DNA from: Nitrospirota bacterium
Lineage (GTDB): Bacteria > Nitrospirota > UBA9217
DNA length: 64,000 nucleotides
NCBI GenBank assembly: GCA_963737155.1
Contig: CAVTRN010000002.1
Span: 2,464,001-2,528,000 of the forward strand
Reading direction: 5' to 3'
Positions 1 through 64,000 of the stretch are shown here, one piece after another; position 1 is the stretch's first letter; each line of letters begins with the position of its first letter. The notes below the pieces were generated by a model. The model had not been told where the DNA came from and did not search any database. It worked only from the letters and a program-made list of their open reading frames with translations. The position numbers and the translations under genes were made by a program.

Positions 1-724
1 AATAGAATGGATCGGGATTCACGACCGTGGTACCCGATACGATGCGCTTGATATAATCCTGTATGCCGTTATCATATTTGAAAGTAACCGGCTTCTCGCC
101 TTCGCGCAGGTTCTCGATCGTGATTCTGAGTCCCTTGTTCAGAAACGCCTTGCTCTCTGATACGGCGAGAATATCTTTATAATTGAAGCCTGTTTTCGAA
201 AATATTTCAGGGTCCGGCCGAAAATAAATCTGGGTTCCGTGTGCCCGCGTCGGTTTGCCTTTTTTGAGACTGCCCTTTGTTTTACCCCGGCTGAACTCCT
301 GGACCCACTCAAACCCGTCGCGCCATACCGTTGCGACAAAAACCTCGGACAGCGCGTTCACGACCGACGCACCTACGCCGTGCAGGCCGCCTGAGGATTT
401 ATACACCGCATGGTCAAACTTGCCGCCGGCATGAAGCGTGCACAGAATCGTCTCGATCGCTGGCCGTTTCGTTTTCGGATGAGTATCCACAGGAATGCCG
501 CGGCCGTTATCCACGACCGTCACCCCGCCATCCTTCTCGATCGTGAGTTTGATCTCCGTGCAATAGCCGTTCAAGGCCTCATCAACGGAGTTATCGAGTA
601 CTTCCCACACAAGGTGGTGAAGGCCGCGTACGTCCGTGGAACCGATATACATGGCTGGACGTTTACGGACTGGCTCCAGACCTTCGAGAACGGTGATGTC
701 TTTTGCAGTATAAGTAGCTGCCAA
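1..724 (-). CDS. parE: Type IIA topoisomerase B subunit (ParE-like/GyrB), N-terminal ATPase part; runs off window start
   Basis: Not in ORF track. Manual translation from TTG at 724 (SD AAGGAGG): MAATYTAKDITVLEGLEPVRKRPAMYIGST...EVLDNSVDEA...DNGRGIP...LHAGGKF...SGGLHGVGASVVNALS...AFLNKG. LEP and DNSVDE are more typical of ParE than GyrB. Confidence 0.85.
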   Translation of the reverse strand, partial: MAATYTAKDITVLEGLEPVRKRPAMYIGSTDVRGLHHLVWEVLDNSVDEALNGYCTEIKLTIEKDGGVTVVDNGRGIPVDTHPKTKRPAIETILCTLHAGGKFDHAVYKSSGGLHGVGASVVNALSEVFVATVWRDGFEWVQEFSRGKTKGSLKKGKPTRAHGTQIYFRPDPEIFSKTGFNYKDILAVSESKAFLNKGLRITIENLREGEKPVTFKYDNGIQDYIKRIVSGTTVVNPDPFY

Positions 725-1011
725 GTAAAAGCCTCCTTGTCAGATCGCAGATGTCAGACTATCGGAAAACAGATTAATTCGAAAGTCGCCAAGCAGTAAG
801 CAATCTTCTGTTATCGTTCATCCTATTCCGCCATCAGACTCACCGCGGCAGATTATAAATCAGGCTGAGGGATAAAGCAATATGAAGTTTCGGGGAAGAG
901 TCTCAAATGAAGGTGAGTGGAAGCAGACATTTTGAAAATAAAAATTTATCTTTGCGTCATTGTGGCTTCGTGTGTGGCTCGGCTTTCTGCGATTGCATTA
1001 TCTTTAGAGAC

Positions 1012-1043
1012 AAAAAAGGCCCCCCATCTACATGGAGGGCCTG
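1012..1043 (-). terminator. Rho-independent terminator after small lipoprotein gene
   Basis: Minus strand AGGCCCTCCAT-GTAG-ATGGGGGGCCT followed by TTTTT. Confidence 0.7.
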
Positions 1044-1063
1044 GCCTTTGTTCAGCCTGATCA

Positions 1064-1240
1064 TTAATGGGTCTCAGGCATTGCCGGAGCCGGAGCTGCT
1101 GTTGTGGTCATCGTCGAGGTTGGCGCTGCTGACATTGCAGGCTGTTCAGCCGGTTTCGGCTCCTCCTGCTTCTGACATCCCGCAAATGAGAAAGCCAGAG
1201 CAAATGCAAGAACCGCTATGATTACAGAGATCTTCTTCAT
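1064..1240 (-). CDS. Small Ala/Pro/Thr-rich lipoprotein (58 aa)
   Basis: MKKISVIIAVLAFALAFSFAGC signal peptide with lipobox, GGAGG SD, downstream terminator. Confidence 0.75.
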   Translation of the reverse strand: MKKISVIIAVLAFALAFSFAGCQKQEEPKPAEQPAMSAAPTSTMTTTAAPAPAMPETH

Positions 1241-1604
1241 AAATTCACCCCCTCCCTTTCCCGTCGTTAATAACTGCAACACGTTTACAGCAATATATAT
1301 GAATCGGATGAAAAACGCTTTGCAGCTTTGAGAACTTTAGATACATGACCCGATGTGGACTTGTTACCTGTAATGCTCTACCAAATTCTTCATTGAAACC
1401 TTCAAATTATATTACTTTTTTTTCAAAAAGCAAGTAAATTTAACGTTATATTATGAAATTGCGATTTATAAGCAAAAAATCAGAAATTGTAGTTATTCAA
1501 ACCTCGTTATTCGGTTTTGTGAAAATCCCTGCGGGCCCAACCTACGGAGATCTTCTGGTCATGAAGCACTTATTTCATGCGGACTTGGTAGAAAGAACCT
1601 TGAC

Positions 1605-2759
1605 CTATACGATTTCTTCCACCATCTTCCTGAAATGCCCGCAGTTTTCTACCAGGTCAGGACCGTGTTTAAACAGACCGCCGCCGATCAGGAAGATCAG
1701 GTCCTGTCCGTATGTTTCGAGCATCTCGGACACGCGGTCTAGGCTCATGCCGCCGCCGGGAGCGGGGAAAATGGATTTCAGGCTGCCCATGGGAAGAGCG
1801 GTTCCTCGCACGATATCGCTGCACTCCTTGCGGCTAAATGAGAATCGACCACCAAAATTTGGGAAAATCGTTGCGTCCGCACCCGCCAAGCGCGCCAACT
1901 GGCCGAAAATAACACCGTGGGAAATGCCGTTCCGGCTCGTGACAAAGCAACCCTGCAAAGCGGGGTGAGTAAATATCGGCAGCGCTATGCCGTCATCTTC
2001 GGCCAATTCTTTCATCAGATCCATACCTATTAATCCGGGGGCTGCCATAAGGCCGCCCGCTCCGGCACCCTTGGCAAATCTGGCCCTTTTCACTACTTCG
2101 CAGTGAGGAGCCGTGATATTCGCTATATAAATGGCATGGCTACCCGTTTCTCTGCCTGCCCGTTTGACAGCGGCGGCGCAGAGCTCGACTCGTTCCTCGA
2201 AGGGCGAACAGCTTTGATTGCTCAGACCGTGATCATCCTTGACGATGTCCATCCCCCCAAGGACGAAGCGATAGGCAAGGTCGGCAAGCTCCTGTGACGA
2301 AAGGCCCATAGGTTTGAGCGCTGTTGAGAGAATAGGCCTTCTTGGGATGTCCAGCAGCTGCCGGATTCCCTGACGGCCGAAGCGCGGCCCCTTGAATCCT
2401 CTGAGTAGCGCCTCTGGGAGGTCGAGATGTTCCACCCTAATGCCGGGCTTTATACTGCTATTCCCGAATACAACGTTCAGGAACTGGGTCAATTCGCCGG
2501 CAACGATCTCCACAGCATAGCTGATTATTGCGATAAAGCTTTCTTGATCAAACCGCTCAATGTGTTCAACACGGCCAAACACGTGGTCGCGAATGATGCC
2601 TTCCGGAACCTCATCTGCGGGAAATTCCACGGTCTGCTCGATGCAGATGGCCTCAGCCGCGGCACGAGATACTTTCTCGCTTCCGAAAAGACGGTAGGTG
2701 ACGAAGAATCGCTCACCGGAGAAACAGGATTGGGGAGTGCAGGTTTTTTGAATGATCAT
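1605..2759 (-). CDS. RuBisCO-like protein (form IV), resembling the R. rubrum DeepYkr methylthioribulose-1-P isomerase clade
   Basis: EQTVEFP, FGNSS, ALKPMGLS, GGMDIVKDDHG (KDDH rather than KDDE), IFPNFGGRF, PGGGM motifs. Confidence 0.88.
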   Translation of the reverse strand: MIIQKTCTPQSCFSGERFFVTYRLFGSEKVSRAAAEAICIEQTVEFPADEVPEGIIRDHVFGRVEHIERFDQESFIAIISYAVEIVAGELTQFLNVVFGNSSIKPGIRVEHLDLPEALLRGFKGPRFGRQGIRQLLDIPRRPILSTALKPMGLSSQELADLAYRFVLGGMDIVKDDHGLSNQSCSPFEERVELCAAAVKRAGRETGSHAIYIANITAPHCEVVKRARFAKGAGAGGLMAAPGLIGMDLMKELAEDDGIALPIFTHPALQGCFVTSRNGISHGVIFGQLARLAGADATIFPNFGGRFSFSRKECSDIVRGTALPMGSLKSIFPAPGGGMSLDRVSEMLETYGQDLIFLIGGGLFKHGPDLVENCGHFRKMVEEIV

Positions 2760-2815
2760 CGAACAACTTGGTTAGACAAAATATACAATGTCTTTCATTG
2801 GGTAATGTTTTCTGT

Positions 2816-3001
2816 TTAAGTTCCAGAGGGGACATCATTCCATAGCCCGGCCACTTCCCTAGGATGTTCGGGTTTTTCAAGGGCGTAGACCTTCCTGATC
2901 GCCGCCCGCACTAGCTTTGAAATGGGAACTGTTATTCCCCTGCTTAAACGTTTCAGTACTTGAAATACATGGTCTTCTATATAGAGTTGTGTCCCTTTCA
3001 T
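2816..3001 (-). CDS. CopG/ribbon-helix-helix (VapB-like) DNA-binding protein, orphan
   Basis: MKGTQLYIEDHVFQVL...ISKLVRAAIRK...AGLW pattern typical of RHH antitoxins; own promoter; no toxin gene follows. Confidence 0.6.
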   Translation of the reverse strand: MKGTQLYIEDHVFQVLKRLSRGITVPISKLVRAAIRKVYALEKPEHPREVAGLWNDVPSGT

Positions 3002-3028
3002 GCAACACCCCTGCGCTCCTTGACTTTA

Positions 3029-3057
3029 TGGATAACATACATCATACGCATTGTCAA
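3029..3057 (-). promoter_or_regulatory. sigma70-like promoter for RHH gene (and possibly RLP)
   Basis: Minus strand TTGACA-17 nt-TATCCA with TG upstream of the -10; TATG repeats in spacer. Confidence 0.45.
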
Positions 3058-3063
3058 TGACCT

Positions 3064-5049
3064 TTACAAAGCTTCAGCCTTTGCCACGCTGTGGACCGCT
3101 GTTATGTAAGCTTTAGTAAGCTCCTCTTCGGTAATTTCGAATTTCTGTCCGACCATTGTTTCCACTTCACCGACAAGCGACAACGCGTCCATGCGGTGTT
3201 CCTTTAATAGATACTGTTTGCTCGCACCATGGCTGAAGGTGTCCCGCAGACCAATGCGGACGAGCTTCTTCGCAATGCCCGCTTCAGCCATCTTTTCCGC
3301 TATGATGGTCCCCAGACCACCAACGATGGTATGGTTTTCCATGGTGATAACCCCGAAACGGGATCGGCCGATCGCATCGATCACCGACGCATCCGTAAAT
3401 GGTTTCAAAGTCGAAATATGCATATGCTGAATCGAGAGGCCCTGATTTTTCAGGAGTGGTGTCGCCCTCATAGCTTCCTCCGTCATTATCCCCGAGGTTA
3501 GTATCACAACGTCGTCCCCTTCGGAAAGAACACGTGCTTCTCCCAGCTTCATCGGGCAATCGAAGAGCCGCGGGATTTCGCCCCGAAGCATCCGGACATA
3601 CACAGGGCCATGAATCCCCTTGGTGAGGTCAAGAACAGTCTCCACTTCGGTTGCATCGCCGCACTCCAGTACAGTCATATTCGGTAACGAACGCATGACA
3701 GCAATGTCCTCTATTGCCTGGTGGGTGGCCCCTCCGGGCGTGGTAATGCCTGGGAGAAAACCGATCATCCGGACCGGCAAATTGGAATAGGCAATGGACA
3801 TGGCAATCTGGTCATAGGCGCGGCGATAAATGAAGACTGCAAAAGTGTGTACAAAAGGTATAAACCCCTCGCGTGCAAGGCCGGCGGCGAAACTCAGCAT
3901 ATTCTGCTCAGCTATGCCCATGGACAGGAAGCGATCGGGATATGTCTCGCGAAACAGATCGATTTCAGTTGAACTCGTGAGGTCAGCTGAAAGAACGAGC
4001 ACTTCTGGCTTATCACCAGCCCATTTGACGAGATTTTTCGCATGAACACGAGTCACGATTATGGAGTCCGTTGCTGGCCGTTCCGGATATTTTTCTTTTT
4101 TCTCCATCGATGACACAACCGTGCCAGTAAGTTTCACATAGGCGTTAATATAGTTCTTCTTTTCGTTATCACTCGTGAAACGGACATAGTGCATCTTTGG
4201 CGCCCGAGTCTTCAGTATGTCGATTCCCCTTGCAGCATCTGTGTCAGCAAGCACCACAACCGGACGGCCGTCAGGTGTGAGTGCCCCGGTTTCGGCAATA
4301 CGCTTTATATCATGACCATTTATCCGGAATACCCTCGCACCAAAGGATTCAATCCTCTTGTCGAGCGGCTCGATATCCATTACATTGCACATTTTCCCAT
4401 CGCATTGGAACCCGTTGATATCCACATATATAATCATGTTGTCCAACATGTAATAGGACATGGCCTGGAGCGCCTCCCAGGTCTGGCCTATTTGAAACTC
4501 GCCGTCTGACATGAAGACGAACACTCTGCCCCGTTCGCCCTTTCTCTTTCTGGCCATGGCTATACCTGCTGCCTGACTGATTCCCTGGCCCAGGGAGCCG
4601 GTCATGGTTTCCATGCCCGGAGAATGCTCGGCACCGATCATCTCGACCGAACTTCCGTCCTTATTGAACTGCGAAAGCCCCTCCTCCGCCATGCGCCCCG
4701 TTTCTATTAATGTCGCGTAAAGAACAAGTGCATACTGGGCTGGAGAAAGAAAGAAGCGATCAAAATTTCCACCCGATCCATTGAAAGAGGCTCCAGTGAA
4801 GTAACCCGGATTATCGGGACCGGGCACGCCTGAAAAAGGTTGCGGAACGAGGGGGGTTTTCATTTTGCCGAGGTTCATAATCCGAACATAGAGGGTTGCC
4901 AGTATCTCAGCGGACGAACATGCTTGGGAAAGATACCCCCCGTTGTTCCTGATTGTATGTTCAAGCACACGCCTCCTGATACCGGCTGCAACACGTTGCA
5001 CTTCATCCTGCCACATCGTGGAATCATCTTTACCATGCTTTGATTTCAT
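3064..5049 (-). CDS. Transketolase-family ThDP enzyme, fused N- and C-terminal subunits, atypical active site
   Basis: TGSLGQG, SDGE-X-N ThDP motif, GIAEQNM, GGATHQ, MENH; N-terminal GYLSQACS replaces the usual GH motif. Confidence 0.88.
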   Translation of the reverse strand: MKSKHGKDDSTMWQDEVQRVAAGIRRRVLEHTIRNNGGYLSQACSSAEILATLYVRIMNLGKMKTPLVPQPFSGVPGPDNPGYFTGASFNGSGGNFDRFFLSPAQYALVLYATLIETGRMAEEGLSQFNKDGSSVEMIGAEHSPGMETMTGSLGQGISQAAGIAMARKRKGERGRVFVFMSDGEFQIGQTWEALQAMSYYMLDNMIIYVDINGFQCDGKMCNVMDIEPLDKRIESFGARVFRINGHDIKRIAETGALTPDGRPVVVLADTDAARGIDILKTRAPKMHYVRFTSDNEKKNYINAYVKLTGTVVSSMEKKEKYPERPATDSIIVTRVHAKNLVKWAGDKPEVLVLSADLTSSTEIDLFRETYPDRFLSMGIAEQNMLSFAAGLAREGFIPFVHTFAVFIYRRAYDQIAMSIAYSNLPVRMIGFLPGITTPGGATHQAIEDIAVMRSLPNMTVLECGDATEVETVLDLTKGIHGPVYVRMLRGEIPRLFDCPMKLGEARVLSEGDDVVILTSGIMTEEAMRATPLLKNQGLSIQHMHISTLKPFTDASVIDAIGRSRFGVITMENHTIVGGLGTIIAEKMAEAGIAKKLVRIGLRDTFSHGASKQYLLKEHRMDALSLVGEVETMVGQKFEITEEELTKAYITAVHSVAKAEAL

Positions 5050-5295
5050 AACCAACCCATCTTCTCCTCAGTTGTGTATATATATAATGAGTGACCAGTA
5101 TGGTTTCCTCACCGGCCTCCGACTCAAGCTATTATTCTGGCTTGACCGAATTGACTGCGAAACATAAAAAAGAAGGCCTCGCATGAACAATCGTTCGCTT
5201 ATCCTTTCATTACAGTAAATCGTTTGTTTAATGGCGTTGATTATCACGCAAGGACTGTTAGGAGTCAAGACGAAATTAACTTACAGAAGCGGTGA

Positions 5296-5465
5296 TTGAC
5301 ATCCTCCCCGGATGTCCTAAATGACGAGTATTCTCGAATCAGGCTCTGCAGATTCTGTTAGCAGACGCAGCAGAGATATTTCCACATCCCAGGTTTATGG
5401 ACCGATGTAGCATATATAAAATAGTCTATACCGGACTGCTCGCAGCTTGAACGTTTGGTGTCAAC
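5296..5465 (-). mobile_element. Degenerate IS200/IS605 right end with decayed tnpB 3' end
   Basis: Minus strand ends ...CCGGGGAGGATGTCAA, as in IS605-type right ends; upstream frame RYRLFYIC...*TWDVEISLLRLLTE resembles the TnpB C-terminus. Confidence 0.45.
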
Positions 5466-5795
5466 TATTGACATCCAACCTTGGAATTCATGCTACAAAC
5501 GTGAATATTATATCGTTTAACAGGGCTAATTTCTGCAGGAAAGGATCGTTGGATAGATACTTAATTCCTAAGTCTGCGTGAAAGGCTTCCATTGGAATAA
5601 GTGGAGATATTACTGGATTCAGGAGAGGTCAAATCGTCATTCACTAAAATGATGATCACAATCGAAAATTTGACCCCTACCTGCTGCACCCGGGAGGACG
5701 GGGCAATTTCACGCCTCTACGCTGATAAAAAAATACGGGAAGGTGTGAGGATATAAATTTTACTTCCCCTCTTTTCCCGTTTGATTCTTCACACG

Positions 5796-7355
5796 CTACG
5801 CTGCTTTTTTTAGATTTGCTTCCATTACTCCTAGCGTGTTCTCATCATAGTCCTCTTGCCGAGTCTCATCTGGTAAACGCTTTATACCCATTGCATCAAA
5901 AATCATAGTCAGAATTACCGAGATGATAAGATTCACTGCTAAAGCATATACCCCCGCATACGCTGGGATTGTCATGCTACCCAAATGGAGCGTATAGATT
6001 GCCGACTTAAAACCGGATGTAGCCACCATTGCTGTTCCGGTGATCATGCCCGCAAACCAGCCTACAAGCAATGCACGATGGTGCAGCCAGCGGGTAAAAA
6101 GACCGAAGATGATCGCTGGAAAGGTCTCCACGATCCAGATGCCTCCCAGCAGCTGAAGCACGATAGCGTACTGGAGCGGCAGGAAAATTACAAAGGCAAG
6201 CGCTCCGAGCTTCACGACCAGCGACACGAGTTTTGCCACCTTGGCCTCCTGTTTTTGCGTTATGTCCGGACGAATGTATTCACGATAGATGTTCCGCGTA
6301 AACAGGTTGGCCGCTGCAATGGACATGATAGCCGCGGGCACGAGTGCCCCGATCACGATAGCAGCAAAACAGAACCCCGTGAACCACGGCGGAAACATTT
6401 TAAGAAACAGTTGGGGAACCGCCTCGTTTGGCGTCGCGGGATGGATGCCAGCTGCAAGAGCCATCAGTCCAAGAAGAGCAATCAACCCGAGAAGAAATGT
6501 ATATGCAGGCAATAGAGCCGCATTACGCTTGATGACGTTGCCGCTAGACGAACTGAGTATGCCCGTAATGGTATGCGGATATACAAAAGCGGCCAGCGCT
6601 GAACCGAAAGCAAGCGTCGCATATGCGCTATAACCGGCGGCTGGGAGGATAAGATGACCTGCGGTCGCTTTTGCTGCAAGCGCCTTATCAGCCAGCCTGA
6701 ATACTTCTGCATACCCACCCAGCGCCGCTGGTATCATCGTTACTGCAGCGATGACCATAAGATAGATCATAGAATCTTTGACCACCGCTATGAGCGCTGG
6801 CGCACGCAGACCACTCGTGTATGTATATAATGCAAGTATCACAAATGCGATGATAAGCGGGAGATCATTCATCCATCCGGCGCCCATTACACCCAGTGCT
6901 TTAATTACGACCTGAATACCTACCAGTTGCAACGCTATGTACGGCATAGTCGCCAGTATTCCGGTAAATGTAACAGCCAGCGCCAAACCGGGCGAACCGT
7001 AGCGTCCGCGCACAAAATCAGCAGGCGTCACAAAGCCATGCTGTTTGGCCACAGCCCACAGGCGCGGCATGGTGAGATAAACAATGGGATAGACTATGAT
7101 TGTATACGGCAGAGCAAAGAAACCCATGGCGCCTAGACCGAAGACAAGCGCAGGGACTGCAATTACCGTATACGCCGTGTAGAAATCGCCCCCGACAATG
7201 AACCATGTTACAAGAGTCCCAAACCGCCGACCTGCAAGTCCCCACTCTTCAATGCGGTTGAGATCCCCTCGCCTCCATCTCGCAGCAACAAAGCCAAGTA
7301 TAGTTACCAACAGGAAGAAAAATACAAATACACCTAATTCAGTCCAGTTAACCAT
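5796..7355 (-). CDS. Sodium:solute symporter, MctP-like monocarboxylate permease
   Basis: EWGLAGRRFG, GGDFYTAYT, TMPYIALQLVG, YTYTSGLRA, YPH; ~13 hydrophobic segments; paired with DUF3311-like gene. Confidence 0.88.
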   Translation of the reverse strand: MVNWTELGVFVFFFLLVTILGFVAARWRRGDLNRIEEWGLAGRRFGTLVTWFIVGGDFYTAYTVIAVPALVFGLGAMGFFALPYTIIVYPIVYLTMPRLWAVAKQHGFVTPADFVRGRYGSPGLALAVTFTGILATMPYIALQLVGIQVVIKALGVMGAGWMNDLPLIIAFVILALYTYTSGLRAPALIAVVKDSMIYLMVIAAVTMIPAALGGYAEVFRLADKALAAKATAGHLILPAAGYSAYATLAFGSALAAFVYPHTITGILSSSSGNVIKRNAALLPAYTFLLGLIALLGLMALAAGIHPATPNEAVPQLFLKMFPPWFTGFCFAAIVIGALVPAAIMSIAAANLFTRNIYREYIRPDITQKQEAKVAKLVSLVVKLGALAFVIFLPLQYAIVLQLLGGIWIVETFPAIIFGLFTRWLHHRALLVGWFAGMITGTAMVATSGFKSAIYTLHLGSMTIPAYAGVYALAVNLIISVILTMIFDAMGIKRLPDETRQEDYDENTLGVMEANLKKAA

Positions 7356-7359
7356 GGCA

Positions 7360-7638
7360 TTACCTCCTTCGCGTTGCGAGGTAGACGATACCGGTCAGAA
7401 GTGCGCTCACAATCACCCACACAAACTGGTACCAGTAAAAGAATGGAAAACCAAACAATACCGGATCAGTCTTTGCGTACAGAGGAGGCCACAAAAGCCC
7501 GAGAAAAGGCACAAATAAAAGCCAATTCCACGCCTTCCTAGAAGCCTTTTTTTGTGGGTTTTCTTTTGTTAAATGAGCTATCGGCCGAATGTGAGATGCT
7601 TCCGGCACGATATTAAGATGCCTAAAGAACCGTACCAT
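7360..7638 (-). CDS. DUF3311-like small membrane protein (SSS accessory subunit)
   Basis: WPPLYAKTDPVLFGFPFFYWYQFVW motif; SD AAGGAGG before ATG 7638; directly upstream of symporter. Confidence 0.8.
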   Translation of the reverse strand: MVRFFRHLNIVPEASHIRPIAHLTKENPQKKASRKAWNWLLFVPFLGLLWPPLYAKTDPVLFGFPFFYWYQFVWVIVSALLTGIVYLATRRR

Positions 7639-8677
7639 GTTTACCTCCTTCATTCCGCAAGGCAAACACCGCAACTCTTCAAAGGCCGAATATTTCAAAT
7701 AAGGCTAAATTGGTTCGATTTTACGAATTACGCTTTCCGCTCTCACGGCATTGCCTTGTGAAAATTTATCTTCCTCTAATTATTATTATAGCTCATAAAC
7801 AGGATTTATATTGTCTTGTTTAGTCTCCGCTAATAAATAATAAAAATCTCACCTGGTAAATCGATCTTTCTAAAATCCCCCCATACGTAACTTCTCCCTG
7901 CCAGATCAAGCAGACACACATCAGATCTTTTAAACAATCTAGACAAAGCATATTATTATTATCATTATTTCTATCAGTACCGTTTTTTTATAGTAGAAGC
8001 ACCGACGCGCATTCCCTCAGAAGGGAGGCGCAAATCTATCAGTCCATCATTGGAACTGCCATTCATCCTTCGAAAGACTCAGAGTAAATGAGAAGCCTAT
8101 ACAATTTTGTTATTTTATCGATGAAAATAGGCGATATGGCCAATAGAAACTGGCAGTTTTTTAGCAGAATTAGGGTTGGAAAATCGTCATTAACCAACAA
8201 ATGCTCTTCTTTTCTAACCAGAATAACGTGATAGCACAAATAGGAAAACAAGCGAAAGATTGTCCAACTGAGCATTGCGCATAAGAGTGAGCGGCCCAGG
8301 GCTTGAGCTTTACGGTCAGACCCATAATATCGTGGATCTCCTTCGACAATTCATACCGGATGATAAATCGCCAATGTCCGATGAGGGTGATCAAGGAGTC
8401 TCAGAACCGCCTTGTTCAAACCGTGGTATATGTTCGAAATACGACCTGATCTTCCTCCATTTCGAATGTCTTCCGGGTGTCCGCGTCCTCAATCCGCCGG
8501 CAGAAAGGGAGATGCCGTACGTTTGAAGCAGCGCAAGTTTGTGGCTCTCCAGATAGATGGCCTTTTTACACTATCAAAAACGTAGTCAGTGCTAAACATG
8601 ACGAAAACAGACCCAACGCGGTTACATGCCTTAAATTTCGCGGACCGTAATAAATCCAATGGAGGCCGCGCTCCCAC

Positions 8678-9244
8678 TCATTTCCCCTCCCACTTTTCGA
8701 AGAAACAAAATTCACGGACCGGCTTCCTCGCCGGACCATTCTTCTTTTCTTCAACTGGATAGCCGAGGGGAAAGAGGCCCACGATCCTGATTGTGGAGGG
8801 AATGCTCAGCAGGTTCTTCAGTTCATCCTCATCGTAGACACCTACGAACACGGTGCCCAAGCCCTGAGCCCGCGCAGCCAGCATCATGTTCTGAGCTGCA
8901 AGTCCAGCATCGACAAGATAGTAGTTCTGGTTCCAGAGCGAACCCGATTGTCCAGGATCGGCGCAGAGAACAATAACCACCGGCGCTTCTGTCAGGGCTT
9001 TCATAGAGGGGTTCGTTTTATAGCCTTTCATCGCAAAATATGATTCCACATACGACAGCGCACTGATCCTTTCCTTTGTCGCGTTGTCCTTAACAACTAC
9101 CAGACGCCAACACTGATAATTGGCCCACGATGGCGCCATGCGAACGGCTTCTAGCACTGCTTCAAGTTTTTCGTCCTCAACAGGCTTATTAGTAGCATAC
9201 TTACGGACGCTCCGCCGTGTTTTAATGGCTTCGAACAGGTCCAT
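8678..9244 (-). CDS. Nitroreductase family protein
   Basis: [42 protein letters not shown]. Confidence 0.92.
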
Positions 9245-9333
9245 AAATCCTCCTTTTCAGGCCTCTTTCCCGGGACTTGAAAGCAGCCACCAGTCGTGCA
9301 CAGCATCGAGAAGGTGAGACAAACAATTCTGCA

Positions 9334-10185
9334 TCAGACCTTCGTCTGCTCTGTGCTGTCGTTAATCAATTTTTCTTCGGTCACGGTACACTGTTTGTCG
9401 GTAAAGTATAATTTGCTGCCCCGCTTGTGGTGCGCGCTCAAACTGAAGGTTCCCCTTCTGCCGTCAATGATCATCAATTCGACTTCCGGAGACCGACCCA
9501 ATCCTGCATCCGAAAAGTCATCCAGCGTAATCTCTGCTGCTTCAGGACGAGCCGCAAACAAAGCTACCCCGCGGGAGCAGGCATCCTGGATCTCATGCTT
9601 CGCCTTCAGGTCAAAGAAACGCTGCCGGCAGGAGACGAATTGAGGAATAGCGATCGCGGCCAAGACGCCAAGAATGGCTATTACCACGATCGGAACCAGG
9701 ACAACAGCCACGTTGTTTACGCCTCCAGCACGGGCCACAGCAGCCGTACGCTCCACCTCGGAAGCGGGCAGACTCTTTGCTTCGATCAATTTTTTCTTGG
9801 CGTGCCGGTAATAGATATAATTCGCAGACATGCCGAAAGCAATCATGACAAGAAACCCCAGATAGGGCACACACCCGAGAAAAAGTACCAAGAACGCCCA
9901 TCCGTAAAGCTTTCGGTACAGGGTCCACCAGAAGCTGAAGAAGAAGGCGGGCCAATGCCACGTCGCCGAGAAGGAATCCTCGCCGTTCCGTGAAAACTTA
10001 CGGAATTTGACAAGATATTTCCCGGCATTCTTCCCCACGAATAGGGCAAGATCTGCTTCTCGGACAGCAGGCGATGCATAGGGGTTTTGTAAATCTGCCT
10101 GCGCCGAAGACAATTTTGCCCCGCAGAATCGGCAAAAAGTTTCTCCCGCGTTCACTTCCTTCCCGCACTGCCTGCAATAGGGCAT
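9334..10185 (-). CDS. Zinc-ribbon + DUF2628-like membrane protein with C-terminal pilin-like domain
   Basis: CRQCG...FCRFCG; SATWHWPAFFFSFWWTLYRKLY; ILGVLAAIAIPQF pilin-type helix. Confidence 0.75.
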   Translation of the reverse strand: MPYCRQCGKEVNAGETFCRFCGAKLSSAQADLQNPYASPAVREADLALFVGKNAGKYLVKFRKFSRNGEDSFSATWHWPAFFFSFWWTLYRKLYGWAFLVLFLGCVPYLGFLVMIAFGMSANYIYYRHAKKKLIEAKSLPASEVERTAAVARAGGVNNVAVVLVPIVVIAILGVLAAIAIPQFVSCRQRFFDLKAKHEIQDACSRGVALFAARPEAAEITLDDFSDAGLGRSPEVELMIIDGRRGTFSLSAHHKRGSKLYFTDKQCTVTEEKLINDSTEQTKV

Positions 10186-11030
10186 GAAAACTACTCCTTG
10201 TCTACAAAGTCAACAACCGCGAAAGCAATTTATAAAAAAAAAGAGACAATGTCAATTATTATTCGAGTATCATTTATTAAGAAATTGACACAAGAGATAC
10301 CATGAAGGTCAAGCCCAGATACTATAGATGGGTTGTTTCGCGGATGTCCTTATCAAGACTTTCGCGTGCTCCGCGCCAATACTATTGCGGCACCCGCGAA
10401 TGGGATTTCCCTCAAACTTTATTGTAGCATCTTTCTATCCTCCGGGTTGTCGTAAACGTTAAAGGATTTTATGCTCCTCGCGAGGACGATGAGTTCATGC
10501 TGGATTTAAGCCGTGCGCGAGAGGACGCCGTAACACCCTATGCCACTATAGATGCTGATCGCAAAGGTGACAGAGATGTTTAATATAATCTCTGGATTAA
10601 TAGTGAAGAATTCATTGATATAATACTAATGTAGTATATGCTTATTTGTAACTTATTGTTATAGTCCCAATTACTTTTCGTTCAATAGAGGACTCAATAA
10701 AGTAAATTTGCAATTGCAGCTAGCTTGCAGAGACTCCACCTTCTAAAGGGAAGAGAATGAGAAACCGCAGATTCATCATATGATAATCTTCCTCTAGAGA
10801 CAAACGAACGTTTGCAACGCGGAGAATCATTTTTATGATTCTGGACAGTTTAGCAAAACATGCGAATTCACTTGCATTTTAATTTTTTAATGGTATGCTC
10901 ACGCAATATCACAGTGAAGTTCCGTCTCCCCCTCCTTGCAATATAATCGAATCTGTAAACTTATAGACCTTATGATATAATGATATCTACTCTGTCAATG
11001 CAACTACTCTACTAAAAAAGGAGAAAGAAC

Positions 11031-11609
11031 ATGAACGAGTTGAAATTGGGAAACCCTGCTGTTGTCGGTCTTGCTGGATTCGGTATGACGACGCTCACTT
11101 TGCAATGTCATAACCTCGGATGGTGCGGCTTAGCTCCTGTTATTTGGCTCGGACTCTGCTTTGGTGGCACCGCTCAGTTGATCGCTGGATTGCTGGAATT
11201 CAAAACTGGTAACAATTTCGGTTTTTGCGCTTTCACCGGATACGGGGCCTTCTGGATATCGCTCTGTCTAATGCTAATTTTCGGCACGAATGCGGACCTG
11301 GTAAAAAGCTATTCCGTCCTAAAGTTCACGGGAACCGACTTGGGCTATTATCTTGTGATGTGGACTATATTCACCGCTATCCTCTTCGTGATTTCCATGA
11401 AGCACCATACTGTTCTGGCTCTTCTATTCCTGACGCTTTTGCTCGGGTTTTTTGGTCTGGACCTCAAGGAACTAGCCGAGAACGCTTTTGCGGGGACCCT
11501 TGCCGCGTACGATCTGCTGGTCTGCGGTGCTCTAGCGTTATACCTGATGATGGTTACGGTTGCGGCCGAATCCGGGATAAAACTGCCTGTCGGAGCGCCA
11601 TGGAGCTAG
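11031..11609 (+). CDS. satP: Acetate uptake transporter (SatP/GPR1/FUN34/YaaH family)
   Basis: GNPAVVGLAGFG signature, GGTAQLIAG, FTGYGAFW; upstream of acs. Confidence 0.88.
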   Translation: MNELKLGNPAVVGLAGFGMTTLTLQCHNLGWCGLAPVIWLGLCFGGTAQLIAGLLEFKTGNNFGFCAFTGYGAFWISLCLMLIFGTNADLVKSYSVLKFTGTDLGYYLVMWTIFTAILFVISMKHHTVLALLFLTLLLGFFGLDLKELAENAFAGTLAAYDLLVCGALALYLMMVTVAAESGIKLPVGAPWS

Positions 11610-11854
11610 GAGTTTTCATCGAGATTAAGAAAGGTGACTTTATCTGCTTCGATCTTTAAAAGGGTGTTGAAGCTCTCGGGAGATAGCTCCGGAGAATCTT
11701 TGATTCTTATCGTTAATATTATTTATCGTATTCGCTCGCTCCGCTCACTCTAGAATTCACATGCCCTGGAGGCGGATGGCCGTCCTTTACATTCCATTGT
11801 TTATTGTGTATTCTTTAGTTGGAAGTAGAAAGGCTAATCAGGGAGGAGAAAAGA

Positions 11855-13831
11855 ATGGCAAATGAAAACATTGATGTTCTCTCGACGGAAAAACGGACGT
11901 TTCCTCCGTCTAAGGAATTCAGCCAGAAAGCTATTATCAAGAGCATGAAAGAGTATGAGCAGATCTATAAGAAGTCGATCGAGGACCCGGAGAAATTTTG
12001 GGCCGACATGGCCGAGAAAAATCTTACGTGGTATAAGAAGTGGGACAAAGTGCTCGAATACGATTTCATGAAACCTTCGATCAAATGGTTTTCCGGCGGG
12101 AAGTTGAATGCCTCGGTGAATTGCCTCGACCGTTTCATTCATACTCCTACGCGCAATAAGGCAGCGCTCATATGGGAGGCGGACAGCGGCGCATATAAGA
12201 CCTATACCTACCAGCAGCTCTATTGGGAGGTAAACCGTTTCGCCAATGTGCTTAAAAAGAAGGGGGTCAAGAAGGGAGATCGCGTTACAATCTATCTTCC
12301 GATGATACCCGAGCTATCGATCTCTATGCTGGCCTGCGCGCGCATCGGGGCGATTCACAGTGTGGTATTCGGCGGGTTCTCGTCCAATTCGCTCAGGGAT
12401 CGTATCCAGGATTGCCAGTCGACAATGGTCATTACAGCCGACGAAGGGCTTCGCGGTGGACGGTTTGTACCTTTGAAGGCCAATGCGGACGAGGCGCTCC
12501 TCGAGTGTCCAACGGTCAAGGACATGATCGTGATCCAGCGGGCGGGAACTGGCAAAGTAAACATGGAACCTAAGAGGGACTCGTGGTGGCACGATGAGCT
12601 TGCGGCGAAAGACATAAAAAACTTCTGCGAGCCAGAAAAAATGGATGCGGAGGACCCGCTTTTCATCCTTTACACTTCAGGCTCCACGGGCAAACCCAAG
12701 GGAGTGCTTCATACCACAGGCGGTTATCTTCTTTTCACGAACCTTACCTTCAAGTGGATCTTCGACTATCATGACGAAGACATTCACTTCTGCACGGCGG
12801 ACATCGGTTGGGTCACGGGCCATAGTTACATCCTCTATGGACCGCTCAGCGCTGGTGCTACATCACTTATGTTCGAAGGAATTCCAACCTATCCCGATCC
12901 AGGCAGGTTCTGGGACATCGTGGACAAACATCAGGTAAATATCTTCTACACGGCTCCCACGGCGATCCGCGCGCTCATGAAGGAAGGGGAGAGTTGGGTC
13001 AGCAAGCATGATTTATCATCTCTCCGCGTTCTAGGCACTGTAGGCGAGCCCATCAATCCCGAGGCTTGGATGTGGTATCACAAAAATATAGGCAAGGAAA
13101 AACTTCCTATAGTCGATACTTGGTGGCAGACCGAGACTGGCGGCATCCTGATTACGCCGCTTCCTGGCGCCATAACGACGAAACCAGGCTCGGCGACACG
13201 TCCGTTCCCAGGCGTCGTGCCAAAAGTCGTGAAGGAAGACGGTTCTACGGCAGGCGTGAATGAGGGCGGTTATCTCGTCATCGAAAAACCCTGGCCGGGC
13301 ATTCTCCGCGGAACCTATGGCGATCCCGAGAATAAGCGCATGAAGGAAGTATATTTTAGCAGGTTTGCGGGCAAATACTTCACAGGCGACGGTGCACGAG
13401 TAGATGAAGACGGTGACTACTGGCTCATGGGACGAGTGGACGATGTTATCAACGTGTCCGGTCACCGCCTCGGCACCGCGGAGGTTGAATCAGCGTTGGT
13501 AAGCCATGAGGCAGTTGCGGAGGCTGCGGTTGTTAGCTACCCGCACGACATCAAAGGCGAGGGCATCTATGTGTACGTAACTTTGAAAGAAGGCCATAAA
13601 CCTTCAGACGAGCTTAAGAAGATCCTGACAGGCCACGTTCGCTCCGTCATCGGTCCGATCGCCACGCCAGACAAACTCCAGTTCGCTCCCGGCCTGCCGA
13701 AGACAAGAAGCGGCAAGATCATGCGCCGTATTCTGCGCAAGATCGCCCACAACCAAGTGGAGGATATCGGCGACACATCAACACTTGCTGATCCAACAGT
13801 TGTGGAAAGCCTGGTGAAAGGCAGGGTATAG
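11855..13831 (+). CDS. acs: Acetyl-CoA synthetase (AMP-forming)
   Basis: [43 protein letters not shown]; SD GGAGGAG before ATG 11855. Confidence 0.97.
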
Positions 13832-13922
13832 TTAGAAAAAACAGGTATCACCTTCCGTGAACAGGTCGCTGACTGGTAAACCGGTGGCCTCTCTTTCGCG
13901 GGAATGGTTTTTTTCAATAGTT

Positions 13923-13970
13923 AAATGCCTCCTTGCGGCTTGTAGCTGCAAGGAGGCATTTTTTTGTTTT
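13923..13970 (+). terminator. Rho-independent terminator after acs
   Basis: AAATGCCTCCTTGC...GCAAGGAGGCATTT followed by T-run. Confidence 0.85.
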
Positions 13971-13987
13971 CCTATAATAGCATATAT

Positions 13988-14194
13988 GTAATGGATGTGA
14001 ACTTCATAATCATATGCCCACTCATCCGGCATTCACACAGCGTATCCGGTTTTTGTTCATCGACTCGCGCATTTGTTCTACGGTTCTTTCAAGCGCCATC
14101 TCTCGATGACACCCTGGCGCTTTGCTGCCCCTTCACTTCTATCAGGTTGGGGAGAAGGCTTGCACTTCCAAGCTTTCAAACATACTCAGCGCAC
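13988..14194 (-). mobile_element. Group IIC intron 5' fragment (domain I only, no RT ORF)
   Basis: Minus strand begins GTGCG directly after a terminator hairpin+T-run and continues GGAAGTGCAAGCCTTCTCCCCAACCTGATAGAAGTGAAGGG...CAAAGCGCCAGGGTGTCATCG...GATGAACAAAAACCGGATA, typical class C 5' sequence. Confidence 0.8.
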
Positions 14195-14226
14195 TAAAAA
14201 AGCCCTCACGGAAACCGTGAGGGCTT
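14195..14226 (-). terminator. Rho-independent terminator of the cytochrome c genes (intron target site)
   Basis: AAGCCCTCACGG-TTT-CCGTGAGGGCTT followed by TTTT. Confidence 0.88.
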
Positions 14227-14245
14227 ACTATCGGATAATGACATC

Positions 14246-14569
14246 TTACTTCTGGTGGCATTTGCTGCAATTGGCCGCGTCTTTCACGGAGAAAGCCTTG
14301 GTCCCGTTGTGGCAAGCACCGCAGAACTTGCCTGCATTCATGTCATTCATTGTCATGACATCCGCGCCCTTCTTCATCTTGAAAAGGCCAGACGAATGAC
14401 AATCAGCGCACTTTAAACCCGCTTTAGCGTGGACTGTACCGCTAAACATAACCTTGCCAGCTCCACTGGGTTCAAATGTCAGCTCCTTGCCAGACGGTAC
14501 CGCGAATGCAGTCATTGCCATGATGAGGGAAATGACAACTACTAGCGCCAACATAAAACTTTTTTTCAT
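14246..14569 (-). CDS. Periplasmic c7-type triheme cytochrome c
   Basis: Sec signal; CADCH, CGACH, CSKCH; GKFCGACHNG.KAF pattern; SD AAGGAGG. Confidence 0.88.
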   Translation of the reverse strand: MKKSFMLALVVVISLIMAMTAFAVPSGKELTFEPSGAGKVMFSGTVHAKAGLKCADCHSSGLFKMKKGADVMTMNDMNAGKFCGACHNGTKAFSVKDAANCSKCHQK

Positions 14570-14677
14570 TAGTATTTCACCTCCTTCCTTTGTAAGGTTC
14601 GTCAAACACTGATTCTCAGGTACGGACCGAAAAACTAACAGGTTTTTCGTTCTGCACCGCGCTCAAAACCCAAGGGT

Positions 14678-15691
14678 TTAAAGAAACGCCTTCGGACTAC
14701 GGTACTCGTGACAGGTAACGCATTCTTTCTTTGCTGAAGCTTCAGTAATCGTCCAGAGATGCGGCTTGTGGCAGTCCTTGCACTGCATGTCCATTTTAAG
14801 ATGCAGGTTGTGTTTGCCGACCTTCGCTATATCGTTGTGACACCGCAGGCAATCCTCGCTCGTGGGCTTCACTTTGCCCGGCGTATGCGGCTTATGACAC
14901 TCATAACAGTAGAACTGCATCGGTGACTTATCGCTATATTGGATCTTGATGGCCTTCTTAATGATCGTCGAGTCTGGCTGGAAGAAGCGCACATCCATCG
15001 TTCCGTCTGCAATCATTTGCTGCCGGATGCTATCATCACTGCTATGGCAGAAGAGGCATTTCTTCCTACCAGGCTTGATGTCCGTCGTGCGATCGGTATG
15101 ACAGTTGATGCAGGCAAGTCCTTCCATGCCTACGCCATGCACCAGTTTGCCCGGATGGCACTTCAGACAGAACTTTTCCGTAGGGAGGAAGTGGTGCAAT
15201 CCGCTCTTGTCCGCCTTGATCTCACCATGGCACTGGGTGCATTCGATCTGCTCCATATACACATGCTTGGCATGGAATATGGATTTGTTGATTTTTTCGC
15301 CCGGGCCCTGAGTATGGCATTCGTTACAAACCTTCTGACCTACGATAACCTTTCCATGTCGAGCAGGGACAGCGTTCGGCCTGTGGAGCACAAAACTGAT
15401 GAGCAGTTGGTTCTGTTCAGGGATAGTCAAATGATGGCATTGATGACAGCTGAGTGATTTGTGTTCGCTCCGTGACCAGCTATCGTATGCCGGCTGCATC
15501 AAGTGGCATCCAACGCAAAACTTCGGATTGTTCTGGGTGAAATCATAAAACTTATAAGCAACAAAACCGCCGCTGAATACAATAAAAAGGAGAAGCGCAG
15601 AAATAAGCATTTTCGCTTTCAGCGAAATAGGCTCCTTAATCCGCTCCATAAACCGTGCAACTTTACCCTTGAACCATTCCATCAACTTCAT
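14678..15691 (-). CDS. Membrane-anchored NapC/NirT-like multiheme cytochrome c (11 hemes)
   Basis: N-terminal TM helix, NPKFCVGCHLM...YDSW..SEH; 11 CxxCH motifs counted. Confidence 0.85.
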   Translation of the reverse strand: MKLMEWFKGKVARFMERIKEPISLKAKMLISALLLFIVFSGGFVAYKFYDFTQNNPKFCVGCHLMQPAYDSWSRSEHKSLSCHQCHHLTIPEQNQLLISFVLHRPNAVPARHGKVIVGQKVCNECHTQGPGEKINKSIFHAKHVYMEQIECTQCHGEIKADKSGLHHFLPTEKFCLKCHPGKLVHGVGMEGLACINCHTDRTTDIKPGRKKCLFCHSSDDSIRQQMIADGTMDVRFFQPDSTIIKKAIKIQYSDKSPMQFYCYECHKPHTPGKVKPTSEDCLRCHNDIAKVGKHNLHLKMDMQCKDCHKPHLWTITEASAKKECVTCHEYRSPKAFL

Positions 15692-15901
15692 GTTCCCCCC
15701 CAACAAGCAAAATTATAACTTGAGTTTACCACATACTAAGCGTGCATTTATAACATACCAAAAAGTTAATGTCAATACTTTATAGGAGTATTTAAGTAAA
15801 TATATTGCCATCGCATATGCCATATTGTCTTGACAATTTTTTTTGCTTTTGTTACCGTGTGATAACATTATAAAAAAATTTAATATCCACGTGGAGGAAC
15901 G

Positions 15902-16315
15902 ATGAACAGGCGTAGATTCCTTAAAATGATTTTAGCCTTTCTCGGATCGGTCACTTTTCTTTCCTTTGCTTTTTCTTTCTTGAAATATCTCACATCAATT
16001 CCCGCCAGAACAACGGCCGCTAACAAACTCACTATTCGAAAGGACGCAATCGCCTCTGGAGACGCGATGAATGTCGTCTATCAGAATAATCCCGCCATCG
16101 TAATCAACCGTCCCGAGAAGGGATTCATTGCACTTTCACTCACTTGCACGCACCTTGGCTGTGTTGTCGAATTCATTAAAAGCAGGCAGATATTACTGTG
16201 TCCCTGTCACGCTGGGACGTACGATCTCGAGGGGAACGTCATGTCAGGACCGCCGCCGAAACCATTGACGGCTATTCCGCTGAAAATCGAAGGCGATTCA
16301 ATAATAATAGGGTGA
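15902..16315 (+). CDS. Rieske 2Fe-2S protein of bc-type complex (CbcV/PetC-like)
   Basis: Tat motif NRRRFLK; CTHLGC and CPCHAGTY; SGPPPKPL. Confidence 0.92.
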   Translation: MNRRRFLKMILAFLGSVTFLSFAFSFLKYLTSIPARTTAANKLTIRKDAIASGDAMNVVYQNNPAIVINRPEKGFIALSLTCTHLGCVVEFIKSRQILLCPCHAGTYDLEGNVMSGPPPKPLTAIPLKIEGDSIIIG

Positions 16316-16319
16316 GACA

Positions 16320-17411
16320 ATGTGGAAGAAAATAAGACAATGGCTTGATGTGCGAATCGGTCTGGATAATATCATCCAGACCCAGGTAATTGACTATCGC
16401 ATCCCGAAGAACACTAATATTTTGTATACGCTCGGTTTTCTCGCTGTCGTGGCTTATGGTATTCAAGCGTTGACCGGGATTCTGCTCCTTATTTACTACG
16501 TCCCCCACCCGGAACATGCATTCGGGAGCGTACAGGACATTATGACGAAAGTCCCCTACGGCTGGTTATTCAGGGAAATGCATGCTGTAGGCAGTAACCT
16601 CATGATCATGGTCGTAATGCTCCATATGGTGACCGTTTTTCTCATGGGAAATTACAAGCGGCCGAGGGAATTGACCTGGTTTGGCGGCGGGCTGATACTA
16701 ATCATTACCGTAATCTTCGGCCTGAGCGGATATTTACTTCCCTGGACCCAGCTGAGCTACTGGGCGACAACGGTTGTGACTTCAATGCCGACGGCATTTC
16801 CTGTCATCGGGGAACCTATCTCCCGGATTCTGAGGGGTGGAGATTATGTGACGGCGACAACGCTCAGCAGATTCTTCGCGCTTCATGTGGCGATCTTGCC
16901 TCCCATTTTCCTGGCCCTCATGGGGGTGCATTTGTTCCTGATCAACCGGATTGGCATTTCTGCCACTCCCTTCGGCAAAATTGATGAGGAAAAAAGACCG
17001 CTGACCGAATACAAAAGAAAAACCTATCCCGACGGGTATCCTTATTATCCGGCCTTTTTTAAGAAGCAGATGTACATGATGATGGCGTATTTCGCCATTA
17101 TGTTCTTCATCATCACATTTTTACCAACGCTCTTTTTCCCCGACGAAGCGAACATGCCGGCAGACCCGTTCCATACACCGCTGGCAATCAAACCTGCATG
17201 GTACCTGCTGGCACCCTATCAGCTCCTCAAGATGATCCCAAATAAATTTTTCGGGATTATGCTTCAACTGATCCTGGTCATCGTTTTTCTTTTATGGCCG
17301 TTCCTGGATATCCAAAAGGAAAAAAACGTCTTCAAGCGACCGGTTTTGAGGGGCGTTTTCCTGTTCCTGCTTATCACGTGGGTCGTACTCTTGTTCTGGG
17401 GGAGGACGTAA
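16320..17411 (+). CDS. Cytochrome b (b6 + subunit IV fused; CbcW/PetB-like)
   Basis: MHAVG...LHM and LHV...VHL heme His pairs, GYLLPW.QLSYW, PAWY in place of PEWY. Confidence 0.92.
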   Translation: MWKKIRQWLDVRIGLDNIIQTQVIDYRIPKNTNILYTLGFLAVVAYGIQALTGILLLIYYVPHPEHAFGSVQDIMTKVPYGWLFREMHAVGSNLMIMVVMLHMVTVFLMGNYKRPRELTWFGGGLILIITVIFGLSGYLLPWTQLSYWATTVVTSMPTAFPVIGEPISRILRGGDYVTATTLSRFFALHVAILPPIFLALMGVHLFLINRIGISATPFGKIDEEKRPLTEYKRKTYPDGYPYYPAFFKKQMYMMMAYFAIMFFIITFLPTLFFPDEANMPADPFHTPLAIKPAWYLLAPYQLLKMIPNKFFGIMLQLILVIVFLLWPFLDIQKEKNVFKRPVLRGVFLFLLITWVVLLFWGRT

Positions 17412-18244
17412 TGAGATACCGCATCCTTTGGGGAATTCTGCTGTTCATGCTTCCCTTGACCGTGCATGCGAACTACCAGCAGGAATTCGAGAACGAATTT
17501 CTTACAAAACCCTGGGTTGGTGTACAGGTTGAGCAGAATTTCTGTATATCCTGCCATTCCTCGGAACAAATGAAACCGGAATTCAGGTCTATTCCCGAAG
17601 AATGGCGGGCCAGTTGGCATGCCCAGAATAACGTATCCTGCGAGCACTGCCATGGAGGCGATTCAAAGGATGCGGCTATGGCTATGTCGCCTCAGCGGGG
17701 GTTCCTCGGCAGCCCACAGTATAAAGATGTCCCTGAATTTTGCGGTAAATGCCATATCGCCATCCTCACCAATTTTCTCGAAAGCGACCATGGGAAAGCG
17801 CTCAAGGCCGGTAAAAAGGCTCCTAATTGCGTGGTCTGCCACGGGTCCCACAACATCCAGAAGGCCAGCATTAATATCATCAGTGTCCAGCTCTGCACAA
17901 AATGCCATTCCTACGAACGGGCCAAGATTATGAAACAAGCGCTGTTCCTTACCGAGACGAAAATCGGAGAGCTTGGGAACAAGCTGGAGGAACTGAAGCA
18001 CGAAGGCATCTATCCGGAAGCCGATGAAAAGAGCCTGTTCAGCACACAAGCGGAATTCCGCGCGCTTTTCCATACCGTTGATGTCAACCTGGTGAAGAAC
18101 AGGACCGATGAATTTACGACCAAGCTGGATCAGATCGACAAAAACATCCAGGCTACTTACCGATCGCTGAAATTCAGAAAAAATTTCTCGGCATTTCTCA
18201 TGCTTTCCTTTGCGGGGATGGGTATCGTCCTCTTCCTGCTGTGA
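17411..18244 (+). CDS. Pentaheme cytochrome c with C-terminal anchor (CbcX-like)
   Basis: Signal peptide from ATG 17411 overlapping cyt b stop; CISCH, CEHCH, CGKCH, CVVCH, CTKCH. Confidence 0.85.
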   Translation: MRYRILWGILLFMLPLTVHANYQQEFENEFLTKPWVGVQVEQNFCISCHSSEQMKPEFRSIPEEWRASWHAQNNVSCEHCHGGDSKDAAMAMSPQRGFLGSPQYKDVPEFCGKCHIAILTNFLESDHGKALKAGKKAPNCVVCHGSHNIQKASINIISVQLCTKCHSYERAKIMKQALFLTETKIGELGNKLEELKHEGIYPEADEKSLFSTQAEFRALFHTVDVNLVKNRTDEFTTKLDQIDKNIQATYRSLKFRKNFSAFLMLSFAGMGIVLFLL

Positions 18245-18590
18245 CGTAATAAAAATGAGTAAGAAGTGGCCTTTATCCTCGCGGGGAATGCAACGGCAGC
18301 AGAGTAATGAAAATTATTTGGCTTTATTAGAACGTTTTTAGAAGCGCACGGAAGGCGGGATATGCGGGGCAACTATCCGGATAGACGGAAGACAACGGTT
18401 CTTGAACCATATTAAACCTCATACTGGATACATGATCCCCTGATCAGCTTCGCCTAACCTTGACTTTTCTTTCACAAACACTATCGGTTCTGGCCAAGCA
18501 CTTTCCCATTCGGAACAACAAGTGAGTTAGCTTTTCAGCCTGGCGCAAAACATGAAAAGGCTGTTCCCCGCTCCACTCCCAGATGGATCA

Positions 18591-19814
18591 TCAAGCTTTT
18601 CTATCAGTGGTCTCGAACCGTAGCTTTCCCGTATAGATAGGCACCGCAAACTTAAGCAGCAATGTGTACAGCAGAGCACCGGTTGCCCAGATTCCCATGG
18701 TAACAAGGATCTCCGACTTCGTGGGCGAATATTCATAAATTTCGCCCAGCGCATCAGGCACAAACCCCGGGACCACAAGTCCCATTCCCTTTTCGATGTA
18801 AACGCCCATAATAATGAGCATACAACCAATATTAAGCGTTGTGAAGTTTTCCCTGGTCTTCGGGAAGAGGAAAAGGAAGAATGCCGTGGTATTCATTATG
18901 GTTGCGGCCCACATCCAAGGTACGAGGCTTGTTTTCCCATGAAGGCCGATATACAGGTATTGGATTGAATAGCTGTCAACACCGCCGGAATAAAATTCCT
19001 TGAACGCTTCGGCACCCAGGAGGAACAGGTTAATGGCCATAGCATAGGCGATCAATTCCGCAATTTTGAAGATTGCCTTGTTGTCAATATCGACTTCGGA
19101 CCGCTTCCTAATGATTTGAAACAGGATCAGCATGATGGCCGGGCCTGAGCAGAACGCTGAAGCAAGAAACCGCGGGGCCAGGATGGAAGCATTCCAGAAT
19201 GGGCGGGCGGACAACCCATTATAGAGAAAAGCGGTCACTGTGTGAATGCTGACTGCCCATGGGATAGAGAGAATGATAAGCGGCCCGATCACGGCCATAC
19301 TATATTCCTTCCCGATCGAAAGACGGTAGAGAACGTAAAAGGCTATGATGCTGTTGATGGCAAGATAGCCGTTCAAGACAACCACATCCCAGGCAAGCAG
19401 CGACGCAGGAAAATGCATGGCGCCGATGAACGGCAAAATATGCCAGACTCGGAGAGGCTGGCCCATATCGACCATGATGAAGAGGATGCACATCGTGATC
19501 GCCGTAATAGCGAGCAGTTCCCCGAACAGCACAATTTCCTTGATTGGTTTGAAATTATAGAGATAGGCAGGAACTACCAGTAGTACGGCCGCGGCGGCAA
19601 CGCCGACTAGAAAGGTAAAATTTGATATGAACAGGCCCCATGATACCTGGTCCCTCATCGCCGTCGTGATCAGACCTCGATTTAGTTGGTCAAGGTAAGC
19701 ACTGAAACCCAAGATGATGAAAAAAGAAAGGAATGCGACCCACAGGTAGTAGGCGCTATTCCCGATGAAAATCTGACGCAAGGCGATAAAGAAGTTTCTA
19801 AGCATGCTTCTCAT
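18591..19814 (-). CDS. NrfD/PsrC/DsrP-family integral membrane quinol oxidoreductase subunit
   Basis: DQVSWGLFISNFTFLVGVAAAA, DMGQP, SIHTVTAFL, LAPRFLASAF. Confidence 0.88.
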   Translation of the reverse strand: MRSMLRNFFIALRQIFIGNSAYYLWVAFLSFFIILGFSAYLDQLNRGLITTAMRDQVSWGLFISNFTFLVGVAAAAVLLVVPAYLYNFKPIKEIVLFGELLAITAITMCILFIMVDMGQPLRVWHILPFIGAMHFPASLLAWDVVVLNGYLAINSIIAFYVLYRLSIGKEYSMAVIGPLIILSIPWAVSIHTVTAFLYNGLSARPFWNASILAPRFLASAFCSGPAIMLILFQIIRKRSEVDIDNKAIFKIAELIAYAMAINLFLLGAEAFKEFYSGGVDSYSIQYLYIGLHGKTSLVPWMWAATIMNTTAFFLFLFPKTRENFTTLNIGCMLIIMGVYIEKGMGLVVPGFVPDALGEIYEYSPTKSEILVTMGIWATGALLYTLLLKFAVPIYTGKLRFETTDRKA

Positions 19815-19825
19815 GAGCGAGCCTC

Positions 19826-20755
19826 CTACACTCCGTACGCGAAGAAATAGTAGAACTTGGGATTGGTGTTCAGGTCTTCCTTCAACCGGAACACTCTCTT
19901 GTGTTCTATGGCATACCGGATCTCACTGTCCGGGTCAAGCAGATTGCCAAACTTCCTCGCGCCCACAGGACAGGCCTCAACACAGGCCGGATAGCGACCA
20001 TTCCGTGTACGCTGGATGCAGAACGTGCATTTTTCCACCACTCCCTTATAGCGCGGGCGGTTCCCGAGATAGTGCGTCTGCGGGTTGATCTCATCACTCT
20101 TCCGGCCCGGCTCTGTCCAGTTGAAATGACGTGCCCCATAGGGACAGGCGGCCATGCAGTAACGGCACCCGATGCACCAGTTATAATCGACGACCACGAT
20201 CCCATCGGGCTCTTGCCATGTAGCCTGTGTCGGACAGGCTCGAACGCAGGGCGGGTTTTCGCACTGCTGGCACTGAACCGGCATGTAAAAATATTCCGGC
20301 TCGGGCACCAGCTCGGGGTTGTAGTATTTCTCCGAGTTTTCCAGGTCGACCCACTTCTCTCCCTTTTTGAACCTGAGGACCGATATCCAGTGAATCTGCG
20401 GGTCCTTGGACTGATTATTCTCATCCACGCAGGCGTACTCGCATCGCCTGCATCCGATGCACCGGGAGAGGTCGAGGCCGTATCCGAACAGAACACCGGG
20501 AAGCGCTTTTTCATTTCCGACTTTGATCGCTATTTTATATTTTTCCTCGTACTCCTGCTCCAACCGTCCGATGACCTGTTTGATCTCCGCATCGTTCATT
20601 TCCTTGAAGTGTTTCTGGAAAAAAGATTCCCAGAAAGACGCATCCGCTTTATGGAGCGGGACAGCTGTACCCGCCAGTCCGAGGGCGGCGCCTTTCAAAA
20701 AACTCCTGCGGTCAAGATGTATCCCGTCTCTTTTTTTTGTGATTTTTCGCATCAT
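19826..20755 (-). CDS. Tat-exported 4Fe-4S dicluster protein (NrfC/DsrO-like)
   Basis: DRRSFLK; CIGCRRCEYAC, CQQCENPPCVRACP, CIGCRYCMAACP, CTFC...PACVEACP. Confidence 0.9.
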   Translation of the reverse strand: MMRKITKKRDGIHLDRRSFLKGAALGLAGTAVPLHKADASFWESFFQKHFKEMNDAEIKQVIGRLEQEYEEKYKIAIKVGNEKALPGVLFGYGLDLSRCIGCRRCEYACVDENNQSKDPQIHWISVLRFKKGEKWVDLENSEKYYNPELVPEPEYFYMPVQCQQCENPPCVRACPTQATWQEPDGIVVVDYNWCIGCRYCMAACPYGARHFNWTEPGRKSDEINPQTHYLGNRPRYKGVVEKCTFCIQRTRNGRYPACVEACPVGARKFGNLLDPDSEIRYAIEHKRVFRLKEDLNTNPKFYYFFAYGV

Positions 20756-20781
20756 TCGCCTCGTCGTGTTATTACACTTTA

Positions 20782-21303
20782 TCACCTTATATCCGTCGGC
20801 CTGACCGGTGGAGGTAGCGGCTTGATCGGTTTGAACCGTGGTCCATGCGGCCAATGGCAGTGCACACAGAGCCGGTATTGTTTCTCCCCGTTCCACATAC
20901 CAGTCCTCTTTCCGTGTAGACCGGCTTTCCACTCACGCAGAATCGTACCATGACATTGGCCGCAAAGAATATAGGATTCCTCAAAGCTGACCAGTTTGCC
21001 ATTTGCGAGCCGCAGCTTGTCACGGTTGTCGGGGTTGTGACAATCAAAACACCAGCCGCCCGGTATATGTTTCAGCGATTCCGCGATCTCCTGGTGCATT
21101 TCAAGCTTTCGCGGTTTTTTGTTTACAGGCATACCAGCGTGACATTGTGAACAAGGGAAGATACCTGGAGTAAAGGGAGGCGGCGGTACAAAGAATTTTT
21201 TCGGGATTTCTTGTTCTTCCGCGAGGAGGCTTGCTGAAGAAAGGACGAGCGCAAGGAATGCAATGAGACAAAAAAGCCAGCGAACTTTGCTTTGTTTTTC
21301 CAT
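20782..21303 (-). CDS. Tetraheme cytochrome c
   Basis: Signal peptide; CSQCH, CFDCH, CGQCH, CVHCH. Confidence 0.88.
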   Translation of the reverse strand: MEKQSKVRWLFCLIAFLALVLSSASLLAEEQEIPKKFFVPPPPFTPGIFPCSQCHAGMPVNKKPRKLEMHQEIAESLKHIPGGWCFDCHNPDNRDKLRLANGKLVSFEESYILCGQCHGTILREWKAGLHGKRTGMWNGEKQYRLCVHCHWPHGPRFKPIKPLPPPVRPTDIR

Positions 21304-21409
21304 CGTATCCCCTCATTTCTGGTTTGGGGCCAGCTCAATGCAATTTATTGTGCATTTATTGTAAGACACCTCGGGAGAGATTGCAAACTAAAATTTCAAT
21401 TTGACCGCG

Positions 21410-21446
21410 GTTCTCTCCCGGGCACTATTAACTCCCGGGAGAGAAC
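21410..21446. other. Strong intergenic stem-loop between the two c/FeS/NrfD modules
   Basis: GTTCTCTCCCGGG-11 nt-CCCGGGAGAGAAC perfect 13-bp inverted repeat; no U-tract on minus strand. Confidence 0.6.
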
Positions 21447-21459
21447 GTTTAAGATTGTA

Positions 21460-22713
21460 TTAGTGTGCTTCTTTGTACTCGAACACCGGGAATATATGAC
21501 TGATTACGTAGAAAAGCACAAAGGGCATGACGAATATGCTGAGCGCTCCGGCAAGTCCTTCTTTGAATGTCTCCCAATCGTGAGGGATAATGGGAATATG
21601 ATAGTGCATGAACCCCGCGAAAGTCAGCGAAAATGCCTGGCCACCAATCACGACGTTCCACCGCATCATGAAGACTCCGAAGATTACGAGTATGACACCC
21701 AACAACGCTCTCCGTATGGTCAACCCGGGGAACAAGAATATGATGAGAGGTACGAGATTCCCAATGCCGTATTGCATAATAAATATGGACTTGAAATCCC
21801 GCTCGTAGATAACGCTTCGGAGAATATCCCATGATTTCAATGCGGTATAGCCCCGGAAGATTATGTCGAGGATTTCAAGACTAATGGCGGCTACCATGAA
21901 GGCCAGAAGATATTTCGCCGTCATCTGGATAACACTGATCTCAGCGCTCTGGAGCTGTTCCTGAGACGGGAGTCCGGCACGCGCGGCCGTCTTGCGCTTC
22001 GCAAGAAACTTGCGAATTTCCATTGTTATGATATACGTAAGCATACACAACGCGATCCCCGAAACAATCGCCGACATGATGAATATGACCGGCATGAGCG
22101 GCGTCATCCAGAGGGCGTTGGCTTTGACGGAGCCGAAAATGAATCCTGCATAACCATGAAGAAAGCAGGCGACAGGTATCCCGAGAGCGGCAAGAAACTT
22201 GATCGCTTTTTCGTCGCGATGCAGCGCTTCTTCGCTAACGTCGTAGACACCGAGCGTCAGCGAACAGAAAATCAGATATTGGAGCCATTCCACGATCGTC
22301 TTATCCTGCTTCTCACGGAGTTTGAGTGACACAGCAACAAAATGGCGGCGGTACAGGAACCAGAGTTCCGACGCCACGATGGCGCCGTAAGAAAAAAACA
22401 CAATACCGAAGGCAGCAATGGCGGATGTAAAATGCGGGGTCATGAAAATCTCCACCCCACGGAAGGGGAATTGCAGATGAAGCACAATCGGCATGGGCGC
22501 GGCAAAAAGCAGTGCAAAGGAAAACACGAGCGCAAAACGCGCCATATCCTTGAGCTTCTGGATGCCGAACACATGGTAGAGCGACGAAAGCACGAAGGCC
22601 CCTGCAACCAGACCTGTCATGAAGGGATACATCACGATCTGTATGCTCCAGTAGATATACTCATTCGGTAAAACAAATAACTCTTTTACGGTCCAAAGTT
22701 CTCCGTGTACCAT
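21460..22713 (-). CDS. NrfD-family membrane subunit (CbcU-like)
   Basis: WSIQIVMYPFMTGLVAGAF, LHGYAGFIF, FIMSAIVSGIA, RWNVVIGGQ. Confidence 0.88.
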   Translation of the reverse strand: MVHGELWTVKELFVLPNEYIYWSIQIVMYPFMTGLVAGAFVLSSLYHVFGIQKLKDMARFALVFSFALLFAAPMPIVLHLQFPFRGVEIFMTPHFTSAIAAFGIVFFSYGAIVASELWFLYRRHFVAVSLKLREKQDKTIVEWLQYLIFCSLTLGVYDVSEEALHRDEKAIKFLAALGIPVACFLHGYAGFIFGSVKANALWMTPLMPVIFIMSAIVSGIALCMLTYIITMEIRKFLAKRKTAARAGLPSQEQLQSAEISVIQMTAKYLLAFMVAAISLEILDIIFRGYTALKSWDILRSVIYERDFKSIFIMQYGIGNLVPLIIFLFPGLTIRRALLGVILVIFGVFMMRWNVVIGGQAFSLTFAGFMHYHIPIIPHDWETFKEGLAGALSIFVMPFVLFYVISHIFPVFEYKEAH

Positions 22714-22715
22714 GG

Positions 22716-23504
22716 CTATCTGACCTCCTCATCCAGGCCGATATAATAGACCTGAGGTTTCGTGCCGTATTCACTCTTTAATACTCCCACCCGCTGTGTC
22801 CTGATGATCTGGGTCACCGGATCGTTGGGGTCTTTAATGTTCCCAATCTGACGCGCCCCGAAAGGACAAGCCTGCACACAGGCAGTTTTTAATCCTTTGG
22901 TAATCCGATGATAACAGAAATTGCATTTCTCCGCCGTATGATAGACAGGGTGGAAAAACCGGACACCGTATGGACACCCCATGATACAGTAACCGCAGCC
23001 GATGCACCACGTTCGGTCAACCATGACAACACCGTCAGGCGCCTGATAAGTCGCTCCAACAGGGCAAACCTGAACACAGGGGGGGTTCTCGCACTGATTG
23101 CAAAGCTTTGGCACGAAAAACGCCTTTTCAATGCCTTCACCGCTGATGTCTTTAAGGCCATCCTCCCCCTGATCAATCCTCGCTTCTGTAAAGCCGTCCC
23201 TGGCCGCCTTGGGGCTATCAGCGTAGAGCTTCCCCTTCTTGGTTAGGACATATCGCTCTACCCATGTTCTCGAAACATTCGCATCGTAGGGAACCTCGTT
23301 CTCCTGCTTGCATGCCTTGACACAGAATCCGCATCCGACGCATTTATAGGTATCCACTAGAAACGCCCAACGCACTGATGTCGTCTCGGCAGCTATCTCT
23401 GCGAACAGTTTTTTAGGGTCGACAATTTCCAGGGCTGCCAGCGGGATTGCTGCGCCCGCAATCCCCATCGCCGTTTTCTTAAAAAAGTCCCTTCGCGTGA
23501 TCAT
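22716..23504 (-). CDS. Tat-exported 4Fe-4S dicluster protein (CbcT-like)
   Basis: TRRDFFK; CVGCGFCVKAC, CNQCENPPCVQVCP, CIGCGYCIMGCP, CNFC...ACVQACP. Confidence 0.9.
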   Translation of the reverse strand: MITRRDFFKKTAMGIAGAAIPLAALEIVDPKKLFAEIAAETTSVRWAFLVDTYKCVGCGFCVKACKQENEVPYDANVSRTWVERYVLTKKGKLYADSPKAARDGFTEARIDQGEDGLKDISGEGIEKAFFVPKLCNQCENPPCVQVCPVGATYQAPDGVVMVDRTWCIGCGYCIMGCPYGVRFFHPVYHTAEKCNFCYHRITKGLKTACVQACPFGARQIGNIKDPNDPVTQIIRTQRVGVLKSEYGTKPQVYYIGLDEEVR

Positions 23505-23971
23505 TTCAATCCCTCCATCGGGTTGTGCGGATTATGACAGTTGGAACATTCCATGCCGGGGTTGTGCTTATCCGGATCAATGCTTATGATGAGCGCACGA
23601 CCGCTCGAGGGATAAGGCAACGGATAATGGCATCGCAGGCATAATGCCCTGCTCTTGTCGATAGCTAGTTTCGGCGGATCCGAAGGATGATCTACAGCCG
23701 GTCCGTGGCAGTTTTCGCACTGGATTATCCTATGCGGGGTTTTGTTGATGCTATCGTATTTATCGGGATGACAATCCTTGCAGTATTCCTTGCCCTGATA
23801 TTTTACTTTGATCTTCTTCCAGTCTTCTTCATTCGAATGCCGGTGCCAGCTGTACATATAACCACGCTGACCGATCCCAAAATCCTTCGGGACGATAACC
23901 ATTCTGGCCAGCAGTATCAAAATGACGATACCGATCACTACGATCAGCGGTCTCAATACATGATTCTTCAT
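23501..23971 (-). CDS. Membrane-anchored tetraheme cytochrome c (CbcS-like)
   Basis: N-terminal TM; CKDCH, CENCH, CLRCH, CSNCH. Confidence 0.88.
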   Translation of the reverse strand: MKNHVLRPLIVVIGIVILILLARMVIVPKDFGIGQRGYMYSWHRHSNEEDWKKIKVKYQGKEYCKDCHPDKYDSINKTPHRIIQCENCHGPAVDHPSDPPKLAIDKSRALCLRCHYPLPYPSSGRALIISIDPDKHNPGMECSNCHNPHNPMEGLK

Positions 23972-24030
23972 AACCTTCCTCTCCTCTCCTGATTTCAATC
24001 CAGTTGACTTGCATCCACGAGATTTTTTTA

Positions 24031-24468
24031 CTATTCCTCCTTCTTAAGCGTATGCTGCATGAGCGTCACTCCTTCCCAAAGTATAGCCAAGAAGCAGAGC
24101 GACAGCCCTCCCACCAGGCCGAAAATATGAACCAATTGCCAACGGATGACGATAAAGAGTATGACGAAAATAACGGAAAGCTTTAGACCGCTGATGACTA
24201 GCGCGGCGACGCTAGAGAAACCCGGCGTTGCGCCTTTGCGAAGGTAGATTCTCTCCACAGAAATGGCCAGCCACCTGAAATTAAGCAAACCGAGAATTCC
24301 GCCACACAGGATACTGATGGGCAGGAACCACCACTGACTAGTATGTTGAATGAGATTGAATGCGGAGGCGACCATCGTGGCGCCGAACACAATAAAGGCG
24401 GTTTTAACACTCACCCCCTTTATTATTCCCGCTACGGCCTGTTGTCGTATCCTGGCCTCGTCAGTCAT
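24031..24468 (-). CDS. atpI: ATP synthase subunit I-like membrane protein
   Basis: Four TM segments, GGILGLLNFRWL motif; follows atpZ-like gene. Confidence 0.7.
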   Translation of the reverse strand: MTDEARIRQQAVAGIIKGVSVKTAFIVFGATMVASAFNLIQHTSQWWFLPISILCGGILGLLNFRWLAISVERIYLRKGATPGFSSVAALVISGLKLSVIFVILFIVIRWQLVHIFGLVGGLSLCFLAILWEGVTLMQHTLKKEE

Positions 24469-24710
24469 GACTTCCTATCATCGTCCTTATCGAATAAATC
24501 CTGGCTTCGTTTGACATAAACGACCAGGTTTCGAAAACCTGCGATTATGCCCAGGAGAAGAAATATCGCGGTGAACCAGGGGGATGTGCCAAGCCATTTA
24601 TCAAGCGTGAGACCGATGAAGAGACCGATCACCGTGGCAAATACCAAGGCCAGCCCCACGGTACTCAACATGCCAAGCATACGAATGAGCCTACGGTCTT
24701 TTTCTTCCAT
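24465..24710 (-). CDS. atpZ: AtpZ/AtpI family protein (ATPase gene 1)
   Basis: GLFIGLTLDKWLGTSPWFTAIFLLLGIIAGFRN signature. Confidence 0.85.
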   Translation of the reverse strand: MEEKDRRLIRMLGMLSTVGLALVFATVIGLFIGLTLDKWLGTSPWFTAIFLLLGIIAGFRNLVVYVKRSQDLFDKDDDRKS

Positions 24711-24805
24711 GATTTTACTGCCGTTCAACTGGAGGAAGTTCAGAGAAAAACAAACATATTCTGTTAAGAGATTTGATTTCTCCGGGTCATCAACGGTTAT
24801 TGCTT

Positions 24806-26090
24806 TCATAACCCCTTAAAACTCTTCCTCGCTGCATCGATTGTCTTATCGATGTCAGCCTTGCTGTGGACCAGGGATATGAAAGCCGCCTCAAACTGGG
24901 AAGGCGCGAGGTTGACGCCGTTCTTGAGCATGGATAGAAAGAATTTGCCGAACCGCGTCGTGTCCGATGTCTTGGCGCTGGTGAAGTCCTTCACTTGTTT
25001 GTCGGTAAAGAACGCAGTGAACATAGACCCCACACGGTTAATCGTACACGGGATTCCCGCTTCCTGCGTTCCAGCCCTGAGTCCGTTTTCGAGATCGAGC
25101 GATTTTTTTTCGAGGGTTTTGTAGACACCGGGTTTCGCGAGCAGCTTTAACGTTTCGATTCCCGCGACCATAGCCAGCGGGTTACCCGACAGCGTCCCTG
25201 CCTGGTAGATGGGTCCGATAGGCGCGATCTTCTCCATGATCTCCCTTGTTCCACCATAAGCACCGACAGGCAACCCGCCGCCGATCACTTTGCCGAGGCA
25301 CGTAAGATCCGGTTTGATTTTATACCGTTGCTGCGCGCCGCCAAAGTCGACGCGAAAACCAGTCATCACTTCGTCGAAAATGAGGACGATGCCATATTGG
25401 TTACAGACCATGCGAAGCCCCGCCAGAAAACCCGGCTCGGGCGGTACGCATCCCATGTTGCCTGCTACAGGCTCAACTATAATGCACGCGATTCGCTCTC
25501 CTTCGCGGGAAGCGAGCTCCTTCACCGCACCCAGATCGTTATAGGCCACCGTAAGTGTATGTTTGGCTGAGATCCGCGGGCACACCGGGACTATCGGGAA
25601 GTCCGAACGTCGCCACACCGCTACCGGCCTTTACGAGCAGACTGTCACCATGTCCATGATAACATCCGTCAAACTTGAGAATCTTGTCCCTTGCCGTAAA
25701 ACCCCGCGCCGCACGAATGGCACTCATCGTTGCCTCTGTACCGGAACTGACCATCCGTACCAATTCGATGGAAGGGAAAGCTTTCTTGACCATCTTGGCA
25801 AGAGTAGTCTCAAGTTCCGTCGGAGCACCAAAGCTCGTTCCGCCAACAATAGCCTTTTTGAGGGCGGCAGTAACGACAGGATTAGCATGCCCCAGGATCA
25901 TAGGTCCCCAGGAAAGAACGTAATCAATATAGGCTTTGCCGTCGGCATCGTAGATCTTCGATCCCTTCGCCTTTTTTATGAAGAGCGGATCACCGCCAAC
26001 CGAGCGGAATGCCCGAACCGGGCTGTTCACACCGCCAGGGATGTGTTTTTTTGCCTCATCAAATAATTTTTTTGATCTCGGACCCGACAT
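24806..26090 (-). CDS. hemL: Glutamate-1-semialdehyde 2,1-aminomutase, split by a 1-nt insertion near 25569 (assembly error or pseudogene)
   Basis: [12 protein letters not shown]...SGTEATMSA...YHGHGD in one frame; [26 protein letters not shown] in another; removing one A in GAT CTC A GCC AAA restores PADLAKHTLT. Confidence 0.9.
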
Positions 26091-26387
26091 GCACACTCCT
26101 TTTGCTGATCATCAATTTTTCGAATCGATATCCAGCCTCCCTAAAATATGAAAATCTGTCTTGAAAGTCAATGGAAAATCACAAGGAATGGGAGATAATT
26201 GCAGTTTAATATCATGTAACAACCAGAATTTGCATTTTATGGTCAAGACATCGTCAACTCTTTTGAATGGATGTCGTATAAGCTCTCAATGACTGGTATG
26301 AACACCGCCGGATATTTAATTTCCACCTTTTCATGGCACTATCGTATTAGGGGAAAACCCAGAACCTTCAGGGGCGGAAGAACAACA

Positions 26388-26885
26388 TCATCTCGTTTCG
26401 TTCATTTTAGCCAGCAAGAACGACACAACACCTTCAGCATCGTTGAGATCAAAGCAAGGGATACTCGCGTCATAGTGACGGTCGCTTACCAACGCCAAGA
26501 AAGAGGGATCGTCAAGAGCCAACGGACGAGTTCCCGAAACTCCGTAACGGAAAACCTCAATCCTGTTCTGCGCCTGGTGTTTGAAGCCTTCATGAAGAAT
26601 TATATCGGCATCCGCCATCCACTGTTCAAGCTCTTTTGGAGCGGGTTCCTGTTCGATTTTTTTCATGACAACCATTTGTTCGGGACCGACAAGAACTACT
26701 ATGCCGGCACCGGCTCGCTGAAAACGCCATGAGTCCTTGCCGGGCTTATCAAGATCGAAACCTGCCGACGCATGCTTCACGACAGCAACCCGTAATCCTT
26801 CTTTCCTCAGGATCAGGACAATTTTTTCTATCAGGGTTGTTTTGCCGCTGTTCGAACATGCAGCTACAAACGAGAAGATGTGCAT
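26388..26885 (-). CDS. mobB: Molybdopterin-guanine dinucleotide biosynthesis protein B
   Basis: SNSGKTTLIEK, VAVVKH, DKPGKDSWRF, HEGFK. Confidence 0.9.
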   Translation of the reverse strand: MHIFSFVAACSNSGKTTLIEKIVLILRKEGLRVAVVKHASAGFDLDKPGKDSWRFQRAGAGIVVLVGPEQMVVMKKIEQEPAPKELEQWMADADIILHEGFKHQAQNRIEVFRYGVSGTRPLALDDPSFLALVSDRHYDASIPCFDLNDAEGVVSFLLAKMNETR

Positions 26886-27091
26886 TCAAAAAGACCTTTT
26901 CCCTTGACGTTCAAAGATGCGAACAGAAGAGCGGGAAATGACCATCATGCCGCCAACCGGTTTGTCCGGATGAACGAATTGAAAATAACATCCGCTCTTG
27001 ACCAATTCATAACGGCCTCAGCTATCAACCTTACCGGCATTTTCCCGATTGCTCACCAGTCCCCTCCTCGCCAATTTATTTGCAGCACATC

Positions 27092-27895
27092 TTATGATTC
27101 CTCAGTCCCCGTTGACTTAGGTTTTTTCTTGCCGACAAGACGCGAAGCGAGAATGCCAAGCTCATAGAGCAGATAAATGGGTATGGAAAGAATCGTCTGA
27201 TTGAAAACGTCCGGCGTTGGACTCAGGATCGCGCCCAGTATGAACGCCCCAAGGAATGCGAACTTCCGGTATTTGGCCAGAGTGGTGGGGCTCACGATTC
27301 CCATCCGGCTGAGCAGAACGATAATGAGAGGTAATTCAAACACGATGCCGCTAGCCAGAAGAAACTTTAAAATGAAATCAATATAATCTTGGATCCGGAG
27401 AATGGCGACCAGATTCTCTGTTTTATAGGTAAGGAGGAAAGACACGGCGAAAGGCAGCATAACGAAATAACAGAAGAGTACACCGATGCCGAAAAAAAGG
27501 GATGAGAAAAAAATAAACAACGCGATATACTTTTTTTCTTTGACGTGCAGTCCCGGAGCGATGAATTTCCATACCTGAAACATGATGAAAGGGAACACCA
27601 GCATAAGGCCGGCAATAAGCCCTATCTTGAGGTGGGACCAGAAGGGCTCGACCAGCGTGGTATAGTGCAACTGCTGAGGGGATGCATTGGGCACGATCGA
27701 AACAAAGGGATAGGCAAGCTTAAACTCCATCTTCGAATTCAGCGGCCACATCAGAATTCGAAGGATATTCTCCGAATAATTAAAACAGATACCGAAACCA
27801 ACGCCAATCAGAATGAAGGAGCGGACGAGTCTCTTCCTGAGTTCCTCCAGGTGGCTCCAGAAGGGCATCCTCAGCTCTTCCTCAGGCACCGCCAT
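27092..27895 (-). CDS. tatC: Twin-arginine translocase TatC
   Basis: [34 protein letters not shown]. Confidence 0.95.
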
Positions 27896-28199
27896 GAGTA
27901 TTCTCCTTTTTTCCCTTTTCCTTGTCCTGCTCCGCCGGTGCGGTTTCCGGCGCAGACGCCTGTTTGGTTTTGTCTTGAGTTATCTCCTGCCCTAATTTCT
28001 TTATTTCATCAAACTGGCTGGTCTTTTCCACTTCCTTCATCTCGGCCTTCATAGATTCCTGAAATTCCTCGGATGCCTTTTTGAATTCCGCGAGTGCGCG
28101 GCCGATGGACCGGCCGATTTCGGGAAGCTTTTTTGGTCCGAACACGATAAGGGCAATAACAAAAATGAGCAACAACTCAGGAAATCCCAGACCAAGCAT
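27882..28199 (-). CDS. tatA: Twin-arginine translocase TatA/TatB subunit
   Basis: [29 protein letters not shown]; directly upstream of tatC; A versus B not resolved. Confidence 0.85.
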
Positions 28200-28339
28200 G
28201 GCGTTCTCCTCAGATTTGAAGGTGGAAAGTCTATTTAAAAAACTGGGACCGTCTAAATTCCTCTACGGTAAAGCGAGGTTTATCACGGTTGCCGGACCTC
28301 GCGCGCTCAACCTCCCATGTTTTGTCCCGCAAATTGGCA

Positions 28340-28630
28340 CTCAAGCTTTGTCCGGTTTGAGTTCAATTACGGGACTGTTGTCCTTGGGCTTGTTCTGCCG
28401 GATCACGTTTAGCTTAACTGTTTTTTCAATGCGCCAGCTCCGGGGATCGCCAAACAGAGACTGATACCGCACCTTCGATAACTTGTTGGGTCGAGATATT
28501 GACAACCGCGGGCCTCTCTTTTTTTACAAGAGGAGCGAAAGATTCCGGAGCAGCGGCCGCGCCTGGAGTAAGAGGTAAAAAACCTACCAGGTATACGATG
28601 GCAAAGAATATTTTGAGCGGCAATTCCATA
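28340..28630 (-). pseudogene. DegP/HtrA (Do family) serine protease remnant
   Basis: Signal peptide then PESFAPLVKKERPAVVNISTQQVI, followed after a frame break by PDZ-like KTVKLNVIRQNKPK; protease domain absent. Confidence 0.6.
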
Positions 28631-28818
28631 AACAATCTCCCGGCCGACGGTCTGCCACAACAGTCAATAGATATCACGCTGTCATAGGATAGTCAAGATA
28701 TTTCGTTGGGTTACGCTTTGCTGAAGCAGGGGAACCATGAACCGATGGCTGGAAGCGTCCGCGTGCTGGCGGCGAGAGAAAAGCGCTGGTCTATGCCGTA
28801 TGCTTGCTGCTCTAATCG

Positions 28819-29178
28819 TTACATCGAAACCCGAATGACCGTCTTCACATTACCCCGAACATTGAAATCACCCACTACTTCGAGTGCACGGGGTTTGAGG
28901 CTTTTCTTCAGCGCATCGAATATCAAGTTTGTCACTGCTTCATGTGATACGCTATGGTCACGAAAACTGTTCAAATATAGTTTCAGGCTCTTAAGCTCAA
29001 CTACCTTTTTGTCAGGAGTATAGGTGATTCTGATGGTCGCAAAATCCGGATAACCGGAGCGAGGGCAAAGACAGGTGAATTCCGGGTACGAAATATCAAT
29101 ATTGTAGTCTCTGTCGGGATTGGGATTGGGCCAGAGTTCGAATGACGTCTTCTTGATTGCCTTGGTTCCATATTTCAT
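28819..29178 (-). CDS. queF: NADPH-dependent preQ0 reductase (type I)
   Basis: [32 protein letters not shown]. Confidence 0.95.
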
Positions 29179-29334
29179 TGTACGAATATTTTAACCTATT
29201 CCAACATAGCTGTAAAGATGATAATACGTCAGGAACTGTCACTTTACCAAACACTTAATACCAGCCCCTAAACCGTGGCAAACATCTCTACAGCATTTGT
29301 ATACAGAATCAGCGACGACTCCCAGCAGCATCGG

Positions 29335-29379
29335 GGGCTAATCCAGGAATCCTCGGCCTTCAAGGCTGGAGGTTCTCAA
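29335..29379 (+). mobile_element. Isolated IS200/IS605-like right-end hairpin
   Basis: CAGGAATCCTCGGCCTTCAAGGCTGGAGGTTCTCAA resembles IS605 right ends and ends in TCAA. Confidence 0.4.
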
Positions 29380-29413
29380 CATAATTCATTCCGGATATAG
29401 AGATTGTGCAGTT

Positions 29414-31618
29414 CTAGACCTGCCACATCGTGGCTTCAAAATCATCGGTCGGGACCTTGAACTGAATGTATCCGCGATAGGGCCATTTCTCGACCTCCGA
29501 TCCCGACCGCTCAACCGTCACAAAAATCTGAATCTCGTCGTTAGCCTTGGCGCCCAGCAGATTGAAGGGTATGGCAAGCTCGATAATATCATTGACTGCA
29601 ACAGTGTTTATCACGGCCGACGGTTCCCGATTTCCGTTCTCGCTTCGATATAAATCTGCGTTTACGCGACGTTCCTGCGGGACAATCCTGATTTCCACAT
29701 CAATTCCTTTTGGATTCAGAAAATTGATAAAAAACGTCAGGTCTTTCACCTTCTCATCCTTCAGACTTCCACTCGGGTCGAGACGGAAAAACATATTTTT
29801 TAGATCGAAACCGTAATAGAGGTGAGTTATTATGGACGCACCGCGATGCATGGCCCCGCCACCCTGGCTAACGTCATAAAAGCCGGCGGACAGCCATTCG
29901 AAATAATTCGTGACTTGGCCATCGATAGTCGGTGAAATAAATGCGGTGAGTTCTACGGTTGGGAGCGCCTGTCGGTCCCTGTGAAGAATGGAAATTTGAA
30001 GCTCGTCCGGGATGTCGAGACCTATAATCCGGTAAACATTCATGAGGTGGGTCCGGAACAGCAGATCGAACTCCTCGTCATTCTCGGAATAGTGGTCATC
30101 ACCATACCACCAGCACCAGTCGCTTCCCTCTGCGATGTAAATTTCCTCCCACGCCTTAGCCAGTTTTTCCGGATTGCCGTCGTGGGAAGTGAATTCTGAC
30201 AACGCAGCGCGTGTTTGTGATAGCAGGCTCCATGCGCGATTGTCCTCTTCATGACCGATCCAGACACGATAGTTCGCATTGATCCACGAGCCTGCATGAA
30301 GACGCTCGATGGACGCTTCTGCAGGATGTTCCCGCAGATACTCCCCGACCGTCACGCACTGGAGCCCCTGTTCGCCACTAAGACGTTCATAGAGGTATAG
30401 AAAAAAGTCTCGGCCATCATTCTGATAATATTCCCAGGCATTTTCACCGTCAAGAATGATTGATACCAGATGCGGTCCATTGGACATACCCCGCCTGACC
30501 CGGTGGAGCCGATCCACGAGGTCGTGTACCGCGTTCTTGTAATCCCATTTAGAATATACAAAACCGATAAGATCGGACAGCGTATGATCGCGAAATATGA
30601 CTGAAATGCGCTTGTCCCCTTTTCCGGCCAAGTACGGCTTGTATAATACCTCCGGGTTTTTCATCACGCCGTCGAAATCCCGTTCAATATGAATGCCGAG
30701 GGATCGGGCAAGAACTCCTTCGTCGCTGCCGATCCATTTAATGCCGGCGTCAGCCAGAAGGGGAACTAATTCTTCCGCCACCGACCCTTCCGAGGGCCAC
30801 ATGCCCAAGGGACGCGAACCAAAGAGTTTCTCGTGATACTCCATGGCGCGCTCGATCTGTATGCGCGCATCCTCGGGATGGGCAAAACGCTCTGCAGGAA
30901 GATGGATGTCCGGAACCGCGACTTTTGCGAGGTCCGTGTCAATCAATAACGGAAGAATAGGGTGATAGAACGGAGTCGTCGTCAGCTCTATCCTGCCGTA
31001 CTCCATCAGACGCCGGTACTCCGGAATGATAAGCGCCATGACTTCCCGCTGCTTTTGAACGAGAAGCAATTTTCCCTTCTCGCTGAAACCTGATCCTTGC
31101 TGAATCAGCTCTTGAAGAAACGGGTCCTTTTGCTTGAAGACCGGATCAAACCAGGTCAAATTGAACCAGACCTGAAGATCGAGATAATCCTGGTTCGTAA
31201 AATAGCGCGTCGCGTTCTTAAGATCATCGGGGGATACGCTATAGCCTCTGCGATCAAGCAGATGCCAATACCCGGGATAGGGCTTGATCATCGTATCCCA
31301 GTTTGCCATAAAAGAGTTCTTGAGCAGAAACAGTTTGTCTTCCTGGTTGAGATCCGCAGCAGGTTTGATCGTCAGGTCGAGGAACTTGTCGGTTGCTTTG
31401 TTTTCCACATAATCCCTGATCTGTTTGAGGAGCGAGGGGACGAGGTTGAACGTTTGGTGAATATCGGGAAAATCTGTCAGAAGCGCCGGCATATCGTAAT
31501 AATCCTTGATGCCGTGCAATCTCACCCAGGGTAGGATGTAGGACCCTGTTACATCATCTTTATAGTACGGCTGGTGCATGTGCCATACAAATGCTATGTA
31601 CAGAGGATAGTCGGACAT
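29414..31618 (-). CDS. Glycoside hydrolase family 57 (amylopullulanase-like)
   Basis: WHMHQP, PFYHPILP, GMWPSEGSV, ILDGENAWE, AEGSDWCWW. Confidence 0.93.
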   Translation of the reverse strand: MSDYPLYIAFVWHMHQPYYKDDVTGSYILPWVRLHGIKDYYDMPALLTDFPDIHQTFNLVPSLLKQIRDYVENKATDKFLDLTIKPAADLNQEDKLFLLKNSFMANWDTMIKPYPGYWHLLDRRGYSVSPDDLKNATRYFTNQDYLDLQVWFNLTWFDPVFKQKDPFLQELIQQGSGFSEKGKLLLVQKQREVMALIIPEYRRLMEYGRIELTTTPFYHPILPLLIDTDLAKVAVPDIHLPAERFAHPEDARIQIERAMEYHEKLFGSRPLGMWPSEGSVAEELVPLLADAGIKWIGSDEGVLARSLGIHIERDFDGVMKNPEVLYKPYLAGKGDKRISVIFRDHTLSDLIGFVYSKWDYKNAVHDLVDRLHRVRRGMSNGPHLVSIILDGENAWEYYQNDGRDFFLYLYERLSGEQGLQCVTVGEYLREHPAEASIERLHAGSWINANYRVWIGHEEDNRAWSLLSQTRAALSEFTSHDGNPEKLAKAWEEIYIAEGSDWCWWYGDDHYSENDEEFDLLFRTHLMNVYRIIGLDIPDELQISILHRDRQALPTVELTAFISPTIDGQVTNYFEWLSAGFYDVSQGGGAMHRGASIITHLYYGFDLKNMFFRLDPSGSLKDEKVKDLTFFINFLNPKGIDVEIRIVPQERRVNADLYRSENGNREPSAVINTVAVNDIIELAIPFNLLGAKANDEIQIFVTVERSGSEVEKWPYRGYIQFKVPTDDFEATMWQV

Positions 31619-31749
31619 GTCGGTTTAGACAATTGGGGAAGCACGATGAGAAAAACACACAGCAGAAACCTCACCAAGGCAAAAGAAACTTCCTACACGA
31701 TGCTATTAGGGATGATTGAGAGTGCCGTCTTTTGCTTCCAGAAAGCCCC

Positions 31750-32076
31750 TCATGGTTCGTCATAATAGTACACTATCTCTCCTTGGCGTGCAAGCCCCAG
31801 TTTGTCTCGCGCCAGGATTTCAAGATAGTACGGATCTGTTTTCAAAGCATGGACATCCTTGAGAAGCCTTGCATTATCCAGTTTGAGCGTTGCAATTTCC
31901 TGAGTGAGGTAGTCATACCGCTCCTTCATTCGATAATATTTTATCACTCCCATTTCACCGAAAATGAAGGACACAAGGACGTAGAAGACAGCGACAACAG
32001 CAATGGCTATCAGCGCTATCCTGCTGCGTGAGCTCCGGGAACTGCGGTTTGTTTTTAAATAATTCCGTTTGCGCAT
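31750..32076 (-). CDS. ftsB: Septum formation initiator FtsB/DivIC
   Basis: TM helix, FGEMG, coiled coil, YLEILARDKLGLARQGEIVY. Confidence 0.85.
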   Translation of the reverse strand: MRKRNYLKTNRSSRSSRSRIALIAIAVVAVFYVLVSFIFGEMGVIKYYRMKERYDYLTQEIATLKLDNARLLKDVHALKTDPYYLEILARDKLGLARQGEIVYYYDEP

Positions 32077-32137
32077 GGCATGAGTAGCGTGGTAGCCGCT
32101 CGCTTTTTGTGTTACGGAAAAGAAAAGGACCGGGCTG

Positions 32138-32171
32138 TAAAAACAATACCACGAAGATCGGCTTCGTGGTA
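32138..32171 (-). terminator. Terminator after Lys-rich peptide ORF 2
   Basis: Minus strand TACCACGAAG-CCGAT-CTTCGTGGTA followed by TTGTTTT. Confidence 0.65.
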
Positions 32172-32217
32172 AAGTTGCACATCTGCATTTCGGATATGCT
32201 TTATATCCCAAGCTTCG

Positions 32218-32274
32218 TTATTTCTTTTTGGTGGTCTTCTTCGCCTTCTTTGCCGGGGCTTTCTTCGTCGCCAT
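32218..32274 (-). CDS. 18-aa Lys-rich micropeptide MATKKAPAKKAKKTTKKK
   Basis: Not in ORF track; strong SD GGAAGGGGGTGA, ATG start, TAA stop, downstream terminator; similar to the peptide at 32427..32489. Confidence 0.7.
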   Translation of the reverse strand: MATKKAPAKKAKKTTKKK

Positions 32275-32368
32275 GAGTCATCACCCCCTTCCATAAATGA
32301 ATTTAAAATACGTGGCAAACAGGTAAGCTAACCTTGGTTCCACGCTCATTGCCAATCAGGGCAAATAC

Positions 32369-32395
32369 GCCGGGGGACTCTGTGGCCCCCGGCGG
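32369..32395 (-). terminator. GC-rich hairpin after Lys-rich peptide ORF 1
   Basis: Minus strand CGCCGGGGG-9 nt-CCCCCGGCG followed by TATTT; weak U-tract. Confidence 0.5.
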
Positions 32396-32426
32396 GCCCC
32401 ACTCTGCGGGACGCGATGCATGAAAA

Positions 32427-32489
32427 CTACTTCTTCTTGGTGGCCTTCTTTTTGGTCGCTTTCTTCTTCGCTTTCTTCTTGGCTGCCAT
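32427..32489 (-). CDS. 20-aa Lys-rich micropeptide MAAKKKAKKKATKKKATKKK
   Basis: Not in ORF track; SD AAAGGGGGTGGA, ATG start, TAG stop; 47 nt downstream of HEPN stop. Confidence 0.7.
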   Translation of the reverse strand: MAAKKKAKKKATKKKATKKK

Positions 32490-32536
32490 TATTTGTCCAC
32501 CCCCTTTCGGCATACCGCGTTCGGACTCAAGCGGCC

Positions 32537-33022
32537 TTATCTTGAAACAAGCTGAGGTACATAGTTAAGCAGTGACATCTGCGAGTACTTCTCCCGTATC
32601 CTGCCGTTCACAAGCTCGATAAATTCCTCAGCATCTTTGATTGCTTGCCCTGCCTCATACCGGGATATGATGTGTTCGGCATCCTCTATAAAGCTCTGAT
32701 ATTTCCGCCGCATTCTGTCAAACTTATTAATAAGACTTTTAAATTGCTCGCCGAGCAGCACTCCGGCGGCGGTTACTATGGTCTTTTGGGCATCTCGGCC
32801 CCGGACTCCTTTGGGCCTGAAACCCTCGGTAGAAATCAAAGCTCTTGCTGAGCGAACCATTGCCAGGTAGGCAGTCGCAAAAGCCCATTCTTCGTCTTTG
32901 TCCTGCAGAAGTTTGCTTGTCGCAAGGTCACGCTCCGCACGGGTAACGAGAGCTATGACCTCGCTGATCTCCGAAGAGCGCTCCTCAACAATCCCCAGAT
33001 TTTTTAACCTTTCATAAGTCAT
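32537..33022 (-). CDS. HEPN-domain protein with degenerate catalytic motif
   Basis: AERDL...EWAFATAYLAMVRSARAL...GFRP...FDRMRRK...EAGQAIKDAEEF HEPN pattern; R-X4-H/Y motif reads YQSFIE; overlaps upstream MNT gene by 11 nt. Confidence 0.78.
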   Translation of the reverse strand: MTYERLKNLGIVEERSSEISEVIALVTRAERDLATSKLLQDKDEEWAFATAYLAMVRSARALISTEGFRPKGVRGRDAQKTIVTAAGVLLGEQFKSLINKFDRMRRKYQSFIEDAEHIISRYEAGQAIKDAEEFIELVNGRIREKYSQMSLLNYVPQLVSR

Positions 33023-33578
33023 CTTCCTTGCCTACCAGAAAAATTTTCTTGCCTTTCAATAATTCCCGTATAAAGGGATCCTTAGATTCCTTCCGTTTAC
33101 GGTACTCCTGCTCATCAAATACCAGATAATCGATGTCCTGCTTCAATTTTTCTTCAAGGCCCATCACCATATCGTTTAATTCCGTGATGTTTGCTTGGCC
33201 AATGACCATGAGATTGATGTTGCTGTCCTCTTTCTCAGACCCCTTGGCGTAGGATCCATAAATGAACGCCGCCTGAACCCCCTTAAGCCGGGAGAGCGAC
33301 GTCTTCATGGCGCCTTGCGCACCGGTCGTTTTGAAAATTAGACCTTTCATCTCGGCGAAGATCGGGGAATTTTTATTCGCGAAGTAGTATTTCTGGACAC
33401 CCCGCTTTTCTTTTCCCAAGAGCCCGATCTTAACAAGGTTGTCAAGCTCACGCTTGATCCCCGCCGCATCCTTCCCGATATGGCGCGCTATCTCCCTCAG
33501 ATAGAACCGATCATCCGGGTTGTTAAAGAACAGGCCTAAAAGCTCCGCTCTTGTCGAAGAGAAGAGTTTTGTCAGCAC
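33012..33578 (-). CDS. Winged-HTH + minimal nucleotidyltransferase (MNT), catalytic DxD replaced by NxN
   Basis: FYLREIAR...IKRELDNL..IGLL wHTH; AFIYGSYAKGSEKEDSNINLMVIG; DPFIRELLKGKKIFL. Confidence 0.85.
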   Translation of the reverse strand: MLTKLFSSTRAELLGLFFNNPDDRFYLREIARHIGKDAAGIKRELDNLVKIGLLGKEKRGVQKYYFANKNSPIFAEMKGLIFKTTGAQGAMKTSLSRLKGVQAAFIYGSYAKGSEKEDSNINLMVIGQANITELNDMVMGLEEKLKQDIDYLVFDEQEYRKRKESKDPFIRELLKGKKIFLVGKEDDL

Positions 33579-33594
33579 CTTGTATCACCTCGTG

Positions 33595-33629
33595 GACAAA
33601 ATATACTACAAGAGTGTATATTTTGTCAA
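33595..33629 (-). promoter_or_regulatory. Promoter with overlapping palindromic operator for the MNT-HEPN operon
   Basis: GACAAAATATAC-9 nt-GTATATTTTGTC perfect 12-bp inverted repeat overlapping minus-strand TTGACA-18-TATATT. Confidence 0.7.
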
Positions 33630-34146
33630 CAAGAAAATTAAACAAATTATTTTTCCTATGGTTAGACAATTTATCAACACCGTAATCAACATGTTGAAAA
33701 ATTGTTCACAAATATTATTGTTTTGTCGATCATTTTCACACTATTACTTGTTAGGATTCGGCATCGCGAACTGGTGTTTTCCGGTGCTTCGATTGCATGC
33801 CAACCAGCAAGCGTCAATGCAACTTCCACGGCAAGATGAAAATATCCGCTCAAATAGCGCATCTATCAAGCGAAATGCACAAGCTCGGGTTCGATAACAA
33901 TGAATCAAGTTGGCGCATGAGTGCTAGAAATCTCACCTTAATATTTTTCATGCCGAGATTTTTAGTATCAGCGATGTTGAAATAAACTCCATTGAATCGC
34001 GGGCCATTTACGCGAATTCACAGACTCAGCAGATTTCTCTTTTGTTCGCCGCGTCACTTATGGTATAGTAAGTAAAATAAATCGTTGACATATTGTCTTC
34101 AAAAATTATTTTGTCATCAAATATTATTCGTATTATTCGGAGAACA

Positions 34147-35400
34147 ATGGAATTCAGTAAATTAGAGATACCCTATGAAGTAAAGCAGGGAATCGAGGAG
34201 GCAGGCTTCACGATTTGCACACCCGTTCAGGAAGAAGTCATCCCGCGGGCTGTTCGCGGAGAAGATGTAGCGGCGCAGGCACAGACAGGCACAGGCAAAA
34301 CAGCGGCTTTTCTTATTTCGCTGTTCACTCGGATGATCAGAAACCCGGTGGTGGACTTAGCGAACTCTCCTCAGGCGCTCATCATCGCTCCGACGCGCGA
34401 GCTTGCCGACCAGATATACCACGAAGCATTGCGTCTGGGAAAGTTCACGGGTTACCGCCTCCTGGCAGTCTATGGCGGCATCGATTACCAAAAACAGATG
34501 GATACCCTCCAGAAGGGCGTTGATGTGCTCATTGGAACCCCGGGCAGGCTCATTGATTATTACAAACAGAACATCTACAGCCTCAAGAAGACTCGCTATC
34601 TGATCATCGACGAGGCCGACCGCATGTTCGACATGGGTTTCATCGACGATCTGCGGTATCTTCTCCGGAAAATGCAACCTTATACCAAGCGACAGTCAAT
34701 GCTCTTCTCGGCAACTCTCTCCTACCGTGTGATGGAACTCGCCTATGAATTTATGAACCTTTCTGAGAAGATTTCGATCACGCCAGAAAAAATAACCGTG
34801 GAGCAGGTGGAACAGGTCCTTTACCACGTCGGTAAACACGAGAAAATTCCGCTCCTGCTCGGACTCCTTAGAAAGGAAAAACCCTTCCGCACACTCATCT
34901 TCGTGAACACCCGGCGCGCGGCCGACATGGTCGTTGAGCGTTTGAACCGGAACAATTGGAAGGCCGATGCGATCACCGGCGACATCATCCAGAAAAAAAG
35001 GCTCCGGCTTCTCGCTGAATTTAAAGAAGGAAAACTTCCCATTCTCGTCGCGACCGACGTGGCCAGCCGCGGCATTCATGTCGAAGGGGTGACCCATGTC
35101 ATCAATTATGACCTTCCCCAGGACGCCGAGGATTACGTGCACCGCATCGGCCGGACAGGCCGCGCAGGAGCAACGGGAAAAGCACTCAGCCTCGCGGACG
35201 AAGAATACGTCTATTCCCTTGAGGTCATCGAAAAATACATCGGCCAGAAAATCCCAGTAGAGTGGGCCGAAGATACCATGTACGTCAGGGAAATACGCAG
35301 GACCGCGGAAGAAAAAAAGCATGCTGCGGCAATTGCGGTACAGAAACTCCATCACCCCTCAAAGAACCGCCGTTTCCAATCGAGAACAAAACACCATTAA
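34147..35400 (+). CDS. rhlB: DEAD-box RNA helicase (RhlB-like)
   Basis: AQTGTGKT, PTRELA, DEADRMFD, SATLSYRV, HRIGRTGR. Confidence 0.9.
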   Translation: MEFSKLEIPYEVKQGIEEAGFTICTPVQEEVIPRAVRGEDVAAQAQTGTGKTAAFLISLFTRMIRNPVVDLANSPQALIIAPTRELADQIYHEALRLGKFTGYRLLAVYGGIDYQKQMDTLQKGVDVLIGTPGRLIDYYKQNIYSLKKTRYLIIDEADRMFDMGFIDDLRYLLRKMQPYTKRQSMLFSATLSYRVMELAYEFMNLSEKISITPEKITVEQVEQVLYHVGKHEKIPLLLGLLRKEKPFRTLIFVNTRRAADMVVERLNRNNWKADAITGDIIQKKRLRLLAEFKEGKLPILVATDVASRGIHVEGVTHVINYDLPQDAEDYVHRIGRTGRAGATGKALSLADEEYVYSLEVIEKYIGQKIPVEWAEDTMYVREIRRTAEEKKHAAAIAVQKLHHPSKNRRFQSRTKHH

Positions 35401-35618
35401 TCAGGTTCACTGCCACCATGTACCGGTAACCATGAGCGTTGTGAGCTCTTGCCGTAATTTAGAATAGCCGCTCACAACAGATTCCAGCAACGCATGTTAG
35501 TGAATGCTGTTTTCCCACGGTGGTATAATAGTATCAGGGATTAGAGATGATTTTCCTCTTAAATTATTCTTACAACCCGGCCATATGGGAAGGCGCTTAA
35601 GCAAAGGGGTGTTTCGCC

Positions 35619-37325
35619 ATGGTTGAATTTATGTCAACTACAAATTATGAACGACCTTGGCTCCGTTTTTACGAACCCAGCGTTCCCTCCAGCCTTACCT
35701 ACCCCGAGATTACGCTCGGAGGCGTTCTTGAGCGGAATGCAAGGAAATACCCGGACCATCATGTGATCCTTTTTTACGGGAAGAAAATTTCCTACCGCGA
35801 GCTTGATAAACTTGCGAACCAATTTGGACGAGCCCTCACTACACTGGGGGTGAAAAAAGGCCATCGCGTCGCGCTCATGCTGCCCAATATCCCGCAAATG
35901 GTAATTGCCTACTATGGGGCGCTTCGAACCGGTGCCGTAGTTGTTCCGACCAACCCGCTTTACCACGAGCATGAGCTGGAAGTGCAGCTCAAGGACAGCG
36001 GAACCGAGACGCTCGTTGCGGTCGACATGTTTTATCCAATGATTTCCCGCGTTATTCCGCGGACAAAGGTCAACCATCTAATCCTCTGCGGCATTAAGGA
36101 TTATCTCCCCTTTCCCTTGAACCTTCTGTACCCGGTAAAGGCGTGGATCAACCGGGAATGGGTTCGTGTAAAACGCGCACCTCCAATCTATGATTTTCTC
36201 GATATCATGAGAGATAAAGACGCTTCCCCGCCCGATGCAACGGTGTCCCCTGATGATGTTGCGTTGCTCCAATACACCGGCGGTACGACAGGGATACCAA
36301 AAGGCGCCATCCTGACCCATCGCAACCTTGTAGTGAACGCCGTACAAAGCAATGCCTGGCTTACACTAGGGAATGAAGATAAAGTGATTATTCTCGCGGT
36401 AATCCCCTTTTTCCATGTTTACGGAATGACAACGGCCATGAACCTCGGCATCTTCATGGGTGCCGAACTGCTCCTTCTTCCCAAGTTTCATACGAAGGAG
36501 GTGCTGCGATTCATTGAAAAGTACCGGCCTCAGATATTCCCGGGTATTCAGGCCATGTATCTTGCTATAGGCCATTATCCAAAGGTTCGGAAGTACGATC
36601 TGTCGTCAGCGAAGGTCGCCCTGAGTGGAGCAGGTCCTCTGATGCATGAGGTGCAGGAGCAATTTGAGCGCGCGACAGGAGGAAGGATTGTTGAAGGATA
36701 TGGCCTTTCCGAAGCATCGCCCGTGACCCATGCTAATCCGATTTTCGGCAAGCGAAAAGCGGGCAGCATCGGCCTGCCCTGGCCAGATACCGAAGCGCGG
36801 ATTATGGACATCGAGACCGGCGAGAAAATACTTCCGATCGGCGAAACAGGGGAGCTCGTCATCAGGGGACCGCAGGTCATGAGCGGCTACTGGCACAAGC
36901 CAACGGAAACAGCGACAGCGCTGCGAAATGGATGGCTCCATACCGGCGATATCGCCAGAATGGATGAAGACGGCTACTTCTTCATCGTGGACAGGATTAA
37001 GGACATGATCAAAACGGTGGGAGAGAATGTTTATCCACGTGAAGTGGAGGAAGTGCTCTACACACACCCCAAGGTTAAGGAAGCGGTAGTTGTCGGACTC
37101 CCGCATGAGGAATATCTCGGGGAGAAGATCAAGGCGTTCATCGTCCTGAAGGAAGGAACGACTGCGACAGCCGAGGAGATTATCCAGTACTGTCGAGAGC
37201 AGCTGTCGAAATTTAAAGTGCCGAAAGAGGTTGAATTTCGCGACAGGCTCCCAAAAACCCTAGTAGGAAAAGTGCTTCGCAGAGTGCTCCGGGATGAAGA
37301 GATAAAGAAAGTCGAGGCGAAATGA
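35619..37325 (+). CDS. fadD: Long-chain fatty acid-CoA ligase
   Basis: QYTGGTTGIPKG, EGYGLSEASP, GWLHTGD, VYPREVE, LPKTLVGK. Confidence 0.92.
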   Translation: MVEFMSTTNYERPWLRFYEPSVPSSLTYPEITLGGVLERNARKYPDHHVILFYGKKISYRELDKLANQFGRALTTLGVKKGHRVALMLPNIPQMVIAYYGALRTGAVVVPTNPLYHEHELEVQLKDSGTETLVAVDMFYPMISRVIPRTKVNHLILCGIKDYLPFPLNLLYPVKAWINREWVRVKRAPPIYDFLDIMRDKDASPPDATVSPDDVALLQYTGGTTGIPKGAILTHRNLVVNAVQSNAWLTLGNEDKVIILAVIPFFHVYGMTTAMNLGIFMGAELLLLPKFHTKEVLRFIEKYRPQIFPGIQAMYLAIGHYPKVRKYDLSSAKVALSGAGPLMHEVQEQFERATGGRIVEGYGLSEASPVTHANPIFGKRKAGSIGLPWPDTEARIMDIETGEKILPIGETGELVIRGPQVMSGYWHKPTETATALRNGWLHTGDIARMDEDGYFFIVDRIKDMIKTVGENVYPREVEEVLYTHPKVKEAVVVGLPHEEYLGEKIKAFIVLKEGTTATAEEIIQYCREQLSKFKVPKEVEFRDRLPKTLVGKVLRRVLRDEEIKKVEAK

Positions 37326-37435
37326 CGAGGATCGGTATCGTGAGACACGAACAATAATCAGCTCTTGAAGTAGGTGTCCACCCGTTCTTCGCTTCCCATC
37401 CAGCCCGGCGCTTGCCATTTAACGAGGCAATGCTC

Positions 37436-38719
37436 ATGAAGGAAGTCGTTATCATAGATGGTTTGCGAACACCTTACGCCAAGGCCGGCACGGCTTTCAA
37501 GGATGTACCTGCTGTTGACCTCGGGGCAGCCATTCTCAGAGAGATCGTCGCGCGCACTGGGCTCGACCGGGATCGCATTGACGAGGTAATCATCGGCAAT
37601 GCGGGGATGCCTTCGGAAGCGGCCAACATTGCCCGGGTTATCGCGCTCCGCGCGGGAATTCCCGAGCGGATACCTGCTTACAGTGTGCAGAGGAATTGCG
37701 CGTCGGGCATGCAAGCGGTGGCGAGCGCCTATACCCAGATCCTCGCTGGCATGAGCAAGGTCGTGCTTGTTGGTGGTGTGGAGTCCATGTCCAATTATCC
37801 CTTCTATATAAAGAAGAAACTTCGTGATGTTCTGACTAGCGTGCAGAAATCCAAAAAGGTCGGCGGGAGAATTCGGGCAATCCTCTCGCTCCGGCCGAAG
37901 GATTTCGTACCTATTATCGGCCTCACGGAGGGGCTGACTGATCCAATCTCAGGGCTCATCATGGGCGAGACCGCGGAAGTTCTCGTGCGGGATTTCGCGA
38001 TCACGCGCCGCGAACAGGACGAATATGCTCTTGAAAGCCACCGGCGATGGGCAACAGCGAATGAGGCGGGAAAGTTTAAAAACGAAATCGTTCCCTACTA
38101 CGTGCCGCCGGATTTCCAAGCTGTTACAGAAGACATCGGGCCGCGCAAAAGCCAAACTCTGGAGGCCTTGCAAAAACTGAAGCCTTATTTCGATAAACGG
38201 TTTGGAACTGTCAGCGCAGGGAATTCATCGCCCATTACCGACGGTGCTGCAGCCGCTATTATCATGAGCACCGATCAGGCAAGGGAAATGGGCTACCACC
38301 CGCTCGGCCGCATCAGGGCCGTGGCCTTTGTCGGGTTTGATCCATCCCGTATGGGCATCAGTCCGCTCCATGCCACACATAAGGTTTTGAAGCTTGCAGG
38401 CATGACCATGAAAGACATTGGCCTCATAGAGCTGAACGAGGCTTTTGCAGCTCAGATCATTGCCGTGGAACGGGCCGCAGTGTCGAAGGAGTATTTTGCC
38501 AAGAATCTACCCGGCCAGGAACCGGTCGGCGAGTTCCGGCGCGATATCATGAACGTAAACGGTGGCGCGATTGCACTAGGGCATCCAGTCGGTTCATCGG
38601 GCCTCCGGATCATCATCACGCTACTGAAGGAAATGGAGCGCCGGGGCCTCTCAACCGGCCTCGCCACACTCTGTATCGGCGGCGGCCAGGGCGGGGCCAT
38701 GATCGTTGAGCGTATTTGA
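37436..38719 (+). CDS. fadI: Acetyl-CoA C-acyltransferase (thiolase, FadI-like)
   Basis: RNCASGM, NEAFAAQ, GGAIALGHP, LCIGGGQG. Confidence 0.9.
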   Translation: MKEVVIIDGLRTPYAKAGTAFKDVPAVDLGAAILREIVARTGLDRDRIDEVIIGNAGMPSEAANIARVIALRAGIPERIPAYSVQRNCASGMQAVASAYTQILAGMSKVVLVGGVESMSNYPFYIKKKLRDVLTSVQKSKKVGGRIRAILSLRPKDFVPIIGLTEGLTDPISGLIMGETAEVLVRDFAITRREQDEYALESHRRWATANEAGKFKNEIVPYYVPPDFQAVTEDIGPRKSQTLEALQKLKPYFDKRFGTVSAGNSSPITDGAAAAIIMSTDQAREMGYHPLGRIRAVAFVGFDPSRMGISPLHATHKVLKLAGMTMKDIGLIELNEAFAAQIIAVERAAVSKEYFAKNLPGQEPVGEFRRDIMNVNGGAIALGHPVGSSGLRIIITLLKEMERRGLSTGLATLCIGGGQGGAMIVERI

Positions 38720-38795
38720 TCTCGATGAATCATAAAAATATGTGGCGTTAGCATGCTGACAATCGTGATTTTTTGTACTCTAGTGCGAGGTTCCT

Positions 38796-40946
38796 ATGTT
38801 GGCTTTCGACTATAGAATAAACAAAGAAGGCGTCGCTATCCTCACGTTCGACCTCCCCGAGTCTACCGTAAACAAACTCACCACTCCGGCCATGGAGGAG
38901 TTGAACAGACTCCTTGACGAGCTTGCCGGCAATAAGGAAATAAAAGCGCTTGTATTCCGGAGCGGCAAAGAAGGCAATTTTATCGTGGGCGCCGATATTG
39001 CGGAAATCAGGGACATCGCCGACTCGGAGTCCGGAGAGCGTCTTTCACGAAAAGGCCAAGCAGTCATGAGCAAGCTCGAAACCCTTCCATTCCCCACAGT
39101 TGCGGCCATCCACGGTCCCTGCATGGGAGGGGGGCTGGAACTTGCACTTTCCTGCACCTATCGCATAGTCAGCAACAACCAGAAGACCGCCCTCGCTCTT
39201 CCTGAAGTGAAGCTTGGAATAATCCCGGGCTTCGGCGGCACGCAGCGACTGCCACGCGTCACAGGGCTTGCAAACGCCCTCGACGTAATTCTGACGGGCA
39301 AGTCCGTATTCGCCCAAAAAGCACGGAAGATGGGCCTGGCCGATGAAGTCACCCATAAAGAAATCCTCCTCGACCGTGCCATTGCCCTGGCAATAAGAAT
39401 GATCAGCAAACCGCGGCCTGCCACCATCAGGGCAAAGAGGCCTCTCTTCATCCGTTTGCTTGAAAGCAATCCTCTGACGAGGACAATCATCTACCGGTCA
39501 GCGGAAAACTCCGTGCTTCGGGAAACGCGGGGGAATTACCCGGCCACGCTCGCTGCGCTAAAAGCGGTCCGCTACGGCATGGCACATGGTGGCGAAGCAG
39601 GATATGCGAATGAAGCAAAACTTCTCGGCAGTCTCATACCAACCGAAATTTCAAAAAATCTCATTTCCCTTTTCTATCTCCAGGAGATGCTCAAGAAAAA
39701 CACTCACTCCCCCTCTGTCATCATCCGAAACGCCGGTGTTCTCGGTGCAGGTGTCATGGGTGGCGGCATTGCCCAGCTCTTTGGAGAAAAAGGCATCGAG
39801 GTCCGCGTGAAGGACGTTAATACCGGGGCAGTCGCATCAGGCCTCAGGGAAGCGTGGAAGATCTTTAGGAAGCGGCGGGACAAGGGGGTTCTAACCATGA
39901 TCCAGGCGCGCGACGGCTTCGATCGGGTTTCGGGAATTACCGATTATTCGGGCTTTGGACAAGTTGATATAGCAGTCGAGGCGGTCGTCGAGGATATGAA
40001 CGTTAAAAAATCGGTGCTGCGCGATTTCGAAGCCGTCGCGAAAAACAATGCGATCTATGCTTCTAATACTTCTTCGCTCTCCATTACAGACCTGGCTCTT
40101 GCCTCGAAACGTCCTGAGAGCGTCGCAGGGATGCACTTTTTCAATCCCGTGGAGAAGATGCCGCTCGTTGAAGTAATCAGGGGTAAAAAAACCTCCGCGG
40201 AAACTGTTGCAACAATTGTCGCGCTTGCGCGCAGGCTTGGCAAGCTTCCAGTGATCGTCAATGACGGGCCGGGCTTTCTCGTAAACCGTATTCTCATGCC
40301 CTACCTGAATGAGGCAGCCACAATGCTTGACAAGGGAAACACAATTGAGAATATTGATAACGCCCTGCTCTCCTTCGGCATGCCTATGGGCGCTTTCATT
40401 CTGTTTGATGAAATCGGCATTGACGTTGCTCACAAAGTCGCAGATATTTTGGAACAGGGACTAGGTGACCGCGTCAAACCGTCGCCGCTGCTGGAAGCCT
40501 TATATACGGGAGGCTACTACGGAAAGAAGAACGGAAAGGGATTTTATCAATATGAGGGGAGAAAACGCAGGGGACCTGATCTATCCATTTATACCAGGAT
40601 ACCGGAGAGATCAGGCAGTGACGGAAAGATCGGCCCGGAAGAGATCGTTGACAGGGCTGTGCTCCTTATGATAAAGGAAGCGGCGCTCTGTCTTGAAGAG
40701 AATATCATTGACCGGCCCGACCTTCTCGATGGAGCGCTTATTTTCGGCATCGGGTTTCCTCCTTTCCGAGGCGGCCTGCTCAGGTATGCGGACAAACTCG
40801 GCGCGAAAACCATTGTTAACAAACTTGAAAGTTACGCACAGAAATATGGCGAACGGTTCATGCCGACTAAGTTTCTCATGGAAATGGCAAAGACAGGTCG
40901 GGGTTTTTACGAAACGGCGGGCATGGAGAGGCTAAAGACGGCTTGA
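38796..40946 (+). CDS. fadJ: Fatty-acid oxidation complex alpha subunit (enoyl-CoA hydratase/3-hydroxyacyl-CoA dehydrogenase, FadJ-like)
   Basis: GADIAE, GGGLELAL, LPEVKLG, GAGVMGGG, SNTSSL, GMHFFNPV, PGFLVNRIL. Confidence 0.9.
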   Translation: MLAFDYRINKEGVAILTFDLPESTVNKLTTPAMEELNRLLDELAGNKEIKALVFRSGKEGNFIVGADIAEIRDIADSESGERLSRKGQAVMSKLETLPFPTVAAIHGPCMGGGLELALSCTYRIVSNNQKTALALPEVKLGIIPGFGGTQRLPRVTGLANALDVILTGKSVFAQKARKMGLADEVTHKEILLDRAIALAIRMISKPRPATIRAKRPLFIRLLESNPLTRTIIYRSAENSVLRETRGNYPATLAALKAVRYGMAHGGEAGYANEAKLLGSLIPTEISKNLISLFYLQEMLKKNTHSPSVIIRNAGVLGAGVMGGGIAQLFGEKGIEVRVKDVNTGAVASGLREAWKIFRKRRDKGVLTMIQARDGFDRVSGITDYSGFGQVDIAVEAVVEDMNVKKSVLRDFEAVAKNNAIYASNTSSLSITDLALASKRPESVAGMHFFNPVEKMPLVEVIRGKKTSAETVATIVALARRLGKLPVIVNDGPGFLVNRILMPYLNEAATMLDKGNTIENIDNALLSFGMPMGAFILFDEIGIDVAHKVADILEQGLGDRVKPSPLLEALYTGGYYGKKNGKGFYQYEGRKRRGPDLSIYTRIPERSGSDGKIGPEEIVDRAVLLMIKEAALCLEENIIDRPDLLDGALIFGIGFPPFRGGLLRYADKLGAKTIVNKLESYAQKYGERFMPTKFLMEMAKTGRGFYETAGMERLKTA

Positions 40947-41399
40947 TTTACGAACGACCGTAGCAAGTGCGCAAACACTGGCAAGCCACCGAGAAGTTCT
41001 TCCCGAATATTATGAATTTTTATAGAAAAATGATTCTAACGATAAGCACGCTTTGGGCTGTGCCGACGATCCCGCGAAATAGGGATTCGAAGAAAGTAAG
41101 CCCGAAGCCATCATGACAGCGCGCAGAAATTTGTCCTCTGTTTGGAATTTTTGATGGGGAAAAGACTACAGTCCTTATCTATCCACTGCATTAGAGGGAC
41201 GCAGCGTGACTAGAAATATCTTTTGGCAGGGATGGACTGGGCCCGTTTCAGCCCCTGTTTTTCTGTTCTCCATCAAGTCTTCATTTCGATACGATGGAAT
41301 CGCTGCTAACTTAAGATCAAGGATGCCCATAAAAATTCACTAACAGACCTTCGATCTCCTTCATCCGCAATCCCGGCCCTGCATGCCTGTTATAACGGC

Positions 41400-41585
41400 T
41401 CATCCCTGTTCGATTGAAATGGCATAGTATGGACAGACAGTGAGTATCCCCTTGAACTTTTCAGCGTCAAACATTTCGGCATTGATGATCCATGCCTTTT
41501 CATCGCGCATCTCGAAAAACATAGGAAACGCTTCGGCGCATCCTCCGCATCCCTGACACAAGCCATAATCGATATTCGGAACCAT
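41400..41585 (-). CDS. Single-cluster ferredoxin
   Basis: CQGCGGC...CPYYAI, 61 aa. Confidence 0.8.
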   Translation of the reverse strand: MVPNIDYGLCQGCGGCAEAFPMFFEMRDEKAWIINAEMFDAEKFKGILTVCPYYAISIEQG

Positions 41586-41780
41586 CCCGTACCTCGTTTT
41601 TTTCACAAATTTGAACGTCAACGAGAGGATAATACCACGAAGGTCGAAGATTTGGAAAGATAATAAACTGTATTGCAATGGGTCCGTTGGAGAAAATTGC
41701 TTCCGTCATCGCATCATCGATGACGGAAGACTAAGCGATTGCGGAGAAAACTGCGAGCCGGAGCTTTTCGCATCCTAATG

Positions 41781-42248
41781 CTACGTAGTGACTGCCTCGC
41801 GAGTATATTCGTTTCCGGCGATATAATTCTCAAGGTCATTTATCGCCGCTGACTGCTCTGAGATGACCGCATTGACCACATCGCCGATGCTCACAACTCC
41901 CATGAGCACTCCGTCATTGATGACTGGCAGATGGCGGATATGATTTTCAGTCATAAGAATCATGCAATCCCGTAATGACGTCTGGGAACCAATGGTTATC
42001 GGTGGGCTGCTCATTAGCTCCCGGACTTTCGTATTCTTCGATGATTTCCCTTTTAGGATCACTTTACGCGCATAATCCCGTTCCGAGAAAACCCCCGCGA
42101 GTTTGCCACCCTCTACGACGAGCAAAGCGCCAACGTTTTTTTCTGCCATAATCTCGAGGGCATCATACGCTGTTGCTTCCGGACCAACTGCATGAAAACC
42201 ATGCCCTTTTGCCTTAAGCACCTGAACAACGGTAATGGATGCGTACAT
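41781..42248 (-). CDS. CBS domain pair protein
   Basis: MAEKNVGALLV, GVFSERDYARKV, HIRHLPV, GVVSIGDVV. Confidence 0.92.
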   Translation of the reverse strand: MYASITVVQVLKAKGHGFHAVGPEATAYDALEIMAEKNVGALLVVEGGKLAGVFSERDYARKVILKGKSSKNTKVRELMSSPPITIGSQTSLRDCMILMTENHIRHLPVINDGVLMGVVSIGDVVNAVISEQSAAINDLENYIAGNEYTREAVTT

Positions 42249-42274
42249 AAAATTGCCTCCTTTCGTAAAGTAAT

Positions 42275-42375
42275 AAAGCCGAGCGACCTGAAGACCTTAA
42301 TCCTCGGAACCTCGGCTCTTCCCCCCCAGGGAGCCTACCCCTGACATCGCCTCTTTCTGCACGGAGTTCGGCTTC
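42275..42375 (-). ncRNA. Candidate structured cis-regulatory leader (riboswitch-like) of the CBS gene
   Basis: Two alternative hairpins between promoter and SD: AGCCGAAC...GGGGTAGGCT and GAGCCGAGGTTCC...AGGTCGCTCGGCTT; family not identified. Confidence 0.45.
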
Positions 42376-42402
42376 TTTCGATTCTAGTAGTATATTAACT
42401 AA

Positions 42403-42431
42403 TCTATAACATTCGGTTTAGCTGCTGTCAA
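42403..42431 (-). promoter_or_regulatory. sigma70-like promoter upstream of the CBS leader
   Basis: TTGACA-17 nt-TATAGA with extended TG. Confidence 0.55.
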
Positions 42432-42970
42432 ATTCTATTTCTGAAAGCAGATGATCTAAAGCTGTTTTTTGAACCTTCCTGTGATTTGTCCAATGCCAAT
42501 GCAATCATTTTATGTCAACGAAACATGGAAACGAGAAATTTAAATCGCTGACAAGTCAAAACGGGTAGCCGGGGAATAATGTCTTACAACACCATTGTTG
42601 ACCTTATCATGAGATCGTAGTTACCAAAACGCACCTGGGTTAAAAACAATTGAAATAGTATATTTTATTGAGGAATAGGAACATAAGTGCGTGGAAAGCA
42701 CAGAAAAAGAAGGTTTTAAGGGAGTTAGCTGCAACTAATTCTCTACATCGCTCCTGGAGCAAATAAGTATTCCTATAGTAATGTATGCTTGTTACAGACC
42801 GCGGTCAACCGGCTTGCCCGGATAAATACCAAACCCGCGATGTCAGTTCATATAAGTAACAAAAATCGCTGCCCTATTTGCGAACAAAATCAGCGACTTT
42901 CAGCAGCAACAGAATCTGATTCAGAAAACCTCGGCCGTCAGGCTTGGGAGTATGTCAACACACGGGTGAC

Positions 42971-43753
42971 TCATCCCTCGAAACCCATGCCGTAACCACG
43001 GTTATGATCCATACCGCTGAACACGATCTTGCCGACATATTCTTTCAACTCATCCGATGCCCTAAGGGCTGCCTGGATTACCGATGGATCGTAAACCGAA
43101 CCCGCTACCGTGATGATTTCCTCCATTGCTTCTTCGAAAGGCAGCGCCTTACGATAGGGGCGGGTGACCGTAAGGGCATCGAGGGCGTCTGCAATGGCAA
43201 AAACTCTGGCTCCATGTGGAATTGCATCTCCCTTCAGACCACGCGGATAGCCTGATCCGTCGAAGTGTTCGTGATGGCTTCTAATGATTTCAGCAGCCCG
43301 TGAAAAGTAGCCGATGTGCCCGATGATCCGGTAGCCGATATCAGGATGCTTGCGCATTACCGCCTGTTCTTCGAAGTTCAGGGGACCAGACTTGTGCAGC
43401 ACGGCGTCGGGGACACCTATCTTTCCGATGTCATGGAGCAGAGCGCCGCAATACAGGTCAACGATGTCGCGTCCTCTCACGCCGTAGGCATTTGCGATGA
43501 TGAGCGAGAATTCGGTAACACGCAAGGAGTGGTTCCCTACTTCGTGCTCACGGGCATCAATGGCATTCACAAATGCCTCAAGAGTCACCAGATAAGCCAT
43601 ATCAATATGGTGAACGACTCCCTCCAGGTATGTGTCGTTGAAATAGCAGTTCCCGCAGCGGAAGGTCCCGTCCGGCCTCATGAAGTACTGGTTTTCGGCA
43701 ATCGTATTGCCGCAATTCGGGCACGTATGGATATTCGACTGTTCATCGGTCAT
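42971..43753 (-). CDS. HD-GYP cyclic-dinucleotide phosphodiesterase with N-terminal Zn-finger
   Basis: CPNC...CGNC; HSLRV, LLHDIGK, HHEHFDGSGYP, RPYR. Confidence 0.88.
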   Translation of the reverse strand: MTDEQSNIHTCPNCGNTIAENQYFMRPDGTFRCGNCYFNDTYLEGVVHHIDMAYLVTLEAFVNAIDAREHEVGNHSLRVTEFSLIIANAYGVRGRDIVDLYCGALLHDIGKIGVPDAVLHKSGPLNFEEQAVMRKHPDIGYRIIGHIGYFSRAAEIIRSHHEHFDGSGYPRGLKGDAIPHGARVFAIADALDALTVTRPYRKALPFEEAMEEIITVAGSVYDPSVIQAALRASDELKEYVGKIVFSGMDHNRGYGMGFEG

Positions 43754-43973
43754 AATTTGAAGGTATCAGCACGCATGCTCGTTGTTAATGGTAATATATT
43801 CACGTGAGGTTAACACTCTTGAGTAATGTTCAGAGTTTAAAACATCAAAGCCACTGATCCATGATGGTAAAAACAGGTGTCGGCTTAAGAATCTTCCTTA
43901 TCCTTACTCGATTGCCATCAGGCCGAGTAATTAAATTTCGTATGCCATCCGAACTGGACGGTTAGGTGGGCGT

Positions 43974-44753
43974 TCAGGAAGTGCAGACTGTTCCTGGAAC
44001 GAATCCATTTCCGGAGAAAAGGTCTTTGGCCAGCTTCTGAAAATAGGGACATTTCTCTTCCCTGCAGCCATGAGAAGGTTTTTCGCTGTGTTTGCAGACG
44101 ATCGCGTAGTCCTTGACCGGTAGCAGAATTCCGAAACGCTCACCAAAGAAGGCAACCGCTTCGCGCAACCCGGCCCGCACGTATGCCTTGCAGCAGCTCG
44201 GTCCGGTAAGGGCTGACAAGGCCTGCATGACTCTGATTACACCCTCCATGACAATCTTTTGTTCTCTGTCAGATCCGCATCGTGCGCCGAGATAGACAGA
44301 GAAGCAAGCTCCCAGGGCTGGCGCGATGCCGCAGACGCCGGTGAGGCCGCAGTATCCTCCCACAGCCTGTTTTGTGGTCCGATCGAACACTTCCCTGACC
44401 GCAGCGTTTGAGATATGCCCGTCTCCATATGGTGAATTCTTGAGGGCCGCGATGAGAGCTCCGGCGGCGATGAAGGCATGTTCGCACCCAAGCATGGGGA
44501 GGCCCGGATGGCTGATCATCAATTCAGCCATGGCAAGCGGGTCGTTTTCCCGGCTGATGCAGACAATCTGTTCAATCATGTTCCGTGCCTCTAACCCATG
44601 GCAGGCGTCGCAAACAAAATGCCCTGCGGTACAGACGACATGCCCCTGCTGAGCTTTGTTACAATAGATGCATATACGGCCCTCCGCCCGATTCAGGTAT
44701 TCAAGGGCCGAACCACAGACCATGCATTTCTCGGTATGCTTGTAGACCGGCAT
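43974..44753 (-). CDS. Cys-rich DUF5714-like protein
   Basis: CMVCGS.LEY, C.AGHFVCDACH, GCEH, GGYCG..GVCG, GPSCCK. Confidence 0.7.
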   Translation of the reverse strand: MPVYKHTEKCMVCGSALEYLNRAEGRICIYCNKAQQGHVVCTAGHFVCDACHGLEARNMIEQIVCISRENDPLAMAELMISHPGLPMLGCEHAFIAAGALIAALKNSPYGDGHISNAAVREVFDRTTKQAVGGYCGLTGVCGIAPALGACFSVYLGARCGSDREQKIVMEGVIRVMQALSALTGPSCCKAYVRAGLREAVAFFGERFGILLPVKDYAIVCKHSEKPSHGCREEKCPYFQKLAKDLFSGNGFVPGTVCTS

Positions 44754-44922
44754 GGCAATTTTATACCACTTCTCGTGGCTATTTGCAATTTCGGCACTTT
44801 TTTGTTTCCCGGCTCCCTTGACTTTGCATGTCCGTTTACGCTATTCTTGCTATTAATAAGTGTTAAGCATTCTGACTCGCCATTTTCATTCCAAAACACA
44901 AAAGGAAAGGCTGATTTTAGCA

Positions 44923-45708
44923 ATGCGCAGACTATACTTTCTTCTGCCTCTGTTTTTACTGTTGCCACATTTAGGCCTGTGCCATGAATCAGAGGTAACA
45001 CGGGCGGATATTGGGATTGATGAAAAACTCGGGCAATACATTCCGGCAGACCTAGTCTTTGTTGATGAAAACGGCAAAAGCATTAATCTCATAAACATGA
45101 TTGACAAGCCGACGATCATTGCTCCCGTTTATTTCAGCTGCACACATGAATGCCCCATGCTTCTGAATGGCCTCGCCGACGTTCTCGGCAAGATGGAACT
45201 TGTCAGACCCGGCAGGGATTTTCAAGTGATAGCCCTTAGTTTCGACGATCAAGATACACCGGCCGTCGCGCACGGCAAAAAAAAGAATTATATAAAGGCC
45301 ATTGGCCACCCGTTCCCCGAAAACGCATGGAATTTTCTGACAGGGACCGAATCCAACATAAAAAAGTTCACTGATTCCATCGGCTTTAAGTTTCAGATGG
45401 ACAGCGCTCACGATTTTTCTCATCCTGTCACTCTCGTCGTCATTGCGCCAGGCGGAAAAATCGTACGATATATAGAAGGCGTCAATTTTCTTCCCTTTGA
45501 AGTGACCATGGCATTGAACGAAGCGGCATCGGGTCAGGTGGGCTTAACTACCCGCAAAGTTCTTCTCTATTGCTTCAGCTATGATCCACTAAAAAAAACT
45601 TACGTGTTCAATATATTAAAAGTCACCGGAATCGTAATGATCCTATTCGTCGGATCATTTTTCATATATCTTATGACCTCGGCAAAAAAAGACGAAAAGT
45701 TTAATTAG
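44923..45708 (+). CDS. SCO1/SenC copper chaperone
   Basis: YFSCTHECP CxxxC motif, FSHP; first gene of cox operon. Confidence 0.88.
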   Translation: MRRLYFLLPLFLLLPHLGLCHESEVTRADIGIDEKLGQYIPADLVFVDENGKSINLINMIDKPTIIAPVYFSCTHECPMLLNGLADVLGKMELVRPGRDFQVIALSFDDQDTPAVAHGKKKNYIKAIGHPFPENAWNFLTGTESNIKKFTDSIGFKFQMDSAHDFSHPVTLVVIAPGGKIVRYIEGVNFLPFEVTMALNEAASGQVGLTTRKVLLYCFSYDPLKKTYVFNILKVTGIVMILFVGSFFIYLMTSAKKDEKFN

Positions 45709-45800
45709 TTTTTTTAAAACGCGTTCAGGCCCGATAAAAGCTCGTAGCGCAATACTATAAAACACGAAACTTGAAACCAGTTTTTGGGAGAAAAGCAAGC

Positions 45801-47387
45801 ATGGGAGTAAGCTTTTACCACGCGAAAACGAAATATCCCGGCATCTTCGGCTGGCTATTCACAACCGACCACAAGCGGATCGGCCTCCTGTACCTCATCT
45901 CAACGCTGTCCTTCTTTGTTGTTGGGGTGTGCCTGGGTCTCACCATGCGGCTCGAACTCATCCGGTCGGGCATGCACATCATCTCCGCGCAGGCTTATAA
46001 CGCCATTTTCACCATCCACGGAGTGGTCATGGTCTTCCTTTTTATTATCCCGGGAATTCCCGCTTCGCTCGGCAACTTCATCATGCCCCTCCAGATCGGC
46101 GCGCGCGACGTGGCCTTCCCGAAGATCAACATCCTTTCATGGTGGCTGTTCATCACTGGCGGAGCGGTGGTCGTCACGTCCCTCTTTACGGGCGGCGGAG
46201 CGGTGGACACGGGCTGGACCTTCTATATCCCCTACAGTATCCGGACCGGGACGAATGTATCACTTGCGGTTTTCGGCGTGTTCCTGATCGGCCTTTCGTC
46301 CACGCTCACGGGGATGAATTTCCTCACAACTATCTTCCGGCTCAGAGCCCCCGGGATGACCTGGAAACGGATGACGCTATTCACCTGGGCCATTTACGCA
46401 ACATCCTGGATCCAACTGCTGGCCACGCCAGTCTTGGCCATCACGCTCGTGCTTATCATCATAGAACGGTTCTTCGGTGTGGGCTTCTTTGATCCGGCCA
46501 AGGGCGGCGACCCCATTCTCTTCGAGCACATGTTCTGGATCTACTCGCACCCGGCCGTCTACATCATGATCGTGCCCGCCATGGGCGCGGTCACCGATAT
46601 CATCCCCGTGTTCACCCGGAAGAACATTTTTGGGTACACGGCCATCGCCGCATCGAGCCTGGCCATTGCTTTCGTAGGCTACCTCGTCTGGGGACATCAT
46701 ATGTTCACGAGCGGCATGAGCGACACAGCCCGAATCATATTCTCATTCCTTACCTTCCTCGTCGCCGTTCCCAGCGGTGTCAAGGTCTACAGCTGGATCG
46801 CAAGCTTATATAAGGGCTCGATTACCCTCGGCGCTCCGTTGCTCTATACGCTCAGTTTCATATTCCTGTTCTCGATCGGCGGACTAACCGGCCTCATACA
46901 AGGCGCACTGGATACAAATCTCCATGTCCACGGCACCTACTTCATCGTAGCCCACTTCCATTACGTCATTTTCGGTGGAGCAGTCATGGGTTTCTTCGCT
47001 GGCCTCCATTACTGGTATCCCAAGATGTTTGGAAGGATGTATGAAGAGCATCTTGCAAAACTCGCGTGGGTCTTTCTTTTTATCGGTTTCAACATGCTAT
47101 ACTTCTCCATGTTCATTCTTGGTTGGGAAGGCATGCCGCGGCGCTACTACGATTATCTTCCCCGGTTTAATGGACCGAACCTGGTCTCGACTATTGGTTC
47201 CTGGGTCCTCGCCATGGGACTGATCATCATGTTCTATAATCTGATTCATTCGCTTTTCGCGGGCGCAAAAGCGGGGGACAACCCTTGGGGCGCGGCATCG
47301 CTCGAATGGCAAACCTCTTCCCCACCGCCATCAGATAATTTCGAGGATATCCCAGTGGTCACGAAGGGACCGTATGATTTTCAATAA
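45801..47387 (+). CDS. ctaD: Heme-copper cytochrome c oxidase subunit I, type A2
   Basis: TDHKRIG, HGVVM, GWTFY, FWIYSHPAVY (YS motif of A2), VWGHHM, HFHY, PRRY. Confidence 0.95.
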   Translation: MGVSFYHAKTKYPGIFGWLFTTDHKRIGLLYLISTLSFFVVGVCLGLTMRLELIRSGMHIISAQAYNAIFTIHGVVMVFLFIIPGIPASLGNFIMPLQIGARDVAFPKINILSWWLFITGGAVVVTSLFTGGGAVDTGWTFYIPYSIRTGTNVSLAVFGVFLIGLSSTLTGMNFLTTIFRLRAPGMTWKRMTLFTWAIYATSWIQLLATPVLAITLVLIIIERFFGVGFFDPAKGGDPILFEHMFWIYSHPAVYIMIVPAMGAVTDIIPVFTRKNIFGYTAIAASSLAIAFVGYLVWGHHMFTSGMSDTARIIFSFLTFLVAVPSGVKVYSWIASLYKGSITLGAPLLYTLSFIFLFSIGGLTGLIQGALDTNLHVHGTYFIVAHFHYVIFGGAVMGFFAGLHYWYPKMFGRMYEEHLAKLAWVFLFIGFNMLYFSMFILGWEGMPRRYYDYLPRFNGPNLVSTIGSWVLAMGLIIMFYNLIHSLFAGAKAGDNPWGAASLEWQTSSPPPSDNFEDIPVVTKGPYDFQ

Positions 47388-47464
47388 CACTTAAGAGTTG
47401 AATGTTCCTCGTGCCTTGGAAGGCATGACGCAAATTTCACCATCAACAAGGATATTTTTTTGTT

Positions 47465-48076
47465 ATGAACGAAACCACTCATATAGAACATCGCGATTAT
47501 GTTGGTGCAAAGCTTGGTATGTGGCTTTTTTTGTTCACCGAAATCCTGCTTTTCGGCGGCATGTTCCTCGTCTATTCGGCCTACCGTGAGGTCAACACAG
47601 CCGATTTCCATGAAGCGGGGAAGGAAATGATCGTGACCATCGGAGCCGTGAATACTCTCATCCTGCTGACCAGCAGCCTGACCATGGCACTTTCAATTTC
47701 AGCCATCAAGCGTGCTGCAAAAATGCGCTCTATCCTTTTTCAGGCCGTTACCATCATCCTTGGGATCGCGTTTCTCGTAAATAAATATTTCGAATGGTCT
47801 GATCATATCCGGCACGGTTTCTACCCTGACTCGCCTAAACTTCTGGCCATGAGCCACGGAAAGATTCTTTTCTTCGGCTTGTATTACGTCATGACGGGCA
47901 TTCACGCCCTGCATGTCCTGATCGGGATAAGCATCATAGGCGTTATCTTGATTATGACGCTTCGCGACAGCGTGTCAGGAACGGATTATGTTAAACTGGA
48001 GAACGCGGGACTTTTCTGGCACCTCGTCGATGTTATCTGGATTTATTTGTTCCCGCTGTTCTACTTGATATTGTAA
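47465..48076 (+). CDS. ctaE: Cytochrome c oxidase subunit III
   Basis: GMWLFLFTE, TGIHALHV, FWHLVDVIW. Confidence 0.93.
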   Translation: MNETTHIEHRDYVGAKLGMWLFLFTEILLFGGMFLVYSAYREVNTADFHEAGKEMIVTIGAVNTLILLTSSLTMALSISAIKRAAKMRSILFQAVTIILGIAFLVNKYFEWSDHIRHGFYPDSPKLLAMSHGKILFFGLYYVMTGIHALHVLIGISIIGVILIMTLRDSVSGTDYVKLENAGLFWHLVDVIWIYLFPLFYLIL

Positions 48077-48084
48077 TTTATTAT

Positions 48085-48157
48085 GTAGCCGCGGATTTGG
48101 CCCGCACGGATTTTAAAGTTGCCGTCATGGAGAAATCGTGGGCTGAAGCCTGCCTAC
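48085..48157. repeat. Degenerate GTAG-type REP doublet inside cox operon
   Basis: GTAGCCGCGGATTTGGCCCGC ... GTGGGCTGAAGCCTGCCTAC in inverted arrangement. Confidence 0.4.
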
Positions 48158-48167
48158 GGAAAAAATC

Positions 48168-48458
48168 ATGGAACAAAAACAGGAAGAACGGACTCACGTG
48201 CCGACCCAAGTATTTGTAATCGTCTGGATCGTCTTGATTTGCTTAACAGGATTGACGATCAAGGCGGCGCAAATGAAAATGGGTGAATGGAGCATGGTGG
48301 CCAATATCGTCATCGCTTCAACCAAGGCAAGCCTGGTGCTCTGGTTTTTCATGCACCTCAAGTATGAAAAAAGAGTATTTAAACTGTTGATCTTTGTCCC
48401 GTTTATTACAGTCTCGATCATCATCGTGTTGACATTCTTCGATATCTGGTACCGATAA
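48168..48458 (+). CDS. Cytochrome c oxidase subunit IV
   Basis: IASTKASLVLWFFMHLKYE motif. Confidence 0.88.
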   Translation: MEQKQEERTHVPTQVFVIVWIVLICLTGLTIKAAQMKMGEWSMVANIVIASTKASLVLWFFMHLKYEKRVFKLLIFVPFITVSIIIVLTFFDIWYR

Positions 48459-48522
48459 TCATGTCATTCTGGATATATAATGGTCTTCCGAACTTTGAAC
48501 TCTGAACTTCTATAGGTGGATT

Positions 48523-49497
48523 ATGGTAACCGGCTGGCCACATATGTCGAACCCCGCAGACAACACTTTTTTCTTTATTCTCGGCATATCTGTCGTTCTG
48601 CTGGCCCTGAACACCGGGGTCATGATCTATTTCGTTTTCCGCTACAGCAGGAAGCGGCACCCCCAGGCCGAGGAGGTGAAGGAGAACATTCCACTCGAGA
48701 TCATCTGGACCATCATTCCCACAATCCTCGTGCTCGTGATCTTCTTTGTCGGCTGGAAAGGTTTCCTGTATATGCGGACAGCCCCGCCTGACGCCATGGT
48801 GGTGAATGTCGTTGCCCGGCAGTGGTCATGGACCTTCAATTATGCGAACGGCAAGGAAAGCAATGTACTCAATGTTCCGGTGCGAAAACCCATTAAGCTC
48901 CTGATCACCTCAGCTGATGTTCTGCACAGTCTCTACATCCCCGCGTATCGAATCAAGGAGGATGCTGTGCCCGGCAGGGTAACACACCTCTGGTTTCTTC
49001 CTGATGAACTGGGGTCCTATGACCTATTCTGCACTGAATACTGCGGATTGGGACACTCCGCCATGATCACCAAAGTGGACGTCATGACCGAGCAGGATTT
49101 CGATGCATGGTACAAAGGGGAGGAAGTAAGCGGTTCTACATCGACCGCGGGAAAAACGCCCGGCCAACCGCAGGCAACAGCAAATAAGGTTGAAGGAAAA
49201 CCAGCGCCCGAGGGTGCGCAACTCATTCAAGTCAAGGGCTGCGTTGCCTGCCATACGACTGACGGCACACCGAAGATAGGGCCTACGTTCAAGGGGGTTT
49301 TCGGAAAAAAGGAAACGGTAATACGGGATGGTAAGGAACGGGACATAACGGTTGATGAAGCATTCATCAAGCAGACGCTTCTGCACCCGGAAATAGACCG
49401 GGTCAAGGGATTCCCGCCGATCATGCCCTCCCAGCAGGGGCAACTAACGGACAAAGAAATAGAATCGATAATTGAGTATATAAAAAGCCTGCAATAG
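48523..49497 (+). CDS. ctaC: Cytochrome c oxidase subunit II with fused cytochrome c (caa3-type)
   Basis: EIIWTIIP, QWSW, DVLHS, CTEYCGLGHSAM CuA site; C-terminal CVACH...MP. Confidence 0.93.
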   Translation: MVTGWPHMSNPADNTFFFILGISVVLLALNTGVMIYFVFRYSRKRHPQAEEVKENIPLEIIWTIIPTILVLVIFFVGWKGFLYMRTAPPDAMVVNVVARQWSWTFNYANGKESNVLNVPVRKPIKLLITSADVLHSLYIPAYRIKEDAVPGRVTHLWFLPDELGSYDLFCTEYCGLGHSAMITKVDVMTEQDFDAWYKGEEVSGSTSTAGKTPGQPQATANKVEGKPAPEGAQLIQVKGCVACHTTDGTPKIGPTFKGVFGKKETVIRDGKERDITVDEAFIKQTLLHPEIDRVKGFPPIMPSQQGQLTDKEIESIIEYIKSLQ

Positions 49498-49566
49498 TAC
49501 ATCAATCGGTTCGCGAAACCGAGATCTTCGTGTCATCATGCGCAAAGATAACGTGAAATTATCAGC

Positions 49567-50436
49567 ATGTTAATCTGGAAGCCCTATATCACTCTCAGCA
49601 GGATACCCATTTCCCTGTTCGCCGCCTGTTCCACGCTGACGGGTTTTTTTCTTTTTTCGTATCACAGGGTAATCGATGCGCTTTGCGCTGCCACAGCGAT
49701 CTATTTCCTATCATGCGGCGCATCTGCCCTCAACCAAATCCAGGAACGATTCATCGATGCAAAAATGAAAAGAACGCATCAGAGGCCGCTACCGTCCGGC
49801 ATTATCCACCCCTTACAGGCACTTTTCTTTTCTCTTTCGCTGATGTTAGCCGGTTTGTTGATGCTGTGGTCGGGAAGAAGCAAAATATCCATCGTCATGG
49901 GGCTCGCAGCTATTTTGTGGTATAACGGCGTCTATACCTATCTCAAAAGGGTAACGGCATTCGCATCAATACCGGGCGCCGCTGTCGGAATGATCCCCCC
50001 TGCGATCGGCTGGGTCTCCGCGGGCGGTTCCCTCCTGGATGCCCGCCTTGCAGCGGTCTGCTTCATTTTGTTCATGTGGCAAGTCCCCCACTTCTGGCTT
50101 CTCGTCCTGGATCATGGAGAAGAATATGAACTTGCCGGCCTCCCATCGCTCACGTCAGCGTTGGGCAAACCGCAAATCGCTCGGCTCACATTTGCCTGGA
50201 TCGCTGCGGCGGCAATTGCAAGTTCCATCCTCCCTTTATACGGTACGGTGAGATCGTCCATTGTCTCTTTTTCTTTCTACCCGTTAGCAGCCTGGCTAAT
50301 TTGGAATGAGCGATCTTTAATAGGGACACATCCCTTACTTCCTCTTTCCCCGGTCCTCTTCAGAAACATAAATCTCTACCTGTTCTTCATCATGTCACTC
50401 CTATCAGCCGATAATGTTCTTTTCAGCCTATCATGA
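49567..50436 (+). CDS. cyoE: Protoheme IX farnesyltransferase (heme O synthase)
   Basis: NQIQERFIDAKMKRTHQRPLPSG, YTYLKR, WQVPHF. Confidence 0.9.
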   Translation: MLIWKPYITLSRIPISLFAACSTLTGFFLFSYHRVIDALCAATAIYFLSCGASALNQIQERFIDAKMKRTHQRPLPSGIIHPLQALFFSLSLMLAGLLMLWSGRSKISIVMGLAAILWYNGVYTYLKRVTAFASIPGAAVGMIPPAIGWVSAGGSLLDARLAAVCFILFMWQVPHFWLLVLDHGEEYELAGLPSLTSALGKPQIARLTFAWIAAAAIASSILPLYGTVRSSIVSFSFYPLAAWLIWNERSLIGTHPLLPLSPVLFRNINLYLFFIMSLLSADNVLFSLS

Positions 50437-50870
50437 CAGACACGCGTAACGATGTTGCATTAAAACTTAAGCAGCTTCTTATCGATTCATCGCTGCTCAT
50501 CGAGGAATATACAGCCGCAATCTGTCCAGATTGTACGAACGTGTGTTGCAAGCAAAAACACGGATTGTATCACGGGCGTGATATCGAATATCTGTATAAG
50601 CTCAACATAAAGGTGCCGCAGCGGGACGAGGCACGATCGCCCGACGGGCCCTGTGAGCTCATGGGTTCGCAGGGCTGTACTCAGCCCCGTTGGATGAGGC
50701 CGTTCAAGTGCACGTGGTATTTTTGCGATTCTCTTCTTGCAGCGCTTGACAACGGGCCGCAAAAAAAAGCGAGGAAGCTCACTAGGATGATGCAGGATAT
50801 GATAACCCTCCGCAATACAGTCGGATACTCGTGTGGGGGCGCTAGCACCATCGCGATGTTTCCATACTGA
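50433..50870 (+). CDS. Cys-cluster (YkgJ/CxxCxxCC-like) hypothetical protein
   Basis: CPDCTNVCC ... CELMGSQGC ... RPFKCTWYFC; ATGA overlap with cyoE. Confidence 0.65.
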   Translation: MTDTRNDVALKLKQLLIDSSLLIEEYTAAICPDCTNVCCKQKHGLYHGRDIEYLYKLNIKVPQRDEARSPDGPCELMGSQGCTQPRWMRPFKCTWYFCDSLLAALDNGPQKKARKLTRMMQDMITLRNTVGYSCGGASTIAMFPY

Positions 50871-51275
50871 AACTAAAGTGCCAACAAACACTAGCCACTC
50901 AATAAAAGAAAGAACCTAAAAAACCGATCAAGTCAAAGTAAACGGTTTTTGCTAACAGCCAGAATTCGATTATTATGACGGGAAAAGTTCCCTGTGCTTC
51001 CCCTTCAGGAGAAAGGCTTTGATCCGGGACCCTTATTTTTCTGCTGGAGCATCTGAGCGGAGCCGGTGGCGCGAGACCGGCCATTTTCACCGGGATAGAC
51101 AAGAGCGTTCCGAGACCTTCCGGCTTGACAGATCTGCGAAATTAGCATAATCTTCAGCACAGGAAACGCTGGCCAGAGCCGATTTTTTGCCGGATTCTCC
51201 GGCAAAAGGAATGCACGACCCAGCGCCAGTGCTGACAGGTACATACCGCATTTATGTCTTTCGATGGAGGAAAAC

Positions 51276-51755
51276 ATGAGGATTTTCATCCTGTGCTGGC
51301 TTCTGATGCTGGCATTGTCATTCCGAAACGCAACAGCCGGCGAACTGAGAGAACTGGATATGTTTGACGGCAGTACCATCACCGGCGAAGTACAATCGCT
51401 CAGCAACGGGATATACACAATAAAATCGGAAAGCCTCGGAATAATAAAAATCGAGGCATCGAAGATACGAGCTATCCATGCGATATCGTCTTTAGGGGGT
51501 GTAGGAGCCGGGTCCGGCAACGGAAGTTCCTCTGGTGAGATACAATCGCTACAGGAAAAGATGTTGAGCGACAAGAAAATTATGAGCCTAATACAGACCC
51601 TCCAGAACGATCCCGAATTTAAAAAAGCACTTGAGAACCCCGAAATCATGAAGGCCGTCAATGCAGGTGATGTCGCTGCCCTTCTAGCCAACCCTCGGTT
51701 CATGATGCTCCTGAACAACATCACGGTCAAGGAAATAGGAGAAAAAGTAAAATAA
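51276..51755 (+). CDS. Hypothetical exported protein
   Basis: SD GGAGG, signal peptide, DGSTITGEV beta motif, C-terminal DP/NP repeats (NDPEF, ENPEI, ANPRF). Confidence 0.7.
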   Translation: MRIFILCWLLMLALSFRNATAGELRELDMFDGSTITGEVQSLSNGIYTIKSESLGIIKIEASKIRAIHAISSLGGVGAGSGNGSSSGEIQSLQEKMLSDKKIMSLIQTLQNDPEFKKALENPEIMKAVNAGDVAALLANPRFMMLLNNITVKEIGEKVK

Positions 51756-51789
51756 GAGAACGAATTACTTCTGTGCAAACACATTGTTG

Positions 51790-51818
51790 TTGACATCGCT
51801 TTCCGTACTGGATACTAT
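51790..51818 (+). promoter_or_regulatory. sigma70 promoter of purMN
   Basis: TTGACA-17 nt-TACTAT. Confidence 0.65.
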
Positions 51819-51845
51819 CACCGAAAAATTTAGAAGGGAAACGGT

Positions 51846-52874
51846 ATGGCCCTAACCTACAAAGACGCGGGCGTAGATATCGACGCCGGTGACCTCTTCG
51901 TCGAGAAAATCAAGCCCTATGTGAAATCAACGTTCCGGCCGGAAGTTATGACGCATATCGGCGGATTCGGCGGACTTTTCGCGCTTAAGAAATTCAAGGA
52001 GCCCGTCCTCGTGTCCGGGACAGACGGCGTCGGGACGAAACTCAAGATCGCCTTTCTCATGAACAAACACGATACGGTCGGAATCGACTTGGTCGCCATG
52101 TGTGTTAATGACATCATTGTCCAGGGTGCCGAACCACTTTTTTTCCTCGATTACTTTGCAACGGGCAAACTTAAACCTGTAGAACATACCGACATCGTCA
52201 AGGGCATTGCCGAAGGGTGCAAACAATCTGGCTGCGCACTCATCGGCGGAGAGACCGCAGAAATGCCTTCTTTCTACAGCGAGAATGAGTACGATCTGGC
52301 TGGCTTCGCCGTCGGCGTGGTTGAAAAGAAGAAGCTCATCAACGGCTCGAAAATTAAACCAGGGGACCTCCTTATCGGGCTGGCATCTTCGGGACTCCAC
52401 AGCAACGGCTTTTCCCTGGTGCGAAAGGTGCTTCTCGAGAAATCGGGATACGGCGTGCAGGACCTTCTGAGCGAATTGGGTCAAGTTCCCCTCGGCGACG
52501 TCCTGCTTACCCCCACGAGAATATACGCAAATACCATCAAAGCTCTTTTGAAGGAATTCGACATCCATGGCATGGCACATATCACGGGCGGAGGCATCAC
52601 CGAAAATACACCCCGCATGCTTCCGAAGGGCGCTCAAGCCTTGGTCAGGAAAGAGACTTGGGAAGTGCCTCCGATTTTCAAGCTTATCCGGAAAAAAGCG
52701 GGAGTCGACGATAATGAAATGTACCGGGACTTTAACATGGGACTCGGCATGATCCTTGCCGTATCGGGGAAGCAGGCTGAGGCGGTCATGAAAAAAGCTT
52801 CTAAATTGGGAGAAAAGGCGTATCTCGTCGGTGAAATTGTTAAGGGAAAACAGATTGTAAGGTATGAAAGCTAG
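51846..52874 (+). CDS. purM: Phosphoribosylformylglycinamidine cyclo-ligase
   Basis: YKDAGVDID, GTDGVGTK, GGETAEMP, SSGLHSNG, AHITGGG, FNMG. Confidence 0.97.
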   Translation: MALTYKDAGVDIDAGDLFVEKIKPYVKSTFRPEVMTHIGGFGGLFALKKFKEPVLVSGTDGVGTKLKIAFLMNKHDTVGIDLVAMCVNDIIVQGAEPLFFLDYFATGKLKPVEHTDIVKGIAEGCKQSGCALIGGETAEMPSFYSENEYDLAGFAVGVVEKKKLINGSKIKPGDLLIGLASSGLHSNGFSLVRKVLLEKSGYGVQDLLSELGQVPLGDVLLTPTRIYANTIKALLKEFDIHGMAHITGGGITENTPRMLPKGAQALVRKETWEVPPIFKLIRKKAGVDDNEMYRDFNMGLGMILAVSGKQAEAVMKKASKLGEKAYLVGEIVKGKQIVRYES

Positions 52875-52946
52875 GTCTCGAGTTATATCCCTGACTGCCG
52901 ATTACTGACTCCCACCCCGCCTTCGGCGCTTGTTTGAGGTACTTCC

Positions 52947-53597
52947 ATGAAAAAAGTAAAACTAGGCGTTCTTGTATCCGGTCGCGGTTCGAATCTTCAG
53001 GCAATCATCGACAACACCGAGAATGGAACACTCCTGGCTGAACTCGCCGTCGTGATCAGCGACCAAGCCAATGCCTACGCTCTTGAACGGGCTCGAAAAC
53101 ACAGGATTGCCGCAGTGCATGTAAGTGCCAAAGGGTTTAAAAACAAGCGGGATGAGTATGACGCATTGCTCGTAAAAGAATTGCGTACAAGGGACGTGGA
53201 GCTTATCTGCCTAGCCGGTTTCATGCGGATCATCACCCCGACACTGATCAAAGCCTATTCCAATCGCATCCTGAATATCCACCCCGCGCTCTTGCCGGCC
53301 TTCCCGGGCCTTCATGTCCAGAAAGCGGCACTTGACCACGGGGTCAAGTTTTCGGGGTGCACGGTGCATTTCGTGGATGAAGGTATGGATACGGGACCGA
53401 TCATCATCCAAGCCGTAGTCCCAATCCTGGACAACGATACGGAAGACAGCCTGTCTGCTCGAATCCTCAAACAGGAACACAAGATCTATTCTCGCGCCAT
53501 TCAGCTCTATGCCGAAGGTAGACTCGCCATCCTGGGCAGACGGGTTTCTGTCTCCAACGGGGAACATCCTGCCGATACGTTTCTTATAAATCCTTGA
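52947..53597 (+). CDS. purN: Phosphoribosylglycinamide formyltransferase
   Basis: SGRGSNLQA, LAGFMRI, NIHPALLP, GCTVHFV, DTGPII. Confidence 0.97.
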   Translation: MKKVKLGVLVSGRGSNLQAIIDNTENGTLLAELAVVISDQANAYALERARKHRIAAVHVSAKGFKNKRDEYDALLVKELRTRDVELICLAGFMRIITPTLIKAYSNRILNIHPALLPAFPGLHVQKAALDHGVKFSGCTVHFVDEGMDTGPIIIQAVVPILDNDTEDSLSARILKQEHKIYSRAIQLYAEGRLAILGRRVSVSNGEHPADTFLINP

Positions 53598-53642
53598 CAA
53601 AATAGTAGTTTGGCCACTCGCTCTTATAAAGCGACGGATAAT

Positions 53643-53870
53643 CATGTTATTTGCTCCTGATTTACCTGGGTTACAGGCAGGCGCATTCTGAATGTTTCCC
53701 CGCCCAACATGTTATTCACAGCGCTGATGGTTCCTCCGTGATTCTCAATCAACCGCTTCGAAATCGCCAGCCCCACCCTTCGGTTTTGTACTGAAAAAAG
53801 GGTTGGAATATTTTACTCATCACGGTGGAATCCGGCACCTTACCGGTATCGGACTATTCAACCAAATCCT
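53643..53870 (-). pseudogene. Histidine kinase HATPase_c remnant
   Basis: Frameshifted fragments SDTGK...KIFQPFF / STKPKG / GLAISKRLIENHGGTI...GETFRMRLP. Confidence 0.7.
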
Positions 53871-53875
53871 CACGC

Positions 53876-54148
53876 TCATACGTAATGCAGTATCATTTCG
53901 AATAACCATACGAGAAATATGCCAAGTAACCATAAAATGAACAAGGCTGGTATAGAGGCAATTGCCCATTTAACCATAAGCATAACAATTGACCAAAAAG
54001 GCATGTCTATATTGGCAATGGTTACCCGGTTTATGTTGTCAGTCATTTGTCCGGAAAATTGGCTGGTAAAAACGTATCCGCATTTACACCTGGCATCATT
54101 CTCCGGAACTAATTCAGAGCAGTTGGGACATTTTTTGAGCAACGCCAT
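53876..54148 (-). CDS. Small zinc-ribbon membrane protein
   Basis: CPNC...CKCGY; DMPFWSIVMLMVKWAIASIPA; SD GAGGAGG. Confidence 0.7.
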   Translation of the reverse strand: MALLKKCPNCSELVPENDARCKCGYVFTSQFSGQMTDNINRVTIANIDMPFWSIVMLMVKWAIASIPALFILWLLGIFLVWLFEMILHYV

Positions 54149-54723
54149 CTTTTGAACCTCCTCATTGTTGTTGTAATCAAAGTTCGGTTATGTTTTATAG
54201 CCAGAAAAGCCGCACAAAATTATCAGCTTACATAAACTTGTGTTACATGAGGTCGCAAGTTTAAATTGTATCTCGAATCAATGAGCTATTTCAACATCAA
54301 TACTCATATCCCCAATATTCCCTGCCAATTTCTGATTACTCCCCCTGCCTTCGTTTTTGAGGTACTTTCAAACAATTTCATCTGTTCCCGTGTGTACATA
54401 TCAAACAATTTTCCCCAAACTGGGCTTCCGGTTTGTACTCCGCCTGCAAGATATTCAAGTTCATAATTTGATGCCAGGGCAATGATTACCGCAAAGTATT
54501 CCCTCCAGCCTCCAAGCTTACAGTGGCGCAGTTTTCATCTCTTCTTTTCACCCATAAAAAATCGGTGATATCCTAAATCCATGTATCTGCCACTACCATT
54601 TTCCCTTCATGTTTTCGCTGATATTCTTGTTACCAGCCTATTGTTGGACATCCTATTTCGTCCATGTTTCCGCAAAAATACTGTCGACCAAAAATCAACT
54701 AAACAAAAACTTCACACTGAAAC

Positions 54724-54756
54724 AAAAAAGGACTTAGCATTGGTTGCTAAGTCCTT
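54724..54756 (-). terminator. Terminator downstream of tRNA-Ala
   Basis: AAGGACTTAGCA-5 nt-TGCTAAGTCCTT followed by TTTT. Confidence 0.75.
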
Positions 54757-54764
54757 ACAAAGAT

Positions 54765-54840
54765 TGGTGGACGAGAAGGGGATCGAACCCTCGGCCCCCG
54801 CATTGCGAACGCGGTGCTCTCCCAGCTGAGCTACTCGCCC
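54765..54840 (-). tRNA. tRNA-Ala (anticodon CGC)
   Basis: GGGCGAGTAGCTCAGCTGGGAGAGCACCGCGTTCGCAATGCGGGGGCCGAGGGTTCGATCCCCTTCTCGTCCACCA; 76 nt, G3-U70 pair, encoded CCA. Confidence 0.96.
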
Positions 54841-55415
54841 CCGGTCTGGAGACTGGAAAACGGCTTTAATTTAATTCATCAGCACGGAGAAAGCAAGAGA
54901 ATAATTGCAAAATAGGATCAGCAAGATTAGTGCATGAGGGCATCCTAATATTCACATCCCCGTATCGGATTTCGCTTCCGTGCTTATGTAATACCAAAAT
55001 AGAAATATCCTATTTCAAGATACTAATGCAGTTCTTCAATTGTCATAAGAGCCCGCCTTAATGCACCTGTAATTTCCCTACGTATCATAAACGACGTAAA
55101 AGCAGTGGAAACAGAGATTGATGGCCATAATATCACTAAACAAAGCAGTTTGTTTACGGCTAGAAGCGCTTTTAATGTAAAAAAGTAGGACATTTCTACT
55201 TTGGGACAACATTCGCTTTCGTGCTTATTGACAAATCGGTTCATCTCAGCTATAGTGTGCAAGTTTGGGACACAGATATCCCACCAAAGGAGAATGAACG
55301 ATGCGTGAGAGACAGAAAGAACTGCGCCGGAGGCGCAAACGGAGGGAAGAAACCCTTCGGAGCAAACGTCATGCGGCGAAAGCCGATGCAGCAGCCAAAA
55401 AAGGAAAATAACCGG

Positions 55416-57346
55416 ATGCCCACCCGGCATTCAGGCTTCAGAACATCGATCGTTCTGCTCATGTTGTTTCTTTTCAATGCGCTTCTCCCGCTGGGTTGCG
55501 CCCCGAAACTCGCTCCTGCTCCGGAACATGTTTGGGAAAAGGACGCCCGCGCGCTCCTTGACCAGGCTGACAGTCAGTTCGAAAAGAAACAGTATTACAT
55601 GTCCACGAGCACAATAGAGTCCTTTCTATACCGGTATCCGACGAGCCAATACCGGGACAGAGCTCTCTATCGTATGGGTGAAATTCTTTTTACCCTGCGT
55701 GACTACGCCAAAGCCGCCAATTATTACAAAGAAATCATCCAGGAATATCCCAAATCATCCTCCATTATTGCTGCAAAGTACCGTCTCAGCCAGTGTTACT
55801 TCGAGCTGAAGGAGTACGACCTCACCATAGCAAATCTTGCGGACCACGGAAAAATCTCCGATCCCGTCCAGTTGAGAAGCATTGCCGAAATGCTTTCTGT
55901 GGCCTATTCGGCGAAAAAGGACTATCTCCATGCTTCCCAGGAATACGCTTATCTCGCGGCAAACGCACAGACTGAACAGCAGAGGGCAGGGTACCGGGAT
56001 CGAGTCCGCGAGATCATCAATAAAGATCTTACAGAGAATGAACTCAGGATGCTGGCAACAGAAAACACCTACCCGGCGGACCTAGCCGAATTGCGTTTGG
56101 CGGGACTCCTGATCGAAAAACGGCAGTACCAGGAGTCCATACAGGTCACCCGCCGATTCCTTGAAAATAATGCTGCCCATCCGGAAAAGACACGTGCCGA
56201 GATGCTCCTGAACGAAGCGATGACAAAACTCTCGGCGCCGCGTCATTATCTCGGAGCGCTCATTCCCCGGACAGGACAGCTCGCCTTTTTCGGAGATCAT
56301 GTCTTACAGGGAATTCAGCTCGCCGTGCATGAGTACAACACGCGAAAGCCCGATGACCCCGTAGAACTCCTCACCATGGATACCGAGGGTTCTCCGGATA
56401 AAGCCTTAATTGCCTTGAATGAACTTGCTGCCAAAGGTGTCATAGCGGTGATCGGGCCGCTACTGACAAAAGAAACAGAGGCCCTTGTTCCAGCGCTGGA
56501 AAAGCTTAAAATCCCGGTAATCACTCCCGCGGCATCGGGAGAAGATATCGGGAAGCTGAGTCCCTGGCTTTTCCGGAATGCGCTTACCAATTCGAGTCAG
56601 GCGGAAACGGCAGCCAGGTACGCGCAACAGCAGAGCCTGAGAAAATTCGTAGTTCTCTACCCCGACGATGCCCCCGACAAGGACTTGGCCCGACTCTTCA
56701 CAATGGACATGGATCACCAGGCCAGATCCTGGCAACCATCGCCTATCCTCCCGATGTCAGGGACTTCGGACCGTATATCAGAAGAGTGATGGAAATCGAC
56801 CTACAATCTCGGAAAATCAAGATCCCCGACGATGATGCGGAGCGAAAAAAACTGTTCCAAGATTATATCCCCGCTTTTGACGCTCTCTATCTGCCTGGCT
56901 ACGCCGATCAGATCGGATTGCTGATACCCCAGCTTGTTTTTTACAATATTTCCGGCATTGCAATTATCGGCTCGAATAACTGGCACTCCCCGGACCTGCT
57001 AGAACGCGCCCGGCGTTATGCGGAGGGCACCGTGTTTGTCGATGGTTTTTTCCCGGAAAGCACGGACCCCGCGATCAAGACTATTATTGATGCCTACCAT
57101 TCCGCCTACCAGCAGGAACCGGACATCTTGGCTGCCCAAGCCTACGATGCGGCAGCCATGGTGCTAGCTCTTCTTGGGGAACATAAGGACACGCCACTCG
57201 CAATCAGGGATGGTTTGCTTTCACTCAAGGATTTCCCCGGGATCTCGGGCGCAACAACTTTTGCGGGCACCGGCGAAGCGCAGAAAAAACTCTTCTTGGT
57301 CAAAATCCAGGATGGGAAATTTACCCTCTCTGGTGATAATAAATAA
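55416..57346 (+). CDS. LpoA/LppC-like lipoprotein (TPR + periplasmic binding fold), split by a 1-nt deletion near 56722
   Basis: Lipobox LPLGC, BamD-like TPRs, LIPRTG, AVIGPLL; shifting frame gives QILATIAYPPDVRDFGPYIRRVM continuing into FDALYLPG...AQAYDA...GISG. Confidence 0.78.
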
Positions 57347-57443
57347 AGTCCTTCCCTGTTTTCCCTTGACAAGACCGCTTCATTTCTTTTACTATCATTA
57401 TTCGCTGCATTCGGAGCTTCCGGAGCACTTGTCGGCATAATCG

Positions 57444-58154
57444 ATGGATAAACTGAACATCATACAAAAAATCGTAGTCATGGCCCCGCCTCTTGTATTC
57501 GCCATAGTTCTCCACGAGGTGGCCCACGGCTGGATCGCAAACAAGCTCGGAGACCATACAGCGCGTGACCGCGGCCGGCTTACTCTGAATCCCATTTCCC
57601 ATATTGATCTTTTCGGCACCATCATTATGCCAGTCCTCCTCTACCTGACCACGCACGGCAGGTTCATTTTTGGATACGCAAAACCGGTTCCTATCAATCC
57701 CTACAATTTCAAAGACCCTAAAAAAGGAATGGCGCTCTCTTCGCTCGCCGGCCCCGGTGTGAATCTCATCATGGCGATAGCGTTCTCTTTTTTCCTGCGC
57801 ATCGTATTACCGAGCATTGAAGTCTTCATTCCGCGATCGGTATGGGAATCCATAGGGATTCCCATAGTCCTTATGCTGGGCTATGGTGTCCTCATCAACA
57901 TCGGATTGGCCCTCCTCAACTCGATACCCATTCCCCCGCTCGATGGAAGCAGAATCGTCTATTGGCTCCTTCCCAATGCCCTGGCGTCGGCATACTATCG
58001 TTTAGAACGATACGGGATGCTAATCATCTTAGCTCTCTTTGCATTCAATATTCTCAGTTACCTGATCTGGCCGATCATGCAACCGGCCCTCGACATCCTT
58101 CTCGGACAGAATATGCTTGACATACTCAGTCACTTTCTCTTTTCAGGCGGATAA
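57444..58154 (+). CDS. Site-2 protease family (M50) metalloprotease
   Basis: LHEVAHG, SLAGP, NSIPIPPLDG. Confidence 0.92.
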   Translation: MDKLNIIQKIVVMAPPLVFAIVLHEVAHGWIANKLGDHTARDRGRLTLNPISHIDLFGTIIMPVLLYLTTHGRFIFGYAKPVPINPYNFKDPKKGMALSSLAGPGVNLIMAIAFSFFLRIVLPSIEVFIPRSVWESIGIPIVLMLGYGVLINIGLALLNSIPIPPLDGSRIVYWLLPNALASAYYRLERYGMLIILALFAFNILSYLIWPIMQPALDILLGQNMLDILSHFLFSGG

Positions 58155-58195
58155 CTTTAAGGCAAATAACGAAATGGAGTTTGAGAGTACACGCT

Positions 58196-59179
58196 ATGTC
58201 CAAACAACGCGTATTAAGCGGCATGCAGCCTAGCGGGCTGCTTCATCTTGGCAACCTCATGGGTGCTCTCGAAAACTGGAGAAAACTCCAGGATCAACAC
58301 GAGTGCTATTACTTCATCGCCGACTGGCATGCCCTCACAACGAACTACGCTGACACGTCCCGTATCCGCACCTACAGCAGGGAAATGGTCATCGATTGGA
58401 TTGCGGCCGGACTCGATCCTGAAAAGGCGGTGCTTTTCCAGCAGTCGCTCGTGCCCGAACACGCGGTCCTCCATGTGCTCCTGTCCATGTCCACGCCCCT
58501 TCCCTGGCTTGAGCGCGTCCCCACCTACAAGGAAAAGATCAACCAGCTCCAGGACAAGGACATGAATACCTATGGCTTCCTCGGCTATCCTGTTTTGCAG
58601 GCCGCGGATATCCTGATCTACAAGGCCCACTTAGTTCCCGTCGGGATCGACCAGCTCCCACACCTTGAACTTACTCGCGAGATCGGCAGGCGCTTCGACC
58701 AGCTGTACGGGGAGATATTCCCTGAACCTCAGCCGCTCATGACCGAATACCCCAAGCTCCCGGGCACCGACGGTCGTAAAATGAGCAAGAGCTACAACAA
58801 CTGTCTTTACCTGTCCGACAGCCCCGAGGAAATCACCAAGAAGGTCATGCAGATGGTGACCGACCCCGCCCGCATCCGGAGGCAAGACCCCGGTAATCCG
58901 GACGTCTGTCCCCTCTTCGACCTTGACAGGATATTCGCGCCCAAGGAGTGGTGCGCTTACGTTAATGTGGAATGCCGCCGCGCGGGCATCGGCTGCGTGG
59001 ATGACAAAAAAGAATTGTTGAAGCATCTCCTCGCCTATCTCAAACCCCTCCAGGAACGGCGAAAGGAACTTGCCGCAAAGCCCGAGCAGGCGAGGGAGAT
59101 TATCCAAGAAGGCTCACGCCGCGCACGGGTTATTGCCGCGCAGACCCTGGTTGAGGTGACCGAGGCAATGAAACTTTAA
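58196..59179 (+). CDS. trpS: Tryptophan--tRNA ligase
   Basis: SGMQPSG.LHLGN, YPVLQAADIL, VPVG.DQ, KMSKS. Confidence 0.97.
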   Translation: MSKQRVLSGMQPSGLLHLGNLMGALENWRKLQDQHECYYFIADWHALTTNYADTSRIRTYSREMVIDWIAAGLDPEKAVLFQQSLVPEHAVLHVLLSMSTPLPWLERVPTYKEKINQLQDKDMNTYGFLGYPVLQAADILIYKAHLVPVGIDQLPHLELTREIGRRFDQLYGEIFPEPQPLMTEYPKLPGTDGRKMSKSYNNCLYLSDSPEEITKKVMQMVTDPARIRRQDPGNPDVCPLFDLDRIFAPKEWCAYVNVECRRAGIGCVDDKKELLKHLLAYLKPLQERRKELAAKPEQAREIIQEGSRRARVIAAQTLVEVTEAMKL

Positions 59180-59326
59180 TGTCCGAAAAGATTTCATGAA
59201 CCACAGGCGACTTTATCGCACAAGACCCATCTTAAATCTGCTCCGACCTGCGTCTCTTGTGTTGCGAACCTGTGATTTTAGTTCTGTTGAAGCCGTTTTT
59301 AACCGCCCATACTTCTAGAAAAAACC

Positions 59327-59355
59327 TTGACAATACAGTGCTTCTCCCCTATTAT
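59327..59355 (+). promoter_or_regulatory. sigma70 promoter of polyprenyl synthase gene
   Basis: TTGACA-17 nt-TATTAT. Confidence 0.6.
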
Positions 59356-59379
59356 TTCTCTAGTTAGTTAGAGTATATC

Positions 59380-60366
59380 ATGATGATCACTTCCCTTCAG
59401 GACATCTTAAAAGAATACAAATCCGATATGGAACGGATGGAGCACAGGATCCATGAAAGCCTGGGCACCGATGTCCCCCTCATTCAGCAGGTCAGCAAAT
59501 ACATCCTCGGCGCGGGCGGCAAGCGTTTCCGCCCCCTGCTTCACCTGCTCTCAGCCCGTCTCTGCGGCTACCGCGAGCATAATGCCGAATATGTTCTCGG
59601 GAGCGTGGTGGAATACATCCATACCGCTTCGCTCCTGCATGATGATGTAGTCGATGAAGCGATGATCCGCCGTGGCAGGTCGTCAGCCAACACGCTCTGG
59701 GGCAACCAAGCAAGCATTCTGGTCGGCGACTACCTCTATTCAAAGGCCCTCTACCACGCCGTGCGTCTCCAGATCCAGCGCGTCATGGACGTCCTCTCGG
59801 AAACCACTACGACCATGTCCGAGGGTGAAGTCTTGCAGCTCATGCAGATTCAGAATTCCGACATTACGGAATCCGACTATTTCAGACTTGTGGAATGCAA
59901 GACCGGCGTACTAATCTCGGCATCCTGCCGGCTCGGCGCCATCATCAGCAAGGCTCCGCTCTCACAGGAGGATGCCCTCACCGCCTACGGGAAAAAACTC
60001 GGTCTCGCGTATCAGATCACCGATGATACACTCGATTACGCGGCAGATCAGAAACAGCTCGGCAAAATGCTCGGCAAAGACTTTGCTGAAGGCAAGGTGA
60101 CTCTCCCACTCATATACCTCATGCGGCAGGCAAATGAATCGGAGCAGGAGCACCTCAGAAGCCTTCTCCGGACGGATACTATGACCGACGCCGATCTGAC
60201 TTATACCCTGGCACTCATGGGGGAATACGGCTCCGTCAATGAGGCTCTCTCCATTGCCCAGACCTTATCGGGCGAGGCCAAGACAGCCCTAAACGTGTTC
60301 CCCGATTCCGCACCGCGACAAGCCCTCATGGCCCTTGCAGATTATGTGGTGCAGCGGGAGATGTGA
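59380..60366 (+). CDS. ispB: Long-chain polyprenyl diphosphate synthase (IspB-like)
   Basis: GGKRFRP, ASLLHDDVVD...RRG, GDYL, QITDDTLD, EGKVTLP. Confidence 0.88.
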   Translation: MMITSLQDILKEYKSDMERMEHRIHESLGTDVPLIQQVSKYILGAGGKRFRPLLHLLSARLCGYREHNAEYVLGSVVEYIHTASLLHDDVVDEAMIRRGRSSANTLWGNQASILVGDYLYSKALYHAVRLQIQRVMDVLSETTTTMSEGEVLQLMQIQNSDITESDYFRLVECKTGVLISASCRLGAIISKAPLSQEDALTAYGKKLGLAYQITDDTLDYAADQKQLGKMLGKDFAEGKVTLPLIYLMRQANESEQEHLRSLLRTDTMTDADLTYTLALMGEYGSVNEALSIAQTLSGEAKTALNVFPDSAPRQALMALADYVVQREM

Positions 60367-60878
60367 TGCATCCCCTCGTTAAGCTGGCAAAAGATACCGT
60401 TGAACTTTATGTCAGGGAAGGCAAAATCCTCAAAGTAAATGAGGAAGAGCTACCATCCGAGCTCAGGCAGCGTGCCGGTGTGTTCGTCTGCCTCAAGATA
60501 AAAGGAAATCTTCGCGGCTGTATCGGGACGTTCTCACCCATGGAGCAGACAATTGCCCATGAGACCGTACGGAACGCGATTAGCGCCGCTAAATGCGATC
60601 CGCGGTTCGAATGCGTTCAAGCAAACGAGTTGGACACAATAGAGTATACCGTGGACGTGCTGACCCTCCCGGAAAAGGTAGCCAACAAAAGCCAGCTTGA
60701 TCCTCGGCGGTACGGAGTCATAGTTCAGGCCGGTGGCAGAAGAGGTCTGTTGCTACCCGATCTCGAAGGTGTCGACACAGTCGATTACCAGGTCAGCATC
60801 GCGTTGCAGAAGGCGGGCATATCGCCCGGCACAAGCGTTGAGTTATTCCGGTTTGAAGTAAAACGATACGAACAATAG
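60366..60878 (+). CDS. AMMECR1 domain protein (AmmeMemoRadiSam protein A)
   Basis: GVFV...LRGCIGT, DPRF, GLLLPDLEGV. Confidence 0.9.
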   Translation: MHPLVKLAKDTVELYVREGKILKVNEEELPSELRQRAGVFVCLKIKGNLRGCIGTFSPMEQTIAHETVRNAISAAKCDPRFECVQANELDTIEYTVDVLTLPEKVANKSQLDPRRYGVIVQAGGRRGLLLPDLEGVDTVDYQVSIALQKAGISPGTSVELFRFEVKRYEQ

Positions 60879-61073
60879 TATTTAGGACAGCTCATCGACT
60901 CATTCGAATGCATTTATCTTACCTTTGCATCACGACCTGCCACGGCATGTCCGAAACTGAGCCGAGGAAATCGCATGGCTTCAAAGGGATTCGGACAAGC
61001 CGGAACCAAATCAAAAGCGCATACCCTGTTTTTTTGATACGTAATCATTTACCCAAGGAGGAAGAAAAAATAG

Positions 61074-61409
61074 ATGGAGAGACCGGACAAAGTTGAGAAA
61101 GAAGATACGCAGAAAATAAAGCTCATTTTTCTCTCACTTGCAGTATTAGCGACGATCTTGCTGATTTGGAGTTTATATGCCGCTAACAAGGCCAGAACAG
61201 AGCGGGACTCTGCCAGGCAGGATTTGGAGCAGTTGAAACAGGACAATGCAAAACTCGAAGAGATGGTGAAAGACCAAAACCAGGAAATAGACGCTCTTAA
61301 GAAGCAAGTACAGGAGTGGGAAGCCAAAGCCAAAACAAAGCCTGTGGTCAAGAAAAAGGCTCGAGCCAAAGTCAAGAAAAAGAAGAAGAAGTCAACAAAA
61401 CATTATTAG
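61074..61409 (+). CDS. Hypothetical membrane-anchored coiled-coil protein with Lys-rich tail
   Basis: Single TM, heptad-like region, C-terminal KKKARAKVKKKKKKSTKHY. Confidence 0.65.
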   Translation: MERPDKVEKEDTQKIKLIFLSLAVLATILLIWSLYAANKARTERDSARQDLEQLKQDNAKLEEMVKDQNQEIDALKKQVQEWEAKAKTKPVVKKKARAKVKKKKKKSTKHY

Positions 61410-61527
61410 GCTTTTTTCAACAAGGCAGATAAACCGGTGGGCTGTCGGGAAATGCCACCTTTTTTCTGGTATGCTTCCCGGGTGATATCCTTGCTTGTTC
61501 AACCATTTTCCCGAGAAGGAGTACGCC

Positions 61528-62052
61528 ATGAATAATCAGGCTGTGCGTTCCTACGAGTTCAAAAATGATTATCTGTACGTTGTTATCAGGCAGATGCCTG
61601 AACAAGGCGATCGGACTTATCTGTATTGCTGTGGGATCAACACGACGCGGTTCGATCCGATCTGCTGGGGCAAAACCGGCATCTGTTCGAATCCCGCTTT
61701 CAAGGGACTGCAGCAGATGCGCGCTGACGTCTCAGCCTTTGCGCTGAATAATAGTTTCCAGACCAAGTCGGCTGAGGGCATCGATTGCACCCCGATCACG
61801 CCCCGCGGCCACGGGTGGTACCGCGAGAACATGCTCATTATCGACGCGTCTCCGAAGAATATCAGTGAAACTCTTGAATACAGTGTCTGGGACTTAGTCA
61901 AGACGGTTCTCTATGTCTGTGCACCGGAAGCAAAAGTCCCCGACAAACAGCCGACACCCTCTGAGCTTCAAAAGTGGCTCGACACGTTCAATGTGAAAAA
62001 TTACGTGGCGGCTGCTCCACCTCCGATCGCGAGAGTGCGAGACCAAAAATAA
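61528..62052 (+). CDS. Hypothetical protein
   Basis: SD AAGGAG before ATG 61528; 174-aa ORF co-oriented with neighbours; no recognised motif. Confidence 0.65.
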   Translation: MNNQAVRSYEFKNDYLYVVIRQMPEQGDRTYLYCCGINTTRFDPICWGKTGICSNPAFKGLQQMRADVSAFALNNSFQTKSAEGIDCTPITPRGHGWYRENMLIIDASPKNISETLEYSVWDLVKTVLYVCAPEAKVPDKQPTPSELQKWLDTFNVKNYVAAAPPPIARVRDQK

Positions 62053-62143
62053 GAGATCTTCATCATTTCTCTCATGAAGGATATTCCCCACTGACCAGTC
62101 GGGAATATCCTTCGCGTTTCCAGAGTTTTCCGGGGGCTCTGCC

Positions 62144-63193
62144 ATGTCCTCTCTAGCGCTCATCAAAGACGACCGTTATCTGGAGCACTACGCCGGTGAG
62201 GGCCATCCTGAGAGCCCTAACCGACTCCGCGTGATCCATGACCTGATTAACGCGGAATTCAGCAACCTCCCCCATATACCGCCCCGTCTTGCAACGGAAA
62301 GTGAACTGACCCTCATCCATGACCCGTTCTACATTCAAACGGTGGCAAACACGGAGGGCAAGCTATTCTCACGGCTCGATCCTGACACCGGCCTCTCAGC
62401 CCGGTCTTACGAAATCGCGCGACTCGCGGCAGGCGGTCTCCTTCAGGCCGTAGACACCCTCCTGTCTCATGACCCCGGCCCTCGGACCCCGAAAGCTGTT
62501 TTCGCATTCGTTCGGCCGCCAGGGCACCACGCTGAATCTTCACGAGGCATGGGGTTTTGTATTTTTAATAACGTTGCGATCGCCGCCGAATATGCCAGAG
62601 TAAAGTTCGGCTTAAAGCGTATTCTGATTGTGGACTGGGATCTGCATCACGGAAATGGTACACAGCACGCATTTTACGATAGCCCTTCCGTGCTCTATTT
62701 TTCTTCGCATCAGTATCCCCACTATCCCGGTTCCGGTAGCATCGATGAAATAGGCAGCGGTGCTGGCGAAGGCTTTACTATAAATGCTCCCCTGCCTGCC
62801 GGTTTCGGTGATGCTGAATTCCTCCGTATTTATTCCACCGTCTTGTTGCCAGTCGCGCTGGAGTACAATCCGGATATGGTCCTTGTCTCGGCAGGTTTCG
62901 ATCCTTCAGCCCAGGATCCCTTGGGTGGAATGAAGGTGACCGAGAAAGGTTTCGGTGCGCTGGCCGACATTGTCCAATACATCGCGAAGGCTTCCTGCGC
63001 TGGGAAAATATTAATAACGCTCGAGGGTGGCTACAATCCCGAGGGGTTAAGAAGCGGAGTAAGATCGGTGCTCCGGACACTCCTTAATTGTAATACGTCT
63101 AAAGTTATAGAAAAAATACCAGCAAACGAGGCGGACCGGATTATCGAGCGTATCATCAGCATTCAGAAAAGATATTGGAAAAGTCTCCAATAA
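62144..63193 (+). CDS. Histone deacetylase family (Zn-dependent) protein
   Basis: HPESPNR, RPPGHHA, GFCIFNN, DWDLHHGNGTQ, SAGFD, LEGGY. Confidence 0.95.
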   Translation: MSSLALIKDDRYLEHYAGEGHPESPNRLRVIHDLINAEFSNLPHIPPRLATESELTLIHDPFYIQTVANTEGKLFSRLDPDTGLSARSYEIARLAAGGLLQAVDTLLSHDPGPRTPKAVFAFVRPPGHHAESSRGMGFCIFNNVAIAAEYARVKFGLKRILIVDWDLHHGNGTQHAFYDSPSVLYFSSHQYPHYPGSGSIDEIGSGAGEGFTINAPLPAGFGDAEFLRIYSTVLLPVALEYNPDMVLVSAGFDPSAQDPLGGMKVTEKGFGALADIVQYIAKASCAGKILITLEGGYNPEGLRSGVRSVLRTLLNCNTSKVIEKIPANEADRIIERIISIQKRYWKSLQ

Positions 63194-63280
63194 GAGACCT
63201 ATCAGCCCACTCCCCCGCCGGTGATACGGCACATGTAACGATTGTTGACTTAGCAAGCCTTGTTCTGGTATTATCAACGC

Positions 63281-64000
63281 ATGCCGCAGTTCATTTATAA
63301 AGCAGTGCGAGAAGACGGCACATCGATCAGCAGTGAAGCCATAGCGGCATCGGTCGAGGAACTGCGTCAGGAGCTGGAAAACAAGGGTTATCTCGTACTG
63401 AGCCTCGCTGCGAAAAAAAATCGGTTCGAAAAAAAGGGCGGCAATGAGAAGGACTTCCTCCTTTTTAATCAGGAATTCGTCACACTCATAAAAGCGGGGT
63501 TGCCCATCCTCCAAGCGATAGATCTCTTGTGCAAACGCACCCAAAATCCGCGTTTTCGAATAATCCTCGAAAATATCATCAATGATATCAAGGGCGGCGC
63601 AGCTCTTTCCGATGCTATGGCCCAGCATCCTATGTATTTCCCGCCCCTCTATACGTCCACTGTGCGCGCCGGGGAGAAGAGTGGCGCTATCGTGGACGTG
63701 CTCAAACGGTTTATCGTGTATCAGAAAAGGATGATCGCTGTGATGAGCAAACTGAAAATGGCGCTCGCTTACCCCATTTTCCTCGTCTTTGCCCTTCTCG
63801 GTGTTCTTACGCTTTTTTTCCTTTATATTATCCCGAACTTCATGAAGATGTACAGCGATCAGGGCAGCAAACTCCCGTTCCTGACCATGATGCTGATGTC
63901 ATTCACTACGTTCGTAACGCATGCCGCGCCTTTCATCCTGGCAGGTTTGGTTGCCGCGGGCTTTGGCCTCGCGATGTGGAAAAAAACGGACGCGGGGCGG
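63281..64000 (+). CDS. pilC: Type II secretion F / type IV pilus platform protein PilC; runs off window end
   Basis: Not in ORF track. MPQFIYKAV...LFNQEFVTLIKAGLPIL...GAALSDAM...AGEKSG...ALAYP...IIPNF. Confidence 0.88.
   Translation, partial: MPQFIYKAVREDGTSISSEAIAASVEELRQELENKGYLVLSLAAKKNRFEKKGGNEKDFLLFNQEFVTLIKAGLPILQAIDLLCKRTQNPRFRIILENIINDIKGGAALSDAMAQHPMYFPPLYTSTVRAGEKSGAIVDVLKRFIVYQKRMIAVMSKLKMALAYPIFLVFALLGVLTLFFLYIIPNFMKMYSDQGSKLPFLTMMLMSFTTFVTHAAPFILAGLVAAGFGLAMWKKTDAGR

Follow-up and report, generated by a model that had tools for sequence, protein, structure and literature searches.

The window analysed here is a 64,000-nucleotide stretch of the genome of a Nitrospirota bacterium. 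On its minus strand lie two tandem mini-genes, ORF1 and ORF2, each with a Shine-Dalgarno sequence (SD1 and SD2), an ATG, a stop codon and a downstream hairpin, at exactly the limits given for the 20- and 18-aa ORFs in the original prediction. From 5′ to 3′ on the minus strand, the features of the locus are:

33578-33012, minus strand: upstream gene 1, a 188-aa protein with a winged helix and a minimal nucleotidyltransferase (MNT-like)
33022-32537, minus strand: upstream gene 2, a 161-aa HEPN-domain protein (Pfam HEPN PF05168, 3e-9), directly upstream of ORF1
32535-32514, minus strand: leader hairpin with stem arms GCCGC and GCGGT and a 12-nt loop, lying 3′ of the HEPN stop codon and 5′ of SD1
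32507-32497, minus strand: SD1, AAAGGGGGTGG, 7 nt 5′ of the ATG of ORF1, -18.5 kcal/mol with the 16S 3′ end
32489-32427, minus strand: ORF1, translated as the 20-aa peptide MAAKKKAKKKATKKKATKKK (12 Lys of 20) plus stop
32412-32396, minus strand: small hairpin (GTCCC, loop, GGGGC) 3′ of ORF1, predicted by RNAalifold with weak support
32394-32368, minus strand: GC-rich hairpin between ORF1 and ORF2, RNAalifold consensus stem of 10 bp, followed by GTATTT
32292-32280, minus strand: SD2, GGAAGGGGGTGAT, 5 nt 5′ of the ATG of ORF2, -20.4 kcal/mol with the 16S 3′ end
32274-32218, minus strand: ORF2, translated as the 18-aa peptide MATKKAPAKKAKKTTKKK (10 Lys of 18) plus stop
32171-32137, minus strand: intrinsic terminator of the mini-gene pair from the terminator scan (hairpin 32171-32147), a 10-bp stem followed by TTGTTTTT
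32076-31750, minus strand: ftsB/DivIC (Pfam DivIC PF04977, 8.5e-17), the downstream neighbour and not part of the element

Both peptides are free of hydrophobic and acidic residues, with net charges of about +12 for ORF1 and +10 for ORF2. ORF1 is an (AKKK)n repeat of variable length and ORF2 has an APAKK turn, the H1-like repeat units in the two being APAKKAKK and (A/T)KKK ×4. Removal of the initiator Met is expected, since the second residue is Ala here and either Ala or Pro in relatives. Among the RNA elements, the leader hairpin (32514-32535) has an invariant stem, a varying loop and no covariation across 44 distinct sequences, and one pair of the small hairpin (32396-32412) occurs as U-G, U-A or C-G while its other pairs are invariant. 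Four of the 10 pairs of the GC-rich hairpin show two-sided changes that keep the pair (in 1, 1, 1 and 12 of the 44 sequences), and its innermost pair is C-U in the window's own sequence. The terminator scan did not call this hairpin because it is followed by only 3 T. It may stabilise the RNA or act as a weak terminator that separates ORF1 from ORF2. The terminator 3′ of ORF2 is kept in 19 of 19 loci in its stem (ACCACGAAG/CTTCGTGGT) and its T-run, with a varying loop. A promoter scan found no sigma-70-like promoter on the minus strand near ORF1 or ORF2, and Rfam 15 gave no matches at E<=1 on either strand of positions 30000-35000.

The 16S rRNA of this genome ends in ...GGATCACCTCCTTTCTAA, so that SD1 and SD2 can each form a duplex of 10-11 nt with it that includes only one G-U wobble. 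All ATG-started ORFs of 8-45 codons with an SD-like motif in the 4.84-Mb genome were ranked by the energy of the SD:anti-SD duplex. With 432 such ORFs at -12 kcal/mol or better, four Lys-rich tiny ORFs took ranks 1, 3, 4 and 5, among them ORF2 (rank 3) and ORF1 (rank 5). When 3399 long ORFs were each represented by their best-scoring start candidate, two reached the value of ORF1 and none that of ORF2. Essentially no long gene has an SD site as strong as those of the mini-genes, which shows that a genome's best ribosome-binding sites may lie at ORFs of 18-20 codons.

The locus is nearly universal in the Nitrospirota family of the window's genome. It was matched in 60 of 63 other genomes, the three without a match being 63-88% complete, and in all 32 high-quality genomes of the family, the window's own included. 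Loss of the SD, ATG and frame in relatives was looked for as a refutation of the original prediction; instead, all three were kept for both ORFs in 18 of 18 syntenic relatives, and for stand-alone ORF2, together with an in-frame stop, in 44 Nitrospirota genome records. ORF1 lies 150-230 nt upstream of ORF2 in 42 of these records, and the other two end at a contig edge. Only the two matches of the ORF2 search outside Nitrospirota were tails of longer ORFs. All 44 distinct sequences share the SD1 motif CCGAAAGGGGGTGG without change. Across the 19 syntenic loci, the differences within the ORFs are almost only AAA/AAG, GCN, ACN and CCN wobble changes and in-frame indels of 3 or 6 nt. In the 63-nt class of ORF1 (15 distinct DNAs), the variable columns at codon positions 1, 2 and 3 number 1, 1 and 13 of 19, with a pN/pS of 0.014; in the 57-nt class of ORF2 (22 distinct DNAs) they number 4, 1 and 17 of 17, with a pN/pS of 0.068. 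These two classes have a pS of 0.41-0.55, and across the main length classes pN/pS spans 0.014-0.07. Nucleotide identity to three relatives is 86-90% over the ORF1 block, compared to ~70% for the adjoining ftsB. ORF1 and ORF2 are thus real genes, not chance ORFs, and the selection on the peptide that had been proposed from the window is borne out: variation falls almost only on third codon positions, the indels stay in frame, and the peptide is under purifying selection.

Related mini-genes occur beyond the family. We searched 401 Nitrospirota genomes for a pattern of GGTG, 3-9 nt and ATG-[A/P]-[T/A]-K-K..K, with the reversed pattern as a control; the pattern matched 59 genomes and the control none. 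Within the phylum, mini-genes of 17-27 residues, single or in tandem, are found in other families, with one to three tandem copies per locus and differing neighbourhoods in families f6, f9, f26 and f29; the f9 type encodes a MATKKAAKKPAKKAAKKK-like peptide. ORF1-type peptides range from 18 to 30 residues as repeat units are gained or lost, whereas the ORF2 type is nearly fixed at 18-19 residues, with Thr3, Pro7 and a TT before the final KKK fixed across families. The window's genome has two further Lys-rich mini-genes elsewhere, ORF3 and ORF4, with neighbours other than those of ORF1 and ORF2; ORF4 may resemble a small eukaryotic translation-associated protein. The same genome also has Lys-rich tails on folded domains, for example on a 102-aa zinc-ribbon-like protein.

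None of 14 exact peptide variants is present among about 15 billion predicted proteins (a search whose minimum length lies above the 18-aa ORF2), in agreement with the prediction that annotation had missed the mini-genes. When five peptides were compared with Pfam and NCBIfam at E<=10 (with a 20-aa minimum, above the length of ORF2), no family matched, the ribosomal, H1, Hc1 and HC2 models included. KKAPAKKAKK and (A/T)KKK repeats make up the composition of H1 tails and bacterial H1-like proteins, so the label 'histone-H1-like' fits in composition but not as family membership. The ESM Atlas gave only unnamed 'hypothetical' clusters of 22-40 aa, and in the nearest named cluster 17% of the members carry Pfam HC2. 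A literature search, mostly at the level of titles and abstracts, found no paper on gene-encoded polylysine peptides of 18-30 residues in bacteria. ORF1 and ORF2 are previously never annotated genes.

Both mini-ORFs are covered by contigs from RNA libraries (four runs from two studies), which are assembled from relatives at 88-99% identity, are unstranded, lack transcript ends and may include DNA carry-over. One such contig of 1389 nt spans 33583-32231 and joins MNT, HEPN, ORF1 and ORF2. The mini-genes may be co-transcribed with the conserved upstream nucleotidyltransferase/HEPN-like pair. In the same runs there is almost nothing over ftsB or GH57. Contig depth over the mini-ORFs exceeds that of the neighbouring parts, but it yields no usable ranking of expression, since the depth itself and the choice of runs are biased and contigs of several relatives pool on conserved segments.

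Taken together, we tentatively read ORF1 and ORF2 as stand-alone, highly translated micro-genes for free and abundant nucleic-acid-binding polycations, an interpretation to which we give slightly less than even weight. We infer that the peptides accumulate and bind nucleic acid, and likewise which nucleic acid this would be; binding to the nucleoid, the ribosome or RNA, as first suggested for the pair, is plausible. The peptides would bind the phosphate backbone, chiefly of chromosomal DNA and perhaps also of rRNA or mRNA, and their binding would neutralise charge and compact or stabilise the nucleic acid in the manner of the H1 tail, H1-like proteins and protamines. ORF1, as (AKKK)n, may be the bulk form and ORF2 a more specific form, owing to its APAKK turn and nearly fixed length of 18-19 residues, while the number of tandem copies in a locus, one to three after duplication, would determine the dose. 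Against this reading, DNA-binding cations are not obviously lacking, as the window's genome has nine HU/IHF-family matches and a spermidine synthase. The presence of the synthase also leaves a polyamine deficit unsupported.

The strict length of the ORF2 type, together with its fixed positions, fits a defined binding pocket, for instance on the ribosome, better than bulk neutralisation. The peptides might accordingly be lineage-specific tiny basic micro-subunits that fill grooves of the rRNA, like eL41, Thx, bS22 and bL37. We consider this unlikely, although it is in keeping with the size and charge of such proteins, the core-gene-like presence of the locus in the family, the extreme translation signals and the retention of the 18-residue length of the ORF2 type across f1, f9 and f26. 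ORF3 lies ~2.2 kb upstream of the 16S gene, and, as far as the accessible part of the literature goes, tiny ribosomal proteins are still emerging from cryo-EM. However, no ribosomal model of NCBIfam or Pfam was matched even at the permissive threshold used, and a variation of one to three copies per locus, with ORF1-type lengths of 18-30 residues, is atypical of structural ribosomal proteins. The mini-genes also lie outside ribosomal-protein operons, next to nucleotidyltransferase/HEPN, ftsB or lpxC genes.

The upstream genes offer another possible partner. Gene 1 matches Polbeta (PF18765, 1.1e-8) and NTP_transf_2 (1e-4) in Pfam, and its HVO_A0114 match (9.8e-5, 22.5 bits) falls below the cut-off of 27.6. 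The peptides could be nucleotidylated substrates of the nucleotidyltransferase/HEPN-like pair, or a neutralising or delivered partner in a toxin-antitoxin-like arrangement. The pair precedes the mini-genes in f1 at all 19 syntenic loci, in each of which the 3′ end of the HEPN gene aligns, and in f6 three mini-genes lie behind the same kind of pair, MNT and HEPN-like; a 183-aa winged-helix protein takes the upstream position in f26, and the 1389-nt contig described above joins all four genes. Such a partnership is nevertheless improbable: in f9 and f29 the upstream gene encodes a HARE-HTH protein or is unrelated, ORF3 and ORF4 have other neighbours, and no obvious Rx4-6H RNase motif was seen by eye in the HEPN-like protein. 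Furthermore, gene order within one lineage can be simply inherited.

A role in cis, as leader or arrest peptides that sense the supply of Lys-tRNA or the state of the ribosome and control the downstream gene, would account for the attenuator anatomy of short ORFs with a strong SD followed by hairpins. Arrest peptides are about as long, and their amino-acid sequences are conserved. A nascent chain of 18-20 residues stays inside the exit tunnel, so amino-acid conservation alone is compatible with a cis-acting arrest peptide. Nevertheless, no antiterminator or SD-sequestering pairing is conserved, neither sequence nor length is constant in the segments between stop codon and hairpin, folding of single sequences adds nothing to the hairpins, and Rfam has no match. 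One MFE fold paired the SD1 leader with sequence 3′ of the GC-rich hairpin; it was rejected, as the 3′ partner is not conserved in the alignment. The gene to be controlled is not conserved either. In the window it is ftsB, two further genera of the family have a zincin-like gene in its place, and in f6, f26, f29 and one f9 genome a convergent lpxC follows; none of these genes belongs to lysine metabolism. ORF2 ends at a strong, constitutive-looking terminator, each mini-gene has a hairpin or terminator of its own, and the tandem duplication of whole units suits dosage rather than a sensor. The Lys-sensing leader peptides of the original prediction are therefore disfavoured, and we regard them as very improbable.

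Binding of polyphosphate, another role suggested at the outset, fares worse. The peptides would be a miniature of AlgP that spaces polyP granules; the Lys-rich, H1-like AlgP is reported to associate with polyP granules in Pseudomonas (PMC9239181). Models for PPK1 (PF02503, PF13090) and PPK2 (PF03976), each of which matched 7-8 of 14 control genomes, had no match in the window's genome, which is 100% complete, making this role extremely improbable. Finally, that the real gene is antisense, a 50-aa hydrophobic ORF on the plus strand (32416-32568) for a type I toxin-like membrane peptide, can hardly be credited and was rejected: its Phe/Leu/Ala/Val frame is open in all relatives and the AAA/AAG changes are synonymous there too (TTT/TTC), but at 17 of the 44 ORF1 loci it lacks an ORF that starts with ATG, its start positions and N- and C-termini differ and its frame shifts between relatives, it has no SD, and the antisense frame of ORF2 in the window is only a 7-aa ATG ORF, whereas on the sense strand SD, ATG, stop and length do not vary.

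Our preferred reading of the mini-genes as sources of free polycations can be extended, although we place the extension on the unlikely side. The mini-genes might be the Nitrospirota branch of a widespread and undescribed class of peptide polycations ('micro-protamine'). Such peptides would rank with the cell's most abundantly translated products and belong to the core of whole lineages of bacteria, most of them uncultured. As a protein-based equivalent of polyamines they would organise the nucleoid, the ribosome or both, with separate targets for the (AKKK)n and APAKK types. If the peptides reach the abundance that their signals suggest, every annotation, proteome and model lacks a major cellular polycation of an entire phylum, one with environmentally important members in soil and groundwater. 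Gene callers skip the mini-genes, and trypsin-based proteomics would destroy the peptides. As they can be made synthetically, they would provide a simple test of gene-encoded charge neutralisation, instead of or beside polyamines and HU-type proteins.

Compared with known systems, the mini-genes share with leader and arrest peptides (ErmCL, TnaC, His and Trp leaders) a short ORF with an SD and then a hairpin, but they differ in having neither an alternative structure nor a conserved regulated gene, and in the tandem duplication of whole units. Tiny ribosomal proteins (eL41, Thx, bS22, bL37 and bL36) are closer in several respects: they have 24-40 residues, mostly Lys and Arg, annotation has missed some of them, and their core genes have strong translation signals; the mini-gene locus is core-like and has such signals too. 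The mini-peptides nevertheless have no sequence similarity to them, vary in copy and repeat number, and are encoded outside translation operons. With protamines and polyamines they share being small, unstructured, highly cationic and presumably abundant, but protamines are Arg-rich and eukaryotic and polyamines are metabolites. The bacterial H1-like proteins (Pseudomonas AlgP, Chlamydia Hc1/Hc2 and the C-terminal tail of mycobacterial HupB) and the eukaryotic H1 tail have the same Lys/Ala/Pro-rich low complexity as ORF1 and ORF2, with KKA, PAKK and AKKK units, and their positive charge is likewise very high, so that they would be expected to hold polyanions electrostatically. The models of Hc1 (PF07432) and HC2 (PF07382) do not match the mini-peptides, and an AlgP-type link to polyP is unlikely because the genome has no PPK. 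Whereas the H1-like proteins have 100-350 residues with many repeats, a drifting repeat number and often a folded domain, the whole gene here encodes a single unit of 18-20 residues whose length is nearly fixed.

The original prediction of two tandem tiny ORFs, each with its own Shine–Dalgarno (SD) site, ATG, stop and hairpin, held up, and both Lys-rich mini-genes lie on the minus strand of the window with the following features:

32489-32427, minus: ORF1, 20 aa, translation MAAKKKAKKKATKKKATKKK
7 nt 5′ of the ORF1 ATG, minus: extended SD AAAGGGGGTGG
32394-32368, minus: GC-rich hairpin after ORF1
32274-32218, minus: ORF2, 18 aa, translation MATKKAPAKKAKKTTKKK
5 nt 5′ of the ORF2 ATG, minus: extended SD GGAAGGGGGTGAT
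32171-32147, minus: canonical intrinsic terminator after ORF2, then a T-run
upstream, minus: winged-helix/minimal nucleotidyltransferase, 188 aa
upstream, minus: HEPN-domain protein, 161 aa
downstream, minus: ftsB/DivIC and GH57 glycosidase genes

The 3′ end of the 16S rRNA of the genome is ...GGATCACCTCCTTTCTAA, so both SDs pair with it over 10–11 nt with one G–U wobble. When all ATG ORFs of 8–45 codons with an SD-like motif in the 4.84-Mb genome were ranked by SD:anti-SD duplex energy, 432 reached −12 kcal/mol or better, and four Lys-rich tiny ORFs held ranks 1, 3, 4 and 5, including ORF2 (−20.4 kcal/mol, rank 3) and ORF1 (−18.5 kcal/mol, rank 5). In a conservative comparison, 3399 ORFs with 200 or more codons were each credited with the best SD over all start candidates; their median was −8.4, only two reached −18.5 and none reached −20.4. 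The translation-initiation signals of ORF1 and ORF2 are thus among the strongest of the genome. The nucleotidyltransferase and HEPN genes (32537-33578, minus) are steady syntenic neighbours of the mini-genes across the family, and again in another Nitrospirota family, f6. Such a gene pair is usually a mobile toxin–antitoxin-like module; by eye, an Rx4-6H motif is not obvious in the HEPN-like protein.

Used as a DNA query, the region found a match in 14/14 same-genus and 24/24 family genomes of a first sample. The 306-nt mini-gene segment alone matched 60 of 63 other family genomes, the three without a match being 63–88% complete, and all 32 genomes (the window's own counted) with a completeness of ≥90% and a contamination of ≤5%. 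Loss of the SD–ATG–frame arrangement in relatives, one of the refuting outcomes named with the original prediction, was not seen: SD, ATG, frame and stop of both ORFs are kept in 18/18 syntenic loci. In three relatives, nucleotide identity is 86–90% in the ORF1 block compared to ~70% in the adjoining ftsB. In a 19-locus alignment, the ORFs differ by wobble changes (AAA/AAG, GCN, ACN and CCN) and by indels of 3 or 6 nt that keep the frame, and the ORF1–ORF2 spacer is freely variable, both in its sequence and in its length (146–248 nt). Since some genomes are present twice, from two sources, in the pool of 69 loci, pN/pS was computed on distinct DNA sequences only. For the 63-nt class of ORF1 (15 distinct DNAs), variable columns at codon positions 1, 2 and 3 numbered 1, 1 and 13 of 19, with pS 0.41, pN 0.006 and a ratio of 0.014; for the 57-nt class of ORF2 (22 distinct DNAs) they numbered 4, 1 and 17 of 17, with a ratio of 0.068. 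Ratios in the remaining length classes were 0–0.19, the top value belonging to a class in which two distinct 19-aa forms are combined. The selection on the peptide that had been proposed is therefore confirmed, and ORF1 and ORF2 are self-contained mini-genes whose peptides are under strong purifying selection.

A small part of the 3-kb stretch is represented in five metatranscriptome runs, which belong to two studies (peat and soil); contigs over both ORFs occur in all four of the runs placed on it (X numbers denote runs):

32219-32499: X1 record 1
32229-32450: X5 record 15
32231-33583: X2 record 10, 1389 nt, covering nucleotidyltransferase, HEPN, ORF1 and ORF2; remnants of adapter at each end
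32238-32697: X4 record 12

Almost no RNA contigs in the four runs fall on ftsB and GH57. The contigs, assemblies mostly of relatives at 88–95% identity, establish that both ORFs are represented in RNA libraries without a break between them; they do not reveal strand, transcript ends, expression level or a single transcript. The element CCGAAAGGGGGTGG is invariant in 44 distinct sequences, for which RNAalifold gave an invariant 5-bp leader hairpin, a small hairpin 3′ of ORF1, and a 10-bp GC hairpin whose pairing survives two-sided changes at four pairs (in 1, 1, 1 and 12 sequences). As only three T follow it, the GC hairpin after ORF1 looks like a stabiliser or leaky terminator rather than a full stop. 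The ORF2 terminator has an invariant stem and T-run and a variable loop. No conserved alternative pairing was found in the 44-sequence consensus fold or in further folds.

Searching a collection of species genomes with the exact degenerate ORF2 pattern KKAPAKKAKKxxKKK-stop returned 46 loci, 44 of them in Nitrospirota MAGs. All 44 are stand-alone tiny ORFs with an SD, and ORF1 lies 150–230 nt upstream in 42, a contig end cutting the other two; the two matches elsewhere (Phycisphaerales and Hyphomonadaceae records) are C-termini of longer H1-like ORFs. A second pattern (GGTG, 3–9 nt, ATG-[A/P]-[T/A]-K-K..K), so narrow that a non-matching genome may still carry the gene, matched 59 of 401 sampled Nitrospirota genomes (reversed control, 0/401): 36/63 in f1, the family of the window's genome, and 3/3, 13/76, 4/13, 1/9 and 1/2 in families f6, f9, f26, f27 and f29. 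Judged by their sequences, the peptides of the other families are clearly related to those of the window:

f9: MATKKAAKKPAKKAAKKK, variants of 14–27 aa
f26: MATKKAAKKATKKTAKKK
f6: three tandem mini-genes
f29: an 11-mer

Two f1 genera also have three tandem copies of 19–30 aa. The mini-genes thus form part of the core of their family, and mini-genes related to them occur across the phylum. At f9 loci L078-L089, the mini-gene is followed by a hairpin with arms GAGGAGGCG...CGCCTCCTC and no T-run behind, so that this hairpin holds both SD-like and anti-SD-like sequence.

The window's own genome (G000; contigs C1 and C2) has further Lys-rich genes:

G000:C1:1118784-1118861, plus, outside the window: third mini-gene, MACGSKCGAKKATKKKVATKKTTKK, 25 aa
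G000:C1:929451-929389, minus, outside the window: fourth mini-gene, MAASRQGAKKETKKPKSKKK, 20 aa, SD AAGGGAGGTGAT
locus L002:1398-1706 (G000:C2 about 2992343-2992651), minus: 102-aa protein with a Cys-rich, zinc-ribbon-like head (CRECG...CCG)
window 61074-61409, plus: 111-aa ORF with weak, sub-threshold DivIC/coiled-coil-like matches and a polylysine C-terminus ...KKKARAKVKKKKKKSTKHY

The third mini-gene has a Cys-x-x-x-Cys head, a polylysine tail and a terminator of its own, and no other small ORF has as strong an SD (−21.1 kcal/mol). It follows ribF and precedes the 16S gene by ~2.2 kb; five relatives (L110, L112, L114, L117 and L121) have similar peptides, of the form MACGxxCG...KKK. The N-terminus of the fourth is not low-complexity, and a near-identical 20-mer, MAASRQGAKKEVKKPKSKKK, recurs among its relatives (L127-L145). 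Its DNA matched 17 of 40 other family genomes, with a 20-aa ORF of its type in 12 of 19 loci and conservation limited to SD and ORF, excluding the flanks; the distance to a gene for spermidine synthase is 2.3 kb. The tail of the 102-aa protein, 50 residues rich in Lys/Ala/Thr, closely resembles the mini-peptides, so this kind of tail is also fused to a folded domain in the genome. An identical 25-codon ORF, MARPQKTHIWRSYESDFINSDDLHR, with the same upstream sequence GTAAAGGGGGATGGTTAGGT, occurs in at least 12 places (e.g. C1:1268563-1268640 and C2:73470-73547) and presumably belongs to a mobile element present in many copies.

That the mini-genes are unannotated, as first described, was borne out: none of 14 exact peptide variants was present among ~15 billion predicted proteins, five peptides had no Pfam or NCBIfam match at E ≤ 10, and 30000-35000 of the window had no Rfam match. 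The ESM Atlas holds one 30-aa variant, the nearest clusters being unnamed 22–40-aa 'hypothetical proteins'. At the level of titles and abstracts we found no paper on such peptides, a mention in supplements or subscription journals being possible. The mini-genes are real, conserved and undescribed in the literature searched; their function we infer.

Both mini-genes would give abundant products. Since residue 2 is Ala (in relatives, Ala or Pro), the initiator Met is predicted to be cleaved off; with net charges of ~+12 (ORF1) and ~+10 (ORF2) the peptides may hold polyanions electrostatically. DNA and RNA would be the obvious targets, because polyphosphate kinases are absent and the peptides have no membrane-active character. 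We tentatively favour a free nucleic-acid-binding polycation, chiefly nucleoid-associated, at slightly less than even chances. The ORF1 type may serve as a bulk counter-ion or condensing agent like H1 tails and protamines, which fits its repeat-number drift and copy-number changes. For the ORF2 type, whose 18–19-residue length, Thr3 and Pro7 are fixed, a defined site such as the ribosome is a serious possibility. An integral ribosomal micro-subunit is less likely than the free polycation. A partnership with the nucleotidyltransferase/HEPN pair has low probability: the genes are linked in both f1 and f6, and one RNA contig carries all four, but f9 and f29 lack the linkage. A leader or arrest peptide, including the Lys-sensing leader first suggested, is disfavoured by the lack of an antiterminator, by tandem duplication of whole units and by the downstream gene, which varies (ftsB here, zincin-like in two other genera, a convergent lpxC in f6, f26, f29 and one f9 genome) and is never a lysine gene. 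The proposed polyphosphate binding is likewise disfavoured, as PPK1 (PF02503, PF13090) and PPK2 (PF03976) were not found in the 100%-complete genome with models that each matched 7–8 of 14 control genomes. Nor is there a sign of the deficit that a polyamine substitute would fill, the genome having spermidine synthase and nine HU/IHF-family matches; one of the nine carries internal stop codons. Finally, an antisense gene, the 50-aa hydrophobic plus-strand ORF 32416-32568 (MHENYFFLVAFF...) opposite ORF1 and its leader, was rejected although the Lys wobble changes are synonymous on that strand also, because the frame has no ATG ORF in 17/44 loci, its starts and both termini vary, it shifts among relatives, it has no SD, and the ORF2 antisense frame offers just a 7-aa ATG ORF. 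The strand opposite a Lys-rich ORF translates as Phe/Leu/Ala/Val, and any polylysine ORF sets a general trap: its antisense frame is open, is Phe-rich and has synonymous sites in common with the sense frame.

The bacterial histone-H1-like proteins Hc1, HC2 and AlgP exceed 100 aa, whereas the ORF1 and ORF2 peptides have 18–20 aa, no folded domain and no model match. By sequence they are not demonstrable members of these families, nor of any ribosomal-protein family. The description 'histone-H1-like' hence holds for composition and not for family membership, and the peptides probably act in the manner of H1-tail or protamine-type polycations.
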